NCBI GenBank assembly: GCA_902634075.1
Contig: CACPJA010000002.1
Coordinates: forward strand, 49,643-113,642
Length of the DNA: 64,000 nucleotides
Reading direction: 5' to 3'
Source: an uncultured Gammaproteobacteria bacterium
GTDB taxonomy: Bacteria > Pseudomonadota > Gammaproteobacteria > Steroidobacterales > UBA11654
Under the pieces are notes generated by a model. That model did no database searches. It saw nothing but the letters and a program-made list of their open reading frames with translations, and was not told where the DNA came from. How positions within the stretch are numbered: position 1 is the first letter of the stretch; every line of letters starts with the position of its first letter. Positions 1 through 64,000 of this stretch are shown here, one piece after another. A program made the position numbers and the translations under genes.

Positions 1-1260
1 TTCTTTTCTTCTTTCTTCATCTTGGATCCTGAACGGCAGTATTATATTTTCTCCTTCGACACCGTTTAAGTTTGTTTGATTTAGGGTTGAATTGATCATC
101 ACTTTAAATGGTATTGAGCTTAGAGCAGTCTCTGAGAAATCACGGTCTGGATTGACTGAGAATAAGTTGCCACCTAGTAAAAAAGCAAAGTCAACCTCCC
201 GTTTAGCAGCAGCTTGTATGCATGACAGGGTATCCATTCCTTGATAATTTGGTAAGGATAAATTGTATCGTTGTTCAATAACTTCTAATATTTTTGATTT
301 TAAGTCATCGCTAATACCCATAAAACCAACATTTTCGATATTGTCATGCCACCTCAAAGGCAGAAGACCTCTACCTTCTTCACCAACCATCCCCCTAAGA
401 AGAGCAACATTACTTATAGATTCAATATTATCCGTACCATTGGTATGATGAGTTAGCCCCATTCCCCATGCAAATACAGTATTTTTTGAGTTAAGATAGA
501 TTGAACTAATCTTTTCAATTTCATCCATTTCAACACCAGATATTTTAGTAATTGTTTCCCAACCTATGCTTCTTACAAATTTGAAATAATCCTCGTAATC
601 ATCACAAAAATCTTTTAAGAATTTCATATCGCAATGCTGGTTCTCAATTAGGTACTTTGAGATTCCTGTTAATAATGCAGTATCTCCACCCACATGCAGT
701 TGACAATAATGGGCAGGTGAAGCCAATTTCTCTAGGCTAGATTCAAGTGATGGATTGACAATTATAACGTCCCCTCCTTTTTGGCTGTGTTCAGATAGTG
801 CTTTGATAAAACGAGGGTGATTAGAAGTAGGATTGGCGCCTAAAACAAAGATCAGGTCTGCCTTTTCCAGATCTTGGTAACGTATTGTTGAAGGACCTGT
901 ACCTATAGTTGAATTTAAAGCAAGGCCCGATGCTTTATGACAGTAGTTAGAGCAATTAATTATATGATTACATCCATATACCCTTGCAAAGATTTGAAGA
1001 ATTAATGCAGCCTCATTAGAGGATCGCCCTGAAGCATAAAAGAAACCTTTATTTGGATCTGCTTGTTTTAATTTCTTACCGATAAGATTTATAGCATCTT
1101 CGTAAGAGATTGCAGAATAAGATTGAGCTCCTTCTTTTTTATAAAGTGGACTTGCAATCCTTCCTAAATCATTCAATTGCTTTGCAGAAAGCTTTTTTAA
1201 GTCTTCGATTGTGTTGTTCTCAAAGAATTGTTCAGGAATAGACTCTGTTATAGCTTGCAT
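1..1260 (-). CDS. FdhF/YdeP-family molybdopterin oxidoreductase, partial (420 codons; 3' end lies beyond window start)
   Basis: Absent from the ORF track because there is no stop in the window. I checked every in-frame triplet from 1 to 1260 on the minus strand and found no stop; the ATG is at 1260..1258. The translation MQAITESIPEQFFENNT...FFYASGRSSNEAALILQIFARVYGCNHIINCSNYCHKASGLALNSTIGTG...LGANPTSNHPRF aligns by eye with recalled E. coli YdeP from about residue 78 onward ([39 protein letters not shown]...GHNPGTNHPRM). Confidence 0.75.
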   Translation of the reverse strand, partial: MQAITESIPEQFFENNTIEDLKKLSAKQLNDLGRIASPLYKKEGAQSYSAISYEDAINLIGKKLKQADPNKGFFYASGRSSNEAALILQIFARVYGCNHIINCSNYCHKASGLALNSTIGTGPSTIRYQDLEKADLIFVLGANPTSNHPRFIKALSEHSQKGGDVIIVNPSLESSLEKLASPAHYCQLHVGGDTALLTGISKYLIENQHCDMKFLKDFCDDYEDYFKFVRSIGWETITKISGVEMDEIEKISSIYLNSKNTVFAWGMGLTHHTNGTDNIESISNVALLRGMVGEEGRGLLPLRWHDNIENVGFMGISDDLKSKILEVIEQRYNLSLPNYQGMDTLSCIQAAAKREVDFAFLLGGNLFSVNPDRDFSETALSSIPFKVMINSTLNQTNLNGVEGENIILPFRIQDEERRKE

Positions 1261-1266
1261 CTTTTT

Positions 1267-4125
1267 TTAAGGATTGACAGTTATTGGTATTTGACTCAAT
1301 TCATCATTACGATTCTCTTGCCATTTAGATCGATGATTTGCAGGCTCAACCTCTACAGCAGTAACTTTATATTCTGGACAATTAGTAGCCCAATCACTAT
1401 TTTCTGTTGTTACTACATTAGCTCCTGTCTCAGGGTTATGGAATGTTGTGTATACAACACCAGCCGGTATTTTCTCAGTGATAAACGCTTTTAAAGTGGT
1501 TTCCCCTTTTCTGCTTCTCAATAAGACCAAAGAATCATTATCAATGCCTCTAGTTGAAGCATCTGCTGGATGTATCTCCAAAACATCCTCATTTGACCAT
1601 AATGTATTATGAGTTCTTCTAGTTTGTGTGCCTACGTTATATTGTACTAGGTTCCTACCAGTTGTAAGTAGTAAAGGAAATCTTCTGTTAGCAGTTTCAG
1701 TTGTTGGAACATAATCCGTTATTATAAATTGACCTTTACCACGGACGAACTCATCAACATGCATTATTGGTGTTCCCAGTGGTGCAGATTCATTGCAAGG
1801 CCATTGAAGACTTCCAACTTCATCAAGTTTTTTAAATGATACACCAGTAAATGTAGGTGTTAGCTCAGCTATTTCATTAAGTATTTCTTCTGATGACTCA
1901 AAATTCATTTTGTAACCCATAGCCGCTGCCAGTTCTTGTGTAATTTCCCATTCGTGTTTTCCAGTTATTGGTTCCATTACGGGCCTAACCCTATTAATTC
2001 TTCTTTCTGCATTCGTAAAAGTTCCATCTTTTTCTAGAAAGGAGGTTGCAGGGAAAAAGACATGAGCAAAGTTTGCAGTTTCAGTTAAAAATAAATCTTG
2101 GACAACAACACAATCCATTGATCCAAAGGCCTCTTCTATGTGTTGAGTATTTGGTTCTGACTGAAGAAAGTCTTCACCTTGAATGTAAATACCCTTGAAT
2201 TGACCTCCAACTGCTGCATCGAACATATTGACTGATCTCATGCCTGGTTCATTTTGTATTTTGACATTCCATTTATTTTCAAAAATTGACCTTACTGCAT
2301 CATCTGTGATGGGTCGATATCCAGGCAATTCATGAGGGAATGAACCCATATCACATGAACCTTGAACATTGTTTTGTCCTCTCAGTGGATTTACACCTGC
2401 TCCTACAAATCCAACATTACCTGTCGCCATAGCTAGGTTTGCCATTCCCATTACCATTGTTGATCCTTGTGAATGCTCTGTCACACCTAAACCATAGTAG
2501 ATCGCACCGTTGTTGCCAGATGCATAAAGGCGTGCTGCTTTTCTAATCGTACTTGCTTCAACACCTGTTGGTTTCTCTGCTGCCTCTGGTGAATTTGAAT
2601 CATCTTTTATAAAGTCAATCCAATCATTAAACGAAGTTTCATCACATCGGTTTTTAATATATTCATGATCAATCAAATTCTCATGAACAGCTACATGTGA
2701 AAATGCATTTATCAGCGGTACATTTGATCCTGGTAAAATTGGAAGATGAAAATCAGCTTTGACGTGGGGTGATTTTACGATATCTGTTTTTCTTGGGTCA
2801 ACGACTATTAGTTTTGCACCTTGCCTTATTCTTTTTTTCATTTGAGATGCAAAAACAGGATGTCCTACTGTTGGATTAGCGCCAATGACCATTATTACAT
2901 CGGCGTTTTGAACACTCTCAAAGTTTTGCGTTCCTGCTGATGTCCCAAATGTTTGTTTTAGTCCATAACCTGTCGGTGAATGACAAACCCTTGCACAAGT
3001 ATCTACATTGTTGTTTCCGAAGGCTGTTCTGATTAGCTTTTGAACAATGTATGCCTCTTCATTGGTGGTTCTAGCAGATGTAATACCACCGATAGAATTA
3101 GTCCCGTATTCATTTTGTATTTCTTTAAAACGTCTTGCTGCAAATCGAATGGCTTCATCCCATTCAACTTCTTTCCAAACATCCTTAATATCATCACGGA
3201 TCAACGGTTTAGAAAGTCTATCTTTATGTTTTGCATATCCCCAAGCAAATCTACCCTTGATGCAACTATGTCCATTATTAGCTCCACCTTCTTTGTATGG
3301 GACCATTCTGACGACATCATTGTTTCTTACCTCAGCTTTGAATGAACATCCAACACCACAATAAGCACAAGTAGTTAAAACTGTTTCATTGGGCATTCCT
3401 TTTTCTGCTACTGATTTTTCTATCAAGCTACCGGTCGGACAAGCTTGCACACAAGCTCCACAAGAAACACATTCAGAGTCGAAAAAGTTATCAGAAACTC
3501 CGGGTTTAATTGTGGATTCAAATCCTCTTGAATCGACAGAAAGTGCAAAAGTTCCCTGGACTTCATTACATGCTCTTACGCACTTAGAACAAACGATACA
3601 TTTCTCAGGATCAAAATTGAAGTAAGGGTTTGATGCGTCCACTTCTGCATCTAGGTGAGTGCAACCATCCTTAAAATCGTATTTTGAAGCCACCAACTGA
3701 TTGTTGTTAAGAAGATTATGATCATCTGCTTGTGTTTGTAGATCACAGTCACCATCTGCTGAACAAGTGTTACAGTCAAGAGGATGATCTGAAATATACA
3801 TTTCTAATAAATCTTTTCTCAATGACTTTAGGTGGGCATTCTTTGTCTTCACCTTCATCCCTTTGCTTAGTGGTGTGGTGCATGAGGACGGATAACCAAA
3901 TCCTTTTCTGCCTTCAAAATCTACAATACAAAGTCTGCAAGAACCAAAGGCATCTATATTATCTGAGGCACATAAACTAGGAATGTCTATTCCAACTATA
4001 GCTGCAGCTCTCATTATAGACGTGCCTTCTGGAACTGTGATTTCAATTCCATCTATATAGCCTGTAACGTTGTTATCAGATTCTATCTTTGGTGTTCCGT
4101 AGTCTTTTTCTTTTAATAAAGTCAT
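1267..4125 (-). CDS. fdsA: NAD-linked formate dehydrogenase alpha subunit (Fe-S N-terminus + MopB catalytic domain)
   Basis: 952-aa ORF. N-terminal 2Fe-2S/4Fe-4S Cys clusters (CASDNIDAFGSCRLC; CIVCSKCVRAC; CVSCGACVQACP) are followed by a molybdopterin formate dehydrogenase domain. The Mo-ligand position carries Cys, not Sec (ARVCHSPTGYG). The start overlaps the fdsB stop as ATGA. Confidence 0.9.
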   Translation of the reverse strand: MTLLKEKDYGTPKIESDNNVTGYIDGIEITVPEGTSIMRAAAIVGIDIPSLCASDNIDAFGSCRLCIVDFEGRKGFGYPSSCTTPLSKGMKVKTKNAHLKSLRKDLLEMYISDHPLDCNTCSADGDCDLQTQADDHNLLNNNQLVASKYDFKDGCTHLDAEVDASNPYFNFDPEKCIVCSKCVRACNEVQGTFALSVDSRGFESTIKPGVSDNFFDSECVSCGACVQACPTGSLIEKSVAEKGMPNETVLTTCAYCGVGCSFKAEVRNNDVVRMVPYKEGGANNGHSCIKGRFAWGYAKHKDRLSKPLIRDDIKDVWKEVEWDEAIRFAARRFKEIQNEYGTNSIGGITSARTTNEEAYIVQKLIRTAFGNNNVDTCARVCHSPTGYGLKQTFGTSAGTQNFESVQNADVIMVIGANPTVGHPVFASQMKKRIRQGAKLIVVDPRKTDIVKSPHVKADFHLPILPGSNVPLINAFSHVAVHENLIDHEYIKNRCDETSFNDWIDFIKDDSNSPEAAEKPTGVEASTIRKAARLYASGNNGAIYYGLGVTEHSQGSTMVMGMANLAMATGNVGFVGAGVNPLRGQNNVQGSCDMGSFPHELPGYRPITDDAVRSIFENKWNVKIQNEPGMRSVNMFDAAVGGQFKGIYIQGEDFLQSEPNTQHIEEAFGSMDCVVVQDLFLTETANFAHVFFPATSFLEKDGTFTNAERRINRVRPVMEPITGKHEWEITQELAAAMGYKMNFESSEEILNEIAELTPTFTGVSFKKLDEVGSLQWPCNESAPLGTPIMHVDEFVRGKGQFIITDYVPTTETANRRFPLLLTTGRNLVQYNVGTQTRRTHNTLWSNEDVLEIHPADASTRGIDNDSLVLLRSRKGETTLKAFITEKIPAGVVYTTFHNPETGANVVTTENSDWATNCPEYKVTAVEVEPANHRSKWQENRNDELSQIPITVNP

Positions 4126-5654
4126 TTTTCAATTAATTCGTTTGGGAAATAATTAATTATAGAGTGAATTGGGTTGGGCGTCATTCCTCCCATTGCACAT
4201 AGCGAGGTGGATTCTAATGTTTCACATAGGTCTTCTAAAAGTATAGCATCCTCCTTAGAGGCTTTATTTTCTTGCAACCGTTCAATAATTTCAACGCCTC
4301 TAACTGATCCAATCCTACAAGGCGTGCATTTACCGCAAGACTCTTTAACGCAGAACTCCATTGCAAATTTTGCTTGTTCCGACATATCGACCGAGTCATC
4401 AAACACAATAATGCCGCCGTGGCCTATAGATCCTTTAAGTTTATCTAGCGATTCTATAGTTAAAGACGTGTTTAACATATTTGATGACAAGTAGATACCT
4501 AAAGGACCTCCAATTTGTATGGCATGCAGAGGCCTATTTGATTTTGTACCAGATCCATAGTTTTCAATCATTTCTTTTAGTGTAATATCGAATCTAGTCT
4601 CAATAAGACCGCCGTTTTTAATATTTCCACATAACTGAAAGGGCATTGTTCCTATTGATTTACCTGATCCAATGTTAGAAAACTCTGAATGCTGTTGTGA
4701 TAACAACGCAGGTATAGTTGCTAGAGTAACTACATTATTTATTAAAGTGGGTTTCCCAAATAAGCCTTTTATAGCTGGTAAAGGTGGTTTTGATCGCACT
4801 AATCCCCTTCTACCTTCAATGCTCTCCATCATTGCTGTTTCTTCACCGCAAACATAAGATCCAGCACCAATTCTCAGTTCAATTTCAAAATTAAAATCTG
4901 TATTTTGAATATTCTTCCCTAAATAATTATTCTTTAATGCAATATCGATAGCATCGTTTAGAAAGTCTTTTGCCAATGGGTATTCAGATCTTAAGTAGAT
5001 ATAACCTTTGGAGGCGCCAACTGCGTAGGCAGCAATTGTCATGCCTTCTATCAATGAAAAGGGATCTGACTCCATAATTAACCGATCAGAGAATGTTCCA
5101 CCATCTCCTTCATCAGCATTACATGCCAAGTATTTTGTAGAAACATCTTGATCAAAGACGGTTTGCATTTTTATTCCAGTTGGAAATGCTGCACCTCCAC
5201 GACCTGTGAGTCCTGATGACTTAATTCGATCTATGGTTTCTTGGTGCCCGATTTCTAGTGCAGTTGACAAGGATTCGTAACCCTTTGTCTTTCTGTAATA
5301 GTCTATATCTAAGGGATCTTGTTGGCCTATTCTGGAAAAGACAATTCTATTTTGATTTTTTATAAAGTCGATTTCATTGATATCAAATGGATTTTTCTTT
5401 TCAAAATCTAAGAAAAAATCCTCTATCGTCTTTAAATGCAATAAATTAGTGTTCCTGTAACTAGCTCCTCTTCTCACTCCTTCCTTTTCAATTTCTATGA
5501 AAGGTTCAAGCCAGTAGGCGCCCCAGGATCCATTTCTAATAATTTCAACACTCTCATCTTTAACTAGGTTTGAGATATTTTTGTAAATCATGTTAGCTCC
5601 AACAGAGTTTGCTGAAGTTTCATTCGGGATATAGATTTTTATAATATTGCTCAT
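4122..5654 (-). CDS. fdsB: NAD-linked formate dehydrogenase beta subunit (NuoF-like, FMN/NAD-binding)
   Basis: 510 aa. NuoF-type motifs GRGGAAFPTG and C-terminal 4Fe-4S ESCGKCTPCR. The N-terminal extension relative to NuoF is typical of FdsB. Sits between fdsG and fdsA. Confidence 0.85.
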   Translation of the reverse strand: MSNIIKIYIPNETSANSVGANMIYKNISNLVKDESVEIIRNGSWGAYWLEPFIEIEKEGVRRGASYRNTNLLHLKTIEDFFLDFEKKNPFDINEIDFIKNQNRIVFSRIGQQDPLDIDYYRKTKGYESLSTALEIGHQETIDRIKSSGLTGRGGAAFPTGIKMQTVFDQDVSTKYLACNADEGDGGTFSDRLIMESDPFSLIEGMTIAAYAVGASKGYIYLRSEYPLAKDFLNDAIDIALKNNYLGKNIQNTDFNFEIELRIGAGSYVCGEETAMMESIEGRRGLVRSKPPLPAIKGLFGKPTLINNVVTLATIPALLSQQHSEFSNIGSGKSIGTMPFQLCGNIKNGGLIETRFDITLKEMIENYGSGTKSNRPLHAIQIGGPLGIYLSSNMLNTSLTIESLDKLKGSIGHGGIIVFDDSVDMSEQAKFAMEFCVKESCGKCTPCRIGSVRGVEIIERLQENKASKEDAILLEDLCETLESTSLCAMGGMTPNPIHSIINYFPNELIEK

Positions 5655-5659
5655 TATTT

Positions 5660-6130
5660 CTATCCACCATCTTTTTCTATGTGATTGATAATTTTTTCTG
5701 TAGTTGCTTCTCCTATAACAGTCTCATTGATCATGACTGAGGGACCAATAGCACAATTACCTAGACAAAAAACTTCTTTGAGAGTGATACCTGAGTCATG
5801 GTTTGTTTCATCTAATGTTAGATTTAATTGTGAAGAAATATCTTTTAATAATTTTTTGCAATTTTGGCTTTGGCAAGCTTCAGCTAGGCAAATTCTTATA
5901 ATGTTTTTTCCAATAGGTTTGGTTCTAAAATCATCATAAAAGGTTATTACATCAATGATTTCCGCTTGAGAGTAATTAAAAGCAGTAGCTAACTGTGCAA
6001 TACACTCTTTAGAGATATACCCAAAATGCTCTTGTAGAGTGTGTAATGCAGGCATTAGACCTCCTTTCTTTTCAACAAAAGGTTCAATAAGAGTTATGGG
6101 TTCAAAAGTATTATTTTGGCCAGAGCTCAT
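5660..6130 (-). CDS. fdsG: NAD-linked formate dehydrogenase gamma subunit (NuoE-like 2Fe-2S)
   Basis: NuoE-type Cys motifs CLAEAC and CLGNCAIGP. The track start at 6136 is GTG. The ATG at 6130 has AGAGGGTGG immediately upstream, so I call 6130. Confidence 0.85.
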   Translation of the reverse strand: MSSGQNNTFEPITLIEPFVEKKGGLMPALHTLQEHFGYISKECIAQLATAFNYSQAEIIDVITFYDDFRTKPIGKNIIRICLAEACQSQNCKKLLKDISSQLNLTLDETNHDSGITLKEVFCLGNCAIGPSVMINETVIGEATTEKIINHIEKDGG

Positions 6131-6404
6131 AACCACCCTCTATACTGTAAACTTCAGTAAACCCCTCACTGATTAGGAACTCCGCTGCATTTTGACTTGA
6201 AATACCTTTGTAACAATAAATAATTGTTGGTATATCCTTGTCAGCTTTTTTGATAAATTCATGAATATCCAGATTCCCAATATTTAGAGCGCCATCAATA
6301 TGAGAAGACGAATAACTATCCTCGTCTCTTATATCAATAAGATAATTATCTTTTGTTAATAGATCCTTCGCCTCTTGAGTTGTAATGTTCTTAAACTTAT
6401 TCAT
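6111..6404 (-). CDS. single-domain rhodanese sulfurtransferase (GlpE-like)
   Basis: 97 aa. Active-site loop IIYCYKGISSQNAAEFL resembles GlpE CYHGNSS. The 3' end overlaps the fdsG start by 20 nt, which implies co-transcription and translational coupling. Confidence 0.8.
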   Translation of the reverse strand: MNKFKNITTQEAKDLLTKDNYLIDIRDEDSYSSSHIDGALNIGNLDIHEFIKKADKDIPTIIYCYKGISSQNAAEFLISEGFTEVYSIEGGYELWPK

Positions 6405-6447
6405 GTAAATTTATGAAAAATATAATATTAAGAGCATTATAATTACA

Positions 6448-7662
6448 ATGATCAATTATGACATCAGTTTATATCAAGATAAGTTTATGAATTACGACGT
6501 TTCTATAATAGGTTCTGGTCCCGTTGGTCTTTGTTTAGCTAAGGCATTGTCTTCTTTAGATCTAAGAATATGCATTATTGATCAACAAAATCAGTCATCG
6601 CTTGAGACTCCTATGGATGATGGTCGAGAAGTTGCGATAACTCATTTATCGAAGAAAATCTTAATTGAACTTGGAACTTGGGATTTAATAGATCAGGAAT
6701 CTGTTTCATTAATTAAAGAAGCGAAAGTAGTGAATGGATTATCACCCTATTCCCTTCATTTTAGCCACCAGGAAACAAAAGAAGAAACATTGGGCTACTT
6801 AGTCCCTAATCACCTTATTAAAGCTGCTGTCTATAGAGCTATCAGTAAACTAAATAATGTCGACTGTCTTACCGAAACAATAGCAAAGGAGTTTCTCATT
6901 ACAGAAGATGGAGTTACTCTCAATCTTAGTAACGGGGATACCATAACCTCGGATTTATTGGTAGCTGCTGATGGAAGATTATCTGGATCAAGAAGGCAAA
7001 TGGGTATTCCATCTGAGGTTAAAGATTTTGGTAAAACTGTTATTGTTTGCAAGATGGAACATGAAGAACCACATCATAATGTTGCTTTTGAGTGTTTTCA
7101 TTACGGGAGAACATTGGCTGTTTTGCCAATGACAGGTAATTTTTCATCAATTGTTATAACTATAGCTTCCGATAAAGCAAATGAGGTTCTAAATCTTTCT
7201 GATTCAGACTTTAATGCTGATATTGAGCAGCGATTTAACCACCGTCTTGGTAATATGAAAGTTTCAAGTGAGAAGTTTTCCTACCCTCTTTTCGCATCAC
7301 ATGCTGATTATTTTCATGCAGAACGCTTTGTGTTAGTTGGTGATGCTTCTGTAGGCATGCACCCCGTCACAGCGCATGGTTTTAACCTAGGTCTACGAGG
7401 AAGCTATAACCTGAAGAAAATAATTGAAAAAGCTATAAACAGAAATTCTGATCCATTTTTCTCTAAAGTTGTTTTAGAGGAATACAATAAACAACACCAA
7501 CTAGTCACAAGACCACTTTACTATGGAACTAATTTGATTGTTGATTTGTACAATAGCGATCGCTTGACAGCAAAATTACTAAGAAGAGCTGCCCTTCGTT
7601 TTGGTAATAATTTTTGGCCAGTTAAGAAATTAATAATGAATCAGTTAACAGAAACCAACTGA
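6448..7662 (+). CDS. FAD-dependent ubiquinone-biosynthesis hydroxylase (UbiH/UbiF/UbiM/COQ6 family)
   Basis: GxGxxG dinucleotide fold (DVSIIGSGPVGLCLAKAL), DGRLSGSRRQMGI, and the family motif LVGDASVGMHPVTAHGFNLGLRG. An alternative start at M14 (6487, MNYDVSIIGSG) would give the usual short N-terminus. Confidence 0.8.
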   Translation: MINYDISLYQDKFMNYDVSIIGSGPVGLCLAKALSSLDLRICIIDQQNQSSLETPMDDGREVAITHLSKKILIELGTWDLIDQESVSLIKEAKVVNGLSPYSLHFSHQETKEETLGYLVPNHLIKAAVYRAISKLNNVDCLTETIAKEFLITEDGVTLNLSNGDTITSDLLVAADGRLSGSRRQMGIPSEVKDFGKTVIVCKMEHEEPHHNVAFECFHYGRTLAVLPMTGNFSSIVITIASDKANEVLNLSDSDFNADIEQRFNHRLGNMKVSSEKFSYPLFASHADYFHAERFVLVGDASVGMHPVTAHGFNLGLRGSYNLKKIIEKAINRNSDPFFSKVVLEEYNKQHQLVTRPLYYGTNLIVDLYNSDRLTAKLLRRAALRFGNNFWPVKKLIMNQLTETN

Positions 7663-7671
7663 TTAACATCA

Positions 7672-8457
7672 ATGAACCCGGAACCAGCATCAACTCTATT
7701 GCTTCTCAAAGATATCAATTTTTCAATAGAAGTTTTTATGATTAAAAGAGCATCCAAAACAAACTTTGGAGGCGCATGGGTTTTTCCAGGTGGTAAAATA
7801 GATAAAGAAGATCTAAATTCAGAGATTCTAAACTTATGTCATGGTTTAGATGACAAAAAAGCCTCCTTAATTCTTAATATAAAATCTAATGGACTTTCCT
7901 ATTGGGTCGCGTGTTTGAGAGAGTGTTTTGAAGAATCTGGCATCCTTCTTGCCTACCGTGAAGATGGTTCTGGTTTCAATCCAAATGATGAAGAAAGTAA
8001 TTTACTGAATATCCTTAGAGACAGCTTAAATAATGGGAAGATAGGTTTTGCAAATGTTTTAAGAGAATTCAATTTAAAACTTGCTGTAGATAAGTTGATT
8101 TATTTATCTCATTGGATAACTCCTAAAATGGAAACCAGGCGTTACAGCACGAGATTTTTTATTGCCAGTATTGCAGATGACCAGAAGGCAATTCATGATG
8201 GCTATGAAGCTGTTGACAGTCTTTGGGTGAAAATAGAACATGGATTGGAAGAATATAATCAAGGTAAGTTTCCAATTATCATGCCGACAATAAAGAATTT
8301 GGAACTTGTCTCTGGTTACGAATCAACACTCTCATTGCTAAAAGATAAGAAAATGATAGAACCTAAAGACATACACCCAATTGAGCCTAAATTCTTTATC
8401 AAAGATGGTAAATTAGTGGGTCTCTTGCCTGGAGATATTGGATATGAAGATCACTAA
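7672..8457 (+). CDS. Nudix hydrolase, NUDT19-like (possible acyl-CoA diphosphatase)
   Basis: Nudix box region GGAWVFPGGKID...ACLRECFEESGILLA. RYSTRFFIA, HWITP and the C-terminal LVGLLPGDIGY resemble recalled human NUDT19 (RFDTAFFL, WLTP, MVHLLPGDELY). Confidence 0.7.
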   Translation: MNPEPASTLLLLKDINFSIEVFMIKRASKTNFGGAWVFPGGKIDKEDLNSEILNLCHGLDDKKASLILNIKSNGLSYWVACLRECFEESGILLAYREDGSGFNPNDEESNLLNILRDSLNNGKIGFANVLREFNLKLAVDKLIYLSHWITPKMETRRYSTRFFIASIADDQKAIHDGYEAVDSLWVKIEHGLEEYNQGKFPIIMPTIKNLELVSGYESTLSLLKDKKMIEPKDIHPIEPKFFIKDGKLVGLLPGDIGYEDH

Positions 8458-9259
8458 GCTCTCACCGATCATTAGAAGAATTACCGCAGGTAACTCCAAC
8501 ATGTTTACCGGTCCAGGAACTAATTCTTACCTGTTAGGCAAAAATGAGGTGACTGTTATTGATCCAGGCCCACCAATGGTCAATCACATTGAAGACTTGA
8601 TATCTCTGACTGGCAAGTCATTAAAACAAATATTAATCACACACACTCATCCCGATCATTCTCCGGGTGCAAGAATCTTAAAAGAAATGACAGGGGTTCC
8701 TTTGTATGGATTAACGACAGAATCCTCTAGAAAAAGGGACGAAGAAATAGCTATTGATAAAATTCTTAACCACGGAGATCAGATTAAGACATCGGAATAT
8801 TCAATCGAAGTTATCCATACGCCTGGACATGCTTCAAACCATCTCTGTTATTTTTTAATTGATGAGAACACCTTGTTTACTGGTGATCATATTATGGAAG
8901 GGTCAACTGTTGTTATTGCTCCGCCAGATGGGGATATGAGTGAATACTTAAAATCTTTGGAATTACTAAAAGAATACCCAATTAAAATAATTGCACCAGG
9001 ACACGGCGATTTAATCCACGATCCTATGGCAATCGTGGATGCTACCATCGAACATAGACTTCAACGTGAACATAAGATTATCGAAAAATTAGAAAAGCTA
9101 GGTCCTGCTAGTGTTGATGAACTGGTAAATGATGTTTATGATGATGTGGCTTCATTTCTGCATCCAATTGCGAAGTGGTCACTTGAAGCCCATTTAATCA
9201 AGTTGATGGCAAATAAAGTCGTTAGTAAAAATAAACAAGTTTATGTTCTGATAGAATAA
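8444..9259 (+). CDS. MBL-fold metallo-hydrolase, LACTB2-like
   Basis: Metal-binding motif THTHPDHSPG, plus HTPGHASNH and APGHGD. The overall order matches recalled LACTB2. The track start at 8438 is TTG; the first ATG is at 8444 and overlaps the Nudix gene by 14 nt. Confidence 0.8.
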   Translation: MKITKLSPIIRRITAGNSNMFTGPGTNSYLLGKNEVTVIDPGPPMVNHIEDLISLTGKSLKQILITHTHPDHSPGARILKEMTGVPLYGLTTESSRKRDEEIAIDKILNHGDQIKTSEYSIEVIHTPGHASNHLCYFLIDENTLFTGDHIMEGSTVVIAPPDGDMSEYLKSLELLKEYPIKIIAPGHGDLIHDPMAIVDATIEHRLQREHKIIEKLEKLGPASVDELVNDVYDDVASFLHPIAKWSLEAHLIKLMANKVVSKNKQVYVLIE

Positions 9260-9266
9260 TACAAAT

Positions 9267-10505
9267 ATGGATAGTTCAATTTTTATTACCTATGCCGTGC
9301 CAGTTTTCTTTTTGATGATTGGTATAGAATTCATATTTGGAGTAATTAAAGGCACTAATAATTATCGTCTAAATGATTCCATAGCAGCTATATCTTTAGG
9401 TCTAATAAGTCGACTCCCACCGCTTCTCAATCTGGGAATACAAGGAGTAGTTTGGACTTATGTTGCCACAAATCTCAACATGAGCCTAATGCCGAAAGAT
9501 AGCTGGGTGACTTGGGTTATCGCCTTTTTATTTTATGACCTTTGTTACTATTGGATGCACAGAATGAGCCATGAAGTGAAAGTTCTCTGGGCCTCACATG
9601 TGGTTCATCATCAGGGTGAAGAATTTAATCTGAGCACAGCATTAAGGCAAACCAGCTCAGGATGGCTATGGAAATGGATATTCTATATTCCGATGTTTAT
9701 GATAGGCATCCCTGGAGAAGTTTTTTTTACGGTGGCTGCAATTAATCTGCTTTATCAATTCTGGGTGCACACAGAGCACATAAAAACATTGGGCCCACTT
9801 GAATTAATATTTATCACACCGTCTAACCATAGAATACATCATGCCCAGAACCCCGAGTATATCGATGCCAACTATGGCGGTGTTTTCATCATATGGGATC
9901 GGATATTTGGTACTTATATTCCAGAGAGAGATGACCTTAAGCCAATCTATGGGACTGTAAAGCCATTAAGAAGTTGGAACCCTATTTGGTCAAATCTTGA
10001 GATATATCATCAAATGATAAGAGACACGATTCATACAAAAACACTTAAGAATAAAATAAAAGTATGGTTTTCAAGCACCAGATGGCGACCAGAGGACGTT
10101 TATGAGAAATTTCCACATGTAACTAATGATCTGGAAGATTTCGAAAAATATGACCCTGATGCAAATAGAACCACAAAGTTTTTTACTTCAGTTCAATTTA
10201 TAATTAATAGCTCTATCTCAACAATTATAATTTTCACCATTGCTGATCAGTCATACCTGCAATCTTGCATGCTTGCAATTATGTTGGTTGCATCTACTAC
10301 CCTTGTCACAAGTATTATTGAAAATAAAAAATGGGGCTATCAGTCAGAATTAGCAAGATCAATATTCACAATATTATTATTTGCTTTTGAGATCTTCGAT
10401 CCAAATTTGCTTGCATCTCAAGTTTTCTTTTATCAATCCATATTTAGCATAGGCTTTATTACCATATATCTTCCTATTAACAAACAGTACTTATTTGCCC
10501 GATAA
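9267..10505 (+). CDS. fatty-acid hydroxylase superfamily membrane protein, alkylglycerol monooxygenase (AGMO/TMEM195)-like
   Basis: Eight-His di-iron motif set: HRMSHE, SHVVHHQGEEFN, FWVHTEH, TPSNHRIHHAQNPEYIDANYGGVFIIWDRIFGT. The last block closely resembles recalled human AGMO [33 protein letters not shown]. Multiple TM segments, including a C-terminal hydrophobic region. Confidence 0.7.
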   Translation: MDSSIFITYAVPVFFLMIGIEFIFGVIKGTNNYRLNDSIAAISLGLISRLPPLLNLGIQGVVWTYVATNLNMSLMPKDSWVTWVIAFLFYDLCYYWMHRMSHEVKVLWASHVVHHQGEEFNLSTALRQTSSGWLWKWIFYIPMFMIGIPGEVFFTVAAINLLYQFWVHTEHIKTLGPLELIFITPSNHRIHHAQNPEYIDANYGGVFIIWDRIFGTYIPERDDLKPIYGTVKPLRSWNPIWSNLEIYHQMIRDTIHTKTLKNKIKVWFSSTRWRPEDVYEKFPHVTNDLEDFEKYDPDANRTTKFFTSVQFIINSSISTIIIFTIADQSYLQSCMLAIMLVASTTLVTSIIENKKWGYQSELARSIFTILLFAFEIFDPNLLASQVFFYQSIFSIGFITIYLPINKQYLFAR

Positions 10506-10511
10506 CAGTCG

Positions 10512-11156
10512 ATGTCTCTAGAGATTATTTTTCAAATCATAGCGATCTTAATCCCTTTGGTCTTTGCTATAACTGTGCATGAAGTGGCACATGGTTTTAT
10601 TGCAAAAGGTTTTGGTGATTACACTGCAGATCGACAAGGGCGCTTGACTTTAAATCCTATCGCTCATATTGACCCGGTAGGGACAATTATAATCCCATCT
10701 CTTTTAGTCTGGATGGGTGGTTTAGTTTTTGGCTGGGCAAAACCAGTGCCCATAAATCCAAACAATTTTTATCGACCTAAAAGGGCAATGTTTTTTGTGG
10801 CAATTGCAGGTCCAATGGCTAATTTATTAATGGCATTCTTCTGGTCTCTATTGTTATTTATATCTCAAACAAGTATTAATGATCCAAATCTTAGTCTTGC
10901 CGAGCAATTGATTATACTGATGTGTCGATACGGTATTTTTATTAACTTAGTCTTAATGATATTTAATTTATTACCGATCCCTCCTCTTGATGGTGGTCGA
11001 GTTTTAAGATCATTAGTTAAAGAAAAATATGGAAGACTTTTAGATAGTATTGAGCCATTTGGTATTTTCTTAGTTATAGGCCTACTCTTTATGGGGTTGT
11101 TTGAGCCTATATCTCGAATTGTGCAATATCTTGGCTCGTTATTAATGGGTGTTTGA
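10512..11156 (+). CDS. site-2 protease family (M50) membrane metalloprotease
   Basis: HEVAHG zinc motif in the first TM region and LLPIPPLDGG in a later one. 214 aa, polytopic. Confidence 0.75.
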   Translation: MSLEIIFQIIAILIPLVFAITVHEVAHGFIAKGFGDYTADRQGRLTLNPIAHIDPVGTIIIPSLLVWMGGLVFGWAKPVPINPNNFYRPKRAMFFVAIAGPMANLLMAFFWSLLLFISQTSINDPNLSLAEQLIILMCRYGIFINLVLMIFNLLPIPPLDGGRVLRSLVKEKYGRLLDSIEPFGIFLVIGLLFMGLFEPISRIVQYLGSLLMGV

Positions 11157-12100
11157 TGAGATCAAGGATAATTATATTTCTTTTACCTGTGATCTTAATT
11201 ACATTTGCTATTTCCCAGGCCAATGATCATGAAGACTTTAGTCAAGTTGATGAAGTTCTACAGCTTAAAAAAATTACAAAATATCAGTCTGATTCAGTTA
11301 GCACTAGAGTAAGATTCATTGTAATTCACTTTACCAGCCTCAACTGGGAAGACTCTCTGAGAGTCTTAACTGAAGAACAATTTGCAGTAAGTTCTCATTA
11401 TTTGATCCCAGAATCAGAAGATCAAAGTTATCCAAGCTCTAAGTTGAGTATTTATCAATTGGTTGATGAGAAGGATCGTGCTTGGCACGCAGGTAAAAGT
11501 CAGTGGGAAGAAAGAACGAATATCAATGATCAATCGATAGGTATTGAATTGGTAAATCAAGCTGAGTGTAATTTTAATACAGACCAGGATATGAGATTGC
11601 TGTACAGAGAAAATTACTCTTGCACATTTCCTAATTTTGATTCAAAACAAATAGATCTCTTAATACCCTTGTTAAAAGAAATTCTCATCAAACATGAAGA
11701 AATAAAACCAACTTATATTGTAGGTCACTCCGATATTGCACCTAATAGGAAATTTGATCCTGGCCCTAAATTCCCATGGAAGTTTCTTTATGAGAATGGA
11801 ATTGGAGCGTGGTATGAGGATTCAACAAGAGATAAATATTTAAATGAATTTGGGAGTGGTAAGTTACCATCACTGTCAGAGATTCAATGTGCTTTAAATC
11901 ATTATGGTTACAAGATAGAGTCAACATCATCTGAAAAGGATAGTTTTTATGTTATCAGGGCATTTCAGTATCATTTTCGACCAGCCAAAGCTAATGGTGA
12001 GCTAGACATAGAAACAATAGCAATCTTGTGGGCACTCCTGGATAAATATTTTCCAAAGGCTCTAGATGGCAATTTAAAAGTAATATGCCCAAGTGATTAG
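11156..12100 (+). CDS. N-acetylmuramoyl-L-alanine amidase (amidase_2, AmiD/AmpD family), secreted
   Basis: Signal peptide, IVIHFT, VSSHYLI, DRAWHAGKSQW, IGIELVN, GHSDIAPNRKFDPGP. The ATG at 11156 overlaps the upstream TGA by 1 nt; the track start at 11153 is TTG. Confidence 0.75.
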   Translation: MRSRIIIFLLPVILITFAISQANDHEDFSQVDEVLQLKKITKYQSDSVSTRVRFIVIHFTSLNWEDSLRVLTEEQFAVSSHYLIPESEDQSYPSSKLSIYQLVDEKDRAWHAGKSQWEERTNINDQSIGIELVNQAECNFNTDQDMRLLYRENYSCTFPNFDSKQIDLLIPLLKEILIKHEEIKPTYIVGHSDIAPNRKFDPGPKFPWKFLYENGIGAWYEDSTRDKYLNEFGSGKLPSLSEIQCALNHYGYKIESTSSEKDSFYVIRAFQYHFRPAKANGELDIETIAILWALLDKYFPKALDGNLKVICPSD

Positions 12101-12140
12101 TTCGTATAAAATAAAAAAATAATATTAAGGGAGCGATTAA

Positions 12141-13397
12141 ATGAGGAGAGCACTACTTTTTATTGGGTTAATAACCTTAGGGATTTCGAATCTTGGCGTT
12201 GCTAATACTTTCATAATTAATCCTAAACAGATTCTAAATATTGAAACGGGCGAATTAATTAAATCCCAAGTGTTAGTGAGGGATGGAAAAATAATAGAAA
12301 TCTCTAGGTCTATTAAGAGCACTAATGACATAGAGATAATAAACCTTCCAAAGCTAACATTGCTTCCTGGATTGATGGATGCTCATGTTCATTTAATAGG
12401 TAATACAGATCTTAAAGGCTACGAGGGCTTTTCTGAGTCTTCTTATCTAGCAACTTTATACGGTGCAAAAAATGCCAAAAACACCCTTTTAGCTGGTTTT
12501 ACCACTGTTAGAAATGTAGGAGCAGGAAATTATTCAGATGTCGCTCTAAAACAGGCAATAAACCAAAAAGCAATAATCGGACCTACACTCTTAGTTTCGG
12601 GGCCTGCACTGGGAATTACTGGAGGTCATTGTGACAGCAATACCCTACCCCCTGATTTTGAGCACAGATCTGATGGTGTAGCAGATGGGCCTTGGGATAT
12701 TAGGAAGAAGGTAAGAGAAAATAAGAAATACGGTGCCGATCTCATTAAGTTTTGTGCTACAGGTGGGGTAATGTCTAAAAACACAAATCTTAGAACAAAA
12801 CAATACACTCAAGAAGAAATGGAGGCTATTGTTGATGAGGCGCATTCTCGAGGAATGAAAGTTGCAGCCCATGCACATGGTTTAGAGGGGATTAGAGCAG
12901 CGATAATGGCTGGTGTCGATTCAGTGGAACATTCGAGCTTAATTGACGAACAAACAATAGAGTTGGCTAAAAGTAAAGGTGTTTATCTTGCTATGGACAT
13001 TTATGTATCAGATTTCATTTTAGGTGAAGGAGTAGAACAAGGAATTCCTGAGTATTCGCTTAATAAGGAAAGACAAGTGGGAAGGCTCCAAAGAGAAAAC
13101 TTTAAAAAAGCGGTTGATGCTAATGCGAACTTAGTATTTGGTACTGATGCAGGTATTTTTCCTCATGGAAAGAATGCAAGGCAATTTAAGTATATGGTTG
13201 AATGGGGAATGACCTCACTCCAGGCAATACAGGCCTCAACAATTAGTACTGCCAAGCTATTCGATATGAATGATACAGGTCAAATCAAAGAATCTTATCA
13301 AGCTGATATTATTGGCGTCGAGGGCAATCCATTAGAAGATATTACCATTCTTGAAAACGTCAAATTCGTAATGTCTGATGGTGTTGTGATTAAATAA
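12141..13397 (+). CDS. periplasmic metal-dependent amidohydrolase (COG1228-type)
   Basis: Signal peptide, HxH motif LLPGLMDAHVHL, later AAHAHG and GTDAG motifs. AAGGGAG Shine-Dalgarno 8 nt upstream. Confidence 0.75.
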   Translation: MRRALLFIGLITLGISNLGVANTFIINPKQILNIETGELIKSQVLVRDGKIIEISRSIKSTNDIEIINLPKLTLLPGLMDAHVHLIGNTDLKGYEGFSESSYLATLYGAKNAKNTLLAGFTTVRNVGAGNYSDVALKQAINQKAIIGPTLLVSGPALGITGGHCDSNTLPPDFEHRSDGVADGPWDIRKKVRENKKYGADLIKFCATGGVMSKNTNLRTKQYTQEEMEAIVDEAHSRGMKVAAHAHGLEGIRAAIMAGVDSVEHSSLIDEQTIELAKSKGVYLAMDIYVSDFILGEGVEQGIPEYSLNKERQVGRLQRENFKKAVDANANLVFGTDAGIFPHGKNARQFKYMVEWGMTSLQAIQASTISTAKLFDMNDTGQIKESYQADIIGVEGNPLEDITILENVKFVMSDGVVIK

Positions 13398-13427
13398 AAA
13401 AAAGCCCGCTCTTCAGCGGGCTTTTTA
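13396..13427. terminator. bidirectional rho-independent terminator
   Basis: Stem GCCCGCT (13404-13410), loop CTTC, stem AGCGGGC (13415-13421). An A-run flanks it on the left and a T-run on the right, so it reads as hairpin plus U-tract on both strands. It lies between the convergent amidohydrolase and TonB-receptor genes. Confidence 0.8.
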
Positions 13428-13445
13428 TCAATTACTAGTTACTCC

Positions 13446-15776
13446 TTAAAAATCTCTAGAGTATGAGATACCGATTGTTCTAGGCGGTATCCATTGTAAG
13501 TAGTTTCTAGCTCTGTAACCTGGAGATTCAGCTGAGAATCTAAAGGCTTCAGTTCTCTGGTCAGTTAAATTACTGATAGATAATTGAAGTCTAGATTGTT
13601 CATCAAGTTCTACTCCGAGATTAAGATTAAGCTGAGTGTAACTTGGCGACATATCTTCATCGCTCATCTTAAATGTAGCGAAACTTTCTCCATAATAAGT
13701 CATATCCAATCTTGCAAATGAAGGCAGAGATGCAATATCAAAGGCGTAAGATAGTCCTACAGCCATTTGCTCTTCTGCAATATTAGGCAAACGGTCACCT
13801 GCAACCGCTCCCAATGAAGCAATATCATTTGCAATTTCAGCACTAATAAAGCTTCCAGCAACATCTAGAGCAAGTCTATCGCTTAAGTTTACAGAGAAAT
13901 CAAGTTCTAGACCGGAGGTTTCTGCTTCACCACCGTTGTAGGTGAATGACCATCCACAAGCTGGTCTTACTGTCACTTGAATGCCTGTCCAGTCTATTTT
14001 GAAGAAAGTGGCATTTAAACTATACCCATCGCCTCTAGCTTTAAACCCAATTTCAGTATTTTCAGCTTCGTCCGAAGTGTATCGTCTTTTAAAACCGGCA
14101 GCTTCAGGATCATTTGCACAAAAGAATGGAAGTGCAGCGTTGTTACCACCTGCTCGGTAGCCAACTGATGAAACTGCAAATACAGTTAAGTCATCATTAA
14201 CTTCATAAGTAACGGTGTACTTGAATCGGTTATCTGATTCAGAACCGTTTTCTTCAGAACATGTTACACCGACTGCTTCATCACCACCACAACCAGTGTT
14301 ATCAGGATCTTCATAGAAAACTCCATACTCTGAGGTTTTAAATCCATCAGATAATTCAAAGTCCCTCATACCTAATGTAAATGTCCAATCACCCACTGTG
14401 TAGTCAACCGACCCATAGATGGCTTCTTCCTCAGCATAATTATAATAGTTATAACTACCGTAGACCAAGAAACCAGTGTTACCTCTAAATTCTGTATCAC
14501 CAAAAGGTGAAACATAAAATGAAGGATCATAAGTGCCATTATGTGAGCTGAAACCCATATAACCCAGATAATCAAGCCCATCGGCATTTGTTACTTCCCA
14601 CTCAGTGACACTATTTGGTGCACTTTCATAATCAGTCCTAAAGTAACCAGCTGTCCATTGAATAGGCCCATCACCTTTAGAGGTGAATCTTAACTCCTGA
14701 GTTTCTCTCTTGGCATCACCATAGTAATAAAGAGGATCTGGATAAAGGTCATCGGTATCAATTCTTGACCAGTCAGTAACAGCATATTCATCAAAATCAT
14801 AGTTGGCTAAAATTAGCGTTGCATCAAATGCTTCAAATTCATAATTAGCAGTTAGTGAAACTACACTTGATTCGACATCAAAGTATTCATCAGTATATGA
14901 ATAAAAAGCCACATCTTGATCCCATCCTGCTAAATCTCCTCCAGCAGTGGCGAAAACTCTTGTACAGGTGGCACCGTAATACCATGCTGTATCATAGACG
15001 CAATTTGGATCAACAATATCAGCTGTACCAGGCTTATCTGCATTACCTTTTTCTTTCTGACCAAAATCAAAGCGCTCTCTTTTCATGATCATAAGATTAA
15101 GATCCAGTGGGCCATCAGCGTATCTGAACATCAGTCTGTATTCATCATCATCCTGATTACCAATGTCTCGTCTACCTGTAGCAATATTTTGATAAATTCC
15201 AGGGTTTTTTCCAGATGTATAAACCGCTCTCATTGCCATAGTGTCAGACAATGGAACATTAACCATCGCGTTGTAGGCGTAGCCAGAGTCATCTGCAAGA
15301 TTCTTATCAGAGTATTCTAGTGTGACGTTACCTTCGAACTCATCAAATGATGGCATGGCAGTAATGTATCTAATTGTTCCACCAACTGCGTTTGAACCAT
15401 ATAGAGTTCCTTGTGGCCCTCTAAGTACTTCAATTCGGTTAATGTCGTAGAGATTAGTCATACCCATTGATATTTCACCCATAAAGGTGTTCGATGTTCC
15501 AGAATTAACTTGGGCTGTACCAGTATTAAGTCCTCTCATCGTGTAATAGGTATCTCCACCCGGGGTTGAAACGCCAGCAAGAGTCCTAAGATAATCTTCA
15601 GGGTTATAAATGCCTCTCTCGGTAATTGCGTCAGAAGTTATAACAGAGATATTCATTGGAATATCCTGAACGGTTTGTTCACGTTTATTAGCCGTTACAA
15701 TTATTTCTTCAATGCCTTGTGAAAAAGATGATGTAGAAATGAAGATCATGGCTAAAATCAATGTGATTTTTCTCAT
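13446..15776 (-). CDS. TonB-dependent outer-membrane receptor
   Basis: 776 aa. Signal peptide MRKITLILAMIFISTSSFSQG, plug motifs (IVTANKREQTVQDIP; IEVLRGPQGTLYGSNAVGG), long beta-barrel region, terminal aromatic residue (..YSRDF). GAGG Shine-Dalgarno upstream. Confidence 0.9.
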   Translation of the reverse strand: MRKITLILAMIFISTSSFSQGIEEIIVTANKREQTVQDIPMNISVITSDAITERGIYNPEDYLRTLAGVSTPGGDTYYTMRGLNTGTAQVNSGTSNTFMGEISMGMTNLYDINRIEVLRGPQGTLYGSNAVGGTIRYITAMPSFDEFEGNVTLEYSDKNLADDSGYAYNAMVNVPLSDTMAMRAVYTSGKNPGIYQNIATGRRDIGNQDDDEYRLMFRYADGPLDLNLMIMKRERFDFGQKEKGNADKPGTADIVDPNCVYDTAWYYGATCTRVFATAGGDLAGWDQDVAFYSYTDEYFDVESSVVSLTANYEFEAFDATLILANYDFDEYAVTDWSRIDTDDLYPDPLYYYGDAKRETQELRFTSKGDGPIQWTAGYFRTDYESAPNSVTEWEVTNADGLDYLGYMGFSSHNGTYDPSFYVSPFGDTEFRGNTGFLVYGSYNYYNYAEEEAIYGSVDYTVGDWTFTLGMRDFELSDGFKTSEYGVFYEDPDNTGCGGDEAVGVTCSEENGSESDNRFKYTVTYEVNDDLTVFAVSSVGYRAGGNNAALPFFCANDPEAAGFKRRYTSDEAENTEIGFKARGDGYSLNATFFKIDWTGIQVTVRPACGWSFTYNGGEAETSGLELDFSVNLSDRLALDVAGSFISAEIANDIASLGAVAGDRLPNIAEEQMAVGLSYAFDIASLPSFARLDMTYYGESFATFKMSDEDMSPSYTQLNLNLGVELDEQSRLQLSISNLTDQRTEAFRFSAESPGYRARNYLQWIPPRTIGISYSRDF

Positions 15777-15802
15777 GTGTTACCTCTTTATTTTAATGTG
15801 AA

Positions 15803-15822
15803 AATAACGATCCATCGTTATT
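15803..15822. promoter_or_regulatory. perfect 20-bp palindrome, candidate repressor operator (Fur-box-like half sites)
   Basis: AATAACGAT-CC-ATCGTTATT has 9-bp perfect arms. It lies 27-46 nt upstream of the receptor ATG and just downstream of the candidate -10. Each half differs at two positions from the Fur consensus half GATAATGAT. Confidence 0.4.
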
Positions 15823-15829
15823 GTTATTG

Positions 15830-15856
15830 ATTCTAGCATTATTTATCCTGAATCAA
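15830..15856 (-). promoter_or_regulatory. candidate sigma70 promoter of the TonB-dependent receptor
   Basis: On the minus strand: TTGATT (15856-15851), a 15-nt spacer ending in TGc, then TAGAAT (15835-15830), i.e. extended -10-like. Pattern match only. Confidence 0.3.
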
Positions 15857-15923
15857 AAATTTTTAAAAATTAGATAAGCAATGAAAAATCAACTAATATT
15901 CATAGCTCAATAGGTTAATCAAT

Positions 15924-16619
15924 ATGACATTAAAGGTAATCGGTGCTGGGTTTGGAAGGACAGGAACACTTTCTCTTAAGGCTGCATTAGAGCACCTTGG
16001 ATACGGTCCTTGCCATCATATGAAAGAGGTTATGTTGCATAATGACCAGGCCGAATGGTTTTCACAAGCATCAAAGGGTCTTGAAGTCGATTGGCATGAA
16101 GTTTTTGAGAATTACTCATCAGCTGTAGACTGGCCAGCTGCTGCATATTATCAGGAACTAGCTGATACATTTCCTGAAGCAAAAATTATTCTTGGAATAA
16201 GAGATCCTGATACTTGGTATAAGAGTGTTAACAATACTATTTTTAGAGTCATACCAAATTTCCCTAAATGGATCAGGTTCATTTTTCCCAGGTCTGACAA
16301 AGTCTTTAATATGATTGAGAAAACAATATGGCAAGGTGAATTCTCAGGTCAATTTAAAGACAAAGAACTAGCCATTCAGGTTTACAATGATCGTATAGAA
16401 ACAATAAAAAAAGTCTTTCCTCCTGAAAGACTGTTGATTCATAGTTCTAAAGATGGGTGGGAACCACTGTGTGAATTCCTAGATGCTGGAATCCCAGAGA
16501 CCCCTTATCCTTGGTTAAATGACTCGTCAAAAATTAAAAGAGCAATAATAGTAATGAAAATCATGCAATGGCTACCAATGACAATACTAGTATTGTCTAT
16601 CATCGCTATACTGGTTTAA
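15924..16619 (+). CDS. sulfotransferase family protein (Sulfotransfer_4-like) with C-terminal TM anchor
   Basis: N-terminal PAPS-binding-loop-like motif VIGAGFGRTGTLSLKAALEHLGYGPCHHM. Hydrophobic C-terminal tail MQWLPMTILVLSIIAILV. Confidence 0.7.
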   Translation: MTLKVIGAGFGRTGTLSLKAALEHLGYGPCHHMKEVMLHNDQAEWFSQASKGLEVDWHEVFENYSSAVDWPAAAYYQELADTFPEAKIILGIRDPDTWYKSVNNTIFRVIPNFPKWIRFIFPRSDKVFNMIEKTIWQGEFSGQFKDKELAIQVYNDRIETIKKVFPPERLLIHSSKDGWEPLCEFLDAGIPETPYPWLNDSSKIKRAIIVMKIMQWLPMTILVLSIIAILV

Positions 16620-16622
16620 TAA

Positions 16623-16703
16623 ATGAAGAAAGTCCTGATTCTTGGTTTAGTAATGATTCTAGCAATGATGGGCTTGCTGATTGTAGGTTTATTATCAACC
16701 TAA
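16623..16703 (+). CDS. speculative 26-codon hydrophobic micro-ORF
   Basis: ATG lies 3 nt after the sulfotransferase stop. Translation MKKVLILGLVMILAMMGLLIVGLLST is a single TM/signal-like helix. No clear Shine-Dalgarno. Not in the ORF track (too short). Confidence 0.2.
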   Translation: MKKVLILGLVMILAMMGLLIVGLLST

Positions 16704-16758
16704 TTAATGGGTTCAGTAATATAGTGTTTATGGTATGTGCAACAACTAGGAGTATATT

Positions 16759-17769
16759 ATGATTTCTATTGGTATTTATTTGACAGAACGAGGCTATGTT
16801 CCAGAATTTGTTCTTCGTTGGTTCATCAGAAGATTCAGCTTGAGTAGATTGGTTGAATCTGACTCTGATGAAAGTAAACAATTAGTCATTAACGGCTTGA
16901 AAACTGGCCCTATTGCTGAAAATACCCTTGATGCAAACAATCAACACTATGAGGTTCCTGCCAACTACTTTAAATCTGTTTTAGGACCAAGACTCAAATA
17001 TTCATGTTGTTGGTTCGATAATAATCAGTCAACACTAGAGGAAGCAGAAATAAAAATGATGGAACTCTATATTAAACGAGCAAAAATAGAAGACGGTCAA
17101 ACTATATTGGATTTAGGATGTGGTTGGGGAAGTCTCACTTTATTCTTAGCTGAGCGATTTCCCAACTCAGTAATTTATTCAGTGAGTAATTCCAATGATC
17201 AAATTAAATTTATTCAAGAAAAATCAAAAAATATGGGCTTTAGTCATGTTCATGCTTCAGTCCAGGATGCTAATTCCTTGGACATACCAACTATGTTTGA
17301 TCGAGTCATTTCAATCGAAATGTTTGAACACATAAGAAATTACAAATTATTACTTGAGAAGATTAAACATATACTCAAGCCAGATGGGTTTCTTTTTGTA
17401 CATATATTCTGTCATAAAACTGCAGCCTATCTTTATGAAGAAAAAGGTGAAAATGACTGGATGACACGTAACTTCTTCCGTGGAGGGATCATGCCATCTG
17501 AGAATATATTTAGTTATTTTGAAGAGTTCAAAATCAAAAAGACATGGATGATCAATGGAACTCAGTACACAAGAACACTAAACGAATGGCTTAGAATCCA
17601 TGATAAGTCAAAAGACAATATACTTAAAATCTTCAAAAAGCATTACCACCGGCCACTAATTCACTTTCATAGATGGAGGCTTTTCTATATTGCTTGTTCT
17701 GAATTTTTTAGCATCAATGATGGTGAAGAATGGTATGTGTCGCACTATCTTCTCTCGCCAAAAATATGA
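16759..17769 (+). CDS. SAM-dependent methyltransferase, cyclopropane-fatty-acyl-phospholipid synthase family
   Basis: HYEVPANYF and LKYSCCWF blocks, SAM motif ILDLGCGWGSLTLFLAE. AGGAG Shine-Dalgarno 6 nt upstream of the ATG. Confidence 0.8.
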   Translation: MISIGIYLTERGYVPEFVLRWFIRRFSLSRLVESDSDESKQLVINGLKTGPIAENTLDANNQHYEVPANYFKSVLGPRLKYSCCWFDNNQSTLEEAEIKMMELYIKRAKIEDGQTILDLGCGWGSLTLFLAERFPNSVIYSVSNSNDQIKFIQEKSKNMGFSHVHASVQDANSLDIPTMFDRVISIEMFEHIRNYKLLLEKIKHILKPDGFLFVHIFCHKTAAYLYEEKGENDWMTRNFFRGGIMPSENIFSYFEEFKIKKTWMINGTQYTRTLNEWLRIHDKSKDNILKIFKKHYHRPLIHFHRWRLFYIACSEFFSINDGEEWYVSHYLLSPKI

Positions 17770-17814
17770 GCTAAGGCTATTGACCAGAAATTTCTTATGT
17801 TAATAACAATAACC

Positions 17815-17891
17815 TGGTAGGCACGGGCGGACTCGAACCGCCGACCTCTTGCATGTCAAGCAAGCACTCTAACCAGCTGAGCTACGCGCCT
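17815..17891 (-). tRNA. tRNA-Val (anticodon GAC)
   Basis: Reverse complement AGGCGCGTAGCTCAGCTGGTTAGAGTGCTTGCTTGACATGCAAGAGGTCGGCGGTTCGAGTCCGCCCGTGCCTACCA. Cloverleaf folds by hand: acceptor AGGCGCG/CGTGCCT, anticodon loop TTGACAT, GTTCGAGTC T-loop, encoded CCA. Confidence 0.9.
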
Positions 17892-17901
17892 CCATAATAA
17901 A

Positions 17902-18189
17902 TTATTTAGATTGAGCTTCTTTAGACAGATAGACAGATATGTCTCTAATATCTTCGTAGGTGTATCCTGCAGCATGCCAGGATGCTGTTATTCGATCTAA
18001 AATCTCTTCAGCTGAAGCATCTTTAAACTTATCAATTGAATGACATCCCATGCAGCCACGCCCAAAAGCAGATTCTACTAAAGTCTTGCCGTATTCAGAA
18101 TCACCCTCAATTACCTGATGATTAGACGCATTAACATTACCAACATATAGAAGTAGTGTTGTCACTATTGAAAATAAATAAAATTTCAT
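17902..18189 (-). CDS. small secreted c-type cytochrome
   Basis: 95 aa. Signal peptide (..VGNVNA/SN) and a single CxxCH haem motif (GCMGCHS). GAGGG Shine-Dalgarno upstream. It ends 10 nt before tRNA-Val on the same strand. Confidence 0.7.
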   Translation of the reverse strand: MKFYLFSIVTTLLLYVGNVNASNHQVIEGDSEYGKTLVESAFGRGCMGCHSIDKFKDASAEEILDRITASWHAAGYTYEDIRDISVYLSKEAQSK

Positions 18190-18259
18190 GACTATTTAAC
18201 CCTCGTTTATTTAACTCAAGATGATATATGACTCATAATAAAAAATCTATTTTGAAGGT

Positions 18260-20296
18260 TTAATTAGTAACCCTGTCTTTTGTGTCGATGAAATTAATAC
18301 CAAAATTAAAATCTTTAATGAGTTTAATCTCATCTCTAATTCTAGCAGCGTCTTCAAACCTAAGATCTTTTGCAGCATCAAACATTTCTAGTTCTAAATT
18401 GTCTATTATTTGGCCTATAGAGCTTGGGTCATCAGGATTGTATTGTCCTTTGATGGATTTAGGTATTTTTAGAAATTGTTTTGATGTTTTATTTCTAGCA
18501 TTGTCCATAACATCTTGGACATTTTTTATAATAGTTTTAGGTTTAATATTATGATCGGTATTGTATTGGATTTGTTTATCTCTTCGTCGCTTCGTTTCTT
18601 CGATCGCTCTGCTCATTGAGTTAGTAATATTGTCTGCATACATAATTGCTTTTCCATTAATATTTCGAGCCGCCCTACCCATTGTTTGAATGAGTGAACC
18701 TTCAGATCTTAGGAAGCCTTCTTTATCCGCATCCAATATTGCAACGAGAGACACTTCTGGTAAATCTAAACCTTCTCTAAGAAGGTTTATGCCTACCAGA
18801 ACATCAAATACCCCTAATCTTAAATCTCTAAGTATTTCAGAACGTTCCACGGTATCTATATCGGAATGAAGGTACCTAACTTTAATCTGGTTATCATCAA
18901 AATAGTCAGCTAGATCTTCTGACATTTTTTTTGTGAGTGTTGTGACTAATATTCGTTCATTCTTAGGTGTTCTTTTCCTTATTTCTGATAGTAAATCATC
19001 AACTTGATTAAGCACTGGCCTTATCTCTACTTCAGGATCAATTAATCCTGTAGGTCTTACTATCTGTTCGACAATTTGATCTGATTTTTCAATTTCAAAA
19101 TCTCTAGGTGTTGCAGAAACATATATTGTTTGAGGTGAGAGCTTTTCAAATTCTTCAAACATTAGTGGTCTATTATCAAGCGCTGAAGGCAATCTAAAAC
19201 CATATTCAACGAGCGTTGACTTTCTTGAGAAATCACCCTTATACATTCCTCGTAGCTGCGGTAATGTTACATGGCTTTCATCTATAACTATCATTGCATT
19301 TTTAGGTAAGTAATCAATAAGACATGGCGGGGGTTCCCCTGCCCCTCTGCCTGATAAGTATCTACTGTAATTCTCTATCCCTGAACAAAAGCCTAATTCT
19401 TTTATCATTTCAATATCATAGAGTGTCCTTTGTTCTAGCCTTTGTGCTTCAACAAGCTTATTGGACTTATTGAGTAATTTTAATTGCTTAGTTAGTTCGA
19501 TCTTAATTTTATCTGTTGCTTTCAACATAATCTCTCTAGGAGTGACATAATGAGTTTTAGGAAAAATAGTTAATTGTCTTGTGGTTTTAAGAACTTCCCC
19601 AGTTAAAGGATCAAAGTATGAAAGACACTCAATTTCATCATCAAAGATCTCAATTCTTATGGCTTGATTATCGGAATCTGCTGGATAGATATCTATAACA
19701 TCACCTAAAACTCTGAACATACCTTGTTTAAATTCCATTGAATTTCTTTGATATTGCAGTTCAGCGAGTCTTCTCAATATTGATCGCTGTTCTACTTTAT
19801 CTTTAAGACTTAAATGCAAGACCATATTCAGATATAACTCAGGATCACCCAAACCATAAATTGCAGATACTGAAGCTACAATTATAGTGTCATTTCTCTC
19901 GATTAGTGCTTTGGTAGCAGATAATCTCATTTGCTCGATATGAGCATTAACAGACGCATCTTTTTCAATATATATATCAGTAGTAGGCACATAGGCTTCT
20001 GGCTGATAGTAATCGTAATAGGAAACAAAATACTCAACTTTATTTTTTGGGAAATACTCTCTCATTTCACCATAGAGCTGAGCCGCAAGTGTTTTATTGG
20101 GGGCAAGAATAAGCGTAGGCCTTTGTTCAGTCTGAATCAAATTAGCGATAGTAAATGTTTTACCAGAACCTGTAACGCCCAAGAGAGTTTGCTTGTAAAG
20201 ACCGGAAGACAATCCATTAGATAACTTTTCTATAGCCTGAGGTTGATCTCCTTTAGGCTTGTATTCTGCAGATAATTTAAAACATTCTTTTTTCAT
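18260..20296 (-). CDS. uvrB: excinuclease ABC subunit B
   Basis: 678 aa. Walker [11 protein letters not shown], helicase motifs, C-terminal UVR domain ([17 protein letters not shown]). Confidence 0.95.
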
Positions 20297-20348
20297 AATT
20301 TGATATTATAGCCATCAATTAAAACCTATTGTTTAAAATGTATTGATA

Positions 20349-21530
20349 ATGTCAAAGATCCTCTCCAAAAGAGTAAATAAGGTAAAACCTTCAGCAACTA
20401 TTACTATCTCAGCGAAAGCTATGGACCTGAGAGCAAAAGGTATTGATATCATTAGCTTGAGTGCTGGAGAACCAGATTTTGATACACCAAAACATATAAA
20501 AGAAGCAGCCATTAATGCCATTAATCAGGGTCAGACTAAATACACCCAGGTAGATGGAACTCCCGAATTAAAGGATGCAATAATTAAGAAATTCAAAAGA
20601 GACAATAATCTTGACTATAAAAGAGAAAATATTATTGTTTCAACAGGAGCTAAACAAACTCTATATAACTTATTCCAATCTGTCTTAGGACCTGAAGATG
20701 AAGTTATAATTATTAGCCCATATTGGGTTTCCTATCCTGATATGATTCTATTGGCAGATGCTAAGCCCGTTTTTCTAGACACTCATCAAGAAGATAATTT
20801 TAAGATACATAAAGAGGACTTAGAGAAATGTATTACTCAAAAAACTAAGATTATTATTCTTAATTCTCCCTCGAACCCTACTGGTATAACATTTTCGAAA
20901 GAAGAATATAAAACTATAGGTGATGTCTTAATCAATTACCCAAATATATTGATTGCAACTGATGATATGTATGAGCATATATATTGGGGAGAAGAGCCTA
21001 TTTCTTCTTTTGCTGAAGCATGTCCTGATTTATTTGATAGGACTATAACAATTAATGGCGTATCTAAAGCTTATGCAATGACTGGTTGGAGAATTGGATA
21101 TTGTGGAGCTCATGAAGACCTTATTAAAGGAATGAAAAAAATTCAAGGCCAAAGTACATCAAATCCTTCTTCTATATCTCAAGTAGCAACAATTGCTGCT
21201 CTAAATGGATCATCAGAAGAAATAAAAAAAATGGTTACTGAATATAAGAAAAGACATGATTATATGTATGATGCTCTAAATCAGATTGACGGATTTAAAA
21301 CTAGCCCTGGAACTGGAGCATTTTATCTGTTACCAGAAGTACAGCAAGCACTTGAGAGAAAAGGATTCTCTGATGATGTTGAATTTTCTAGTTTCCTTAT
21401 TGAAGAGGCAAATGTTGCCGTTATACCCGGAAGTGCTTTCGGTGCTAAAGGTTACATTAGGATATCCTATGCAACCAGTATGGAGTTACTAAAGCAATCA
21501 ATAGTTAGGATAAAAAACTCCTTAAAGTAA
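20349..21530 (+). CDS. class-I PLP-dependent aminotransferase (aspartate aminotransferase type)
   Basis: LSAGEPDFDTP, NPSNPTG, and the PLP-lysine block GVSKAYAMTGWRIGY. The track start at 20343 is TTG; the first ATG is at 20349. Confidence 0.85.
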   Translation: MSKILSKRVNKVKPSATITISAKAMDLRAKGIDIISLSAGEPDFDTPKHIKEAAINAINQGQTKYTQVDGTPELKDAIIKKFKRDNNLDYKRENIIVSTGAKQTLYNLFQSVLGPEDEVIIISPYWVSYPDMILLADAKPVFLDTHQEDNFKIHKEDLEKCITQKTKIIILNSPSNPTGITFSKEEYKTIGDVLINYPNILIATDDMYEHIYWGEEPISSFAEACPDLFDRTITINGVSKAYAMTGWRIGYCGAHEDLIKGMKKIQGQSTSNPSSISQVATIAALNGSSEEIKKMVTEYKKRHDYMYDALNQIDGFKTSPGTGAFYLLPEVQQALERKGFSDDVEFSSFLIEEANVAVIPGSAFGAKGYIRISYATSMELLKQSIVRIKNSLK

Positions 21531-21587
21531 TAACTAGCTCTCTTGACTATTCATTAAGGTTCAAGCAGACTCATTTTTATATTCTAC

Positions 21588-21663
21588 TCCCCGGTAGCTC
21601 AGTTGGTAGAGCGATTGACTGTTAATCAATTGGTCGCTGGTTCGAGTCCGGCCCGGGGAGCCA
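21588..21663 (+). tRNA. tRNA-Asn (anticodon GTT)
   Basis: TCCCCGGTAGCTCAGTTGGTAGAGCGATTGACTGTTAATCAATTGGTCGCTGGTTCGAGTCCGGCCCGGGGAGCCA. Acceptor TCCCCGG/CCGGGGA, anticodon loop CTGTTAA, encoded CCA. Confidence 0.9.
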
Positions 21664-21676
21664 GAATCTCAATATG

Positions 21677-22087
21677 CTAAGTGCTCTTAGCTATTTTATT
21701 TTTAAATTTTGTAGTACTCCAACCGTGTGATCTATCTAAAAAATGTATAGGTATATTTAAATCATCACCGGTAAATGGCTTACTTTTATAGTCTTCACCT
21801 AGGAATCTGATATCTATATCTAAATTTGACAATAGTTCATATAAATCTGTTTCTAATTTATAGGGTATTATTTGATCAATTTGTTTCAATGATGAAAGAA
21901 TCATAATTCTTTCATCAAGTTTCAAAATTGGCTTTAACTTTTCAGGCCTTTCAATTGAAGGATCTTCGTGTAGAAGGATAATTAGTTCAGTGCAAAATTC
22001 TTTGCATTCATTAAATAAATGTATGTAACCAGGATGAATGACATCAAAATTTCCTGCAATAACTCCAGTATTCTTCATTTTATTCAA
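21677..22087 (-). CDS. small cytidylyl/adenylyl-transferase family protein (TagD / RfaE-domain-II-like)
   Basis: 136 aa. The N-terminal nucleotidyltransferase motif GNFDVIHPGYIHLF corresponds to FDxxHxGH, but the second His is replaced by Tyr. 4-nt overlap with the lapB stop. Confidence 0.6.
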   Translation of the reverse strand: MNKMKNTGVIAGNFDVIHPGYIHLFNECKEFCTELIILLHEDPSIERPEKLKPILKLDERIMILSSLKQIDQIIPYKLETDLYELLSNLDIDIRFLGEDYKSKPFTGDDLNIPIHFLDRSHGWSTTKFKNKIAKST

Positions 22088-23247
22088 ATTTTTTCTATAA
22101 AATTAATTGGTGTAGATTTTTCCCATTTTTTGCAAGTTGGACACTGCCATGAATGGCTGATAGTTTCATAACCGCATTGAGTACAATTATATTTATATTC
22201 ATTCATGGTTTTTTTATTAATAATTGACTTTATATTTTCTATAAGATTATCATCAATAATATTCGAGGATATGGCATTATTCTGATTAAGAATTTCGTTA
22301 ACCAGTGTATTTGCAAGGATTTGTTTTTTGAAAGATTTGAAAAGTGTTTTATTTTTTATTTCAGGTCTCATAACAGACAACATAGAAAAGTAGATTTCTA
22401 TTTCAGGATTTGTAGAAACGATTTGAATTAGTTTATTTTCAATAATTCCTTCTTCTTCATTACTAGCTCTTTTAAGCAGCAATGGTAATAGTATAAAGTG
22501 ACCGACAGGGCTTTCAGTTGTCATTTGCATATAATGGTCCAAAGCACTATTAAGATTATTTTTTTCAAGAGCGATTATTGAAGATAAGAACATTTGCCTT
22601 ATCGACTTAGGGTTATTCTCTCTAGCTTCTTTTAAGTAGGCTTCTGCTTTATCTAAATTATCATTATCTATTGAATCTTGAGATAACTGACAATAATAGT
22701 GTGATGTACTATTAATAAGAATGTTTTCATTATCAACTTTTGATAAGTCTTCCAAGTGTTTTAATGCTTCTTCCCATTGACATAAATACTCATAAATTTT
22801 AATTAATTTTTCTAAGCTAGATATTTTATGGGCTTTTATTTCCTTTAATTTTAAGAAAATCTCTTCAGCTTTATCGTATATACCTGCAGTGTAATAATTT
22901 TCACCTAATTCACTTAGAGTTTGGAAATAATAATTCTCTTCAAGGTCAGGTTTACTAATTATATTTTCATGAAGTTTTATTGCTTTATCTATTTTACCTT
23001 GTCTTCTAAATAAAACACCGAGTGCTAAATGTGTTTGAATTGTGTCATCATCAATTTCAATAATATTTGAAAACAAGTTAATAGCCTTATCTGACTCTTC
23101 ATTTAATAAATATTTCAGCCCCGTTAAATAGTCAGGATTGATTTTTTTATCATTATCTTCTGAATCAAAAAACTTTATGTATAGATAACCCATAAGGGTA
23201 AATAGTAAGAATATAGATGATAAGTAGAGAATACTGTCTGAAAACAT
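22084..23247 (-). CDS. lapB: lipopolysaccharide assembly protein B (TPR + rubredoxin-type zinc finger)
   Basis: N-terminal TM helix, TPR repeats, C-terminal CTQCGYETISHSWQCPTCKKW (compare recalled E. coli LapB CQKCGF...WHCPSCRAW). Lies directly downstream of ihfB, as in enterics and pseudomonads. Confidence 0.85.
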   Translation of the reverse strand: MFSDSILYLSSIFLLFTLMGYLYIKFFDSEDNDKKINPDYLTGLKYLLNEESDKAINLFSNIIEIDDDTIQTHLALGVLFRRQGKIDKAIKLHENIISKPDLEENYYFQTLSELGENYYTAGIYDKAEEIFLKLKEIKAHKISSLEKLIKIYEYLCQWEEALKHLEDLSKVDNENILINSTSHYYCQLSQDSIDNDNLDKAEAYLKEARENNPKSIRQMFLSSIIALEKNNLNSALDHYMQMTTESPVGHFILLPLLLKRASNEEEGIIENKLIQIVSTNPEIEIYFSMLSVMRPEIKNKTLFKSFKKQILANTLVNEILNQNNAISSNIIDDNLIENIKSIINKKTMNEYKYNCTQCGYETISHSWQCPTCKKWEKSTPINFIEKI

Positions 23248-23271
23248 TAAAGTGTCATTTAGTATGAGCTG

Positions 23272-23562
23272 TTATAATTTTTGTTTTACTCGCTCTTTAA
23301 GATTTTTACCTGGTTTGAAGTGAGGAACATAACGTTCTTCTATATTCACTGACTGACCAGATTTAGGATTTCTTCCAACTCTTGGTTTCCGATATCTTAA
23401 GCTAAAACTGCCAAAACCTCTGATCTCAATTCTTTCTCCTTTTTTTAGAGAATTTACCATTGATTTTATAATTGTTTTTACAGATAACTCTATATCCCTG
23501 TATGGAAGTTGATCTTGTTCTTTAGCAATGATCTCAATGAGATCTTTTTTATTTATACTCAT
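23272..23562 (-). CDS. ihfB: integration host factor beta subunit
   Basis: HU/IHF fold: IEIRGFGSFSLRYRKPRVGRNPKSGQSVNIEERYVPHFKPGK. The track start at 23568 is TTG; the ATG at 23562 gives MSINKKDLIE. Confidence 0.9.
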   Translation of the reverse strand: MSINKKDLIEIIAKEQDQLPYRDIELSVKTIIKSMVNSLKKGERIEIRGFGSFSLRYRKPRVGRNPKSGQSVNIEERYVPHFKPGKNLKERVKQKL

Positions 23563-23600
23563 TAACAAATTACATCAAAAAAATTTAGAAATAGGAATAA

Positions 23601-25280
23601 TTATTCGCTTCTTTTGAATTTAGATTTAAGAAGGTCTCCTAGACTTGTCTTTGAAATAGATTCTTTTTCTTCAGCTTTATAGGATTCTATTGCTTCTCTT
23701 TCTTCTTTTTCTTCTTTAGCTTTAATCGATAGTTTGACGGTTCTATTTTTTTTATCAAAGCCAATAATTTTTGATTCTATTTCTTCATTTATTTTAAAAA
23801 CTGTCCTAAGGTCTTCAACTTTATCTCTTGAAACCTCAGAGACATTTAGCAATCCTTTTACTTGCTCATTAAGTTTGATTAATGCATTTCTTTCATCAAT
23901 TTCTTGAATAACGCCTTTTACAATGGTGTTCTTGGGGTTATTCGATAGATACTGTTGAAAAGGATCATCTGATAATTGTTTCAGACCTAGTGAAATTCTT
24001 TGTTTCTCAGGGTCAGTATTGATTATGATAGCTTCTACTTCTTCTGATTTTTTGAATATTGAAAGGTCTATATTATCTTCTGATTCCCAAGATATATCTG
24101 AGATATGAATTAATCCGTCAATACCACCCTCTAGTTCAATAAATACTCCAAAGTCAGTGATTGATTTAACTTTGCCTTTTATTTTTTGTCCTTCATCATG
24201 TTCTGATGCAAAATTTTTCCATGGATTGTCTTTTGTTTGCTTCATCCCCAAGGAAACTCTTCTTTTTTCATTATCAATATCTAATATCATTACTTCTATT
24301 TCATCACCCACATTTGCGACTTTATAAGGGTTTGGATTATTATTCGTCCAATCAACTTCAGAAATATGCACTAGCCCCTCTATCTCTTCCTCTATTTCAA
24401 CAAATAAGCCATAATCAGTTATATTAGATATCTGACAAAGAACTTTCATACCGATCTCATATTTTTTTATAATTTTTTCCCAAGGATCATCTTGAAGTTG
24501 TTTTAGACCTAATGAAACTCTAAATTTCTCTCTGTCTAAAGCAATAACCTTAACCTTAATATTTTGTGCTAAAGATAAAGATTCTGAGGGATGTTTAACT
24601 TTTTTCCATGAGATATCTGTTATATGAAGCAATCCATCTATTCCGCCAAGATCTACAAATGCTCCATAGTCTGTTAAGTTTTTTACTACGCCTTCTAAAA
24701 TATCACCCTCATTAATTTTGGAAATTAAATCGTTTTTATTTTCAACAGCAGTGCCTTGAATTGCTGCCTTACGAGATAAGACTATATTATTGGACATTTT
24801 TTCTGCTTTAACTACTTTAAATTCAGACATTGAACCTTCTAGATATTGAGTATCCCTAACTGGTCTAACATCTACGAGTGAACCAGGAAGAAAAGCATTA
24901 ATTTGGTCTACAAGAACAGTAAATCCACCTTTTACTCTTGTTTGAATGAAGCCATTGACAATCTCATCATTATTCATTGCATTGATGAGTTTTTGCCATG
25001 TCATTTCATTTTTTGCTTTTTGTCGTGATAATCTTGTTCTTCCTTCGCCATCTTCAATTTCTTCAATGACTACCTCAACTTTGTCACCAACTTTAATTTC
25101 AACATCGCCTGACTGATCTTTAAATTGGTTAATATTTACTATGGATTCAGACTTTAAGCCAGCTGATAGAATGGCATGATCATTCGTTATATCTATTACA
25201 TCAGCTTGGATTAGCTGTCCTAGTTTGAGCGCTTTACTGTATTCGCTCGACTCAAATAGATTTTCAAAATTCTCACTCAT
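23601..25280 (-). CDS. rpsA: 30S ribosomal protein S1
   Basis: 559 aa with six S1 repeats (repeated G.V..I.D.G.F..L..GI.GL.H.S). Conserved cmk-rpsA-ihfB order. Confidence 0.95.
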   Translation of the reverse strand: MSENFENLFESSEYSKALKLGQLIQADVIDITNDHAILSAGLKSESIVNINQFKDQSGDVEIKVGDKVEVVIEEIEDGEGRTRLSRQKAKNEMTWQKLINAMNNDEIVNGFIQTRVKGGFTVLVDQINAFLPGSLVDVRPVRDTQYLEGSMSEFKVVKAEKMSNNIVLSRKAAIQGTAVENKNDLISKINEGDILEGVVKNLTDYGAFVDLGGIDGLLHITDISWKKVKHPSESLSLAQNIKVKVIALDREKFRVSLGLKQLQDDPWEKIIKKYEIGMKVLCQISNITDYGLFVEIEEEIEGLVHISEVDWTNNNPNPYKVANVGDEIEVMILDIDNEKRRVSLGMKQTKDNPWKNFASEHDEGQKIKGKVKSITDFGVFIELEGGIDGLIHISDISWESEDNIDLSIFKKSEEVEAIIINTDPEKQRISLGLKQLSDDPFQQYLSNNPKNTIVKGVIQEIDERNALIKLNEQVKGLLNVSEVSRDKVEDLRTVFKINEEIESKIIGFDKKNRTVKLSIKAKEEKEEREAIESYKAEEKESISKTSLGDLLKSKFKRSE

Positions 25281-25282
25281 AA

Positions 25283-25945
25283 TTAATTACTACTTTTTAT
25301 ATGTTTAATTGCTTCTTCTTGCACATCTTTAATTGATTTATTATCTGTTTCAATCACTAAAGCATCATCGGGGATTATTAAAGGTGATGCTTTTCTATTC
25401 AAATCTCTTTTATCTCTTTCATTTAACTCATCAATTAACTGCGTGAGGCTAACATTAATTCCTTTTTCCTTCAACTGGTTAAGTCGTCTTTTTGCTTTAG
25501 TTTCATTATTAGCTGTTAAAAAGAATTTAACCTCGGCATTCGGAAAAATTACACTTCCCATATCTCTTCCTTCAGCAATTAGTCCAGGTTCTTTTGCAAA
25601 GGATCTTTGTATTGAGACCAATGATAATCTTAGTGTTTTATTAGATGAAATCTTGGACGCTATTTTTGCTGTCTCTTCATTAAATATAAGATTATTAATT
25701 GTTTTGTTCTCATAAATAATATCAACCTTATGACTATTAGGTTTGATATTAAAAATAATTGAACTCCCAATATTGATAAGCTCTTCAGTATTATTTAAAT
25801 CAATAGAGTTTATTTCAGCAATATAAGCAATACTTCTATATATCGAGCCACTGTTTAAGTAGTTCAATTTTAATTCTTCAACTAAATTTAAAGCAAGAGT
25901 CCCTTTGCCAACTCCACTGGGTCCATCGATAGCAATAATTAACAT
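25283..25945 (-). CDS. cmk: cytidylate kinase
   Basis: P-loop IAIDGPSGVGKGT and an AEGRDMGSVIFP block. Confidence 0.9.
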   Translation of the reverse strand: MLIIAIDGPSGVGKGTLALNLVEELKLNYLNSGSIYRSIAYIAEINSIDLNNTEELINIGSSIIFNIKPNSHKVDIIYENKTINNLIFNEETAKIASKISSNKTLRLSLVSIQRSFAKEPGLIAEGRDMGSVIFPNAEVKFFLTANNETKAKRRLNQLKEKGINVSLTQLIDELNERDKRDLNRKASPLIIPDDALVIETDNKSIKDVQEEAIKHIKSSN

Positions 25946-25951
25946 AAATAA

Positions 25952-27256
25952 TTAGGCTTCATGAATGTTCATACCTATTGAATTCATTATTTCTTTAAAT
26001 GTAGGGAACGAAGTATTGATATTAAGACAATTTTTAACAGTAACAGGTGTTTCAGATCTGCATGAAGCTAAAAGGCATGCCATGGCCACTCTATGATCAT
26101 CAAATGAATCTAGATTAGTCCCTCTTATTGTTCCGCCTTTAATTCTAGCGCCATCATCATATTCATTAATTTCTATAGATAGTGATGTAAGATTATTGAC
26201 CATAGCTTTTATTCTGTCAGATTCTTTATATCTAAGTTCTTTAGCGTTCTTTATAGAGGTATAGCCTTCAGCGCAGGCTGCTGCTATAAAAACCAAAGGC
26301 ATCTCATCAATTGCTGAGGCTATAAGTCTCTTTGGCACCTCTATTCCTTTTAAGTTTGAAGACCTAACAACAATAGAGCCTATTTTTTCATTGGTGTTAA
26401 ATGTCTTATCAGTATTAATTTGTATATCAGCATTCATTAATTTCATGATTTCTATAAATCCCATTCTAGTAGGATTTAATCCAACATTTTTTATTTTTAA
26501 TTCACTATCTTTGGAGATCAGTCCAGCTAATATTAAGAAAGAAGCTGAGGATAAATCGCCCGGGACATATATATATTCTGGTGAAACTAATTCTCCACCG
26601 ACTATTGAAATTGTTTTTTCATCAACTTCTATTTGAGATGAAAAATCTTTTAACATAATTTCAGTATGATCTCTTGTATCGGTATCTGTTTCGATAACTG
26701 TTTTACCATTTGTGAAGAGACTTGCTAGAAGAATAGCTGACTTTATTTGTGCACTAGGAATATCTAATTTATACCTTAAATTATTTAACTTATTTGTACC
26801 TTTAATCTTAACAGGAGGATTGCCATTGTTAGTCTCTAAATTGGCTCCCATAGCCCTTAATGGCTTAGCTACTCTTTCCATTGGTCTTTTTCTTAGTGAT
26901 CTATCACCAGTTAGTACAGAGTCAAACTTTTGAGCAGCTAAAATACCCATAAACAATCGAATAGAAGTGCCTGAATTACCAAAATTTAGTATTTTTTTAG
27001 GATCTACTAGCTTTCCCAATCCTTTGCCATAGACTTCCATAATTTCATTTTTTAAATGAATATCTGCTCCGAGAATCCTGGAAACCTCGATAGTTCTAAA
27101 TATATCTTCAGAGGACAAGTAATTTTCAATTACAGTTTGGCCCTCTGATAACATCGATAATATAACAGTTCTATGTGAAATAGATTTATCACCAGGAACC
27201 TCTATTTCACCATGAAGTGAATTTACTTTATTGGATACTAAAGTGAATGAACTCAT
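25952..27256 (-). CDS. aroA: 3-phosphoshikimate 1-carboxyvinyltransferase (EPSP synthase)
   Basis: 434 aa. VPGDKSISHR, LGNSGTSIRL, RPMERV, YKESDRI, DDHRVAMA motifs. The start overlaps the pheA stop by 1 nt (TAATG). Confidence 0.95.
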   Translation of the reverse strand: MSSFTLVSNKVNSLHGEIEVPGDKSISHRTVILSMLSEGQTVIENYLSSEDIFRTIEVSRILGADIHLKNEIMEVYGKGLGKLVDPKKILNFGNSGTSIRLFMGILAAQKFDSVLTGDRSLRKRPMERVAKPLRAMGANLETNNGNPPVKIKGTNKLNNLRYKLDIPSAQIKSAILLASLFTNGKTVIETDTDTRDHTEIMLKDFSSQIEVDEKTISIVGGELVSPEYIYVPGDLSSASFLILAGLISKDSELKIKNVGLNPTRMGFIEIMKLMNADIQINTDKTFNTNEKIGSIVVRSSNLKGIEVPKRLIASAIDEMPLVFIAAACAEGYTSIKNAKELRYKESDRIKAMVNNLTSLSIEINEYDDGARIKGGTIRGTNLDSFDDHRVAMACLLASCRSETPVTVKNCLNINTSFPTFKEIMNSIGMNIHEA

Positions 27257-28068
27257 TATTGAGCAACAGGGTAAGAACCTAATGTTTTGATTTTTATATT
27301 CTGTTCTTTTAATTCACTTAATGATTTAAGAATATTGTTATCATTGCAATGACCTTCTAGATCAATAAAGAAGACATAATTCCATTTACCTTTCTTTGAA
27401 GGTCTTGATTCAATTCTAGATAAATTGACATCATAATTTGCAAATGATTTTAGAACTTTAAATAATGAACCTGAATCTTGACTGTCAGGAGGAGATACAA
27501 TTATGGATGTTTTATCTTTACTACTCTTTTTTACCGTCTGAGTGCCAATTATTATAAATCTAGTTGTGTTATCAGAGAAATCTTGGATACCTGTATCAAG
27601 TATATTCAAATTATAGTCCGATGATAATTTTTCTGATCCGATACAGCCTTCATTTGAGTTAACAAGCATTTTAGCACCTTCAGAGTTACTAATGACTGGT
27701 AGTAATTCAACTCCTGGCAGATTTAATCTAATATAATTCTGACATTGACCTAATGACTGTGGGTGAGCATAAAGAATTTCAATATTCTCAATAGAATTAT
27801 CTTTTGAAAGCAAACATTGATTGATTAGAAGTTCAATTTCACCAGTAATCATAACATTAGAGCTTATGAGCAAATCATGGGTGTTATTAATTGAACCCTC
27901 TATTGAGTTTTCAATAGGAATAATTCCGTAATCAGATTCATTTTTCTCTATAGATTCAAATACCTCTACAATGGTTGGCAATGGTATTGGCTCAGCATTA
28001 TTATCAAAATAATTTAATAAGGCTATTTCCGAGAATGAACCTTTTGGTCCTAGATATGAAACTTTCAT
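27256..28068 (-). CDS. pheA: prephenate dehydratase (PDT + ACT domains only; no chorismate mutase domain)
   Basis: 270 aa. Begins directly with the PDT domain (VSYLGPKGSFSE). TRF motif (NTTRFIIIG) and ACT-domain ESRPS motif (SRIESRPSKKGKWNYVFFIDLEGH). Confidence 0.85.
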   Translation of the reverse strand: MKVSYLGPKGSFSEIALLNYFDNNAEPIPLPTIVEVFESIEKNESDYGIIPIENSIEGSINNTHDLLISSNVMITGEIELLINQCLLSKDNSIENIEILYAHPQSLGQCQNYIRLNLPGVELLPVISNSEGAKMLVNSNEGCIGSEKLSSDYNLNILDTGIQDFSDNTTRFIIIGTQTVKKSSKDKTSIIVSPPDSQDSGSLFKVLKSFANYDVNLSRIESRPSKKGKWNYVFFIDLEGHCNDNNILKSLSELKEQNIKIKTLGSYPVAQ

Positions 28069-28073
28069 GGTCT

Positions 28074-29237
28074 TCAGGATAATATATTAGTTTTTATAAC
28101 GCCGTCTATATTATTAATTTGATTAATAACATCATCAGTTACAGGTGTTTCAATATTTAGTATTGTGTAACCAATATCTTTAAAATTTTTATGTGATAAG
28201 TCATTTATATTAATATTAGCCTTACCAAGTAAAGAGGTGAATTGACCTAACATATTTGGTTTATTTAAATTAGTGATAGTTAGTCGATGCTCGGTATCTC
28301 TAACTAAGCTAACATCAGGAAAATTTACAGAATTAATTATATTTCCATCTTCTATAAAAGAGATCAGACTATTTGCAACCATTAAAGCGCAATTTATCTC
28401 TGCCTCTTTAGTCGAAGCCCCGAGATGAGGCATTAAAAGGACATCTGGGTTTCCTATTAGTTCAAGCTTAGGGAAATCAGTTACATAAGTATCTATCTGA
28501 TCTTTCTCTAAAGCTGAAAGAATAGAGTCTGTATCAACAATCTCTTCTCTCGATAGATTAATAATGGTTGAGCTTTCATTCATTAGGCTGATTTCTTTTG
28601 AGCTTATAAATCCTTTTGTTTGTTTGCTATATGGAATATGGATTGTGAGAATGTCTATATTCTTTAGTAATTCATTTAAATCATCTATTTTTTTAACACC
28701 AGGTACTAAATTAATAGCATTATCTACACTTATCATTGGGTCATAGCCAATAACCTTCATGCCAAGGTCATAACAAGCATTAGCGACTTTGATGCCTATA
28801 GAGCCTAAACCTATAACTCCAATTGTTTTATTTGGTAATTCAAAACCTAAATATTCTCTTTTTGCCGATTCAACTTCAGACTCAAGGTTTTTTGAGTCTT
28901 TTAATGTGTTCACATAATTAATTGCTCTATGAATATTTCTAGCAGAAATAAGAATTGCAGCTAAAACCAACTCCTTAACAGCATTGGCATTAGCACCTGG
29001 TGCATTAAAAACAGGAACTGCCATTTTTGTCATTCTATCTACAGGAATATTATTGACTCCGGATCCTGCTCTCCCGACAGCAAGTAAATTAGGTGAAATT
29101 TCAATCTCATGCATATCGTATGACCTGACTAAAATAGCATCAGGTGATGTAACTTCATCACCAATGTGATAGTTATTACTGTTAAATGACAGCAAACCTT
29201 CATTGGCGATATTATTAAGTTTCAATATTTTGTACAT
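28074..29237 (-). CDS. serA: D-3-phosphoglycerate dehydrogenase (2-hydroxyacid dehydrogenase + C-terminal ACT-like domain)
   Basis: 387 aa. NAD fold GVIGLGSIGIKVA, catalytic region MPHLGASTKEAE, C-terminal regulatory-like tail. Adjacent to serC. Confidence 0.8.
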   Translation of the reverse strand: MYKILKLNNIANEGLLSFNSNNYHIGDEVTSPDAILVRSYDMHEIEISPNLLAVGRAGSGVNNIPVDRMTKMAVPVFNAPGANANAVKELVLAAILISARNIHRAINYVNTLKDSKNLESEVESAKREYLGFELPNKTIGVIGLGSIGIKVANACYDLGMKVIGYDPMISVDNAINLVPGVKKIDDLNELLKNIDILTIHIPYSKQTKGFISSKEISLMNESSTIINLSREEIVDTDSILSALEKDQIDTYVTDFPKLELIGNPDVLLMPHLGASTKEAEINCALMVANSLISFIEDGNIINSVNFPDVSLVRDTEHRLTITNLNKPNMLGQFTSLLGKANININDLSHKNFKDIGYTILNIETPVTDDVINQINNIDGVIKTNILS

Positions 29238-29242
29238 TATTC

Positions 29243-30316
29243 TTACTGTCTACTCTCAAATTTTCTCATAAAGGATATAAGTCTTTCGACACCCTCAATA
29301 GGCATCGAATTGTACACACTTGCCCTCATTCCACCAACAGTTCTATGACCTTTTAGATTATATAGACCTGACTTATTGGCCATAGTTAAGAATTCATCAT
29401 CAAGATTATTGACAGATAATGTGAATGGGATATTGACCCAGGATCTATACTTGGAGTTTACTGGGTTTTGATAAAGGCTAGATTGATCAATATAATCATA
29501 GAGAAGCTGAGACTTTGCTTTATTAGAATCAGCCATTTTTTTTAAACCACCCTGCTTTTCTATCCACTCAAATACTAACCCAGCTACAAACCAAGCAAAA
29601 ACAGGTGATGTATTTAACATAGAGTTATCGTTAGCATGAGCATCATATCTCATTATTGGTGTGAGGTGTTTCGCTTTGTTTTCAATAAAGTCTTTTCGTG
29701 CAAGAACTATTGTAAGACCTGCTATACCAAGATTTTTTTGTGCACCTGCGAATATTAAGTCAAAATTATTTACTTCAATTGGTCTAGTGCATAAAGTTGA
29801 GGACATATCACAAATTAAAGGAGTATTAACATCTAAATATTCATGAATCTCTACGCCATGAACAGTTTCGTTTGCACAATAAAAAAAGTAATCTGAGTCA
29901 GTATTTACATTCCAAGTAGACATCTCAGAAATATTTGTAAAATTGTTCTCTGATGAATCTGAGACAATATTTACATTAATATGATGTTTAGCATAAGCAG
30001 CAGCTTTTTTTGACCATCCTCCAGTAATTAAATAATCAGCTTTCCCGTTATTTGATAGATTCTGAGGGATCATTGTAAATTGATGAGTCGCCCCGCCTTG
30101 GAGAAATAAAACTTCGTAATTGTCCTCGATATTTAAAATTCGCCTAAGTGTTGATTCACATCTTTGTGCATATTCTTTAAATTTTTTACTACGATGACTT
30201 ATCTCTAGAATTGACATTCCACGGTCGAAGTCAATAACCTTGGAAGGTAGTTCATCAAGTATTGATTGTGGGAGAGCTGCAGGTCCTGCAGAAAAGTTAA
30301 AAACTTTTTGAGACAT
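29243..30316 (-). CDS. serC: phosphoserine aminotransferase
   Basis: 357 aa. FNFSAGPAALP N-terminus, PLP-lysine block FAGAQKNLGIAGLT, C-terminal GGMRASVYN. Confidence 0.9.
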   Translation of the reverse strand: MSQKVFNFSAGPAALPQSILDELPSKVIDFDRGMSILEISHRSKKFKEYAQRCESTLRRILNIEDNYEVLFLQGGATHQFTMIPQNLSNNGKADYLITGGWSKKAAAYAKHHINVNIVSDSSENNFTNISEMSTWNVNTDSDYFFYCANETVHGVEIHEYLDVNTPLICDMSSTLCTRPIEVNNFDLIFAGAQKNLGIAGLTIVLARKDFIENKAKHLTPIMRYDAHANDNSMLNTSPVFAWFVAGLVFEWIEKQGGLKKMADSNKAKSQLLYDYIDQSSLYQNPVNSKYRSWVNIPFTLSVNNLDDEFLTMANKSGLYNLKGHRTVGGMRASVYNSMPIEGVERLISFMRKFESRQ

Positions 30317-30318
30317 GA

Positions 30319-32856
30319 TTATTCTTCTGAATCATCATCAGACATAATTTTTTCCATACCTAGGAGTTTATCTTTTTCCGAAAGCCTTATAAGTTTTACT
30401 CCTTGTGTATTACGTCCAATTACAGAGATAGCGTCTATCTTTGTTCGAATTAAATTCCCTGAAGAACTAATGAACATAACTTGATCATTCTCTTGTACTT
30501 GATTTGCACCAATTACATTACCATTGCGTTTAGAAGTCTGTATAGCGATGACGCCTTTTCCACCTCTTCTTTGATTTGAAAATTCATTAACTTTTGTTTG
30601 TTTTCCAAAACCATTTTCAGTTGCTGTCAATATATTCCCTTCGTCTAAAACAATGAGTGATATTAGTTTTTGATTTTTATCGAGCCTCATACCTCTTACG
30701 CCTTGGGATACTCTGCCCATTGGTCTAGCATCTTTCTCATGGAATCTGATAGATTTACCTGAATCAGCAAAGAGCATTATTTCCTTTTTACCGTTTGTGA
30801 TTTCGACATTAACAACTCTGTCTTTATCTTTGAGTTTTATAGCTTTTATGCCACTCTTAATCGGTCTTGAGTATGCCGACAGTTTGGTTTTCTTAACAGT
30901 ACCTTTTTCTGTAGCCATGAAAACATACTGATCATCATCAAATTCTTTCACAGGAAGAACTGCTTGAATTCTCTCGTCATTATCTAAAGGTAGTAAATTG
31001 ACTATTGGACGACCTTTTGCATTTCTTCCGCCTCTTGGTAATCTATAGACCTTAATCCAATAGACTTTCCCATAACTAGAAAAACAAAGAAGCGTATCGT
31101 GAGTATTTGCTACGAAAAGCTTTCTAATAAAGTCTTCGTCCTTAAATGAGGCAGCTCTTTTTCCGGTTCCCCCTCGATTTTGAGCTTGATATACATCAAG
31201 TGATTGTGTTTTAGCATATCCTTCTCTTGATAAAGTAACGATTAAGTCTTCTTCTGGTATAAGATCCTCATCTGTTAAGTCTGAGTAGAATTCGACTATC
31301 TCAGTTCTTCTTTCATCACCAAATTGATTTTTAGTATCTTCAAGTTCATTTTTAATTACTTCGGTTAAAGTATCAGGGTCAGATAAGATCTGAGTAAACT
31401 TTTTAATGTCGTCTAAAAGACCCGTGTATTCATTGTGAATATTTTCTTGTTCAAGACCAGTAAGACGGTTAAGTTTTAAATCAAGAATAGCTTTGGCTTG
31501 CTCATTAGAAAGTCGATACCCTCTTTTTTCAATCCCAAATTTTTCATTTTCATTTATTTTATTTGGAACAGTAGATATATTTCCCGCTTTCTTCAACATT
31601 TGTTTAATTTTTCCAATTTTCCATATTTTTGTTACCAAAGCTTTTTGTGCATCTGCAGGAGTTTTTGATTTTTTAATTAGCTCTATCATTGCATCAATAT
31701 TTGTAAGAGCGATTGTTTGACCTTCTAAAATATGAGCACGGTTAATAGATCTATTAAGTTCATAAATTGTTCTTTTAGTGACAACATCCCTTCTATGAGC
31801 GATAAATGCTTCTAGCATTTCCTTCAGGTTCATTAGTTTCGGTTGACCATTTGCTAGAGCAACCATATTTATTGAAAAGGTGCTTTCTAGAAGTGTTTGT
31901 TTGTATAGGTTATTTAATAAAACATCAGACACTTGACCTTTTTTAAGCTCAATGACGACTCTCATTCCATCCTTATCTGATTCATCTCTAATTTCAGAAA
32001 TGCCCTCTATTTTTTTATCCCTAACTAGTTCAGCAATTTTCTCTATTAGTCGTGCCTTATTAACTTGGTATGGGAGTTCTGAAATAACAATAGATTCTCT
32101 GTCTGAATTTCTTATCTCTTCAATTGCAGTTTTAGCTCTAACATGAACTCTACCTTTACCTGTTTCGTAAGCCGTTTTAATTCCATCAATACCATGTATT
32201 GTCGCAGCTGTTGGAAAATCAGGTGCTGGTATGACTCTGATCAGATCATCTATAGTGCTATTTGGATTGCTCAGCATTAGGAGGCACCCATCAATAACTT
32301 CAGTTAAATTGTGAGGTGGAATATTTGTAGCCATGCCAACAGCTATTCCTGCTGAACCATTTATCAGCAGATTAGGTAATCTTGTTGGAAGAACGCTTGG
32401 TTCAGATTCAGATTCATCATAATTCGGTATAAACTCAACCGTATCCTTATCAATATCAGCTAATAATTCTTGGGTAATCTTTTGCATTCTAACTTCGGTG
32501 TATCTCATTGCAGCTGCTCTATCACCATCAATAGATCCGAAGTTACCCTGTCCATCGACAAGCATATATCTTAGAGAGAAATCTTGTGCCATTCTAACGA
32601 TAGTTTCATAGACGGCGCTGTCACCATGAGGGTGATATTTACCGATAACATCACCAACGATTCTCGCAGATTTTTTGTAAGGCTTAGTATGATCATTGCT
32701 TAAGACTTTCATAGCATATAAAACTCTTCTATGAACCGGTTTTAATCCATCTCTAACATCAGGTAAGGCTCTTCCTACAATTACGCTCATTGCGTAATCA
32801 AGGTAAGATTTCCTCATTTCATCTTCGAGATTTATTTGTGTGATCTTATCAATCAT
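30319..32856 (-). CDS. gyrA: DNA gyrase subunit A
   Basis: 845 aa. [31 protein letters not shown], active-site AAMRYTE, C-terminal beta-pinwheel repeats. Confidence 0.97.
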
Positions 32857-32994
32857 TTGATATTTTTTAACTGTCTACGATTAATTTATAATCGATAATT
32901 GTTTATTTAGTTTTAGATGATTATTAAGGGTATAATTTTAACATATTGTAAGCTCATTTATGAGCAATTCACACAGTTGTTTTGAAAGAATTTA

Positions 32995-33708
32995 ATGAAT
33001 ATAAATAAGTCAAACTCAAGCCAAGAAGAGATAAATAAATTTAATGCTTTGGCAAATGAATGGTGGGATCCCAATGGTGGATTCGGATCACTCCATAGCC
33101 TTAATCCACTTAGGTTTGAGTATATTAATAACTCAGCTCCTATTAATAATAAGCTCTGTGCTGATGTGGGCTGTGGTGGAGGAATATTAACTGAATCATT
33201 AGCTGCTGAAGCAAAACATGTTGATGGCATCGATTTAGCTGATAAAGCACTCAGTGTTGCAAAAATTCATCAAGAAATATCTGGTATTAAAAATATTGAC
33301 TATCACTATATTGATATAGAATCTTTTGCTAAAGAAAATCATCAAAAATTTGATATTTTAACATGCATGGAAATGTTAGAACATGTCCCTGACCCTGCAA
33401 AGATCGTCGAATCCTGCTCTTATGCAGTCAAAGACGGTGGAGATCTTTTCTTTTCTACAATCAACAGGAATATAAAGTCTTTTATTATGGCAATTGTTGG
33501 AGCGGAATATGTTTTAAATCTTCTCCCAAAAGGAACTCACGAATACGATTGCTTGATTAAACCATCTGAGCTGGAACAATGGTCTAGAGAATCTGGTTTG
33601 TCATTGATTGACTTGATCGGGGTTAGCTATAACCCCTTGACTAAGGATTTTAATCTTACCGATGATGTGAGTGTTAATTATATGATGCATTTTAAAAAGA
33701 CTGGTTAA
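32995..33708 (+). CDS. ubiG: bifunctional 2-polyprenyl-6-hydroxyphenol / 3-demethylubiquinol O-methyltransferase
   Basis: FNALANEWWDPNG, SAM motif DVGCGGGILTE, MEMLEHVPDP. Divergent from gyrA, as in Pseudomonas. Confidence 0.9.
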   Translation: MNINKSNSSQEEINKFNALANEWWDPNGGFGSLHSLNPLRFEYINNSAPINNKLCADVGCGGGILTESLAAEAKHVDGIDLADKALSVAKIHQEISGIKNIDYHYIDIESFAKENHQKFDILTCMEMLEHVPDPAKIVESCSYAVKDGGDLFFSTINRNIKSFIMAIVGAEYVLNLLPKGTHEYDCLIKPSELEQWSRESGLSLIDLIGVSYNPLTKDFNLTDDVSVNYMMHFKKTG

Positions 33709-34359
33709 ATGGAATCACCATCGTTATTACTATTTGACTTAGATGGAACATTGGTTGATACAGCACCAGAAATGCACTCAGCTTTAAATATTTTACTCAA
33801 AGAGCAAGGTATGAATTCAGTGGAATACAATGATGTAAGACCTTTTGTCTCGCATGGAGTAATGGGTATATTCTCAGTTGTATTTGATGATGATCCCAAG
33901 ATTAATGGAAATCGTTACAATAGATACTTGCGTCTCTATGAAGAGATACTTGGCAGTGAAGCATCTTTATTTGATGGTATCAACATGGTTATCAAACAAT
34001 TAGAAGAAAACAATCATTTGTGGGGCGTAGTTACAAATAAATCACGCCGATTTGCTAAACCCTTATTAGAAAAATTGGGAATTATTGATAAAGCTATTTG
34101 TTTAATCACTAGAGATGACGTTGAATTCGCAAAACCACACCCTCAACCTATCTTAAAGGCTTTAAAGAAAGTTAAACTCAAAGAAGGCCAGCATTGCTTT
34201 TATATTGGTGATTCTTCAAAAGATATCGAATCAGCTAAATCTGCAGGCATAAGATCTATTGCTTGTTCATACGGTTATAGAATGGAAAACGATCACCCAG
34301 AAAAATGGGGTGCGGATTTTTGTGTTGATAAACCAATTGAGATTTTAAATGTTATCTAA
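33709..34359 (+). CDS. HAD-IA phosphatase (phosphoglycolate phosphatase / MupP-like)
   Basis: Motif I LLFDLDGTLVDT, motif II VVTNK, motif IV YIGDSSKDIESA. Occupies the position after ubiG that mupP holds in Pseudomonas (recalled synteny). Confidence 0.75.
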   Translation: MESPSLLLFDLDGTLVDTAPEMHSALNILLKEQGMNSVEYNDVRPFVSHGVMGIFSVVFDDDPKINGNRYNRYLRLYEEILGSEASLFDGINMVIKQLEENNHLWGVVTNKSRRFAKPLLEKLGIIDKAICLITRDDVEFAKPHPQPILKALKKVKLKEGQHCFYIGDSSKDIESAKSAGIRSIACSYGYRMENDHPEKWGADFCVDKPIEILNVI

Positions 34360-35077
34360 CAAAAATCTAAAAGATAAGATTATCCTAATTACTGGGGCAG
34401 GAGATGGAATGGGAAGATCTGCATCGATTGAATATGCCTGTCAAGGAGCTTCTGTAATTTTATTAGGAAAAGATCTAAAGAATCTAGAAGAAACTCACGA
34501 TATTATAATTTCAAAAAATGCGCCTACCCCAATGATTTCGTTATTGGATTTCTCTAAAGCCGATGGTAATGATTATCAAGGACTCGCAGATAACTTGATG
34601 AATAAATATGGACAGTTAGATGGATTACTATTGAACGCTGCAATACTTGGAGATCGTTCACCAATTAGCCAATATGATGTCTCTACATGGGTCAATACGA
34701 TACATGTCAATTTGACTTCACAATTTATTCTTACAAAGTCTTTATTGCCAAGCTTAGAGAAATCTAAAAGTGCCTCAGTAATATTTACAAGTAGTGGTGT
34801 TGGTAAAATTGGTAAAGCCTTCTGGGGAGCTTACTCAGTATCAAAATTTGGAGTTGAAGGTTTATGTCAAATATTATCTGATGAATATCAAAACGATAAG
34901 ACAATTCGATTTAATTGCATTAACCCAGGTGCAATTCAAACTAAAATGAGAAAATTAGCATACCCTCTCGAGGATCCAATAAAACTATTAACACCAGAGG
35001 ATATTTTAGATAAATATGTATGGCTAATGAGTGATAGCAGTAAAGAAATTAATGGTCAGAGTATTGATTGTCAGTAA
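34349..35077 (+). CDS. short-chain dehydrogenase/reductase, YciK-like
   Basis: TGAGDGMGRS cofactor motif, catalytic YSVSK. Third gene of the ubiG-HAD-SDR trio conserved in Pseudomonas (recalled). Confidence 0.8.
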   Translation: MLSNKNLKDKIILITGAGDGMGRSASIEYACQGASVILLGKDLKNLEETHDIIISKNAPTPMISLLDFSKADGNDYQGLADNLMNKYGQLDGLLLNAAILGDRSPISQYDVSTWVNTIHVNLTSQFILTKSLLPSLEKSKSASVIFTSSGVGKIGKAFWGAYSVSKFGVEGLCQILSDEYQNDKTIRFNCINPGAIQTKMRKLAYPLEDPIKLLTPEDILDKYVWLMSDSSKEINGQSIDCQ

Positions 35078-35686
35078 TTAATTAAGCATCGACTTAGGAA
35101 TTGAGCTTTCTTTATTTTGGTTGCTACTTTGATCATCTAATTCTAAATCTAGATTTTTAGGTTCTTTAATATCAGGTAGATCTGGAAGTTCATCTAGTCT
35201 TTCGAGTCCAAAATAGTTAAGAAATTCAGACGTAGTTGAAAACATTGCTGGTTTACCTGGTACATCTCTATATCCAATAATTTTAATCCAATTCCTATCT
35301 GAAAGCGTTCTCATAATACTAGAACTCACAGAAACTCCTCTAATGGCTTCGATATCACCTCGAGTTACAGGCTGTTTATAAGCAATAATTGATAAAGTTT
35401 CCATTAAGGCTCGAGAATATCTAGGTGTTTTTTCAGCAAATATTATATTTAGATAATCATTGATTGATTTTCTGGCCTGAATTCGATATCCACTAGCAAC
35501 TCTCGAAACTTCAATTTCTTTAGATTTATAATCATTCTCTAATCCCTTTATTGAATCTAAAATATCTGCTTTTGTAATGTTTTCTTTGTTGCTTATGATC
35601 TTATATAGCCTGTCTGCAGAGAGAGGCTCATCTGATGATAGTAAAAGAGCTTCTATAGTGTTTTTTAAATTGAAATCTTTCGTCAT
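35078..35686 (-). CDS. scpB: SMC-Scp complex subunit ScpB
   Basis: 202 aa. IEALLLSSDEPLS N-terminus and tandem winged-helix pattern (ETLSIIAYKQPVTRGDIEAIRGV). Overlaps the scpA stop by 1 nt. Confidence 0.85.
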   Translation of the reverse strand: MTKDFNLKNTIEALLLSSDEPLSADRLYKIISNKENITKADILDSIKGLENDYKSKEIEVSRVASGYRIQARKSINDYLNIIFAEKTPRYSRALMETLSIIAYKQPVTRGDIEAIRGVSVSSSIMRTLSDRNWIKIIGYRDVPGKPAMFSTTSEFLNYFGLERLDELPDLPDIKEPKNLDLELDDQSSNQNKESSIPKSMLN

Positions 35687-36498
35687 TATTTTTCTATCAA
35701 TGTTTTCACATGTATTGTACCAAATTCTTCTGCCTGGACGATTTCTATAAGTAGCTCTTTCATTAGTTCTAGAATGGCAAGAAAAGTTACCACTAAACCA
35801 ATTTTTTGTTCCTTTAAATCAAACAGGTCCTCAAATCTCACAAAATCCTCATTTTCTATTTTTTCTAGAATCTTTATCATTCGTTCTTTAACAGACAAAG
35901 GTTCTTTTGTGAAATGAAGTGTTGAGAACATTTCGGCTTTTTTAAGAACCTCTTGAAAAGAGATGACTAGTTCCTTCAATTGGATATCTGGCAGAACTAG
36001 CGGTTGTTCAAACTGCGCTGTTTCAACAGATGAAGGGTATATATCTCTTTCAACTCTATCTAATTCATTGATTTCCTCAGAGACTTTTCTGTATCTTTCA
36101 TATTCTAAAAGTCGCCTGACAAGTTCAGCTCTAGGATCTTCTTCATCTTCAATTTCCTCAAAGATCGGAAGCAACAATCTGGATTTTATTTCTGCAAGCA
36201 TTGCTGCCATTAACAAGTATTCACCAGCTAATTCGAGTTCTAGTTCTTTCATTAGATTAATGTAATCGACATATTGTTGTGTTATATCCGCAATAGGTAT
36301 ATCAAGTATGTCAAGATTTTGTTTTCTAATTAAATAAAGTAATAGATCTAGAGGACCTTCAAATGCATCTAGGAAGACTTGTAATGCAACAGGTGGAATA
36401 TATAAATCTTTAGGCAATTCAGTGATTTGTTCGCCGTCAACTATAGCAAAAGGCATTTCACTTTGTTGTGGCTTATTGCGATCTTTTATTGTTTTCAT
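35686..36498 (-). CDS. scpA: segregation and condensation protein A (kleisin)
   Basis: 270 aa. Kleisin N-terminal motif FEGPLDLLLYLIRKQNLDILDIPIADITQQY and a C-terminal winged helix. Confidence 0.85.
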   Translation of the reverse strand: MKTIKDRNKPQQSEMPFAIVDGEQITELPKDLYIPPVALQVFLDAFEGPLDLLLYLIRKQNLDILDIPIADITQQYVDYINLMKELELELAGEYLLMAAMLAEIKSRLLLPIFEEIEDEEDPRAELVRRLLEYERYRKVSEEINELDRVERDIYPSSVETAQFEQPLVLPDIQLKELVISFQEVLKKAEMFSTLHFTKEPLSVKERMIKILEKIENEDFVRFEDLFDLKEQKIGLVVTFLAILELMKELLIEIVQAEEFGTIHVKTLIEK

Positions 36499-36503
36499 TA
36501 AAG

Positions 36504-37001
36504 TTAAACAAACTCTTTATTGTGAGTTTCTTTGGTAAAGGAGCTGTCATCTATTATTTTTCCATTGATAATAGAGTTAATTTCATTAATATCTTTTTTC
36601 ATATTTTCATAATGTCGTTTATCATCGATTTCATAGCTAGATACAAAAAAGAAAGTAAACCCTAAAATACTTTGATCATCTTTGAAGTAACCAGGCTCTT
36701 TCAGATTAGCTACAAAGTAAGATAAGTCATCTGCTATTTTTTTTTCAAATATGCCTTTATTATTTAGTCTTATTCCCTTAGGTTGAAATAACTTAATAGC
36801 ATCCACTAAGGTTATAGTTTCGTCTTCAAGTGACAATCTCATGGTTATAACTTTATTTTTACCAACCTTATTTTCATTTATTACGAACTTTTCATTTATA
36901 TTTAATTGATTTTGATGATTAGTTCGTTTTCTTTTTTCGTAAATTAACAGGGAAATAAGAACTGTAAAAACCACAGTTAATAATATCCATGCATTTTCCA
37001 T
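36504..37001 (-). CDS. zipA: minimal ZipA-like cell-division protein (TM anchor + FtsZ-binding-like domain)
   Basis: 165 aa. N-terminal TM helix (AWILLTVVFTVLISLLIY). The C-terminal region aligns by eye with the recalled E. coli ZipA FtsZ-binding domain: YFVANLKEPGYF vs FSLANMVKPGTF, and GFTFFFVSSYEIDD...INGKIIDD vs GVTIFMQVPSYGDE...VGGVVLDD. It holds the position after smc that zipA has in Pseudomonas. Confidence 0.55.
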   Translation of the reverse strand: MENAWILLTVVFTVLISLLIYEKRKRTNHQNQLNINEKFVINENKVGKNKVITMRLSLEDETITLVDAIKLFQPKGIRLNNKGIFEKKIADDLSYFVANLKEPGYFKDDQSILGFTFFFVSSYEIDDKRHYENMKKDINEINSIINGKIIDDSSFTKETHNKEFV

Positions 37002-37003
37002 AA

Positions 37004-39721
37004 TTAAGTGATTTTTTCTTCTGACATTTCTACAGCTTCGTCTACATCAACTGAGACTAGTCTTGATACCCCAGGTTCGCTCATTGTTACTCCGATAAGT
37101 TGTTTAGTGAGTTCCATAGTTGTTTTATTATGAGTGATAACTACAAATTGAACATTGCTGCTCATTTCTTTAACAATATCGCAAAAGCGACCTACATTTG
37201 TATCATCTAAAGGAGCATCCACTTCATCTAATAAGCAAAAAGGTGCAGGATTCAGTTCAAAAATAGAGAAAAGCAATGCAACAGCAGTAAGAGCTTTTTC
37301 GCCACCTGATAGTAAATGAATGTTACTATTTCTTTTACCAGGCGGTCTGGCCATAACAAAAACACCACCTTCTAGGGCATCGTTGTTTTCCAACTCTAGA
37401 TAAGCTTTACCTCCGTCAAAAAGCCTTGGGAAATGCTTTTTAAGACCCTCGTTAACTTTTATAAAAGTTTCATTGAATCTTGTTTTTGACTCATCATCTA
37501 TTTGTTTAATTGCTCCGTTAAGTGTATCTAGGGCACGATTTAAATCTTCAAATTGCGATAAAAGTTTTTCCATTCGTTCATTTTCTTGGTCATATTCTTG
37601 GGCTGCAGCAAGATTAATTGGACCTAGTCTATCGATAGATTTTAGTATTTTTTCTAGTTCTTCTTCTAATGCATTATGATCAATGGAACTATCATTCAAC
37701 TTGTCACTTATAGATTCAAAGTTTTCTCCATGATTCTTTAGTTGGTCATTTAAAGATTCTTTCCTAACTTCATATTCTTTTTGATTTAACTTAAAGTGTT
37801 CTAAATCTTCTCTAGCTTGATTAACCTGGCTGTTAATATTAGTTCGATCAATTTCAGAATTTCGAAGTATTGTTTGACTATCTTCTAAAATCTTCCTTGA
37901 AGCATCTAGATCTTTTTCTTTTTTAAGACTGTTATTAAGCAAGCTTTCTAATTTTCTTTTAGAGTTATCCTCAGGAGTTTCATTGTTTTTAGTTTTTAAT
38001 GTAAGTTCTAAAGATCTACTTTTTAACTGAGTTCTTTGGGCTTCAAGTCTATTAATAGCCGTGTTCATTGCATCTTGAGAAGACTTTAGAGACTCAACTT
38101 TCAATTCTTGACTCTGGACTTTGAGCGTCAAGCTTTCAATTTTTTGCTTTAATGTGTTTTTCTGGTTAGCCAGATTATTTTTAGCATTATCTGATTCATG
38201 CTTATCAAGATTTAACTGACCTACAAGTTCAGTGTTTTGATCAAGTAAATTTATTGATCTTTTTAGTTCTCTTTCGTTTTCATTAATTTTTTTCTCTGTA
38301 TCTTCTAGTTCGCTTGAAATTGAGACTAATTGGCTTTCAAAATTATTAATTTGTTGCGATATATTTTCCGAACTATTATCTCTTAGAGAGGATAAAAGAC
38401 TGTTTAAATTAGTTTTTAATGATTTGAAAGAACTTTCCAGCTGATGCAAGTTGTTGATAATAATTTTTTGTTGTTGCTGGTTAGAAAGTTGTTTTTCTAA
38501 TAAGTTAACCTTAACTGTTTCTTTTTCAACTATGGTATTTTTTTCATTGAGCTCTGATTTAATAGCTTCATTCTTAATCTCAGCTTTTACGAAAGATTGA
38601 TTTATTTCTTCCAACTTTGTCGATAATTTTCTCAGTTCTGATTTATCGTCATTGAAGCCAGCTAATATCTTTCCTAATTCTAACTCTATCGTTTCAAGTT
38701 CTTTTTTATCTTTATCAATCTCTTTGTTAATATTTCCTAGTTCTGATTTAATCTCCTCAGCGTTTATTGTTTTTTGTGAAGCCAGTTCTTTTTCATACTC
38801 AATCGATTGTTCAAGTCTGGCAATATCAGCTTGGATAGCAAAGTGCTCTTTTTGTTTCTGATTAAAGTCTTCATTTGCTTTGTTGTTTTTAATCCTTAAT
38901 TCTTCTATATCTGCTTCTATTTTCCTGAGTTTAGTTAGATGATCATCATAGGTTTCCTGATACTTTGTTGAATCAGCCTTGTTTGTTTCTATGAGTTTGT
39001 TTATTTCTAGGATTTTTGTATAGATTATTTCTGCGCCTATTTCTTTTTCTCGAGACTTTAGCTTTTTATATCGTTCAGCATCGTTTTTCTGCTTTTTGAG
39101 CCGTTTAAGTTGCTTTTCTATTTCATCTTTAAGATCATTTAAGCGATTTAAGTTCTCCCGTGTGTTCCTTATTCTGGATTCAGTTTCTTTTCTTTTTTGC
39201 TTGTATTTAGAAATTCCAGAAGCCTCTTCTATGAAGACTCTCATTTCGTCAGGTTTTGCTTCTATTAGGTCAGCAATCATAGCCTGTTGTACTATTGCAT
39301 AACTTCTAGGTCCTAACCCTGTTCCAAGGAATAAATTAGTAATATCTTTTCTTCTACACTTTGTTCCGTTGAGGAAGTATTCCGATTGACCGTCTCTGGA
39401 AAGTATTCGTCTTGTAGATATTTCATTGTATTGAGCAAATTCTCCACCAATTTTCTTTTCAGTATTATCAAAAAATAATTCTATGGAGGCATTACTTACG
39501 GGTTTTCGAGTTGAGGATCCATTAAATATGACATCTGACATCGACTCTCCTCTTAAGTATTTAGCTGAAGATTCACCTAACACCCATCTAACAGCATCGA
39601 TAACATTTGATTTACCGCAGCCATTGGGTCCGACGATTCCTACAAGATTTGACGGTAGAGTTAGCGTTGTTGGTTCAACAAATGTTTTAAAGCCTGAGAG
39701 TTTAATTTTACTTAGTCGCAT
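37004..39721 (-). CDS. smc: chromosome segregation ATPase SMC (short, no recognisable hinge)
   Basis: 905 aa. N-terminal head LSGFKTF...GPNGCGKSNVIDAVRWVLGE. C-terminal head LSGGEKALTAVALLFSIF, CLLDEVDAPLDD, ITHNK. Residues ~170-715 are uninterrupted coiled-coil-type sequence. Confidence 0.85.
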   Translation of the reverse strand: MRLSKIKLSGFKTFVEPTTLTLPSNLVGIVGPNGCGKSNVIDAVRWVLGESSAKYLRGESMSDVIFNGSSTRKPVSNASIELFFDNTEKKIGGEFAQYNEISTRRILSRDGQSEYFLNGTKCRRKDITNLFLGTGLGPRSYAIVQQAMIADLIEAKPDEMRVFIEEASGISKYKQKRKETESRIRNTRENLNRLNDLKDEIEKQLKRLKKQKNDAERYKKLKSREKEIGAEIIYTKILEINKLIETNKADSTKYQETYDDHLTKLRKIEADIEELRIKNNKANEDFNQKQKEHFAIQADIARLEQSIEYEKELASQKTINAEEIKSELGNINKEIDKDKKELETIELELGKILAGFNDDKSELRKLSTKLEEINQSFVKAEIKNEAIKSELNEKNTIVEKETVKVNLLEKQLSNQQQQKIIINNLHQLESSFKSLKTNLNSLLSSLRDNSSENISQQINNFESQLVSISSELEDTEKKINENERELKRSINLLDQNTELVGQLNLDKHESDNAKNNLANQKNTLKQKIESLTLKVQSQELKVESLKSSQDAMNTAINRLEAQRTQLKSRSLELTLKTKNNETPEDNSKRKLESLLNNSLKKEKDLDASRKILEDSQTILRNSEIDRTNINSQVNQAREDLEHFKLNQKEYEVRKESLNDQLKNHGENFESISDKLNDSSIDHNALEEELEKILKSIDRLGPINLAAAQEYDQENERMEKLLSQFEDLNRALDTLNGAIKQIDDESKTRFNETFIKVNEGLKKHFPRLFDGGKAYLELENNDALEGGVFVMARPPGKRNSNIHLLSGGEKALTAVALLFSIFELNPAPFCLLDEVDAPLDDTNVGRFCDIVKEMSSNVQFVVITHNKTTMELTKQLIGVTMSEPGVSRLVSVDVDEAVEMSEEKIT

Positions 39722-39807
39722 AAATAACTATAAAATTAGTTGCTTTATTTTAAATTAATTAAGATATATATACATTATTTATTCAAACTAGTTTATAAGG
39801 AACTTCT

Positions 39808-40191
39808 ATGAGTGAGAACATATCGCCTAGCGATCTAGATTCATTTGAAAACCCAAATGTTGAATCAGATTATTTGATCAAGATCAAAATTCCGGAATTC
39901 ACATGTCTTTGCCCTGTTACAGGACAACCTGATTTTGCGACTATCTATGTCAGCTATGTTCCAGATAAGACGTGTGTGGAACTTAAGTCTTTAAAGATAT
40001 ACATCGCAAAATACAGAAATGAAGGTGCGTTTCATGAAGCTGTAACTAACAAAATATATAATGATTTAAAAACAATCCTCGATCCTCGATACATTAAAGT
40101 GAGAGCAAAATTTAATGTGAGAGGCGGAATTTATACTGAAGTTGAGTTTGAGCATACAAAAGAAAACTGGGACTCTAAAATAAACCTCTAA
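39808..40191 (+). CDS. queF: NADPH-dependent 7-cyano-7-deazaguanine (preQ0) reductase, unimodular type
   Basis: 127 aa. Catalytic-Cys motif [14 protein letters not shown] and the QueF motif E(L/S)KSLKIY...FHE. Confidence 0.85.
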
Positions 40192-40210
40192 AAAAGATAA
40201 GCAAAATCAC

Positions 40211-40238
40211 TTCACAAATTTAATATGGAAAGTATAAT
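40211..40238 (+). promoter_or_regulatory. candidate sigma70 promoter of dksA
   Basis: TTCACA (40211-40216), 16-nt spacer, TATAAT (40233-40238), about 33 nt upstream of the dksA ATG. Pattern match only, in AT-rich DNA. Confidence 0.3.
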
Positions 40239-40270
40239 TGCCTTCTTTCAATCAATAGATTTATAGAAAT

Positions 40271-40726
40271 ATGGCTAAGAAAACTGATATTCATAATGGT
40301 TCATTGCTAGAACAGTTCGGCATGAAACCATACAAGCTCAGAGCAAAAGAAAGCTACATGACCAAACGACAATTGACTCATTTCAGGAAACTTCTAAATG
40401 CCTGGAAGGATCAATTAGAAAAAGAAGCCGAGAAAACAGTAAATCACATGCAGAATGACAGTAACAGCTTAGCTGACCCGAATGATAGAGCAACCCAAGA
40501 ATCTGAATTTGGACTTGAACTTAGGACACGGGACAGAGAAAGAAAGCTACTTCGAAAAATACAAATATCTTTGGCTAAGATAGAAGAAGGGACTTACGGT
40601 TTTTGCGAAGAAACTGGTGAAGAAATTGGTCTTCAAAGACTTGAAGCTAGACCTGTGGCAAATCTTACTCTTGAGGCACAAGAACGAAGAGAAATAACTG
40701 AAAAACAATTCAAGGACAATCGTTAG
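40271..40726 (+). CDS. dksA: RNA polymerase-binding transcription factor DksA, Cys-poor (zinc-independent DksA2-like) form
   Basis: 151 aa. Coiled-coil tip motif DPNDRATQE (DxxDxA). Globular-domain positions read C112-E-E-T115 ... T133-L-E-A136, where recalled E. coli DksA has CxxC...CxxC. Confidence 0.85.
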
Positions 40727-42807
40727 TCGTTATCAATTGCCTTCATAGATAATCTGATTCTGTTTTGTTTGTCAATTTCAATAACCTTTACATTTATTAT
40801 TTGACCTTCTGACAGAACATCAGTTACTTTTTCAACTCTTTCGTTTGAAATTTCAGATATGTGTACCAAGCCATCTTTACCAGGTAGAATTGTTACAAAG
40901 GCACCAAAGTCCATGATCTTAGAGACTCTTCCTTCATAAATTTTGTTTTTTTCTACATCAGCTGTGAGTAATTCAATTTTATCTTTAGCCATTTGACCTG
41001 AGGATTGGTCAACAGAAGCAATAGTCACGACTCCGTCATCATTAATATCTATTTGAGCACCAGTTACCTCGGTTAAAGACCTAATAGTTGCCCCACCTTT
41101 GCCGATAACATCTCTAATTTTATCTTTAGCAACGGTAATTGTAATTATTGATGGCGCATAGGGAGAATAGTCATTTGAAGGCTTAGAAATAGACTCATTC
41201 ATTATATCAAGTATATGTAATCTAGCTTTTTTAGCTTGTTCCAGGGCATCTTCCATTATTGACTTTGTGATACCATCAATTTTAATATCCATTTGAAGTG
41301 CTGTAATCCCTTCAGAAGTACCGGCAACTTTAAAGTCCATATCTCCAAGATGATCTTCATCTCCAAGAATATCAGTAAGAACTTTGAATTGATCTCCATC
41401 TTTAACAAGACCCATAGCTATTCCAGCAACGTGTGATTTTATAGGTATTCCTGCATGCATCAAAGATAGGCTTGACCCACAAACTGTGGCCATAGAACTG
41501 GATCCGTTGGATTCAGTTATTTCAGATACTAATCGAATTGCGTAAGGAAATTTATCCATTTCTGGTAAAACCGCTTCTAATGATCTTCTAGCCAACTTAC
41601 CATGGCCAATTTCTCTTCTTTTAGGTGAGCCAATAAATCCTGTCTCTCCTACAGAATATGGAGGGAAATTATAATGAAGCATAAATTTATCTTTATATTC
41701 TCCCTCAAGTGCATCAATAATTTGAGAGGATCTTTCAGTACCTAGGGTAGTAGCAACTATTGCTTGAGTTTCTCCTCTAGTAAATAGGGCTGATCCATGA
41801 GCTCTTTCGAGAAGACCTAATTCGATATTGATATCTCTAACGGTCTCAGTATCTCTTCCATCTATTCTAGGTTCGCCGTTTAATATTTTTGATCTGACTA
41901 TTTCTTTTTCAATTTTCTTAATCAGGCTTAAAACATCAGATGTTTCATATTCTTCGGAACCTTCAAGAATATTTTCAATGGCATCATTTTTGATTTGTTC
42001 AAGCTGACTTTGTCGATCTACTTTATCTGCAGTTTGATAAGCCGTTTTAATTCTGTCATAAGCGAAGTCATTGACAATCTTTTTGAGATCTTTATCTACT
42101 TCGATAGTTTCAATAACCCACTTTTCCTTTCCAGCTTCTTTAACTAATCCATCTATTCCTTTAATGGTTTCTTTAATTGCATCATGTCCAGCCATGACTG
42201 CATCTAACATAATTTCTTCAGACAAGATATCTACTTCTGACTCAACCATAAGTATTGCTTCATTAGAACCTGCAACAATAAGATCGAGTTTAGAATTCTC
42301 CATTTGACTGACAGTGGGATTGATTACGAATTTATTATCAATGTAACCCACTCTTGCTCCACCAATTGGACCATTAAAAGGGATATCCGATATAGAGATA
42401 GCAGCAGATGCTCCAATCATCGATAAGATATCTGTTTGAATCTCTGGATTTAAACTCACAACAGTTAGAATGACTTGTATTTCATTTAAAAAGTCATCTG
42501 GAAATGATGGACGCAAGGGTCTATCTATGAGCCTAGATATTAATGTTTCTTTCTCCGATGGTCTGCCTTCACGTTTAAAAAATCCACCTGGTATTTTTCC
42601 AGCTGCATACGTTTTTTCTTGGTAATTAACAGACAGTGGAAAGAAACTCTGATCTTCTTTTGCTTCTTTTCTGCCTGCAACTGTGGCTAAAATTGTTGTT
42701 CCTTCACATGAAACTAGGACAGAACCATTTGCCTGCCTTGCTATTTTTCCTGTTTCTAAAACGATTTTTTGATCATTGATTATGATCTCTTTAGATATTT
42801 GATTCAC
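40723..42807 (-). CDS. pnp: polynucleotide phosphorylase
   Basis: 694 aa. Two RNase PH domains, then KH ([10 protein letters not shown]) and S1 ([13 protein letters not shown]) domains. GTG start with AAGGAA Shine-Dalgarno. Follows rpsO. Confidence 0.95.
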
Positions 42808-42852
42808 TTATTTTCCTTGCTTTTAAGAGCCCTATTGCTCTAGCAGAAATAA

Positions 42853-43122
42853 TTACTTTCTTAATCCTAAATTTGAAATAAGTTGCTTATATGACGAAAG
42901 ATCTTTTGATTTGAGGTAATCAAGAAGTTTTCTTCTCTTATTTACCATCATTAAAAGGCCCCTTCTAGAATGATTGTCTTTTTTATGGATCTTAAAGTGA
43001 TCGGATAAAGAATCTATCTTCTTTGTCAATAGTGCAATTTGAACATTAGTCGAACCAGTATCTTCTTTTGATAACTGGTGTTTATCTATAACTTCTTTCT
43101 TAATTTCTGATGTTAAAGTCAT
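42853..43122 (-). CDS. rpsO: 30S ribosomal protein S15
   Basis: 89 aa. GSTNVQIALLT...HFKIHKKDNHSRRGLLMMVNKRRKLLDYLK. Confidence 0.95.
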   Translation of the reverse strand: MTLTSEIKKEVIDKHQLSKEDTGSTNVQIALLTKKIDSLSDHFKIHKKDNHSRRGLLMMVNKRRKLLDYLKSKDLSSYKQLISNLGLRK

Positions 43123-43186
43123 TATTTCTATTAATTGTTATTTTCAAAACGCTATTCTACATACATTAAACATTACAACAAGAGAA

Positions 43187-44089
43187 TTAATTATTTGCAA
43201 AAACCTTGAGCGGTTGAATGAGATCATTTTTTTGTTGATTAGCTAGACCGATAAAAATCTCACTACTATCATATATTCTTATAATTTCAGGATTTTCTTT
43301 AAAGTTAGTTTTATATGTAAATGTCTGACCGTTAGAAAAACGAATAAAGTCATCATGATTTATCGAAATACTTGGGAGATGCATTAGACCATAATCAATG
43401 GGTTTCAAATAACTGGTTAATTTATTCTTTTTGCATCCTAAGATTTCATCAAAAGTAATCATTTTGTTTTTTCTAAATACATCTATAGATATACGTCTCA
43501 ATTCTTTCACATGACCATGAGTTTTCAGTTTTAAAGCAATATCTTCAATTAGCGTTCTGATATACGTTCCTTTGCTGCAACTTAAAGTTAAGTTAATTAA
43601 ATTCTTTGAAAATGAGTTCAAATGAATTTGGTGGATTGTTATTTTTCTTGGTTTTCTATCTATAGATATTCCTTTATGTGCAAGCTTATAGAGTGGCTTA
43701 CCATTAACTTTAATAGCAGAGTGCATTGGCGGTATTTGCTCAGTAATTCCCAAAAAAGAATTTAGTGCTGTTTTTAAAGCATCACTAGTGATTTTAATTT
43801 CTCCGTCAGTAACATTGATAACTTCTCCATCTGCATCTCCAGTTGTCGTTTTTTCGCCTAATTTAGCTATAACATTATAAGTTTTTGATGAATCCATAAG
43901 ATAGGGGACAGTTTTTGTGGCACTACCAAAACATATAGGTAAAAGACCTGTTGCTAAAGGGTCTAGCGTTCCACAGTGGCCTGCTTTTTTAGCATTGTAG
44001 ATATTTTTTATCTGTTGAAGGGCTCTATTTGAGGTTATACCTCTGGGTTTATCTAGTAATAAAATTCCGTGAACATTATTTTTCTTCAT
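43187..44089 (-). CDS. truB: tRNA pseudouridine(55) synthase
   Basis: GILLLDKPRGITSN and the catalytic-Asp block GHCGTLDPLATGLLPI. Confidence 0.9.
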   Translation of the reverse strand: MKKNNVHGILLLDKPRGITSNRALQQIKNIYNAKKAGHCGTLDPLATGLLPICFGSATKTVPYLMDSSKTYNVIAKLGEKTTTGDADGEVINVTDGEIKITSDALKTALNSFLGITEQIPPMHSAIKVNGKPLYKLAHKGISIDRKPRKITIHQIHLNSFSKNLINLTLSCSKGTYIRTLIEDIALKLKTHGHVKELRRISIDVFRKNKMITFDEILGCKKNKLTSYLKPIDYGLMHLPSISINHDDFIRFSNGQTFTYKTNFKENPEIIRIYDSSEIFIGLANQQKNDLIQPLKVFANN

Positions 44090-44441
44090 TGTCTTTTTTT
44101 ATTGTTTGCTCGATTAATAGATTAATTCGATTCGCATATTCTTCATGATTGTCAATAATAAAAATAAGAGTTGGGATTTTTTTTATTTCTAATGCCTTTC
44201 CAATTTCTTTCTTAAAAAAACCAGAAGCCTTAGCCAAAAGACTTTCAAGTTTTTTTTTCGGTAGGTCAGTTGTTATCACTGAGCAGAAAACTTTTGCTGA
44301 GCTCAAATCTTTTGTTAACTTAACATCATCAATAGAAATATTTTTAAGCCTCTTATCTTTAATATTATGTATTAAGTTGTGACTTATAATACGTTGAATC
44401 TTCTTTTCTAATCTATTAGTTACTGAATACTCATTAGCCAT
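44076..44441 (-). CDS. rbfA: ribosome-binding factor A
   Basis: 121 aa in the conserved position between infB and truB. KH-like pattern (VKLTKDLSSAKVF...IKKIPTLIFIID). Confidence 0.85.
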   Translation of the reverse strand: MANEYSVTNRLEKKIQRIISHNLIHNIKDKRLKNISIDDVKLTKDLSSAKVFCSVITTDLPKKKLESLLAKASGFFKKEIGKALEIKKIPTLIFIIDNHEEYANRINLLIEQTIKKDNEEK

Positions 44442-46856
44442 CTATTTTTTACTTTCAACCATTCTGTAACATTCAATTTGATCCCCATTTTTAACATCGT
44501 TATAATTTTTTACTCCAATACCACACTCTGTTCCTGATTTAACTTCATTAACATCATCTTTAAAGCGTCTTAAAGATTCTAGTTCACCTTCATAAATAAC
44601 AGTGTTATCTCTTAAAACTCTAATGGGGTTAGACTTAATAACTGTTCCATCTATAACTAAGCATCCAGCAATTTTTCCTAGGTTTGGTGAATCAAAAATA
44701 TCTTTTACCTCTGCAAGACCGCAGATTTCTTCCTTGATCACTGGGGATGAAAGCCCACTAATCATATTCTCAATATCTTCTATTGTTTCGTAAATAACAC
44801 TATAGTATTTAATATCTACATCTGATTCCTTAATCATTTTTCGTGCTGTGCTATCTGCTCGAACATTAAAACCTATGATGAAGGCATTAGATGCATCTGC
44901 TAAATTAATATCAGATTCTGTAATACCACCAACTGAGCTAGATACGATATCAATCTCTACTTCTTCGTTATCCAGCTTTATTAATGATTCCTTGATTGCC
45001 TCGGAGCTACCCTGAACATCAGCTTTAATCATAATTGCTAGTGTTTTTCTATCAGAAGAGCCTGAACTTTCCATGAATGATTTCATTCTGAGAGTTTGCT
45101 TTTCATTAAGTTGATTTTGTTTTCGATTAGATTTTCTGGTATCAATTATTTCTTTTGCCTGTCTCTCAGAATCAATCACCCTCATTTCTTCACCTGTATT
45201 TGGTGCTGAAGACAAGCCATAAATCCTTACAGGCATAGATGGTATTGCATAGTCTAATTGTTCAGAATTTTCATTTAGTAATAATCTGGCACGTCCTGTT
45301 TCTTCGCCAACAACTAGGAGATCACCTTTATTTAATTTACCTTCTTGCATAAGTATTGTGGCGACAGCACCTTTGCCACTTTCTATGCCTGATTCAATGA
45401 CTGAGCCAATTGGTCTACCTTCTATGGGAGCTTTTAATTCAAGAACTTCGGATTGGAGTAAGATTGTATCTAAGAGTTCATCAACGCCATCTCCTGTAAT
45501 GGCAGATACATTAACAAATAAATATTCTCCCCCAAGTTCTTCAGGGAGAATTTCTTCTGTCATCAATTCGTTTTTGACTTTTTCTAAATCAGATTCAGAT
45601 TTATCAATTTTATTAATCGCAACTATTATCGGAACATTAGCTGTTTTTGCATGTTCTATAGCTTCTTTAGTTTGAGGTTTTACTCCGTCATCAGCTGCAA
45701 CAACCAAAATAACAATATCGGTAATATTAGCGCCTCTAGATCTCATTTGAGAAAATGCAGCATGACCTGGTGTATCAAGAAAAGTTATATCTTTTTTCTT
45801 GTAGCTAATCGTGTATGCACCAATGTGTTGAGTAATTCCTCCTGCTTCGTTATCAGTTACCTTTGACTTTCTAATAAAATCTAATAACGATGTTTTACCA
45901 TGGTCTACATGTCCCATAATAGTAACAACGGGAGGTCTTTCTATTGGCTCATTTGGGTTTGTTTGTTTGTCAAAAATAGAGTCTTCAACTGATCTCTCGT
46001 CCATTGGGTAAGCTTTATGACCTAATTCCTCAATGATCAAGATAGCTGTGTCTTGATCTATATGATCATTACCAGTAACCATTATTCCTTGATTAATTAA
46101 TACAGATATAACTTCATTTACTTTGATAGCTAATTTTTGAGCAATCTCTTGTGGAGAGATCGAGGATGGAACTGAAATATCTTTAATAACAGGTGTTGTT
46201 GGTTTTTCAAATGAATGGGCTTGATCTAATGAGGATGGGTTAACAGTCCTTCTAATTTGTCTTTTCTTTTTCCTTTTAACACGACCTTTTACATGAAGTT
46301 CCTCAATTTCAAAAGGATCTTCTTTTTTATTAGATTTTGGTTTTTTTCGTTTCTTTTTACTTGCTTTATTGTGTTTCTCAGGTGCTGGAGGTGCATCAGC
46401 TATAGGCATTGACATATCTTTAGTCTTATCTTGAACTTCATTATCTGTTTTTAAAGCCTCATCTATTTGTTCATCTTCTAAAGCTTTTTCGTTTTCAAGC
46501 TTCTCCTGTTCTTTTAATAAATCTTCTTGTTTTGCTTCTTCAATAAGGGATTCTTTATTTAAATACGTTTTCTTTTTTCTAACTTCAACATTAACAGTTC
46601 GAGATGTACCAAAGCCACCTGATAGTTTTAATTCGCTTTGTGAACGCCTGTTCACAGTTAATTTTTTAGGCGATTTAATTTCCTTTGTTGTACCGTGGCT
46701 ACCTCTTAAATGATTAAGAAGCATTAATTTTTGATCATTTGAAATTTCATCATTTTCATCTTTTGCGCTTATACCTGCATCATTTAACTGAGAGATTAGC
46801 TTGTCTGAACTAATTTTAAGTGCTGAGGCTAGTTTTGATATAGTAGTGTTAGACAT
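44442..46856 (-). CDS. infB: translation initiation factor IF-2
   Basis: 804 aa. GTPase motifs GHVDHGKTSLLD, DTPGH, NKID. Charged K/E-rich N-terminal region. Confidence 0.95.
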   Translation of the reverse strand: MSNTTISKLASALKISSDKLISQLNDAGISAKDENDEISNDQKLMLLNHLRGSHGTTKEIKSPKKLTVNRRSQSELKLSGGFGTSRTVNVEVRKKKTYLNKESLIEEAKQEDLLKEQEKLENEKALEDEQIDEALKTDNEVQDKTKDMSMPIADAPPAPEKHNKASKKKRKKPKSNKKEDPFEIEELHVKGRVKRKKKRQIRRTVNPSSLDQAHSFEKPTTPVIKDISVPSSISPQEIAQKLAIKVNEVISVLINQGIMVTGNDHIDQDTAILIIEELGHKAYPMDERSVEDSIFDKQTNPNEPIERPPVVTIMGHVDHGKTSLLDFIRKSKVTDNEAGGITQHIGAYTISYKKKDITFLDTPGHAAFSQMRSRGANITDIVILVVAADDGVKPQTKEAIEHAKTANVPIIVAINKIDKSESDLEKVKNELMTEEILPEELGGEYLFVNVSAITGDGVDELLDTILLQSEVLELKAPIEGRPIGSVIESGIESGKGAVATILMQEGKLNKGDLLVVGEETGRARLLLNENSEQLDYAIPSMPVRIYGLSSAPNTGEEMRVIDSERQAKEIIDTRKSNRKQNQLNEKQTLRMKSFMESSGSSDRKTLAIMIKADVQGSSEAIKESLIKLDNEEVEIDIVSSSVGGITESDINLADASNAFIIGFNVRADSTARKMIKESDVDIKYYSVIYETIEDIENMISGLSSPVIKEEICGLAEVKDIFDSPNLGKIAGCLVIDGTVIKSNPIRVLRDNTVIYEGELESLRRFKDDVNEVKSGTECGIGVKNYNDVKNGDQIECYRMVESKK

Positions 46857-46874
46857 GATTATTTATTATTTACT

Positions 46875-48383
46875 TTAACTTTTATTACTATTGTCTTCAT
46901 CAAACCAGATTTCTCTGGCTTCCATAATGATTTCGGCTGCAATCTCTTCATTTAATCCTTCAATATCTATTAATTCGTCAACTGATTGTTCCGCTAGTTT
47001 TTCTCTTGTATTGATACCATTTCTAGCTAGAGAATAAGCTAATTCTTCATCAACAGACTTAAGCTTTAACAAATCTTCCTCAGGGCCATGTTCGTCTAAA
47101 TTTTCTTCAGTTGAGATTGCCTCAATAAGTAGTTTATCTTGAGCTCTCTCTCTGAGCTCATTGACAAGTTTTTCATCAAAGCCTTCAATTTTTTCAAGTT
47201 CTGAGATTGGAACATAGGCGACTTGTTCTATTGTTGTAAAACCTTCTTGGGCTAGTAAAATTGCCACATCTTCACCAACTGATAATGTTTCAACAAAAAG
47301 ATCTGTAATTTCTTTAAGTTCTGCATCATCTTTCTCAAGTGCTTCTGATTCACTTAAAATATTCAACTTCCATTGTGTAAGCTCACTAGCAAGTCTAATA
47401 TTTTGGCCTCCTCTTCCAATTGCTTGTGATAATTTAGCTTCTTCTACAGCAATATCCATGGATTGATTTTCTTCGTCAACCACGATAGAAACAACATTTG
47501 CTGGTGACATAGCGTTAACTACATATTGAGCATCATTATCAGACCAAAGAATTATATCTATCCTCTCGCCATTAAGTTCATTTGAAACAGACTGAACCCT
47601 AGAACCCCTCATGCCAACACATGCACCAACAGCATCAATTCTTTTATCATCAGATCGGACAGCAATTTTTGCTCTAAGGCCAGGATCTCTTGAGGCGCCT
47701 ACAATTTCTATTAAGTTTTGAGTAATTTCAGGTACTTCAATTTTAAAAAGTTCTATTAAAAATTCTGGCATAACTCTAGAAAGGATTAAGGGTGGCCCTT
47801 TTAAATCAGTGTTTATCTCTTTTAAGAGGGCTTTGATTCTATCTTGAGGTCTCATTGCTTCTTTAGCAATCATTTCTCTTCTTGGAAGAAAAGCTTCAGA
47901 GTTATTGCCTATATCAATATAAAATCCATTACGATCCACTCTTTTTACAATCCCGCTAACTAACTCACCTAGATTATCTTTAAATTGATCTATAGTTTTT
48001 TGTTTTTCAGCTTCTCTTACTTTTTGAACTATTACCTGTTTGGCAATTTGAGCGCCGATTCTTCCAAAGTCTACGGATTCAATTTCTTGTAGAACATATT
48101 CTCCAGGTGATGCATCTTTTTGGATATCAACTGCATCTATCATCCTTAGTTCAATATCAGGATCCTCTAATTCTCTTGAATCATCCTCAAACACCATCCA
48201 TTGCCTAAAGGTCTTATAATCGCCCGTCTCTCTGTCAATAATAACTCTGACATCCATATTTTCCTGGTACTTTTTTTTAGTAGCTGATGCTATTGCGTTC
48301 TCGATTGCTTCAAATAATACTTCTCTCTCGACATCTTTAGCTTCAGACACTGTGTCTACAACTTTTATGATTTCTGCTGCCAT
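46875..48383 (-). CDS. nusA: transcription termination/antitermination factor NusA
   Basis: 502 aa. S1 and two KH domains (GACVGMRGSRVQ; AIGRGGQNIRLA) plus C-terminal acidic repeat domains. Confidence 0.95.
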   Translation of the reverse strand: MAAEIIKVVDTVSEAKDVEREVLFEAIENAIASATKKKYQENMDVRVIIDRETGDYKTFRQWMVFEDDSRELEDPDIELRMIDAVDIQKDASPGEYVLQEIESVDFGRIGAQIAKQVIVQKVREAEKQKTIDQFKDNLGELVSGIVKRVDRNGFYIDIGNNSEAFLPRREMIAKEAMRPQDRIKALLKEINTDLKGPPLILSRVMPEFLIELFKIEVPEITQNLIEIVGASRDPGLRAKIAVRSDDKRIDAVGACVGMRGSRVQSVSNELNGERIDIILWSDNDAQYVVNAMSPANVVSIVVDEENQSMDIAVEEAKLSQAIGRGGQNIRLASELTQWKLNILSESEALEKDDAELKEITDLFVETLSVGEDVAILLAQEGFTTIEQVAYVPISELEKIEGFDEKLVNELRERAQDKLLIEAISTEENLDEHGPEEDLLKLKSVDEELAYSLARNGINTREKLAEQSVDELIDIEGLNEEIAAEIIMEAREIWFDEDNSNKS

Positions 48384-48392
48384 TTTCTTCCT

Positions 48393-48848
48393 TTATTTAA
48401 ATTTAGGTACAATTCTACAAATATCAATTGAGTCTATATCAATTGTAGATTTAATATTATCAACCATCACTTCAATTTCATTTCCATGTCTGGTTAATAA
48501 TTCTCCTTTATAATTCTTTCTATTATCTATCTTTTCCTTAAGTTTAATTTTTACAGTTTTACCTATAAATCTATCAAAATGTTCTTTTGTTATTAATTTT
48601 CTATTAAGTCCTGGTGAAGAAACTTCAAGTTGATAAGCGCCTTCTTCGTTCTCATTATCAAGTATAGGCTCAATTAACTTGGAAGCTTTAACGCAATCAT
48701 CTAACGTCACTCCATCTAAATGGTCTATAAATGTAACAATTTTAAGCCCATTACTATTAGGGCTACACTCTATTTCCATTAATTCAAAACCAATTGAATT
48801 AATTGAATTTTCTATCTCATCTCTAACCTTTCTATCTAAAATATCCAT
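48393..48848 (-). CDS. rimP: ribosome maturation factor RimP
   Basis: IGFELMEIE... pattern in the conserved position ahead of nusA. The track start at 48890 is TTG and would run through the terminator hairpin; the ATG at 48848 (MDILDRKV) lies just after it. Confidence 0.85.
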   Translation of the reverse strand: MDILDRKVRDEIENSINSIGFELMEIECSPNSNGLKIVTFIDHLDGVTLDDCVKASKLIEPILDNENEEGAYQLEVSSPGLNRKLITKEHFDRFIGKTVKIKLKEKIDNRKNYKGELLTRHGNEIEVMVDNIKSTIDIDSIDICRIVPKFK

Positions 48849-48857
48849 TTCCAATTT

Positions 48858-48882
48858 CCAAAAATAAAGCCCCAGACGGGGC
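48858..48882 (-). terminator. rho-independent terminator/attenuator after tRNA-fMet
   Basis: On the minus strand: GCCCC-GTCT-GGGGC hairpin (48882-48869) followed by TTTATTTTTGG. The position is equivalent to the leaky terminator between metY and rimP in E. coli. Confidence 0.55.
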
Positions 48883-48892
48883 CTAACCAAAA

Positions 48893-48969
<77 letters not shown>

Positions 48970-48998
48970 TCTGTGCTGATGATACTAATCCTTTTTTA

Positions 48999-50432
48999 TC
49001 AATCAATCAATAAAAATGGGGAAAATATAGATCTACAGAAATTAATAATTGGAGATGGATATATACCAAGAAGAAGAATTGATAATCCAACGAGTGAAAT
49101 AGATGTTTTCTGAAAAATATTAGGACTTCCTTTCATTATAGGGAGTTCATTCTTTTCAAAATACATGTACCAAACAATTCTTAAGTAATAGAAAGCTGCA
49201 ATCACAGAGACTATTATGCCAATGAGAGCAATCGATAACATGTCTGAATTGATTAATTCAGAAAGGATTATCCATTTAGCGTAGAAACCTATAAAAGGTG
49301 GAATTCCAACCATGCTAAACATCGAAAATAACATTATTAATGATATCCATGGGTGAGTAGAGTTTAGATCTTTAATATCTGCAAGAGTTACCACTGCTCT
49401 TTTTTCTGTCGAAATAACTTCTATCGACATAAATGCTGCTGCGGTCATTAAAATATAAATAACTAGATAGGCCAAAGCAGCAATTGCGCCGTCAATCGAA
49501 CCTATTGATAGGCCAATAAGTATAAAGCCAATATGACCAACAGCTGAATAACCCAATATTCGTCTTAAATTATCCTGTGCAATGGCAATTACATTGCCGA
49601 GGATTAGTGACAGTAGACCTAATAATAATATTAATAAAGACCAAAACTCTGCATTAGCTATAAAAGCTTCATAGAGGAGTCTATAGATTAAAGCAAAAGC
49701 CCCTAATTTAGGTATCGTTGAAATAAAAAGAGCTGATGAGGTACTGGCACCTTGATATGTATCTGGAACCCAACTATGGAATGGAACTGCCCCTAATTTA
49801 AAAGCTATTCCACAAATAATGAAAGCTAGAGCTAACTGCATCTCTATAGTGTTGTTTATTGTTGCATTATTGAGTTCTTCAAAGAATAGCGTCCCATGAA
49901 GACCGTATACGAAGGAGACACCATATAAAAAGATTGCAGAAGCTATCGCTCCTAGTATAAAGAATTTCATAGCTGACTCAGTGGCTATTTCAGAGGATCT
50001 TTTCGAAGCAACTAAACCGTACATTGATAAAGTTAAGGTCTCTAGCCCTAAGTATAGAGTTAACAAATTGTTTGAAGAGGCAAGAATACTCACTCCAAGT
50101 ATTGCAAAGATTTCCAATAAAACCAGTTCACTTTTTGTGTTCTCTTTATTAGTTTTTGTGCCTATGAAGATAAATAGTGCAATTAAATAAGTAGTAAATT
50201 TCAAGCCTGTTGAAAAATGATCAATTTTATAGTGATTATTGAAGATTGATGAGTTTGTTGTTTCTATTAAAAAGATCAGTGAGATTAAAGCACAAGTGGC
50301 CATTGTTATTGAGCCAATTATCAATCCGGTATAGCGTTTTTCCGTTGTAAGGAAGCTGTTGACCAGGATAAGTAGGCAAATAGCTGATGCTATAATTAAT
50401 TCAGGGGTAATCAGTGTTAATTCGTTGTTCAT
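48999..50432 (-). CDS. nuoN: NADH-quinone oxidoreductase subunit N
   Basis: 477-aa polytopic antiporter-like protein, last gene of the nuoA-N run. Confidence 0.9.
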   Translation of the reverse strand: MNNELTLITPELIIASAICLLILVNSFLTTEKRYTGLIIGSITMATCALISLIFLIETTNSSIFNNHYKIDHFSTGLKFTTYLIALFIFIGTKTNKENTKSELVLLEIFAILGVSILASSNNLLTLYLGLETLTLSMYGLVASKRSSEIATESAMKFFILGAIASAIFLYGVSFVYGLHGTLFFEELNNATINNTIEMQLALAFIICGIAFKLGAVPFHSWVPDTYQGASTSSALFISTIPKLGAFALIYRLLYEAFIANAEFWSLLILLLGLLSLILGNVIAIAQDNLRRILGYSAVGHIGFILIGLSIGSIDGAIAALAYLVIYILMTAAAFMSIEVISTEKRAVVTLADIKDLNSTHPWISLIMLFSMFSMVGIPPFIGFYAKWIILSELINSDMLSIALIGIIVSVIAAFYYLRIVWYMYFEKNELPIMKGSPNIFQKTSISLVGLSILLLGIYPSPIINFCRSIFSPFLLID

Positions 50433-50435
50433 AAA

Positions 50436-51923
50436 TTATCCACCCACCAGGTAACTAAGCGATAATATTGTTTCATTCATTGTGTCTGTTAGAGGTTTTG
50501 GCCAGACGCCTATTAACAGGATAAGAAAAGCAATTAAACTCAATGGAATAGCTTCTATTAGTTTCATATCAGGTTGAGAATTAATTTTTTCATTGGTTAC
50601 GGCACCAAAAATAACTCTTTTTATCATCCAGAGTGTATAGGCAGCCCCAATTATTAGAGTCAATGCTGATAACAGTGCTATATATATATTAACTTTAAAA
50701 GTGGCAAGAATAACGGTGAGTTCACCTACAAAACCTGATGTACCTGGGAGCGCTGCATTAGATAAAGCAAAAAAGACCATCAGTACAGAGAACTTTGGCA
50801 TTTTCGTGACTATCCCACCATATTCTTCAATATTTCTGGTGTGAAGTCGATCGTACATAACCCCTATTGATAAAAATAAGGCAGCGGAAATTAACCCGTG
50901 CGAAATCATTTGAATCATGGCCCCGCTGATAGCCAAATTTATCGTATTAAGATCCATAGAACCTGATTGGATAAAGAAAACAAAAGAGCCCAACGTGACA
51001 AAACCCATATGGGAAATTGATGAATATGCAATAAGTTTTTTCATGTCTGTTTGAGCGAGTGCGACAAGACCGATGTATATAATCGCAATCAAAGATAGAG
51101 TGATCATAATTGGAGCCATAAAAAGTGAAGCATCTGGTGTAATAGGTAAGCTAAATCTTAAGAACCCATAACCTCCCATTTTTAATAAGATAGCAGCCAG
51201 AATAACTGAACCGCCAGTAGGCGCTTCAACATGAGCATCTGGTAACCAAGTGTGTACTGGCCACATAGGGATTTTGACTGCAAAGGCAAAAAGAAAGCCC
51301 AGGAAGATAAGAATCTGTTGATTTAGAGATAGAGATACTTCATAAAAATCAGAGATCATATAGCTGCCGGTTTTCATATACAAATAGATAATAGCAACCA
51401 ACATGAAAACAGAACCTAGAAAGGTATATAGAAAGAATTTTACAGTGGCGTAGATTCTATTTTTTCCTCCCCATATCCCAATGATAAGAAACATAGGAAT
51501 CAACATTGCTTCCCAAAACACATAAAAGAGGAATGCATCTAGAGAAGAGAAGACCCCAATCATCATGCCTTCTAGTATGAGAAATGAGGCTATGTATTGA
51601 TGCATCTTATTTTTAAGAGATGTTTTTGCCGTGTAGATTACGATCGGACTTAAAAAAGTAGTTAGCATGATGAGAGGCAAAGATATTCCATCTATGCCGA
51701 GATGATAATTTATATTAAAACGATCGATCCATGGTACTTTAAGCTCAAACTGATAGGAGGCTAATGTATTATCAAAAAGTAAATACATGTAAACAGATAA
51801 GAAAAATATGGCTGATGAAATAAGTAATGAGAGTAAATAGGATAGATTTGTGCGTTTCTCGCCCAATATCAATACAACTAAGCCAGTTAATATTGGAATC
51901 CAAATTAGTTGATCAATAATCAT
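50436..51923 (-). CDS. nuoM: NADH-quinone oxidoreductase subunit M
   Basis: Antiporter-like subunit (WLPDAHVEAPTGGSVILA). The ATG at 51923 forms an ATGA overlap with the nuoL stop; the track start at 51956 is an upstream extension inside nuoL. Confidence 0.9.
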   Translation of the reverse strand: MIIDQLIWIPILTGLVVLILGEKRTNLSYLLSLLISSAIFFLSVYMYLLFDNTLASYQFELKVPWIDRFNINYHLGIDGISLPLIMLTTFLSPIVIYTAKTSLKNKMHQYIASFLILEGMMIGVFSSLDAFLFYVFWEAMLIPMFLIIGIWGGKNRIYATVKFFLYTFLGSVFMLVAIIYLYMKTGSYMISDFYEVSLSLNQQILIFLGFLFAFAVKIPMWPVHTWLPDAHVEAPTGGSVILAAILLKMGGYGFLRFSLPITPDASLFMAPIMITLSLIAIIYIGLVALAQTDMKKLIAYSSISHMGFVTLGSFVFFIQSGSMDLNTINLAISGAMIQMISHGLISAALFLSIGVMYDRLHTRNIEEYGGIVTKMPKFSVLMVFFALSNAALPGTSGFVGELTVILATFKVNIYIALLSALTLIIGAAYTLWMIKRVIFGAVTNEKINSQPDMKLIEAIPLSLIAFLILLIGVWPKPLTDTMNETILSLSYLVGG

Positions 51924-53875
51924 AGGACTAAACCTGACGACTTGAATACGACCCAAGCTAAAAACAAGGCTAAACCCAGAACCATCATCAATGCGTAATG
52001 ATATATATACCCGGATTGAAGTTCTCTTACTCTGCTAGATAAACGCCCTACTCTATAAGCCGTGCCGTTGACGATAAAATTATCGATGATTTTAATATCA
52101 CCTTTACTCCATAAAGAGTTGCCTAAATTATTAAATAATCTTGCAAAGACATTTTCGTAGAGATAGTCAAAATAGTATTTATTGATTAGAAGCTTATAAA
52201 ACGGGTTAAAGGCTGTAGACAATTTCTCTGGAATGTCTGTTTTTAATATGTAGAGGAAATAGGAAACAAAGATTCCAAAAATTGCAATATAGACAACAGG
52301 CCCTGATAGTGAATGGGTAAGAAAGTGATAGGAATCTGTAAATTCATAGCCAAATATATCATTTGAAGATGGTTGCATGATTGAGTTTGCAAAGAAGTCG
52401 TTAAAAACCAATGGCCCTATTGTTGGCCATCCTATTAACATTGAGGGAATAGCTAACAAAATCAGGGGAATCAATATCGATAACTGAGGTTCTTTTACCT
52501 TTATATTTTCGTCTTTAAGTTGCCCATGAAAGACCAAGAAAAAGAGTCTAAATGTGTATAAAGAAGTTATAAGTACTCCAATAAGTACGCAGTAGTATGC
52601 AAACTCAGAAGCATAGACGGAAGAATGAGAAACAGCTTCAATCAATGCATCTTTAGAAAAGAATCCTGAAAAACCTGGAAAACCAATCAATGCAAGAGAA
52701 CCGATAAGCGAAGTAATATAGGTGATGGGGAGTTTTGATTTCAATCCACCCATCTTTCTAATATCTTGTTCGTGATGTAAAGCAACAATAACAGACCCTG
52801 CTGCGAGAAAGAGTAAGGCTTTAAAAAAGGCGTGTGTCATAAGGTGAAATAAACTTGCTGAATAAGCGGAAACTCCTGCAGCCACAACCATATAACCTAA
52901 TTGAGACAATGTTGAATAGGCGATAACTCGTTTAATGTCGTATTGGACAAGTCCAAGCAACCCTGTGGAGATAGCTGTGATTGACCCGATGATCAAAACG
53001 AAGGATAAAGCAGTTGTGGATAACTCGAATAACGGGGACATTCTAGCCAACATAAAAACACCTGCAGTTACCATGGTGGCAGCATGGATGAGCGCTGAAA
53101 TTGGTGTAGGGCCTTCCATTGAGTCTGGAAGCCATACATGTAATGGCATCTGTGCTGACTTACCCATTGCACCTCCAAAAAGAAGTAAACATGCTAAGGT
53201 TAGGCTTGATATTTCAAAAGATGATGAGAGCTTGACAGTATTAGAAGTTATTGATTCGGTATTGTTGAAGATATGTTCATAATCCAATGTTCCAAAAATT
53301 GAAAATAGCAAAGCAATTCCTAGGATAAGGAACATATCACCTATTCTATTAATTATGAACGCTTTAAAATTTGCCTTAATGGCAGATTCTTTGGTGTACC
53401 AAAATCCAATCAAAAGATAAGACATTACACCTACTGCCTCCCACCCAAAGAAGAGTTGAAGAAAATTATTTGACATAACCAATGACAGCATGGCGAAAGT
53501 AAATAAGGAGATATAACAAAAGAAGCGATGATAACCAGGGTCTTTATGCATATAGCCAATGGTGTAGATATGCACCATAAGAGATACAAAGTTAACCACG
53601 ATCATCATGCTAACGGTCAAATTATCTATTAGAAGGCCAATTGAGAGTTTATAAGAACCGATTGATAACCACGTGTATGCGTTTTGATTAAAGACAAGTT
53701 CAGGGTTCCCAAGTATTAAAATAAGAATATATATTGAAATAATTAGCGAGATTAGAACACCGAGAATTGTCACCCCATTGGTGAAAATTTTCCCAATTTT
53801 TTTGCCGATGAAACCAGCGAGAACTCCTGTGAATAAAGGAGCAATTAAGGCAATCAAGCTTAAATTAAATAACAT
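51920..53875 (-). CDS. nuoL: NADH-quinone oxidoreductase subunit L
   Basis: 651 aa. Antiporter-like core (WLPDSMEGPTPISALIHAATMV) plus the long C-terminal extension typical of NuoL. Confidence 0.92.
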   Translation of the reverse strand: MLFNLSLIALIAPLFTGVLAGFIGKKIGKIFTNGVTILGVLISLIISIYILILILGNPELVFNQNAYTWLSIGSYKLSIGLLIDNLTVSMMIVVNFVSLMVHIYTIGYMHKDPGYHRFFCYISLFTFAMLSLVMSNNFLQLFFGWEAVGVMSYLLIGFWYTKESAIKANFKAFIINRIGDMFLILGIALLFSIFGTLDYEHIFNNTESITSNTVKLSSSFEISSLTLACLLLFGGAMGKSAQMPLHVWLPDSMEGPTPISALIHAATMVTAGVFMLARMSPLFELSTTALSFVLIIGSITAISTGLLGLVQYDIKRVIAYSTLSQLGYMVVAAGVSAYSASLFHLMTHAFFKALLFLAAGSVIVALHHEQDIRKMGGLKSKLPITYITSLIGSLALIGFPGFSGFFSKDALIEAVSHSSVYASEFAYYCVLIGVLITSLYTFRLFFLVFHGQLKDENIKVKEPQLSILIPLILLAIPSMLIGWPTIGPLVFNDFFANSIMQPSSNDIFGYEFTDSYHFLTHSLSGPVVYIAIFGIFVSYFLYILKTDIPEKLSTAFNPFYKLLINKYYFDYLYENVFARLFNNLGNSLWSKGDIKIIDNFIVNGTAYRVGRLSSRVRELQSGYIYHYALMMVLGLALFLAWVVFKSSGLVL

Positions 53876-54181
53876 CTAATTTCTCAGTGTTCTAAGTTCA
53901 TGAACATCAATGGATTTCTTGTTCCTGTACAAAGCCACTAATATAGCCAAACCAATAGCAGCCTCAGCAGCAGCAACTGTAAGTATGAAGAAAACAAAGA
54001 TTTGCCCTGCTATGTCCTGGTTAAAATATGAAAAGGCAATAAAATTAAAGTTAACTGAAATTAAAAGTAGCTCCGTACACATCATCACAATAATGATATT
54101 TTTTCGATTGATGACGATCCCTATAATGCCTATAGAAAAAATAATAGCGGCTAGAGATAAGTATGATTGAAGTGTAAGCAT
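53876..54181 (-). CDS. nuoK: NADH-quinone oxidoreductase subunit K
   Basis: 101 aa, three TM helices, conserved [13 protein letters not shown] block. Confidence 0.9.
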
Positions 54182-54183
54182 CG

Positions 54184-54780
54184 TTATTCTCTTTCCTTAA
54201 GATCTACTAATTTAATTCGAGTTGATGGGTCTACACTGATTTGCTCTGATGCAATTTGAGTTTTTACGTTTTTTCTAGTTCTTAATGTTAATGATATGGA
54301 GATAATAATTGCTAATAGAAGAATAAAACCAGCAATCTCAAAAGAGAGAATATAATTTGTAAAAAGCTCCTTACCTAATGCCAAAGTATTACTAACCTGG
54401 TCAGGTTCTTGAATAGATAGCGAGTTAATATTGAACTGACTAGAGTTAATCCAAATAAGTGTGATAAGTTCAGCGGCAATGATTAAGCCAATAAATAAGG
54501 CAAAAGGTGCGAGTGAATTGAAACTTGACTTGTCTCTTTCATTATTAATATTAAGCATCATTATTACGAATAGGAACAAGACCATTACAGCACCGACATA
54601 AACAAGTATTAGAACAATTGCTAAGAATTCTGCCTGAAGCAAAAGCCATAAAAAACCACTAGTGATAAATGACAATATAAGAGAAACTGCAGAATAGACT
54701 GGGTTCCTAAATAATATCACTGCCAACGATGAACAGATCAGTACTGACGAGAATGTATAAAATATAATTTCTTTAATCAC
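54184..54780 (-). CDS. nuoJ: NADH-quinone oxidoreductase subunit J
   Basis: 198-aa membrane protein between nuoI and nuoK. GTG start overlapping the nuoI stop (GTGA). Confidence 0.85.
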
Positions 54781-55262
54781 TTGTAAGTAGAATCCTTTTT
54801 CTTGTTTGCATTTGTTTGTTCTCTGTATTTATCTCCGGTTGCTAGTAACATTTCTTTTGTTTGAATTCTTTGTTGATTTTCAGTCATGTGATATTCAAAA
54901 ATATTAGTCTCTACAATAGAGTCCACAGGACATGCTTCTTCACAAAAACCACAATAGATGCATTTAAAAGCATCTATTTCAAAACTAGTGGTCCGCCTTG
55001 TGCCGTCATCTCGTTCTTCGGATTCAATTGTTATGGCCTGTGCAGGACAGACCGCTGAGCATAATTTACAGGCAATACATCGTTCTTCACCGTTGTCGTA
55101 TCTCATTAATGCCAATTTACCTCTAAATCGAGGTGATAGAGGTGTTTTGACTTCTGGGTATTGGACTGTGACCTTTCTTGAAAAAAACGCCTTTAGAGTA
55201 ACTAAAGACCCTTTAATGAAGTCTATTAGAGTAAGTTTTTTTATTAATCTAAAGAGCCTCAT
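54777..55262 (-). CDS. nuoI: NADH-quinone oxidoreductase subunit I
   Basis: Two ferredoxin-type 4Fe-4S motifs ([12 protein letters not shown]; [12 protein letters not shown]). The ATG at 55262 overlaps the nuoH stop (ATGA); the track start at 55274 is TTG. Confidence 0.92.
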
Positions 55263-56329
55263 GAAACGCTCCAAGGACCAATTTCAAGAGTAAACATTAT
55301 ACATTCCACTCCAATCCAAAGAATGGTTATTGGAATTAAGACCTTCCAGCCTAGGGTCATTAACTGGTCATAACGGTATCTTGGAAAAGATGCTCTTAAC
55401 CAAACGAAGATAAATAAGAAAAATAATGTTTTTAGAAGTAGCCAAAAGATACTAGGCTCAGTTAAGAATTCTAAACCTGTATCGTGAAGAAATGATAAAC
55501 CATAAAAAAAGCTCTCCCATCCACCTAGAAACATTATTGATGTTAGTACCGAGATCAGGGCCATGTTGATATATTCAGCTAAGAAGAATATTGCAAATCC
55601 CATGCCAGAGTATTCAACATGAAAGCCGGCAACTATTTCAGCTTCACCTTCAGCTAAATCAAAAGGGTGTCTGTTTGTCTCAGCAATGCCTGAAATAAAG
55701 TAGACAATAAATAACGGAAATAAAGGCACCCAGAACCAGTTAAAAATACCCCCGCTTTGTGCTTCAACAATAGCTCCTAGTTTTAAACTGCCCCCTGCCA
55801 TTAATACACCTACGAGTGCAAAACCCATTGCTATTTCGTAAGCGACCATTTGAGCTGCAGCTCTCATAGAGCCTAGAAAGGCGTATTTTGAATTAGACGA
55901 CCAACCTGCCAAAATAACCCCGTAGACACCAAAGGATGTTAAAGCCAATAAATACAATAGTCCTGCATCAATGTCGGCAATTAAGAATTCTGGATTCAAG
56001 GGGACCACAGCCCATGCTGCAAGTGCAGGTATAAGGAGTAACACAGGGGCTAGTAAAAAGAGAAAACGATCTGCTTTTGCTGGGATAATAATTTCTTTTA
56101 GTAGAAGTTTTAAAGTATCTGCAATTGTTTGCAGTAAACCAAAGGGGCCAACTCTATTAGGTCCTATTCGTGCGTGCATGTATCCAATTACTTTGCGTTC
56201 AAAATACACTAAAAAGACAACTGTAAAAATTAATCCTGCAATGACAACTGCTATCTGGAGAGAAGAGATAGTTAGAGCTATTGCCTCTGTTGACATAAAT
56301 GAAAGATAAGATGAGATTAATTCTTCCAT
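55259..56329 (-). CDS. nuoH: NADH-quinone oxidoreductase subunit H
   Basis: Polytopic. Conserved [24 protein letters not shown] and [16 protein letters not shown] blocks. ATG at 56329; the track start at 56335 is TTG. Confidence 0.92.
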
Positions 56330-56331
56330 GA

Positions 56332-58497
56332 TCAATTATCACCCAATGATTCTTTAGTTGATTGTAAAGGTTTTGATCGTCTAAGGATTGGATCAAGGTT
56401 GTACATATTGAATTCATTCAAAGCATTTAAAGGTTCTGTCTCAGTGATTTCTATTGGGAGTTCATTAATGTAATTAGGGTTATTAATACTCTCTTGAATG
56501 AATGGAATTAATTGCTTTAAGAAATCTTCAAAAGAAGGCAATGATGTACCGCTGATATTGATTAAGTCTGACAAGAATTTTTCATTGCTCAAGTAATCAT
56601 GAGGGTGCATCATCTCATTATTAAATTCCTGAAGAGTCCCTGTTAAATTAATAAATGAGCCTTTCGACTCATAAGTGGTGTTGATGGGAATAATAATATC
56701 AGCGTATTTGTTAAAGACTTCATCTTCAAAATAACTAAAGGCAATTACGGTCTTAGAGCTTTTGATTGATTCAACTAGATTTGTCTCATAGAGACAATCT
56801 TTCGACTCAAGACCATATAATATTAATAGATCATGATTTGAGGAGGCAATCTGCAGTGCATTTAACCCTTGTTCGGAAGGTTCAGCGAGTTGGCTGCGAT
56901 GAGGAATGCAACCAGTAATATAGGCACCCACCGCATTAGCTCCATGAGACAATTCGCCTATTCTTGAACTAGAGAGTTCTGACAAAATATTGATATAACT
57001 TCGAATCAAAGCGAAATCAGGGTGCGATCTTGCTAAGAGACCATTGATTAATAATGTTTCGTCATTATTACAAAGGGATAAGGCAATTTGTTTATGCGTT
57101 CTTGTTGGTTCGGGTAATCTGCTTAAATTATCTTCAATATGATTAGGGATAGATGAGTCACTAATACTAAAGGCCGCTTTTACGAGCATTCCAATATTCT
57201 CTGTTATCGAATCGTTATCCGTCATTATGTAATCACTAATGGGAAAGTGATACTCTCTGATCGAGTTATCAATGAAGTGGATTGAGGAACCCTTATCTGC
57301 AGCTCTTTTAACCCAATGAGCAATCAATGGAGTTTCTTTTCTAAGATCAGATCCAATCACAAGAATTGTTTTCATATTTTGAATATCACTGAGATTGATA
57401 TTCAAATGTGGAAATAAAGGATCAAGTGTATCACCAGTAAAATCAATTTGATGTATACGGTGATCAATATTTTTAACACCCTGAAGAGATAGATAATTTG
57501 CTAAAAGAAATTGTTCGTTTAAAGAGATTGATGGTGAAACAAGTGCAGCTATTTTGTCTTGCGAATTGGAGTTAACTAACGAAGAAATATGTTCATTTAT
57601 CAACTTTATTGAGTCCTCATGTGAAGCTTTAACTAAGTCGCCATTTGTTCGTATTAGTGGTCCATCTAATCGATCTGATGAGTATATTCCATCAAATCCA
57701 AATCTATCTCTATCGGCTATCCATGATTCATTGATGCTGTCGTTTTGAAGAGGGACAATTCGCTTAATTTTATTGTTTTTCACGTGCATGTAGATATTTG
57801 TGCCAACACAATCGTGCGGTGAGATGCTTTTTATTTGATCTAACTCCCATGTTCTGTCGGTATAGCGATAGGGTTTATTGTTCAAAGCACCTACAGGACA
57901 TAGATCGATTATATTGCCAGATAATTCGTGATCTACAGTTTGTTCAACAAAGGTGCTGATTGTTGAAGATTCCCCTCTCCCGATGGTTCCTAGCTCTTGT
58001 ATGCCAGCTACTTCTGACCCAAAGCGTACACAACGGGTGCACATAATACATCGAGTCATATCGGTTGAAACCAAAGGACCTAAATCATCATTCGGCTTTG
58101 TTTGTTTAAGCAAGTCAAATCTAGAATTATTTTTACCATATGAATAGGCAAGATCTTGTAATTCGCACTCTCCTCCTTGATCACATATTGGACAATCTAG
58201 GGGATGATTTATTAGTAGAAACTCCATGGTTGACTCTTGTGCTGTCTTAGATGATGTAGACTGAGTGTTTACCACCATGCCGTCTGATACCGGTGTAGCA
58301 CAGGCTGGAAGTGTGTTATTGGAGTTTTCAACTTCTACTAAACACATTCGGCAATTGGCTGCAATCGAGAGCTTTTCGTGGTAGCAGAATCTTGGTATAT
58401 AGATGCCAAGTTCATCTGTGATTTCAATTAACATTTTATTTTTATCAACAGAATAAACGACGCCATCGATTGTAATTTTTACTTCGTTATCAGTCAT
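56332..58497 (-). CDS. nuoG: NADH-quinone oxidoreductase subunit G
   Basis: 721 aa. N-terminal 2Fe-2S and 4Fe-4S motifs ([15 protein letters not shown]; [18 protein letters not shown]; [10 protein letters not shown]), then a molybdopterin-like domain. Confidence 0.92.
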
Positions 58498-58500
58498 ACT

Positions 58501-59787
58501 TTATGCGGCTTTTGTTTTCCCTTTGTGTTTCACCATGTATTCAAATTCTTCATGGTAATGTTCTATAAAACTTTGTACTGGCCAAGCTGATGCATCACCA
58601 AACGCACAGATAGTATTCCCTTCAATTCTATTCGCAACATCGACCAGTAATTCCAAGTCTGATTCTTTTCCATTGCCATTTGTGATTCTGTCTAAGATTC
58701 TATATAACCAACCGGTTCCTTCTCTACACGGCGTGCATTGTCCGCAACTTTCAGCAAAATAGAATCTCGATATTCGCTTTAGCAAGTTAACCATGCAAGT
58801 GCCTTCTGCTATAACAACCACAGCAGCAGTTCCTAGAGCTGAACCAGCCCCTTGAAGCGATTCATAATCCATGGTGCAATCTTTAATAATATGTGCGGGC
58901 AATACTTTTGTTGATGAGCCTCCGGGAATAACGGCTTTTAATTTTTTCCCATTTAGGATTCCGCCAGAATATTCAATGAGTTTATTAAAGGGAACGCCAA
59001 GCGGCAGTTCGTAGTTACCAGGATTATTAATATGACCAGAAACTGAGAATATGATGGTTCCAGGCGACTTTTCTGTACCAAAGGTTTTAAACCATTTGGA
59101 TCCATTTTTTATAATCATTGGAACACTTGCTAATGTTTGAGTGTTATTAACAGTGGTTGGTTGTCCGTAAAGACCGAAATTAGCAGGAAACGGTGGTTTG
59201 AATCTGGGTTTTCCTTGTTTACCTTCTAAGGATTCTAGTAAACCTGTTTCCTCGCCACAGATGTATGCCCCTGCCCCGATAAAGTTATACAAATCAAAGT
59301 CTATGCCACTATTATTGATATCTTTGCCAAGGAGTCCGTGCTGATAGGCTTCTTTTAATGCATTCTCTATTGGCGGATAACATTCATCCATGAACTCTCC
59401 TCTAACATAGTTGTACCCAATGGTTGCTCCTATGGCATAACCCGCAATCGCAATACCTTCAATTAAAGCATGAGGGTTAAGTTTTAAGATATCTCGATCA
59501 TGACATGTACCAGGCTCACTTTCGTCAGAGTTACAGACGATGTACTTTTGGGTATCGGCTGTTGGCATGAAACTCCATTTTAGGCCAGTGGGGAAACCAG
59601 CTCCTCCCCGACCTCTTAATCCAGATTCTTGAATTATCTCAATAATATTTTCAGGCTTATGGGAGTCATCTTTATTGTTTAAAATATTTTTCCATGCCTC
59701 ATAACCCCCTGAAGCAATATATGAATCGATGGTCCATGGTTCTTGCTCATCAATGTTTGCAAAAACAACTTGGTTTAACTCATTCAT
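58501..59787 (-). CDS. nuoF: NADH-quinone oxidoreductase subunit F
   Basis: GLRGRGGAGFPTGLKW, and the C-terminal 4Fe-4S motif ESCGQCTPCREG. The ATG at 59787 (MNELNQ) overlaps the nuoE end by 8 nt; the track start at 59820 is an extension inside nuoE. Confidence 0.92.
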   Translation of the reverse strand: MNELNQVVFANIDEQEPWTIDSYIASGGYEAWKNILNNKDDSHKPENIIEIIQESGLRGRGGAGFPTGLKWSFMPTADTQKYIVCNSDESEPGTCHDRDILKLNPHALIEGIAIAGYAIGATIGYNYVRGEFMDECYPPIENALKEAYQHGLLGKDINNSGIDFDLYNFIGAGAYICGEETGLLESLEGKQGKPRFKPPFPANFGLYGQPTTVNNTQTLASVPMIIKNGSKWFKTFGTEKSPGTIIFSVSGHINNPGNYELPLGVPFNKLIEYSGGILNGKKLKAVIPGGSSTKVLPAHIIKDCTMDYESLQGAGSALGTAAVVVIAEGTCMVNLLKRISRFYFAESCGQCTPCREGTGWLYRILDRITNGNGKESDLELLVDVANRIEGNTICAFGDASAWPVQSFIEHYHEEFEYMVKHKGKTKAA

Positions 59788-60274
59788 TGTTTTTCTCCAA
59801 TAGATCGAGAATTTCATCAACTTTTTTGATGTCCAGATTTTCGATGTACTGATGATCGAGCATTAGCATCGGAGCCCCTGTGCAAGCAGCAAGACATTCC
59901 TCTTCTTTCTTTAGAAAAATATTGCCATCTGCTGTCGATTCACCCGATTTAATTTGAAGACGTTTTTCTATATGATCTACGATTTGATCAGACCCTCTTA
60001 GCATGCAGGAAATATTCGTACAGACAGAGATTTCATGTTTACCAACGGGTTGCGTATTAAACATTGAATAGAAAGAAGCAACTTCAAAGACTTGGATTTT
60101 TGGTACATCAAGGTATTCAGCTACTTCATTCATTAGTTCAGATGTTAAAAACCCATTATTAAAATGTTGAACTGAATGAAGAGCAGCAATAATTGCAGAA
60201 CGCTGTTTTCCTTCGGGAAACTTTTGTACCCACAGATCTATTTCTTCTTTTATTTCTCTGTTAAGTAATGACAT
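59780..60274 (-). CDS. nuoE: NADH-quinone oxidoreductase subunit E
   Basis: 2Fe-2S thioredoxin-like subunit (CTNISCMLRG...CLAACTGAP). ATG at 60274; the track start at 60280 is TTG. Confidence 0.9.
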   Translation of the reverse strand: MSLLNREIKEEIDLWVQKFPEGKQRSAIIAALHSVQHFNNGFLTSELMNEVAEYLDVPKIQVFEVASFYSMFNTQPVGKHEISVCTNISCMLRGSDQIVDHIEKRLQIKSGESTADGNIFLKKEEECLAACTGAPMLMLDHQYIENLDIKKVDEILDLLEKNNE

Positions 60275-60276
60275 GA

Positions 60277-61527
60277 TCAACGGTCAATTTCCCCAAAGAC
60301 TATGTCCAATGTCCCGATAATGGATACCACATCAGCTAACATATGCCCTTTTGACATTTCATCGATAGCCGCAAGATGAGCGAAGCTAGGGGCCCTAACT
60401 TTCATCCGATAAGGTTTGTTAGCTCCATCAGACATCAGGAATACTCCAAATTCCCCTTTAGGGTGTTCTATCGCTGCATAGACTTCGCCTTTAGGCACTG
60501 AATAGCCTTCAGTAAATAATTTGAAATGATAGATTAAAGATTCCATATCGTGTTTCATTTGATCTCTCTTAGGCGAAGCGAATTTATTATCTTCAATCAT
60601 TACAGAGCCTGGATTATCTCTTAACCATTTAATACATTGTTGGATGATTTTGGTTGACTGTCTCATCTCTTCAACTCTGACAAGATATCGGTCATAACAG
60701 TCTCCGCTTAAACCAATTGGAATAAGAAAATCAAGTTCGTTATAAACCTCATAAGGTTGGTTTCGTCTTAGATCCCATTCAACACCTGAGCCTCTTAACA
60801 TAGGTCCAGAGAATCCAAGATCCTTAGCCCTTTCTGGAGTCACCACGCCAATATCAACCGTCCGTTGTTTCCAAATTCGATTGTCTGTAAGAAGAGTTTC
60901 ATATTCATCGACTAATGAGGGAAATCTGTCAGTGAAATCCTCTATGAAATCAAGAAGTGACCCTTCTCGATTATAATTGAGTTGTTTAACCTTCTTTTCT
61001 GAAATATATCGATTCGCAGAATATTTAGGCATTTCATTAGGAAGATCTCTGTAAACGCCGCCTGGTCTATAATAAGTAGCGTGCATTCTGGCTCCTGAAA
61101 CAGCCTCGTAGCAATCAAGTAAATCTTCTCGTTCTCTAAAACAATATAAAAAAAGTGCCATGGCTCCGATATCTAGACCATGTGCACCTAGCCATAACAG
61201 GTGATTAAGGAGTCTTGTTATTTCATCAAACATTACTCTGATGTATTGAGCACGCTTGGGAGGCTCTATACCCAGTAGTCGTTCAATGGCTAGAACATAA
61301 GAGTGTTCACAGCACATCATCGATACATAATCCATCCGATCCATATAGCCGATAGAATGATTGTAAGGTTTTATTTCAGCGAGTTTCTCTGTGCCACGAT
61401 GAAGTAAACCTATATGTGGATCTAAATGTTTTACCACTTCACCGTCCATTTCCATAATGAGACGAAGAACACCATGGGCAGCTGGGTGTTGTGGGCCAAA
61501 ATTTAAAGATAAATTGCTTTCAGTCAT
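60277..61527 (-). CDS. nuoD: NADH-quinone oxidoreductase subunit D
   Basis: 416 aa. [17 protein letters not shown]-terminus. Encoded separately from nuoC (not the fused NuoCD of E. coli/Pseudomonas). Confidence 0.93.
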
Positions 61528-62176
61528 TATCTTTCCTGATAACTCGAGGTACGCTTGGTCGTGTTGTGATACTTACAGGTTTATAAACAACTTCTTCTTT
61601 ATCTTCATCGTAAACAACCTCTAAGTTCCCATTGGTGGGAAAATCCTTTCTGAAGGGATGCCCAATAAAACCATAGTCAGTAAGGATTCGTCTTAAATCT
61701 GGGTGACCTTTAAAATGCACACCCATTAGATCAAAAGCTTCTCTTTCAAACCAATTCGCCGAATTCCATATTTTATTGATGGAGGGAACACTAGGTGGGT
61801 TTAATTTTGTAGTAAATGTTTTTAATGATATTCGAGAATTATTAGAAATAGATAAGAGTTGATAAAAAATTGCAAATCGATCTGGGAATTCATCATCATG
61901 ATCAGCAATAATCTTTTGTTCAACAGCTCTAGAGTAACCTGTTTTTGTTGCTTCATTAGTTACCCAGTCAGCTTGGCCATAGGTCAAATAGTCAACAGCA
62001 CAAATATCAATAAGGATTGAATAATCGAGTTCATTATCGGTCTTTAATATTTTACAAATATTAACTAGATCTGATTGTTCAACTAAAAATAATGGATCAT
62101 GATCTGAGGATAATAATGAATGACTATACTCAGAGAGTTTTTGATTAATTAATTTAATATGATTTTTTTTAGCCAT
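61520..62176 (-). CDS. nuoC: NADH-quinone oxidoreductase subunit C
   Basis: [26 protein letters not shown] block. The ATG at 62176 (MAKKNH) lies 2 nt after the nuoB stop codon; the track start at 62227 extends into nuoB. Confidence 0.88.
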
Positions 62177-62669
62177 TCGCGATAGATTCTTCAGATCTAA
62201 TTTTTTCTTGTAGTTCAATAATTCCATTAATTAAAGCTTCAGCTGTTGGCGGACAACCTGGGACATAAACATCTACTGGTATGATTTGATCGCAACCTCT
62301 AACAACTGAATAAGAGTGATGATAGTAGCCTCCTCCATTAGCACAAGATCCCATAGAGATCACCCACTTTGGTTCAGCCATCTGATCGTAAATTTTTCTC
62401 AAGGGTGGTGCCATCTTATTGCAGAGTGTTCCAGCAACAATCATAACGTCTGATTGTCTAGGACTTGGACGGTAAAACACGCCAAATCGATCAGTATCAT
62501 ATCGAGAAGCTGCGGAATGCATCATTTCAATCCCACAGCAAGCCAATCCTAATGTAACCGGCCACATAGAACCCGTTCTTGCCCAGTTAACTAATTTATC
62601 AACAGATGTGGTTACAAAACCTGGTCCTTGTTGGACTATTAGATCATCGTTATTCTTTTTTAATCCCAT
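62169..62669 (-). CDS. nuoB: NADH-quinone oxidoreductase subunit B
   Basis: N2-cluster Cys pattern [10 protein letters not shown]...GSCANGGG...VPGCPP. Confidence 0.93.
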
Positions 62670-63016
62670 TCAAGAGCTCCTTTGTTCCATTCATAGATAA
62701 AACCAACAACTAGTACTAATAAGAAGATAACCATGGCAATCAAGCCAGTAATTCCGATTTCTTTTAAGGCGATTGCCCATGGGAAAAGAAAAGCAATCTC
62801 TAGATCAAAGATTATAAAGAGGATTGCAACAAGGTAATATCGAACATCAAAAGGAATCCTTGCATCTTCAAACTCCTCAAAACCGCATTCATAGGGTGAT
62901 AATTTTGCATCTGATTTATCGCCTTTACCAAAGAGAAATCCTAGAAGAAGCATTAGAACGCCTAACACTGCAGCGACTGAAATAAAGATTATAATTGGCA
63001 GATAATTCTCTAACAT
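62660..63016 (-). CDS. nuoA: NADH-quinone oxidoreductase subunit A
   Basis: Three TM helices with YECGFE and [11 protein letters not shown] blocks. The track start at 63028 is TTG; the ATG at 63016 gives the common MLENYLPI N-terminus. Confidence 0.88.
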
Positions 63017-63146
63017 GAATAGCACCAAGTTTTATTTCTCAAAAATCGTGTGTATTGTAGCACCTTTTTAAAAAAATAAAATAGTCTTATTTTCAATCAC
63101 TTAGGATTTAATTTAATACTGTTAAATTGTTACAAATATTTAATAA

Positions 63147-63166
63147 TGTGGATATATTGTGGATAA
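63147..63166 (-). promoter_or_regulatory. two phased DnaA-box matches in the nuoA upstream region
   Basis: On the minus strand, TTATCCACA (63166-63158) is a perfect consensus and ATATCCACA (63155-63147) has one mismatch. Same orientation, 11-bp centre-to-centre spacing, about 130-150 nt upstream of the nuoA start. Confidence 0.35.
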
Positions 63167-63227
63167 TTATATTAATAAAGTTTTTTATCTAAATATCATA
63201 TGTTTATGAATGTTGATCTTTAGTTTA

Positions 63228-63310
63228 TGCCGATGGCCGGACTCGAACCGGCACAGCTTTCGCTACTGCCCCCTCAAGACAGCGTGTCTACCAGATTCCA
63301 CCACATCGGC
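63228..63310 (-). tRNA. tRNA-Leu (anticodon GAG), CCA not encoded
   Basis: Reverse complement GCCGATGTGGTGGAATCTGGTAGACACGCTGTCTTGAGGGGGCAGTAGCGAAAGCTGTGCCGGTTCGAGTCCGGCCATCGGCA. Acceptor GCCGATG/CATCGGC, anticodon loop TTGAGGG, long variable arm. The 3' flank is TAA rather than CCA. Confidence 0.9.
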
Positions 63311-63320
63311 TTTATTTTGA

Positions 63321-63665
63321 CTAATTTTCGGGAATTTGAGGTGATACTGGACTTGAATCATTGTTCTGGTCGTCTTCCTCAATAATATTAATATTGTCAA
63401 GAATACTATCGTTGTTTTGGACCACTGTTCCTTTATTAAGATAAGCCAGAGTTAAACTTGTAATAAAGAATATGGTTGCCAAAACAGCAGTAGACCTGGA
63501 TAAAAAGTTAGCTGAACCTTTAGACCCAAACATTGTTCCTGAAGCTCCAGCTCCAAATGCTGAGCCCATGTCTGCCCCTTTTCCTTTTTGCAGGAGAATT
63601 AAGACTACTATTATTATTGCTGTAATTACGTGAAATACCAACAATAGGGAATTTATATCACTCAT
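63321..63665 (-). CDS. secG: preprotein translocase subunit SecG
   Basis: 114 aa. Two TM helices flanking the Gly-rich loop [24 protein letters not shown]. Conserved tpiA-secG-tRNA-Leu order. Confidence 0.85.
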
Positions 63666-64000
63666 TATTTATTTCCTCGGCTACATTATATATTTTTGTA
63701 AATTCATAAGCATCTAATGAGGCACCCCCTATTAGAGCTCCGTTTATATGACTCATCTTAAAAAGATCAGACGCATTATTACTATTGACACTTCCTCCAT
63801 AAATAATTATGACATTATTATCTTGGGTTAAGCCATTGTCATAAAGTGTTTGGTTAATAAATACATGAACTTCATTAGCCATATCAGGTGTTGCTGTTTC
63901 TCCAGTTCCGATAGCCCAGATTGGTTCATATGCAATAACATATCGATCACTTTTATTGATCATGTCTTTTTTGATAACGCTCTCAATCTGATCTCTTATA
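63658..64000 (-). CDS. tpiA: triosephosphate isomerase, partial (5' end beyond window end)
   Basis: Active-site block [13 protein letters not shown], plus IIYGGSV and ALIGGASL. The frame stays open upstream of the track's internal Met through nt 64000. Confidence 0.85.

Follow-up and report, generated by a model that had tools for sequence, protein, structure and literature searches.

The closest described counterpart of the protein analyzed here is the Smc subunit of bacterial Smc-ScpAB (the B. subtilis type, TIGR02168), a protein of about 1167 aa with ATPase heads, coiled-coil arms and a hinge. To our knowledge, current SMC models hold dimerization at the arm tip, by a hinge or by a zinc hook, to be indispensable. 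In RecN, another ATPase of the SMC superfamily, dimerization is mediated by a coiled-coil tip without a globular hinge. In Rad50/SbcC and in the archaeal ASRP/ClsN proteins, the apex is a CxxC zinc hook (PMC9389158). Experiments in B. subtilis have shown that Smc with abolished hinge dimerization is non-functional and that the hinge can be replaced only by another dimerization module, the Rad50 zinc hook (PMC5344682), so that a total lack of tip dimerization has no precedent. The hinge fold itself is nevertheless dispensable, as demonstrated by the engineered Mini-Smc and Smc(Zh), the latter carrying a Rad50 zinc hook in place of the hinge (Burmann et al. 2017, PMC5344682). Finally, a cluster of hinge-less SMC sequences from the ocean has been described in OM-RGC; it was assigned to Actinomycetes, branching basally to the actinobacterial seed sequences, and was described as far removed from the sequences in nr (Sussfeld et al. 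2025, PMC12153180). Because this cluster was reported in 2025, the novelty claimed for the case described below is tempered accordingly (PMC12153180).

The window, i.e., the whole 64-kb stretch of DNA that was analyzed, encodes an SMC protein of 905 aa (37004..39721, minus strand; 905 codons and a stop, ATG start). This protein resembles bacterial Smc in its head motifs, in arms that are collinear and contain the same breaks, in the association with scpA and scpB, and in a locus shared with Woeseiaceae, but differs from it in lacking the hinge and about 50 distal residues of each arm. A Pfam search identifies SMC_N over residues 3-886 (4e-57), and the NCBIfam profile TIGR02168 (SMC_prok_B) matches with 856.7 bits against a cutoff of 567.35; the latter match is split in two around an unmatched central part of the profile, the first stretch aligning residues 2-447 with profile positions 1-445 of 1181. 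Residues 1-170 (39212..39721, minus strand), which form the N-terminal head half, contain the Walker A motif GPNGCGKS (G31-S38), the arginine finger R57 and the Q-loop Q145/Q146, and the C-terminal half (residues 716-905; 37007..37576, minus strand) contains the signature motif LSGGEK (S805), LLDEVDAPLD with Walker B (D832/E833), the D-loop and the H-loop H864, all of which are invariant in 29 members of the hinge-less clade delineated below. The head motifs quoted in the first-pass annotation (GPNGCGKSN, RWVLGE, LSGGEKALTAVALLF and CLLDEVDAPLDD) are likewise all found in the 905-aa reading frame. The C-terminal head half matches Smc heads from the PDB with E-values down to 2e-109. A Foldseek search of the PDB with an AlphaFold2 model returned SMC-family chains only, with low TM-scores and nothing on the tip; the heads were modeled with low confidence because the alignment was shallow.

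Comparison with other families of the superfamily sets the window protein apart from each of them. Rad50/SbcC and archaeal ASRP/ClsN are similar in that a long antiparallel coiled coil leads from the head to an apex that is not a hinge, but the best Rad50 model reaches 74 bits against a cutoff of 1000 and the zinc hook is absent from the hinge-less clade; for ASRP/ClsN, NF045487 scores 100.7 bits against a cutoff of 300, and there is again no CxxC. With respect to the MukB and MksB(JetC) families, only marginal JetC matches were obtained (E-values 3e-6 to 7e-4), which fall short of membership. RecN is much shorter and belongs to a different family; the 25 best of the 30 NCBIfam matches of the window protein include no RecN model. 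A defense-system reading was considered as well and rejected: a PADLOC scan yielded generic SMC-head matches only (mad3 with 186 bits; weak LmuB, AriA and JetC).

The hinge is absent from this protein. Relaxing the Pfam threshold to E<=1 brings up no SMC_hinge domain (PF06470), and a hinge HMM specific to the family, searched with filters off, has no hit in the frames of the window or of the related loci L001-L004; as controls, the same HMM scored 235 bits with L044 and 202 bits with L027, the latter being part of the training alignment. An HMM of canonical SMC (1167 positions, built from the closest canonical relatives) covers the window protein only by positions 1 to ~430 and ~717 to 1166, with about 25 residues between the two matches left unaligned. 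These tip residues (426-450 by the HMM domain boundaries; 38372..38446, minus strand) have no detectable canonical counterpart and contain the deletion junction. Divergence of the hinge beyond recognition through AT-rich drift was considered and rejected, as the two regions of arm homology leave only ~25 residues between them. In the same vein, no globular fold is seen near residues 380-520 in two AlphaFold2 models, and sister genomes carry the same 905-aa gene, not a longer one. The original observation of a hinge-less protein is confirmed; residues 170-715 include 7 Gly and 2 Pro but neither Trp nor Cys. Compared with the hallmarks of bacterial Smc, the heads, the equivalog score, the predicted arm, the scpA and scpB genes and the locus are all present and the hinge (PF06470) is missing; the window protein is an Smc orthologue by descent, yet it is devoid of the defining hinge domain by architecture.

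Both arms are readily aligned with those of canonical relatives. The N-terminal arm helix (residues 171-443 with a break at 315-321, according to the alignment, the HMM and AlphaFold2; 38393..39211, minus strand) is collinear with them, with zero indels, up to about residue 430 in both the alignment and the HMM. The C-terminal arm helix (residues 449-715 with breaks at 573-585 and 664-681; 37577..38377, minus strand) corresponds to canonical positions ~717-980 according to the HMM and AlphaFold2. For two members of the clade, AlphaFold2 predicts an antiparallel arm formed by helices 158-443 and 449-763 with paired breaks (pLDDT 86-93); the N-terminal strand of the arm is resolved into helices 158-314, 322-414 and 416-443 (pLDDT 86-93). 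Between the two arms, at the site of the hinge, a hairpin turn is predicted at residues 444-448 (SSLRD; 38378..38392, minus strand) in the window protein, and a turn at 446-447 in P0105, which is 65% identical to it; the first-pass annotation had correctly singled out this region as the candidate apex.

A single symmetric in-frame deletion of about 262 codons most plausibly accounts for this architecture. It would have removed the hinge along with about 50 residues of each hinge-proximal arm helix and fused the helix ends at sites that had faced each other as partners in the ancestral coiled coil, so that the remnant would consist of the head and an arm of about 275 residues ended by a plain helical turn of 2-5 residues. 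Other low-GC marine Gammaproteobacteria in the same gammaproteobacterial SMC set also have reduced SMCs (TMED78 L027, 1008 aa; P0130, 1003 aa; P0134, 990 aa), and TMED78 shares the locus and the low GC with the hinge-less form. However, these short-armed proteins have lost ~63-83 residues inside each arm and have kept the hinge (SMC_hinge at 2.7e-6 in L027). Stepwise descent from a TMED78-like short-armed form is not supported: the deletions are located elsewhere, and the head tree, although weakly supported in its backbone, keeps the two forms apart.

The explanation that we favor, and that in its entirety might equally turn out right or wrong, is that the window protein is the orthologous Smc of an Smc-ScpAB condensin from which the hinge was deleted and in which the arms are joined only at the head/kleisin end. 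Its two components differ in strength: that this is a functional hinge-less Smc orthologue is highly probable, whereas the mechanism without tip dimerization, suggested by the properties of the tip sequence, is offered tentatively. Under this explanation, the protein would still work, with its heads dimerizing in the ATP-engaged state and one ScpA and two ScpB forming the bridge, and DNA would be clamped and kept in the head-kleisin compartment instead of inside a hinge-closed ring. Because the tip has no conserved interface, the two arms would most likely be joined only at the head/kleisin end, perhaps aided by weak lateral alignment of the arms; weak self-association of the tips or arms may occur.

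The main competing explanation is that self-association of the coiled-coil tip, whether RecN-like or through a four-helix bundle built from two hairpins, has replaced the hinge, resulting in a closed Smc2-ScpA ring with a canonical-like function. This is a serious possibility, although on the available evidence we lean against it. It is consistent with the dependence of B. subtilis on arm-tip dimerization regardless of the fold involved (PMC5344682), with the ~25 tip-proximal residues on each side of the turn, in which the heptad pattern is the most regular in the arm, with the arm length, which is strictly conserved among members that are 65-92% identical, and with a dN/dS of the apex that is still below 0.15 in the unsaturated pair of the window and L001 (0.14, compared with 0.09 for the arms). 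The regular heptads that flank the tip and the fixed arm length would also suit a geometric role in a dimer, and in this respect speak against the favored mechanism. On the other hand, block 441-460 is the least conserved one of the whole protein (conservation 0.29 in the alignment of 120 sequences), and the conserved hydrophobic positions near the tip show only the 3-4 spacing of the a/d core. In the clade alignment, the tip has no conserved Gly or Pro, no extra hydrophobic stripe and no conserved polar patch, and neither CxxC nor a zinc hook is found in the arms of 26 non-redundant members; the window protein has no Cys at all within residues 170-715. In a RecN-like arrangement, a conserved tip interface would be expected, and the RecN family is missing from the best profile matches mentioned above. 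A RecN-like tip contact, as proposed in the first-pass annotation, is thus neither shown nor favored, because conservation is lowest at the tip and is confined there to core heptad positions.

Analysis of the genomic context bears on a further possibility, namely that the 905-aa protein is an accessory copy, or receives a hinge in trans. In that case, another part of the genome would encode a canonical smc, MukBEF, MksBEF or a free-standing hinge protein. The gene order truB-rpsO-pnp-dksA-queF-smc is common to the hinge-less loci and to the Woeseiaceae loci that encode hinge-bearing SMCs of 1162-1172 aa, and smc is followed by a tight gene cluster, smc-zipA-scpA-scpB. The zipA-like gene (36504..37001, minus strand; 165 aa, with an N-terminal transmembrane segment and ZipA_C, PF04354, 6.7e-7) starts 2 bp after smc and occupies the same position in L001, L002 and L004. 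It is followed by scpA, encoding the kleisin (35686..36498, minus strand; 270 aa, PF02616, 3.6e-34), and scpB (35078..35686, minus strand; 202 aa, PF04079, 2.9e-47; TIGR00281 with 122.9 bits against a cutoff of 89.2), which overlaps the end of scpA by 1 nt. Hence scpA and scpB do belong to the same gene cluster as smc, but are not immediately downstream of it as first described, the zipA-like gene being located in between. Among the hinge-less loci, the identity of ScpA is 76-95%, and that of ScpA and ScpB taken together is 73-95%. No parS consensus was found in the 64-kb window. The synteny with canonical Woeseiaceae smc loci, the score above the equivalog cutoff and the presence of scpA and scpB in the cluster support the assignment of the window protein as the orthologous SMC of this cell, in agreement with its initial designation as the condensin ATPase. 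An accessory or hinge-in-trans role is accordingly improbable: although the sequence surveyed comprises 64 kb of this genome and ~15 kb around each of four relatives, the gene resides in the ancestral smc locus ahead of scpAB and hinge-like sequence is absent from all frames of the window and L001-L004. Furthermore, the genomes of water-column Woeseiaceae are small (1.7 +/- 0.7 Mb; PMC12175321), and a search of single-cell genomes reportedly found no regular smc alongside the published oceanic hinge-less SMCs (PMC12153180).

Even harder to credit is an arrangement in which the arms of two chains pair with each other in a single long antiparallel coiled coil, i.e., a domain-swapped rod capped by composite heads. 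The register of helix pairing is identical for intramolecular and intermolecular pairing, and some members of the clade (e.g., P0105) lack a classical helix breaker at the tip, which is compatible with such a swap. Nevertheless, both the window protein and P0105 fold back in the AlphaFold2 models, with the turn at 444-448 in the former, a result to be read with the caveat that single-chain prediction is blind to swapping; and heads located ~80 nm apart could not engage each other or share one ScpA, which is at odds with the strict conservation of the signature motif and of scpA.

The distribution of the short form leaves practically no room for the last alternative, in which the short gene stems from an error of assembly or binning or is a pseudogene in decay, and which is already refuted: 116 of the 120 best protein clusters, from many projects (ENA, JGI, NCBI, Logan and Tara), are 905 or 906 aa long, with 65-92% identity and PF06470 in none of them, they come from independent contigs of up to 1.57 Mb, four GTDB species carry the hinge-less gene, and nothing speaks in favor of an artefact, the truncated 795-aa copy in L003 looking like a local assembly error. 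The concern about a deletion in this particular assembly is thereby dispelled, because the short form is clade-wide and found on many independent contigs. The reading frame is intact, with one single indel column over 120 sequences. Between the window and L001, dN/dS is 0.074 overall at a dS of 0.45; in the heads it ranges from 0 to 0.05 (dN is 0 in the N-terminal half, and dN/dS is 0.02-0.05 in the C-terminal half). Judged by these substitution rates, the hinge-less smc is under strong purifying selection. In the head tree, the hinge-less proteins form a monophyletic group (100% support) nested among proteins of 1165 aa, which, together with the synteny described above, places the clade within Woeseiaceae (Gammaproteobacteria), a low-GC, genome-reduced, open-water lineage.

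Going by the published description, the hinge-less OM-RGC cluster and the Woeseiaceae proteins are alike in having SMC heads and arms but neither hinge nor CxxC (PMC12153180). Both are abundant in marine metagenomes, and for neither was a regular smc partner copy detected (PMC12153180). The present clade, in contrast, is nested within Gammaproteobacteria and has members in nr at 68-70% identity, and its placement in Woeseiaceae by tree and synteny argues for a lineage other than that of the published cluster. The report on the OM-RGC cluster gives no genomic context or ScpAB linkage (PMC12153180), whereas both are at hand for Woeseiaceae; the gammaproteobacterial case thus appears to be a second, better-contextualized hinge-less lineage. 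The engineered B. subtilis proteins Mini-Smc and Smc(Zh) share with it the shortened arms and the lack of a canonical hinge (PMC5344682), but they keep a dedicated tip dimerization module, and none is recognizable in the hinge-less Woeseiaceae SMC. In addition, the arm of the window protein, estimated at ~275-285 aa, may fall outside the functional window of 253-267 aa identified in the B. subtilis study (PMC5344682).

In this lineage, nature has dropped the hinge from an orthologous Smc, whereas strong selection has kept the heads and arms as well as ScpA and ScpB. The full-length protein persists in close relatives, and in the SMC neighborhood there are other marine gammaproteobacteria that have shortened the arms only. 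Together with the actinobacterial cluster described in 2025 (PMC12153180), this suggests that the hinge has been lost more than once in genome-reduced ocean bacteria. The most far-reaching version, in which a free-living lineage runs its only Smc-ScpAB without any arm-tip dimerization, the hairpins being joined solely by the ATP-engaged heads and ScpA/ScpB, is conceivable but rather unlikely. If this proves true, a prokaryotic condensin could perform its essential activity without closure of the SMC lumen by the hinge and without the DNA-binding or gate roles of the hinge. With its known deletion end points, the hinge-less SMC is a well-defined minimal construct made by nature that lends itself to testing the need for a closed lumen in DNA loading and translocation, and thus represents a natural test of what the hinge domain is needed for.

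The smc reading frame (positions 37004-39721, minus strand) encodes a 905-amino acid protein that is an Smc orthologue by descent but whose architecture departs from the family definition in one feature. A Pfam search identifies SMC_N across residues 3-886 (E-value 4e-57), and TIGR02168, the NCBIfam equivalog for bacterial SMC, yields a score of 857 bits, above its cutoff of 567, with the match split into two stretches, the first of which (residues 2-447) corresponds to profile positions 1-445 of 1181. The SMC motifs cited in the first-pass annotation are all found in the translation, and the middle region, described there as free of tryptophan and cysteine and poor in glycine and proline, indeed contains 0 Trp, 0 Cys, 7 Gly and 2 Pro (residues 170-715). 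SMC_hinge (PF06470) is absent from the protein even with the Pfam threshold relaxed to E ≤ 1, and a hinge-only HMM (175 positions, all filters off; canonical control, 235 bits) has no match in the window or in four loci of hinge-less relatives (L001-L004), whichever frame is read. Thus, the claim of a missing hinge is confirmed, and the overall interpretation of the protein as an Smc orthologue without a hinge is essentially borne out.

A canonical HMM of 1167 positions, built from 25 hinge-bearing relatives, aligns collinearly with the hinge-less proteins over two separate segments: positions 1 to ~430 match residues 1 to ~430, and positions ~717-1166 match residues ~450-901. Roughly 285 positions of the ancestral protein are absent, ~25 junction residues have no detectable counterpart in this HMM, and the alignment of hinge-less with canonical proteins contains no indels across the N-terminal 419 residues. 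AlphaFold2 models of the window protein and of P0105, a 65% identical match, agree in predicting arm helices at residues 158-314, 322-414 and 416-443, a turn at residues 444-448 (446-447 in P0105), and helices at 449-572 and 586-663, with arm pLDDT of 86-93; for the heads, the shallow alignment gave poor models. The arm breaks are mirror-symmetric around the predicted turn (315-321 lies opposite 573-585), and neither model contains a globular fold between residues 170 and 715, in agreement with the hinge-free middle region proposed initially. The turn at ~446 gives a paired-residue sum of ~893, and addition of the 262-residue length difference yields ~1155, which also fits the hinge limits of canonical proteins (~497 and ~659). 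We infer that a single deletion would have removed the hinge and ~50 residues of each distal arm, rejoining helices that were already partnered in the ancestor.

Inspection of conservation, hydrophobic pattern and CxxC motifs reveals no recognisable hinge replacement at the tip. The block 441-460 is the least conserved in the protein (mean pairwise identity of 0.29 vs ~1.0 in the heads). Conserved hydrophobic positions near the tip occur only at a spacing of 3-4 (421/422, 425, 428, 432, 435, 439, 443 and 446 and, after the turn, 454, 458, 461, 465, 468 and 472), and the aligned members have neither a second hydrophobic stripe nor a conserved Gly or Pro in this region. Such features are those expected of a simple two-stranded helical hairpin, and they lend no support to the RecN-like tip contact suggested in the first-pass annotation. 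A zinc hook at the tip is unsupported as well, CxxC being absent from every member examined.

The gene evolves under constraint values that differ by region: in the comparison of the window with L001 (dS 0.45, unsaturated), dN/dS is 0.074 for the whole gene, 0 for the N-terminal head, 0.05 for the C-terminal head, 0.09 for each arm and 0.14 for residues 420-460. Only one indel column in total is found among the 120 aligned sequences, and the scpA and scpB products are 73-95% identical among the hinge-less loci. The Walker A motif, R57, Q-loop, LSGGEK signature, Walker B motif, D-loop and H-loop are invariant (29 of 29 members). In ABC-type ATPases, the signature motif touches ATP held by the opposite head; by analogy, the strict conservation of LSGGEK implies that the two heads would still engage. 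A further arm segment, EIARLEQSIE(H/Y) (residues 298-313, nt ~38783-38830), located just before the coiled-coil break at 315-321, hardly varies among hinge-less and canonical relatives, with conservation far above that of the neighbouring arm, and may be a functional site, e.g., an elbow or a partner contact.

In Bacillus subtilis, Smc is inactive once hinge dimerisation is abolished, and the unrelated Rad50 zinc hook can stand in for the hinge, so that dimerisation matters rather than the fold (PMC5344682). Tentatively, we prefer a complex joined only by the ATP-engaged heads and the ScpA/ScpB bridge, in which case the compartment between heads and kleisin would hold the DNA. Only slightly less likely is the main rival, namely that hairpin tips or arms self-associate enough for ring closure, weak self-association of the tips being compatible with the hairpin pattern. 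A second condensin, or a hinge provided in trans, appears improbable, and a domain-swapped antiparallel dimer more improbable still. That the short gene is an artefact or a pseudogene is hardly conceivable.

In a search of 5.8 billion proteins, 116 of the best 120 clusters contain proteins of 905 or 906 amino acids (65-92% identical to the query), none of these with PF06470. The assemblies behind these clusters are from ENA, JGI, NCBI, Logan and Tara, with contigs of up to 1.57 Mb, and among GTDB species genomes the 905-amino acid form is present in three "Woeseia sp." MAGs. The short form is therefore clade-wide, and the assembly deletion initially considered as its cause is refuted by these many independent assemblies. 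In a further Woeseiaceae MAG, the fourth, a form with 60% identity runs off the end of its contig. At 50% clustering, the whole hinge-less group collapses into one representative (P0085), and the next 149 matches listed are all 990-1220 amino acids long. In one Woeseia MAG (CAZLQT010000016, locus L003, 6001-8385; protein P0020), the smc frame ends after 795 amino acids, despite which all 905 residues are alignable by tblastn at 90% identity; the early stop probably reflects a frameshift or an error of sequencing in that assembly.

The gene order truB-rpsO-pnp-dksA-queF-smc is common to the hinge-less, TMED78 (L027) and canonical loci; therefore, the 905-amino acid gene is an orthologue of canonical smc, not a paralogue. 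The closest other relatives are SMCs of 1162-1172 amino acids from Woeseiaceae and Steroidobacteraceae, with a clear SMC_hinge (E-values of 1e-10 to 1e-11, residues ~524-619), encoded in genomes of 56-67% GC; the GC content of the hinge-less loci is 33-36%. In a neighbour-joining tree of SMC head regions, the hinge-less proteins form a single clade (100% bootstrap) nested among 1165-amino acid proteins, with a poorly supported sister group (52%). Woeseiaceae genomes measure 1.7 Mb in the water column vs 3.1 Mb in sediment (PMC12175321).

Other marine gammaproteobacterial SMCs, of 990-1071 amino acids (L027, P0130, P0134 and P0178), keep the hinge and show inner-arm losses. The TMED78 protein (L027, 6001-9027; 1008 amino acids, 33% GC, SMC_hinge E-value 2.7e-6), P0130 (1003) and P0134 (990) are all aligned by the canonical HMM across its hinge positions and lack ~63-83 positions from inside each arm, roughly symmetrically. 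The short-armed and hinge-less forms do not group in the head-region tree. Given inner-arm loss with the hinge kept in one case and hinge loss in the other, SMC reduction took at least two different routes among these proteins. By rough estimate, the arms of the three shortest hinge-bearing forms comprise ~255-262 residues, close to the 253-267 residues that restored function to truncated B. subtilis Smc and not far from 238, the natural mode (PMC5344682), whereas the hinge-less arm, by homology ~50 residues below canonical (~275-285, equally rough and dependent on where the head is taken to end), may fall outside that range.

The first-pass annotation correctly placed scpA (35686-36498) and scpB (35078-35686) downstream of smc, although not immediately so: between them lies a ZipA-like gene (36504-37001, minus strand) encoding 165 amino acids with a transmembrane segment and ZipA_C (PF04354, E-value 6.7e-7), for which NCBIfam yields no match. 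The zipA gene that follows smc elsewhere encodes 219 amino acids in TMED78 (L027, 9035-9694) and 227 in a canonical, hinge-bearing Woeseia MAG (L044, 9528-10211), and the ZipA-like protein looks like a second miniaturised product of the same cluster. The four genes share one strand, with gaps of 5 bp or less or a 1-nt overlap (smc/zipA, 2 bp at 37001-37004; zipA/scpA, 5 bp; scpA/scpB, overlap at 35686), and scpB adjoins a convergent SDR gene with zero spacer; such extreme packing is consistent with genome streamlining. In the relatives (L027, 9035-14371; L044, 9528-15386), smc-zipA is followed by an ORF of ~675-680 amino acids, more ORFs and scpA-scpB. By its position and N-terminal sequence, we take this ORF to be ligA, the essential ligase gene. 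It is gone from the hinge-less loci, which read smc-zipA-scpA-scpB (35078-39721 in the window), and a tblastn search with its L027 protein finds no match in the 64-kb window.

A dedicated apex is provided by the hinge in SMC, MukB and MksB and by a coiled-coil tip interface in RecN. Rad50/SbcC and archaeal ASRP/ClsN have a zinc hook (PMC9389158). Thus, each of the other long-armed SMC-superfamily members compared possesses an apex module, whereas none is recognisable in the hinge-less clade. The closest precedent is an abundant "hinge-less" cluster, likewise without CxxC, from a 2025 Tara Oceans gene survey, which was assigned to Actinomycetes, branches basally to the actinobacterial seed sequences and was published without genomic context (PMC12153180). 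In contrast, record titles, synteny and tree all place the present clade in the Gammaproteobacteria, and nr contains members of it at 68-70% identity; most likely, therefore, it represents a second hinge-less lineage that is independent of the first. Hinge-less oceanic SMCs have thus been noted once before (PMC12153180), and hinge loss as such is not new. The finding is real, and hinge loss is here accompanied by evidence of orthology, by partner genes, by selection data, by defined deletion boundaries and by sister forms that retain the hinge, so that experiments on the role of the SMC hinge can make direct use of it.
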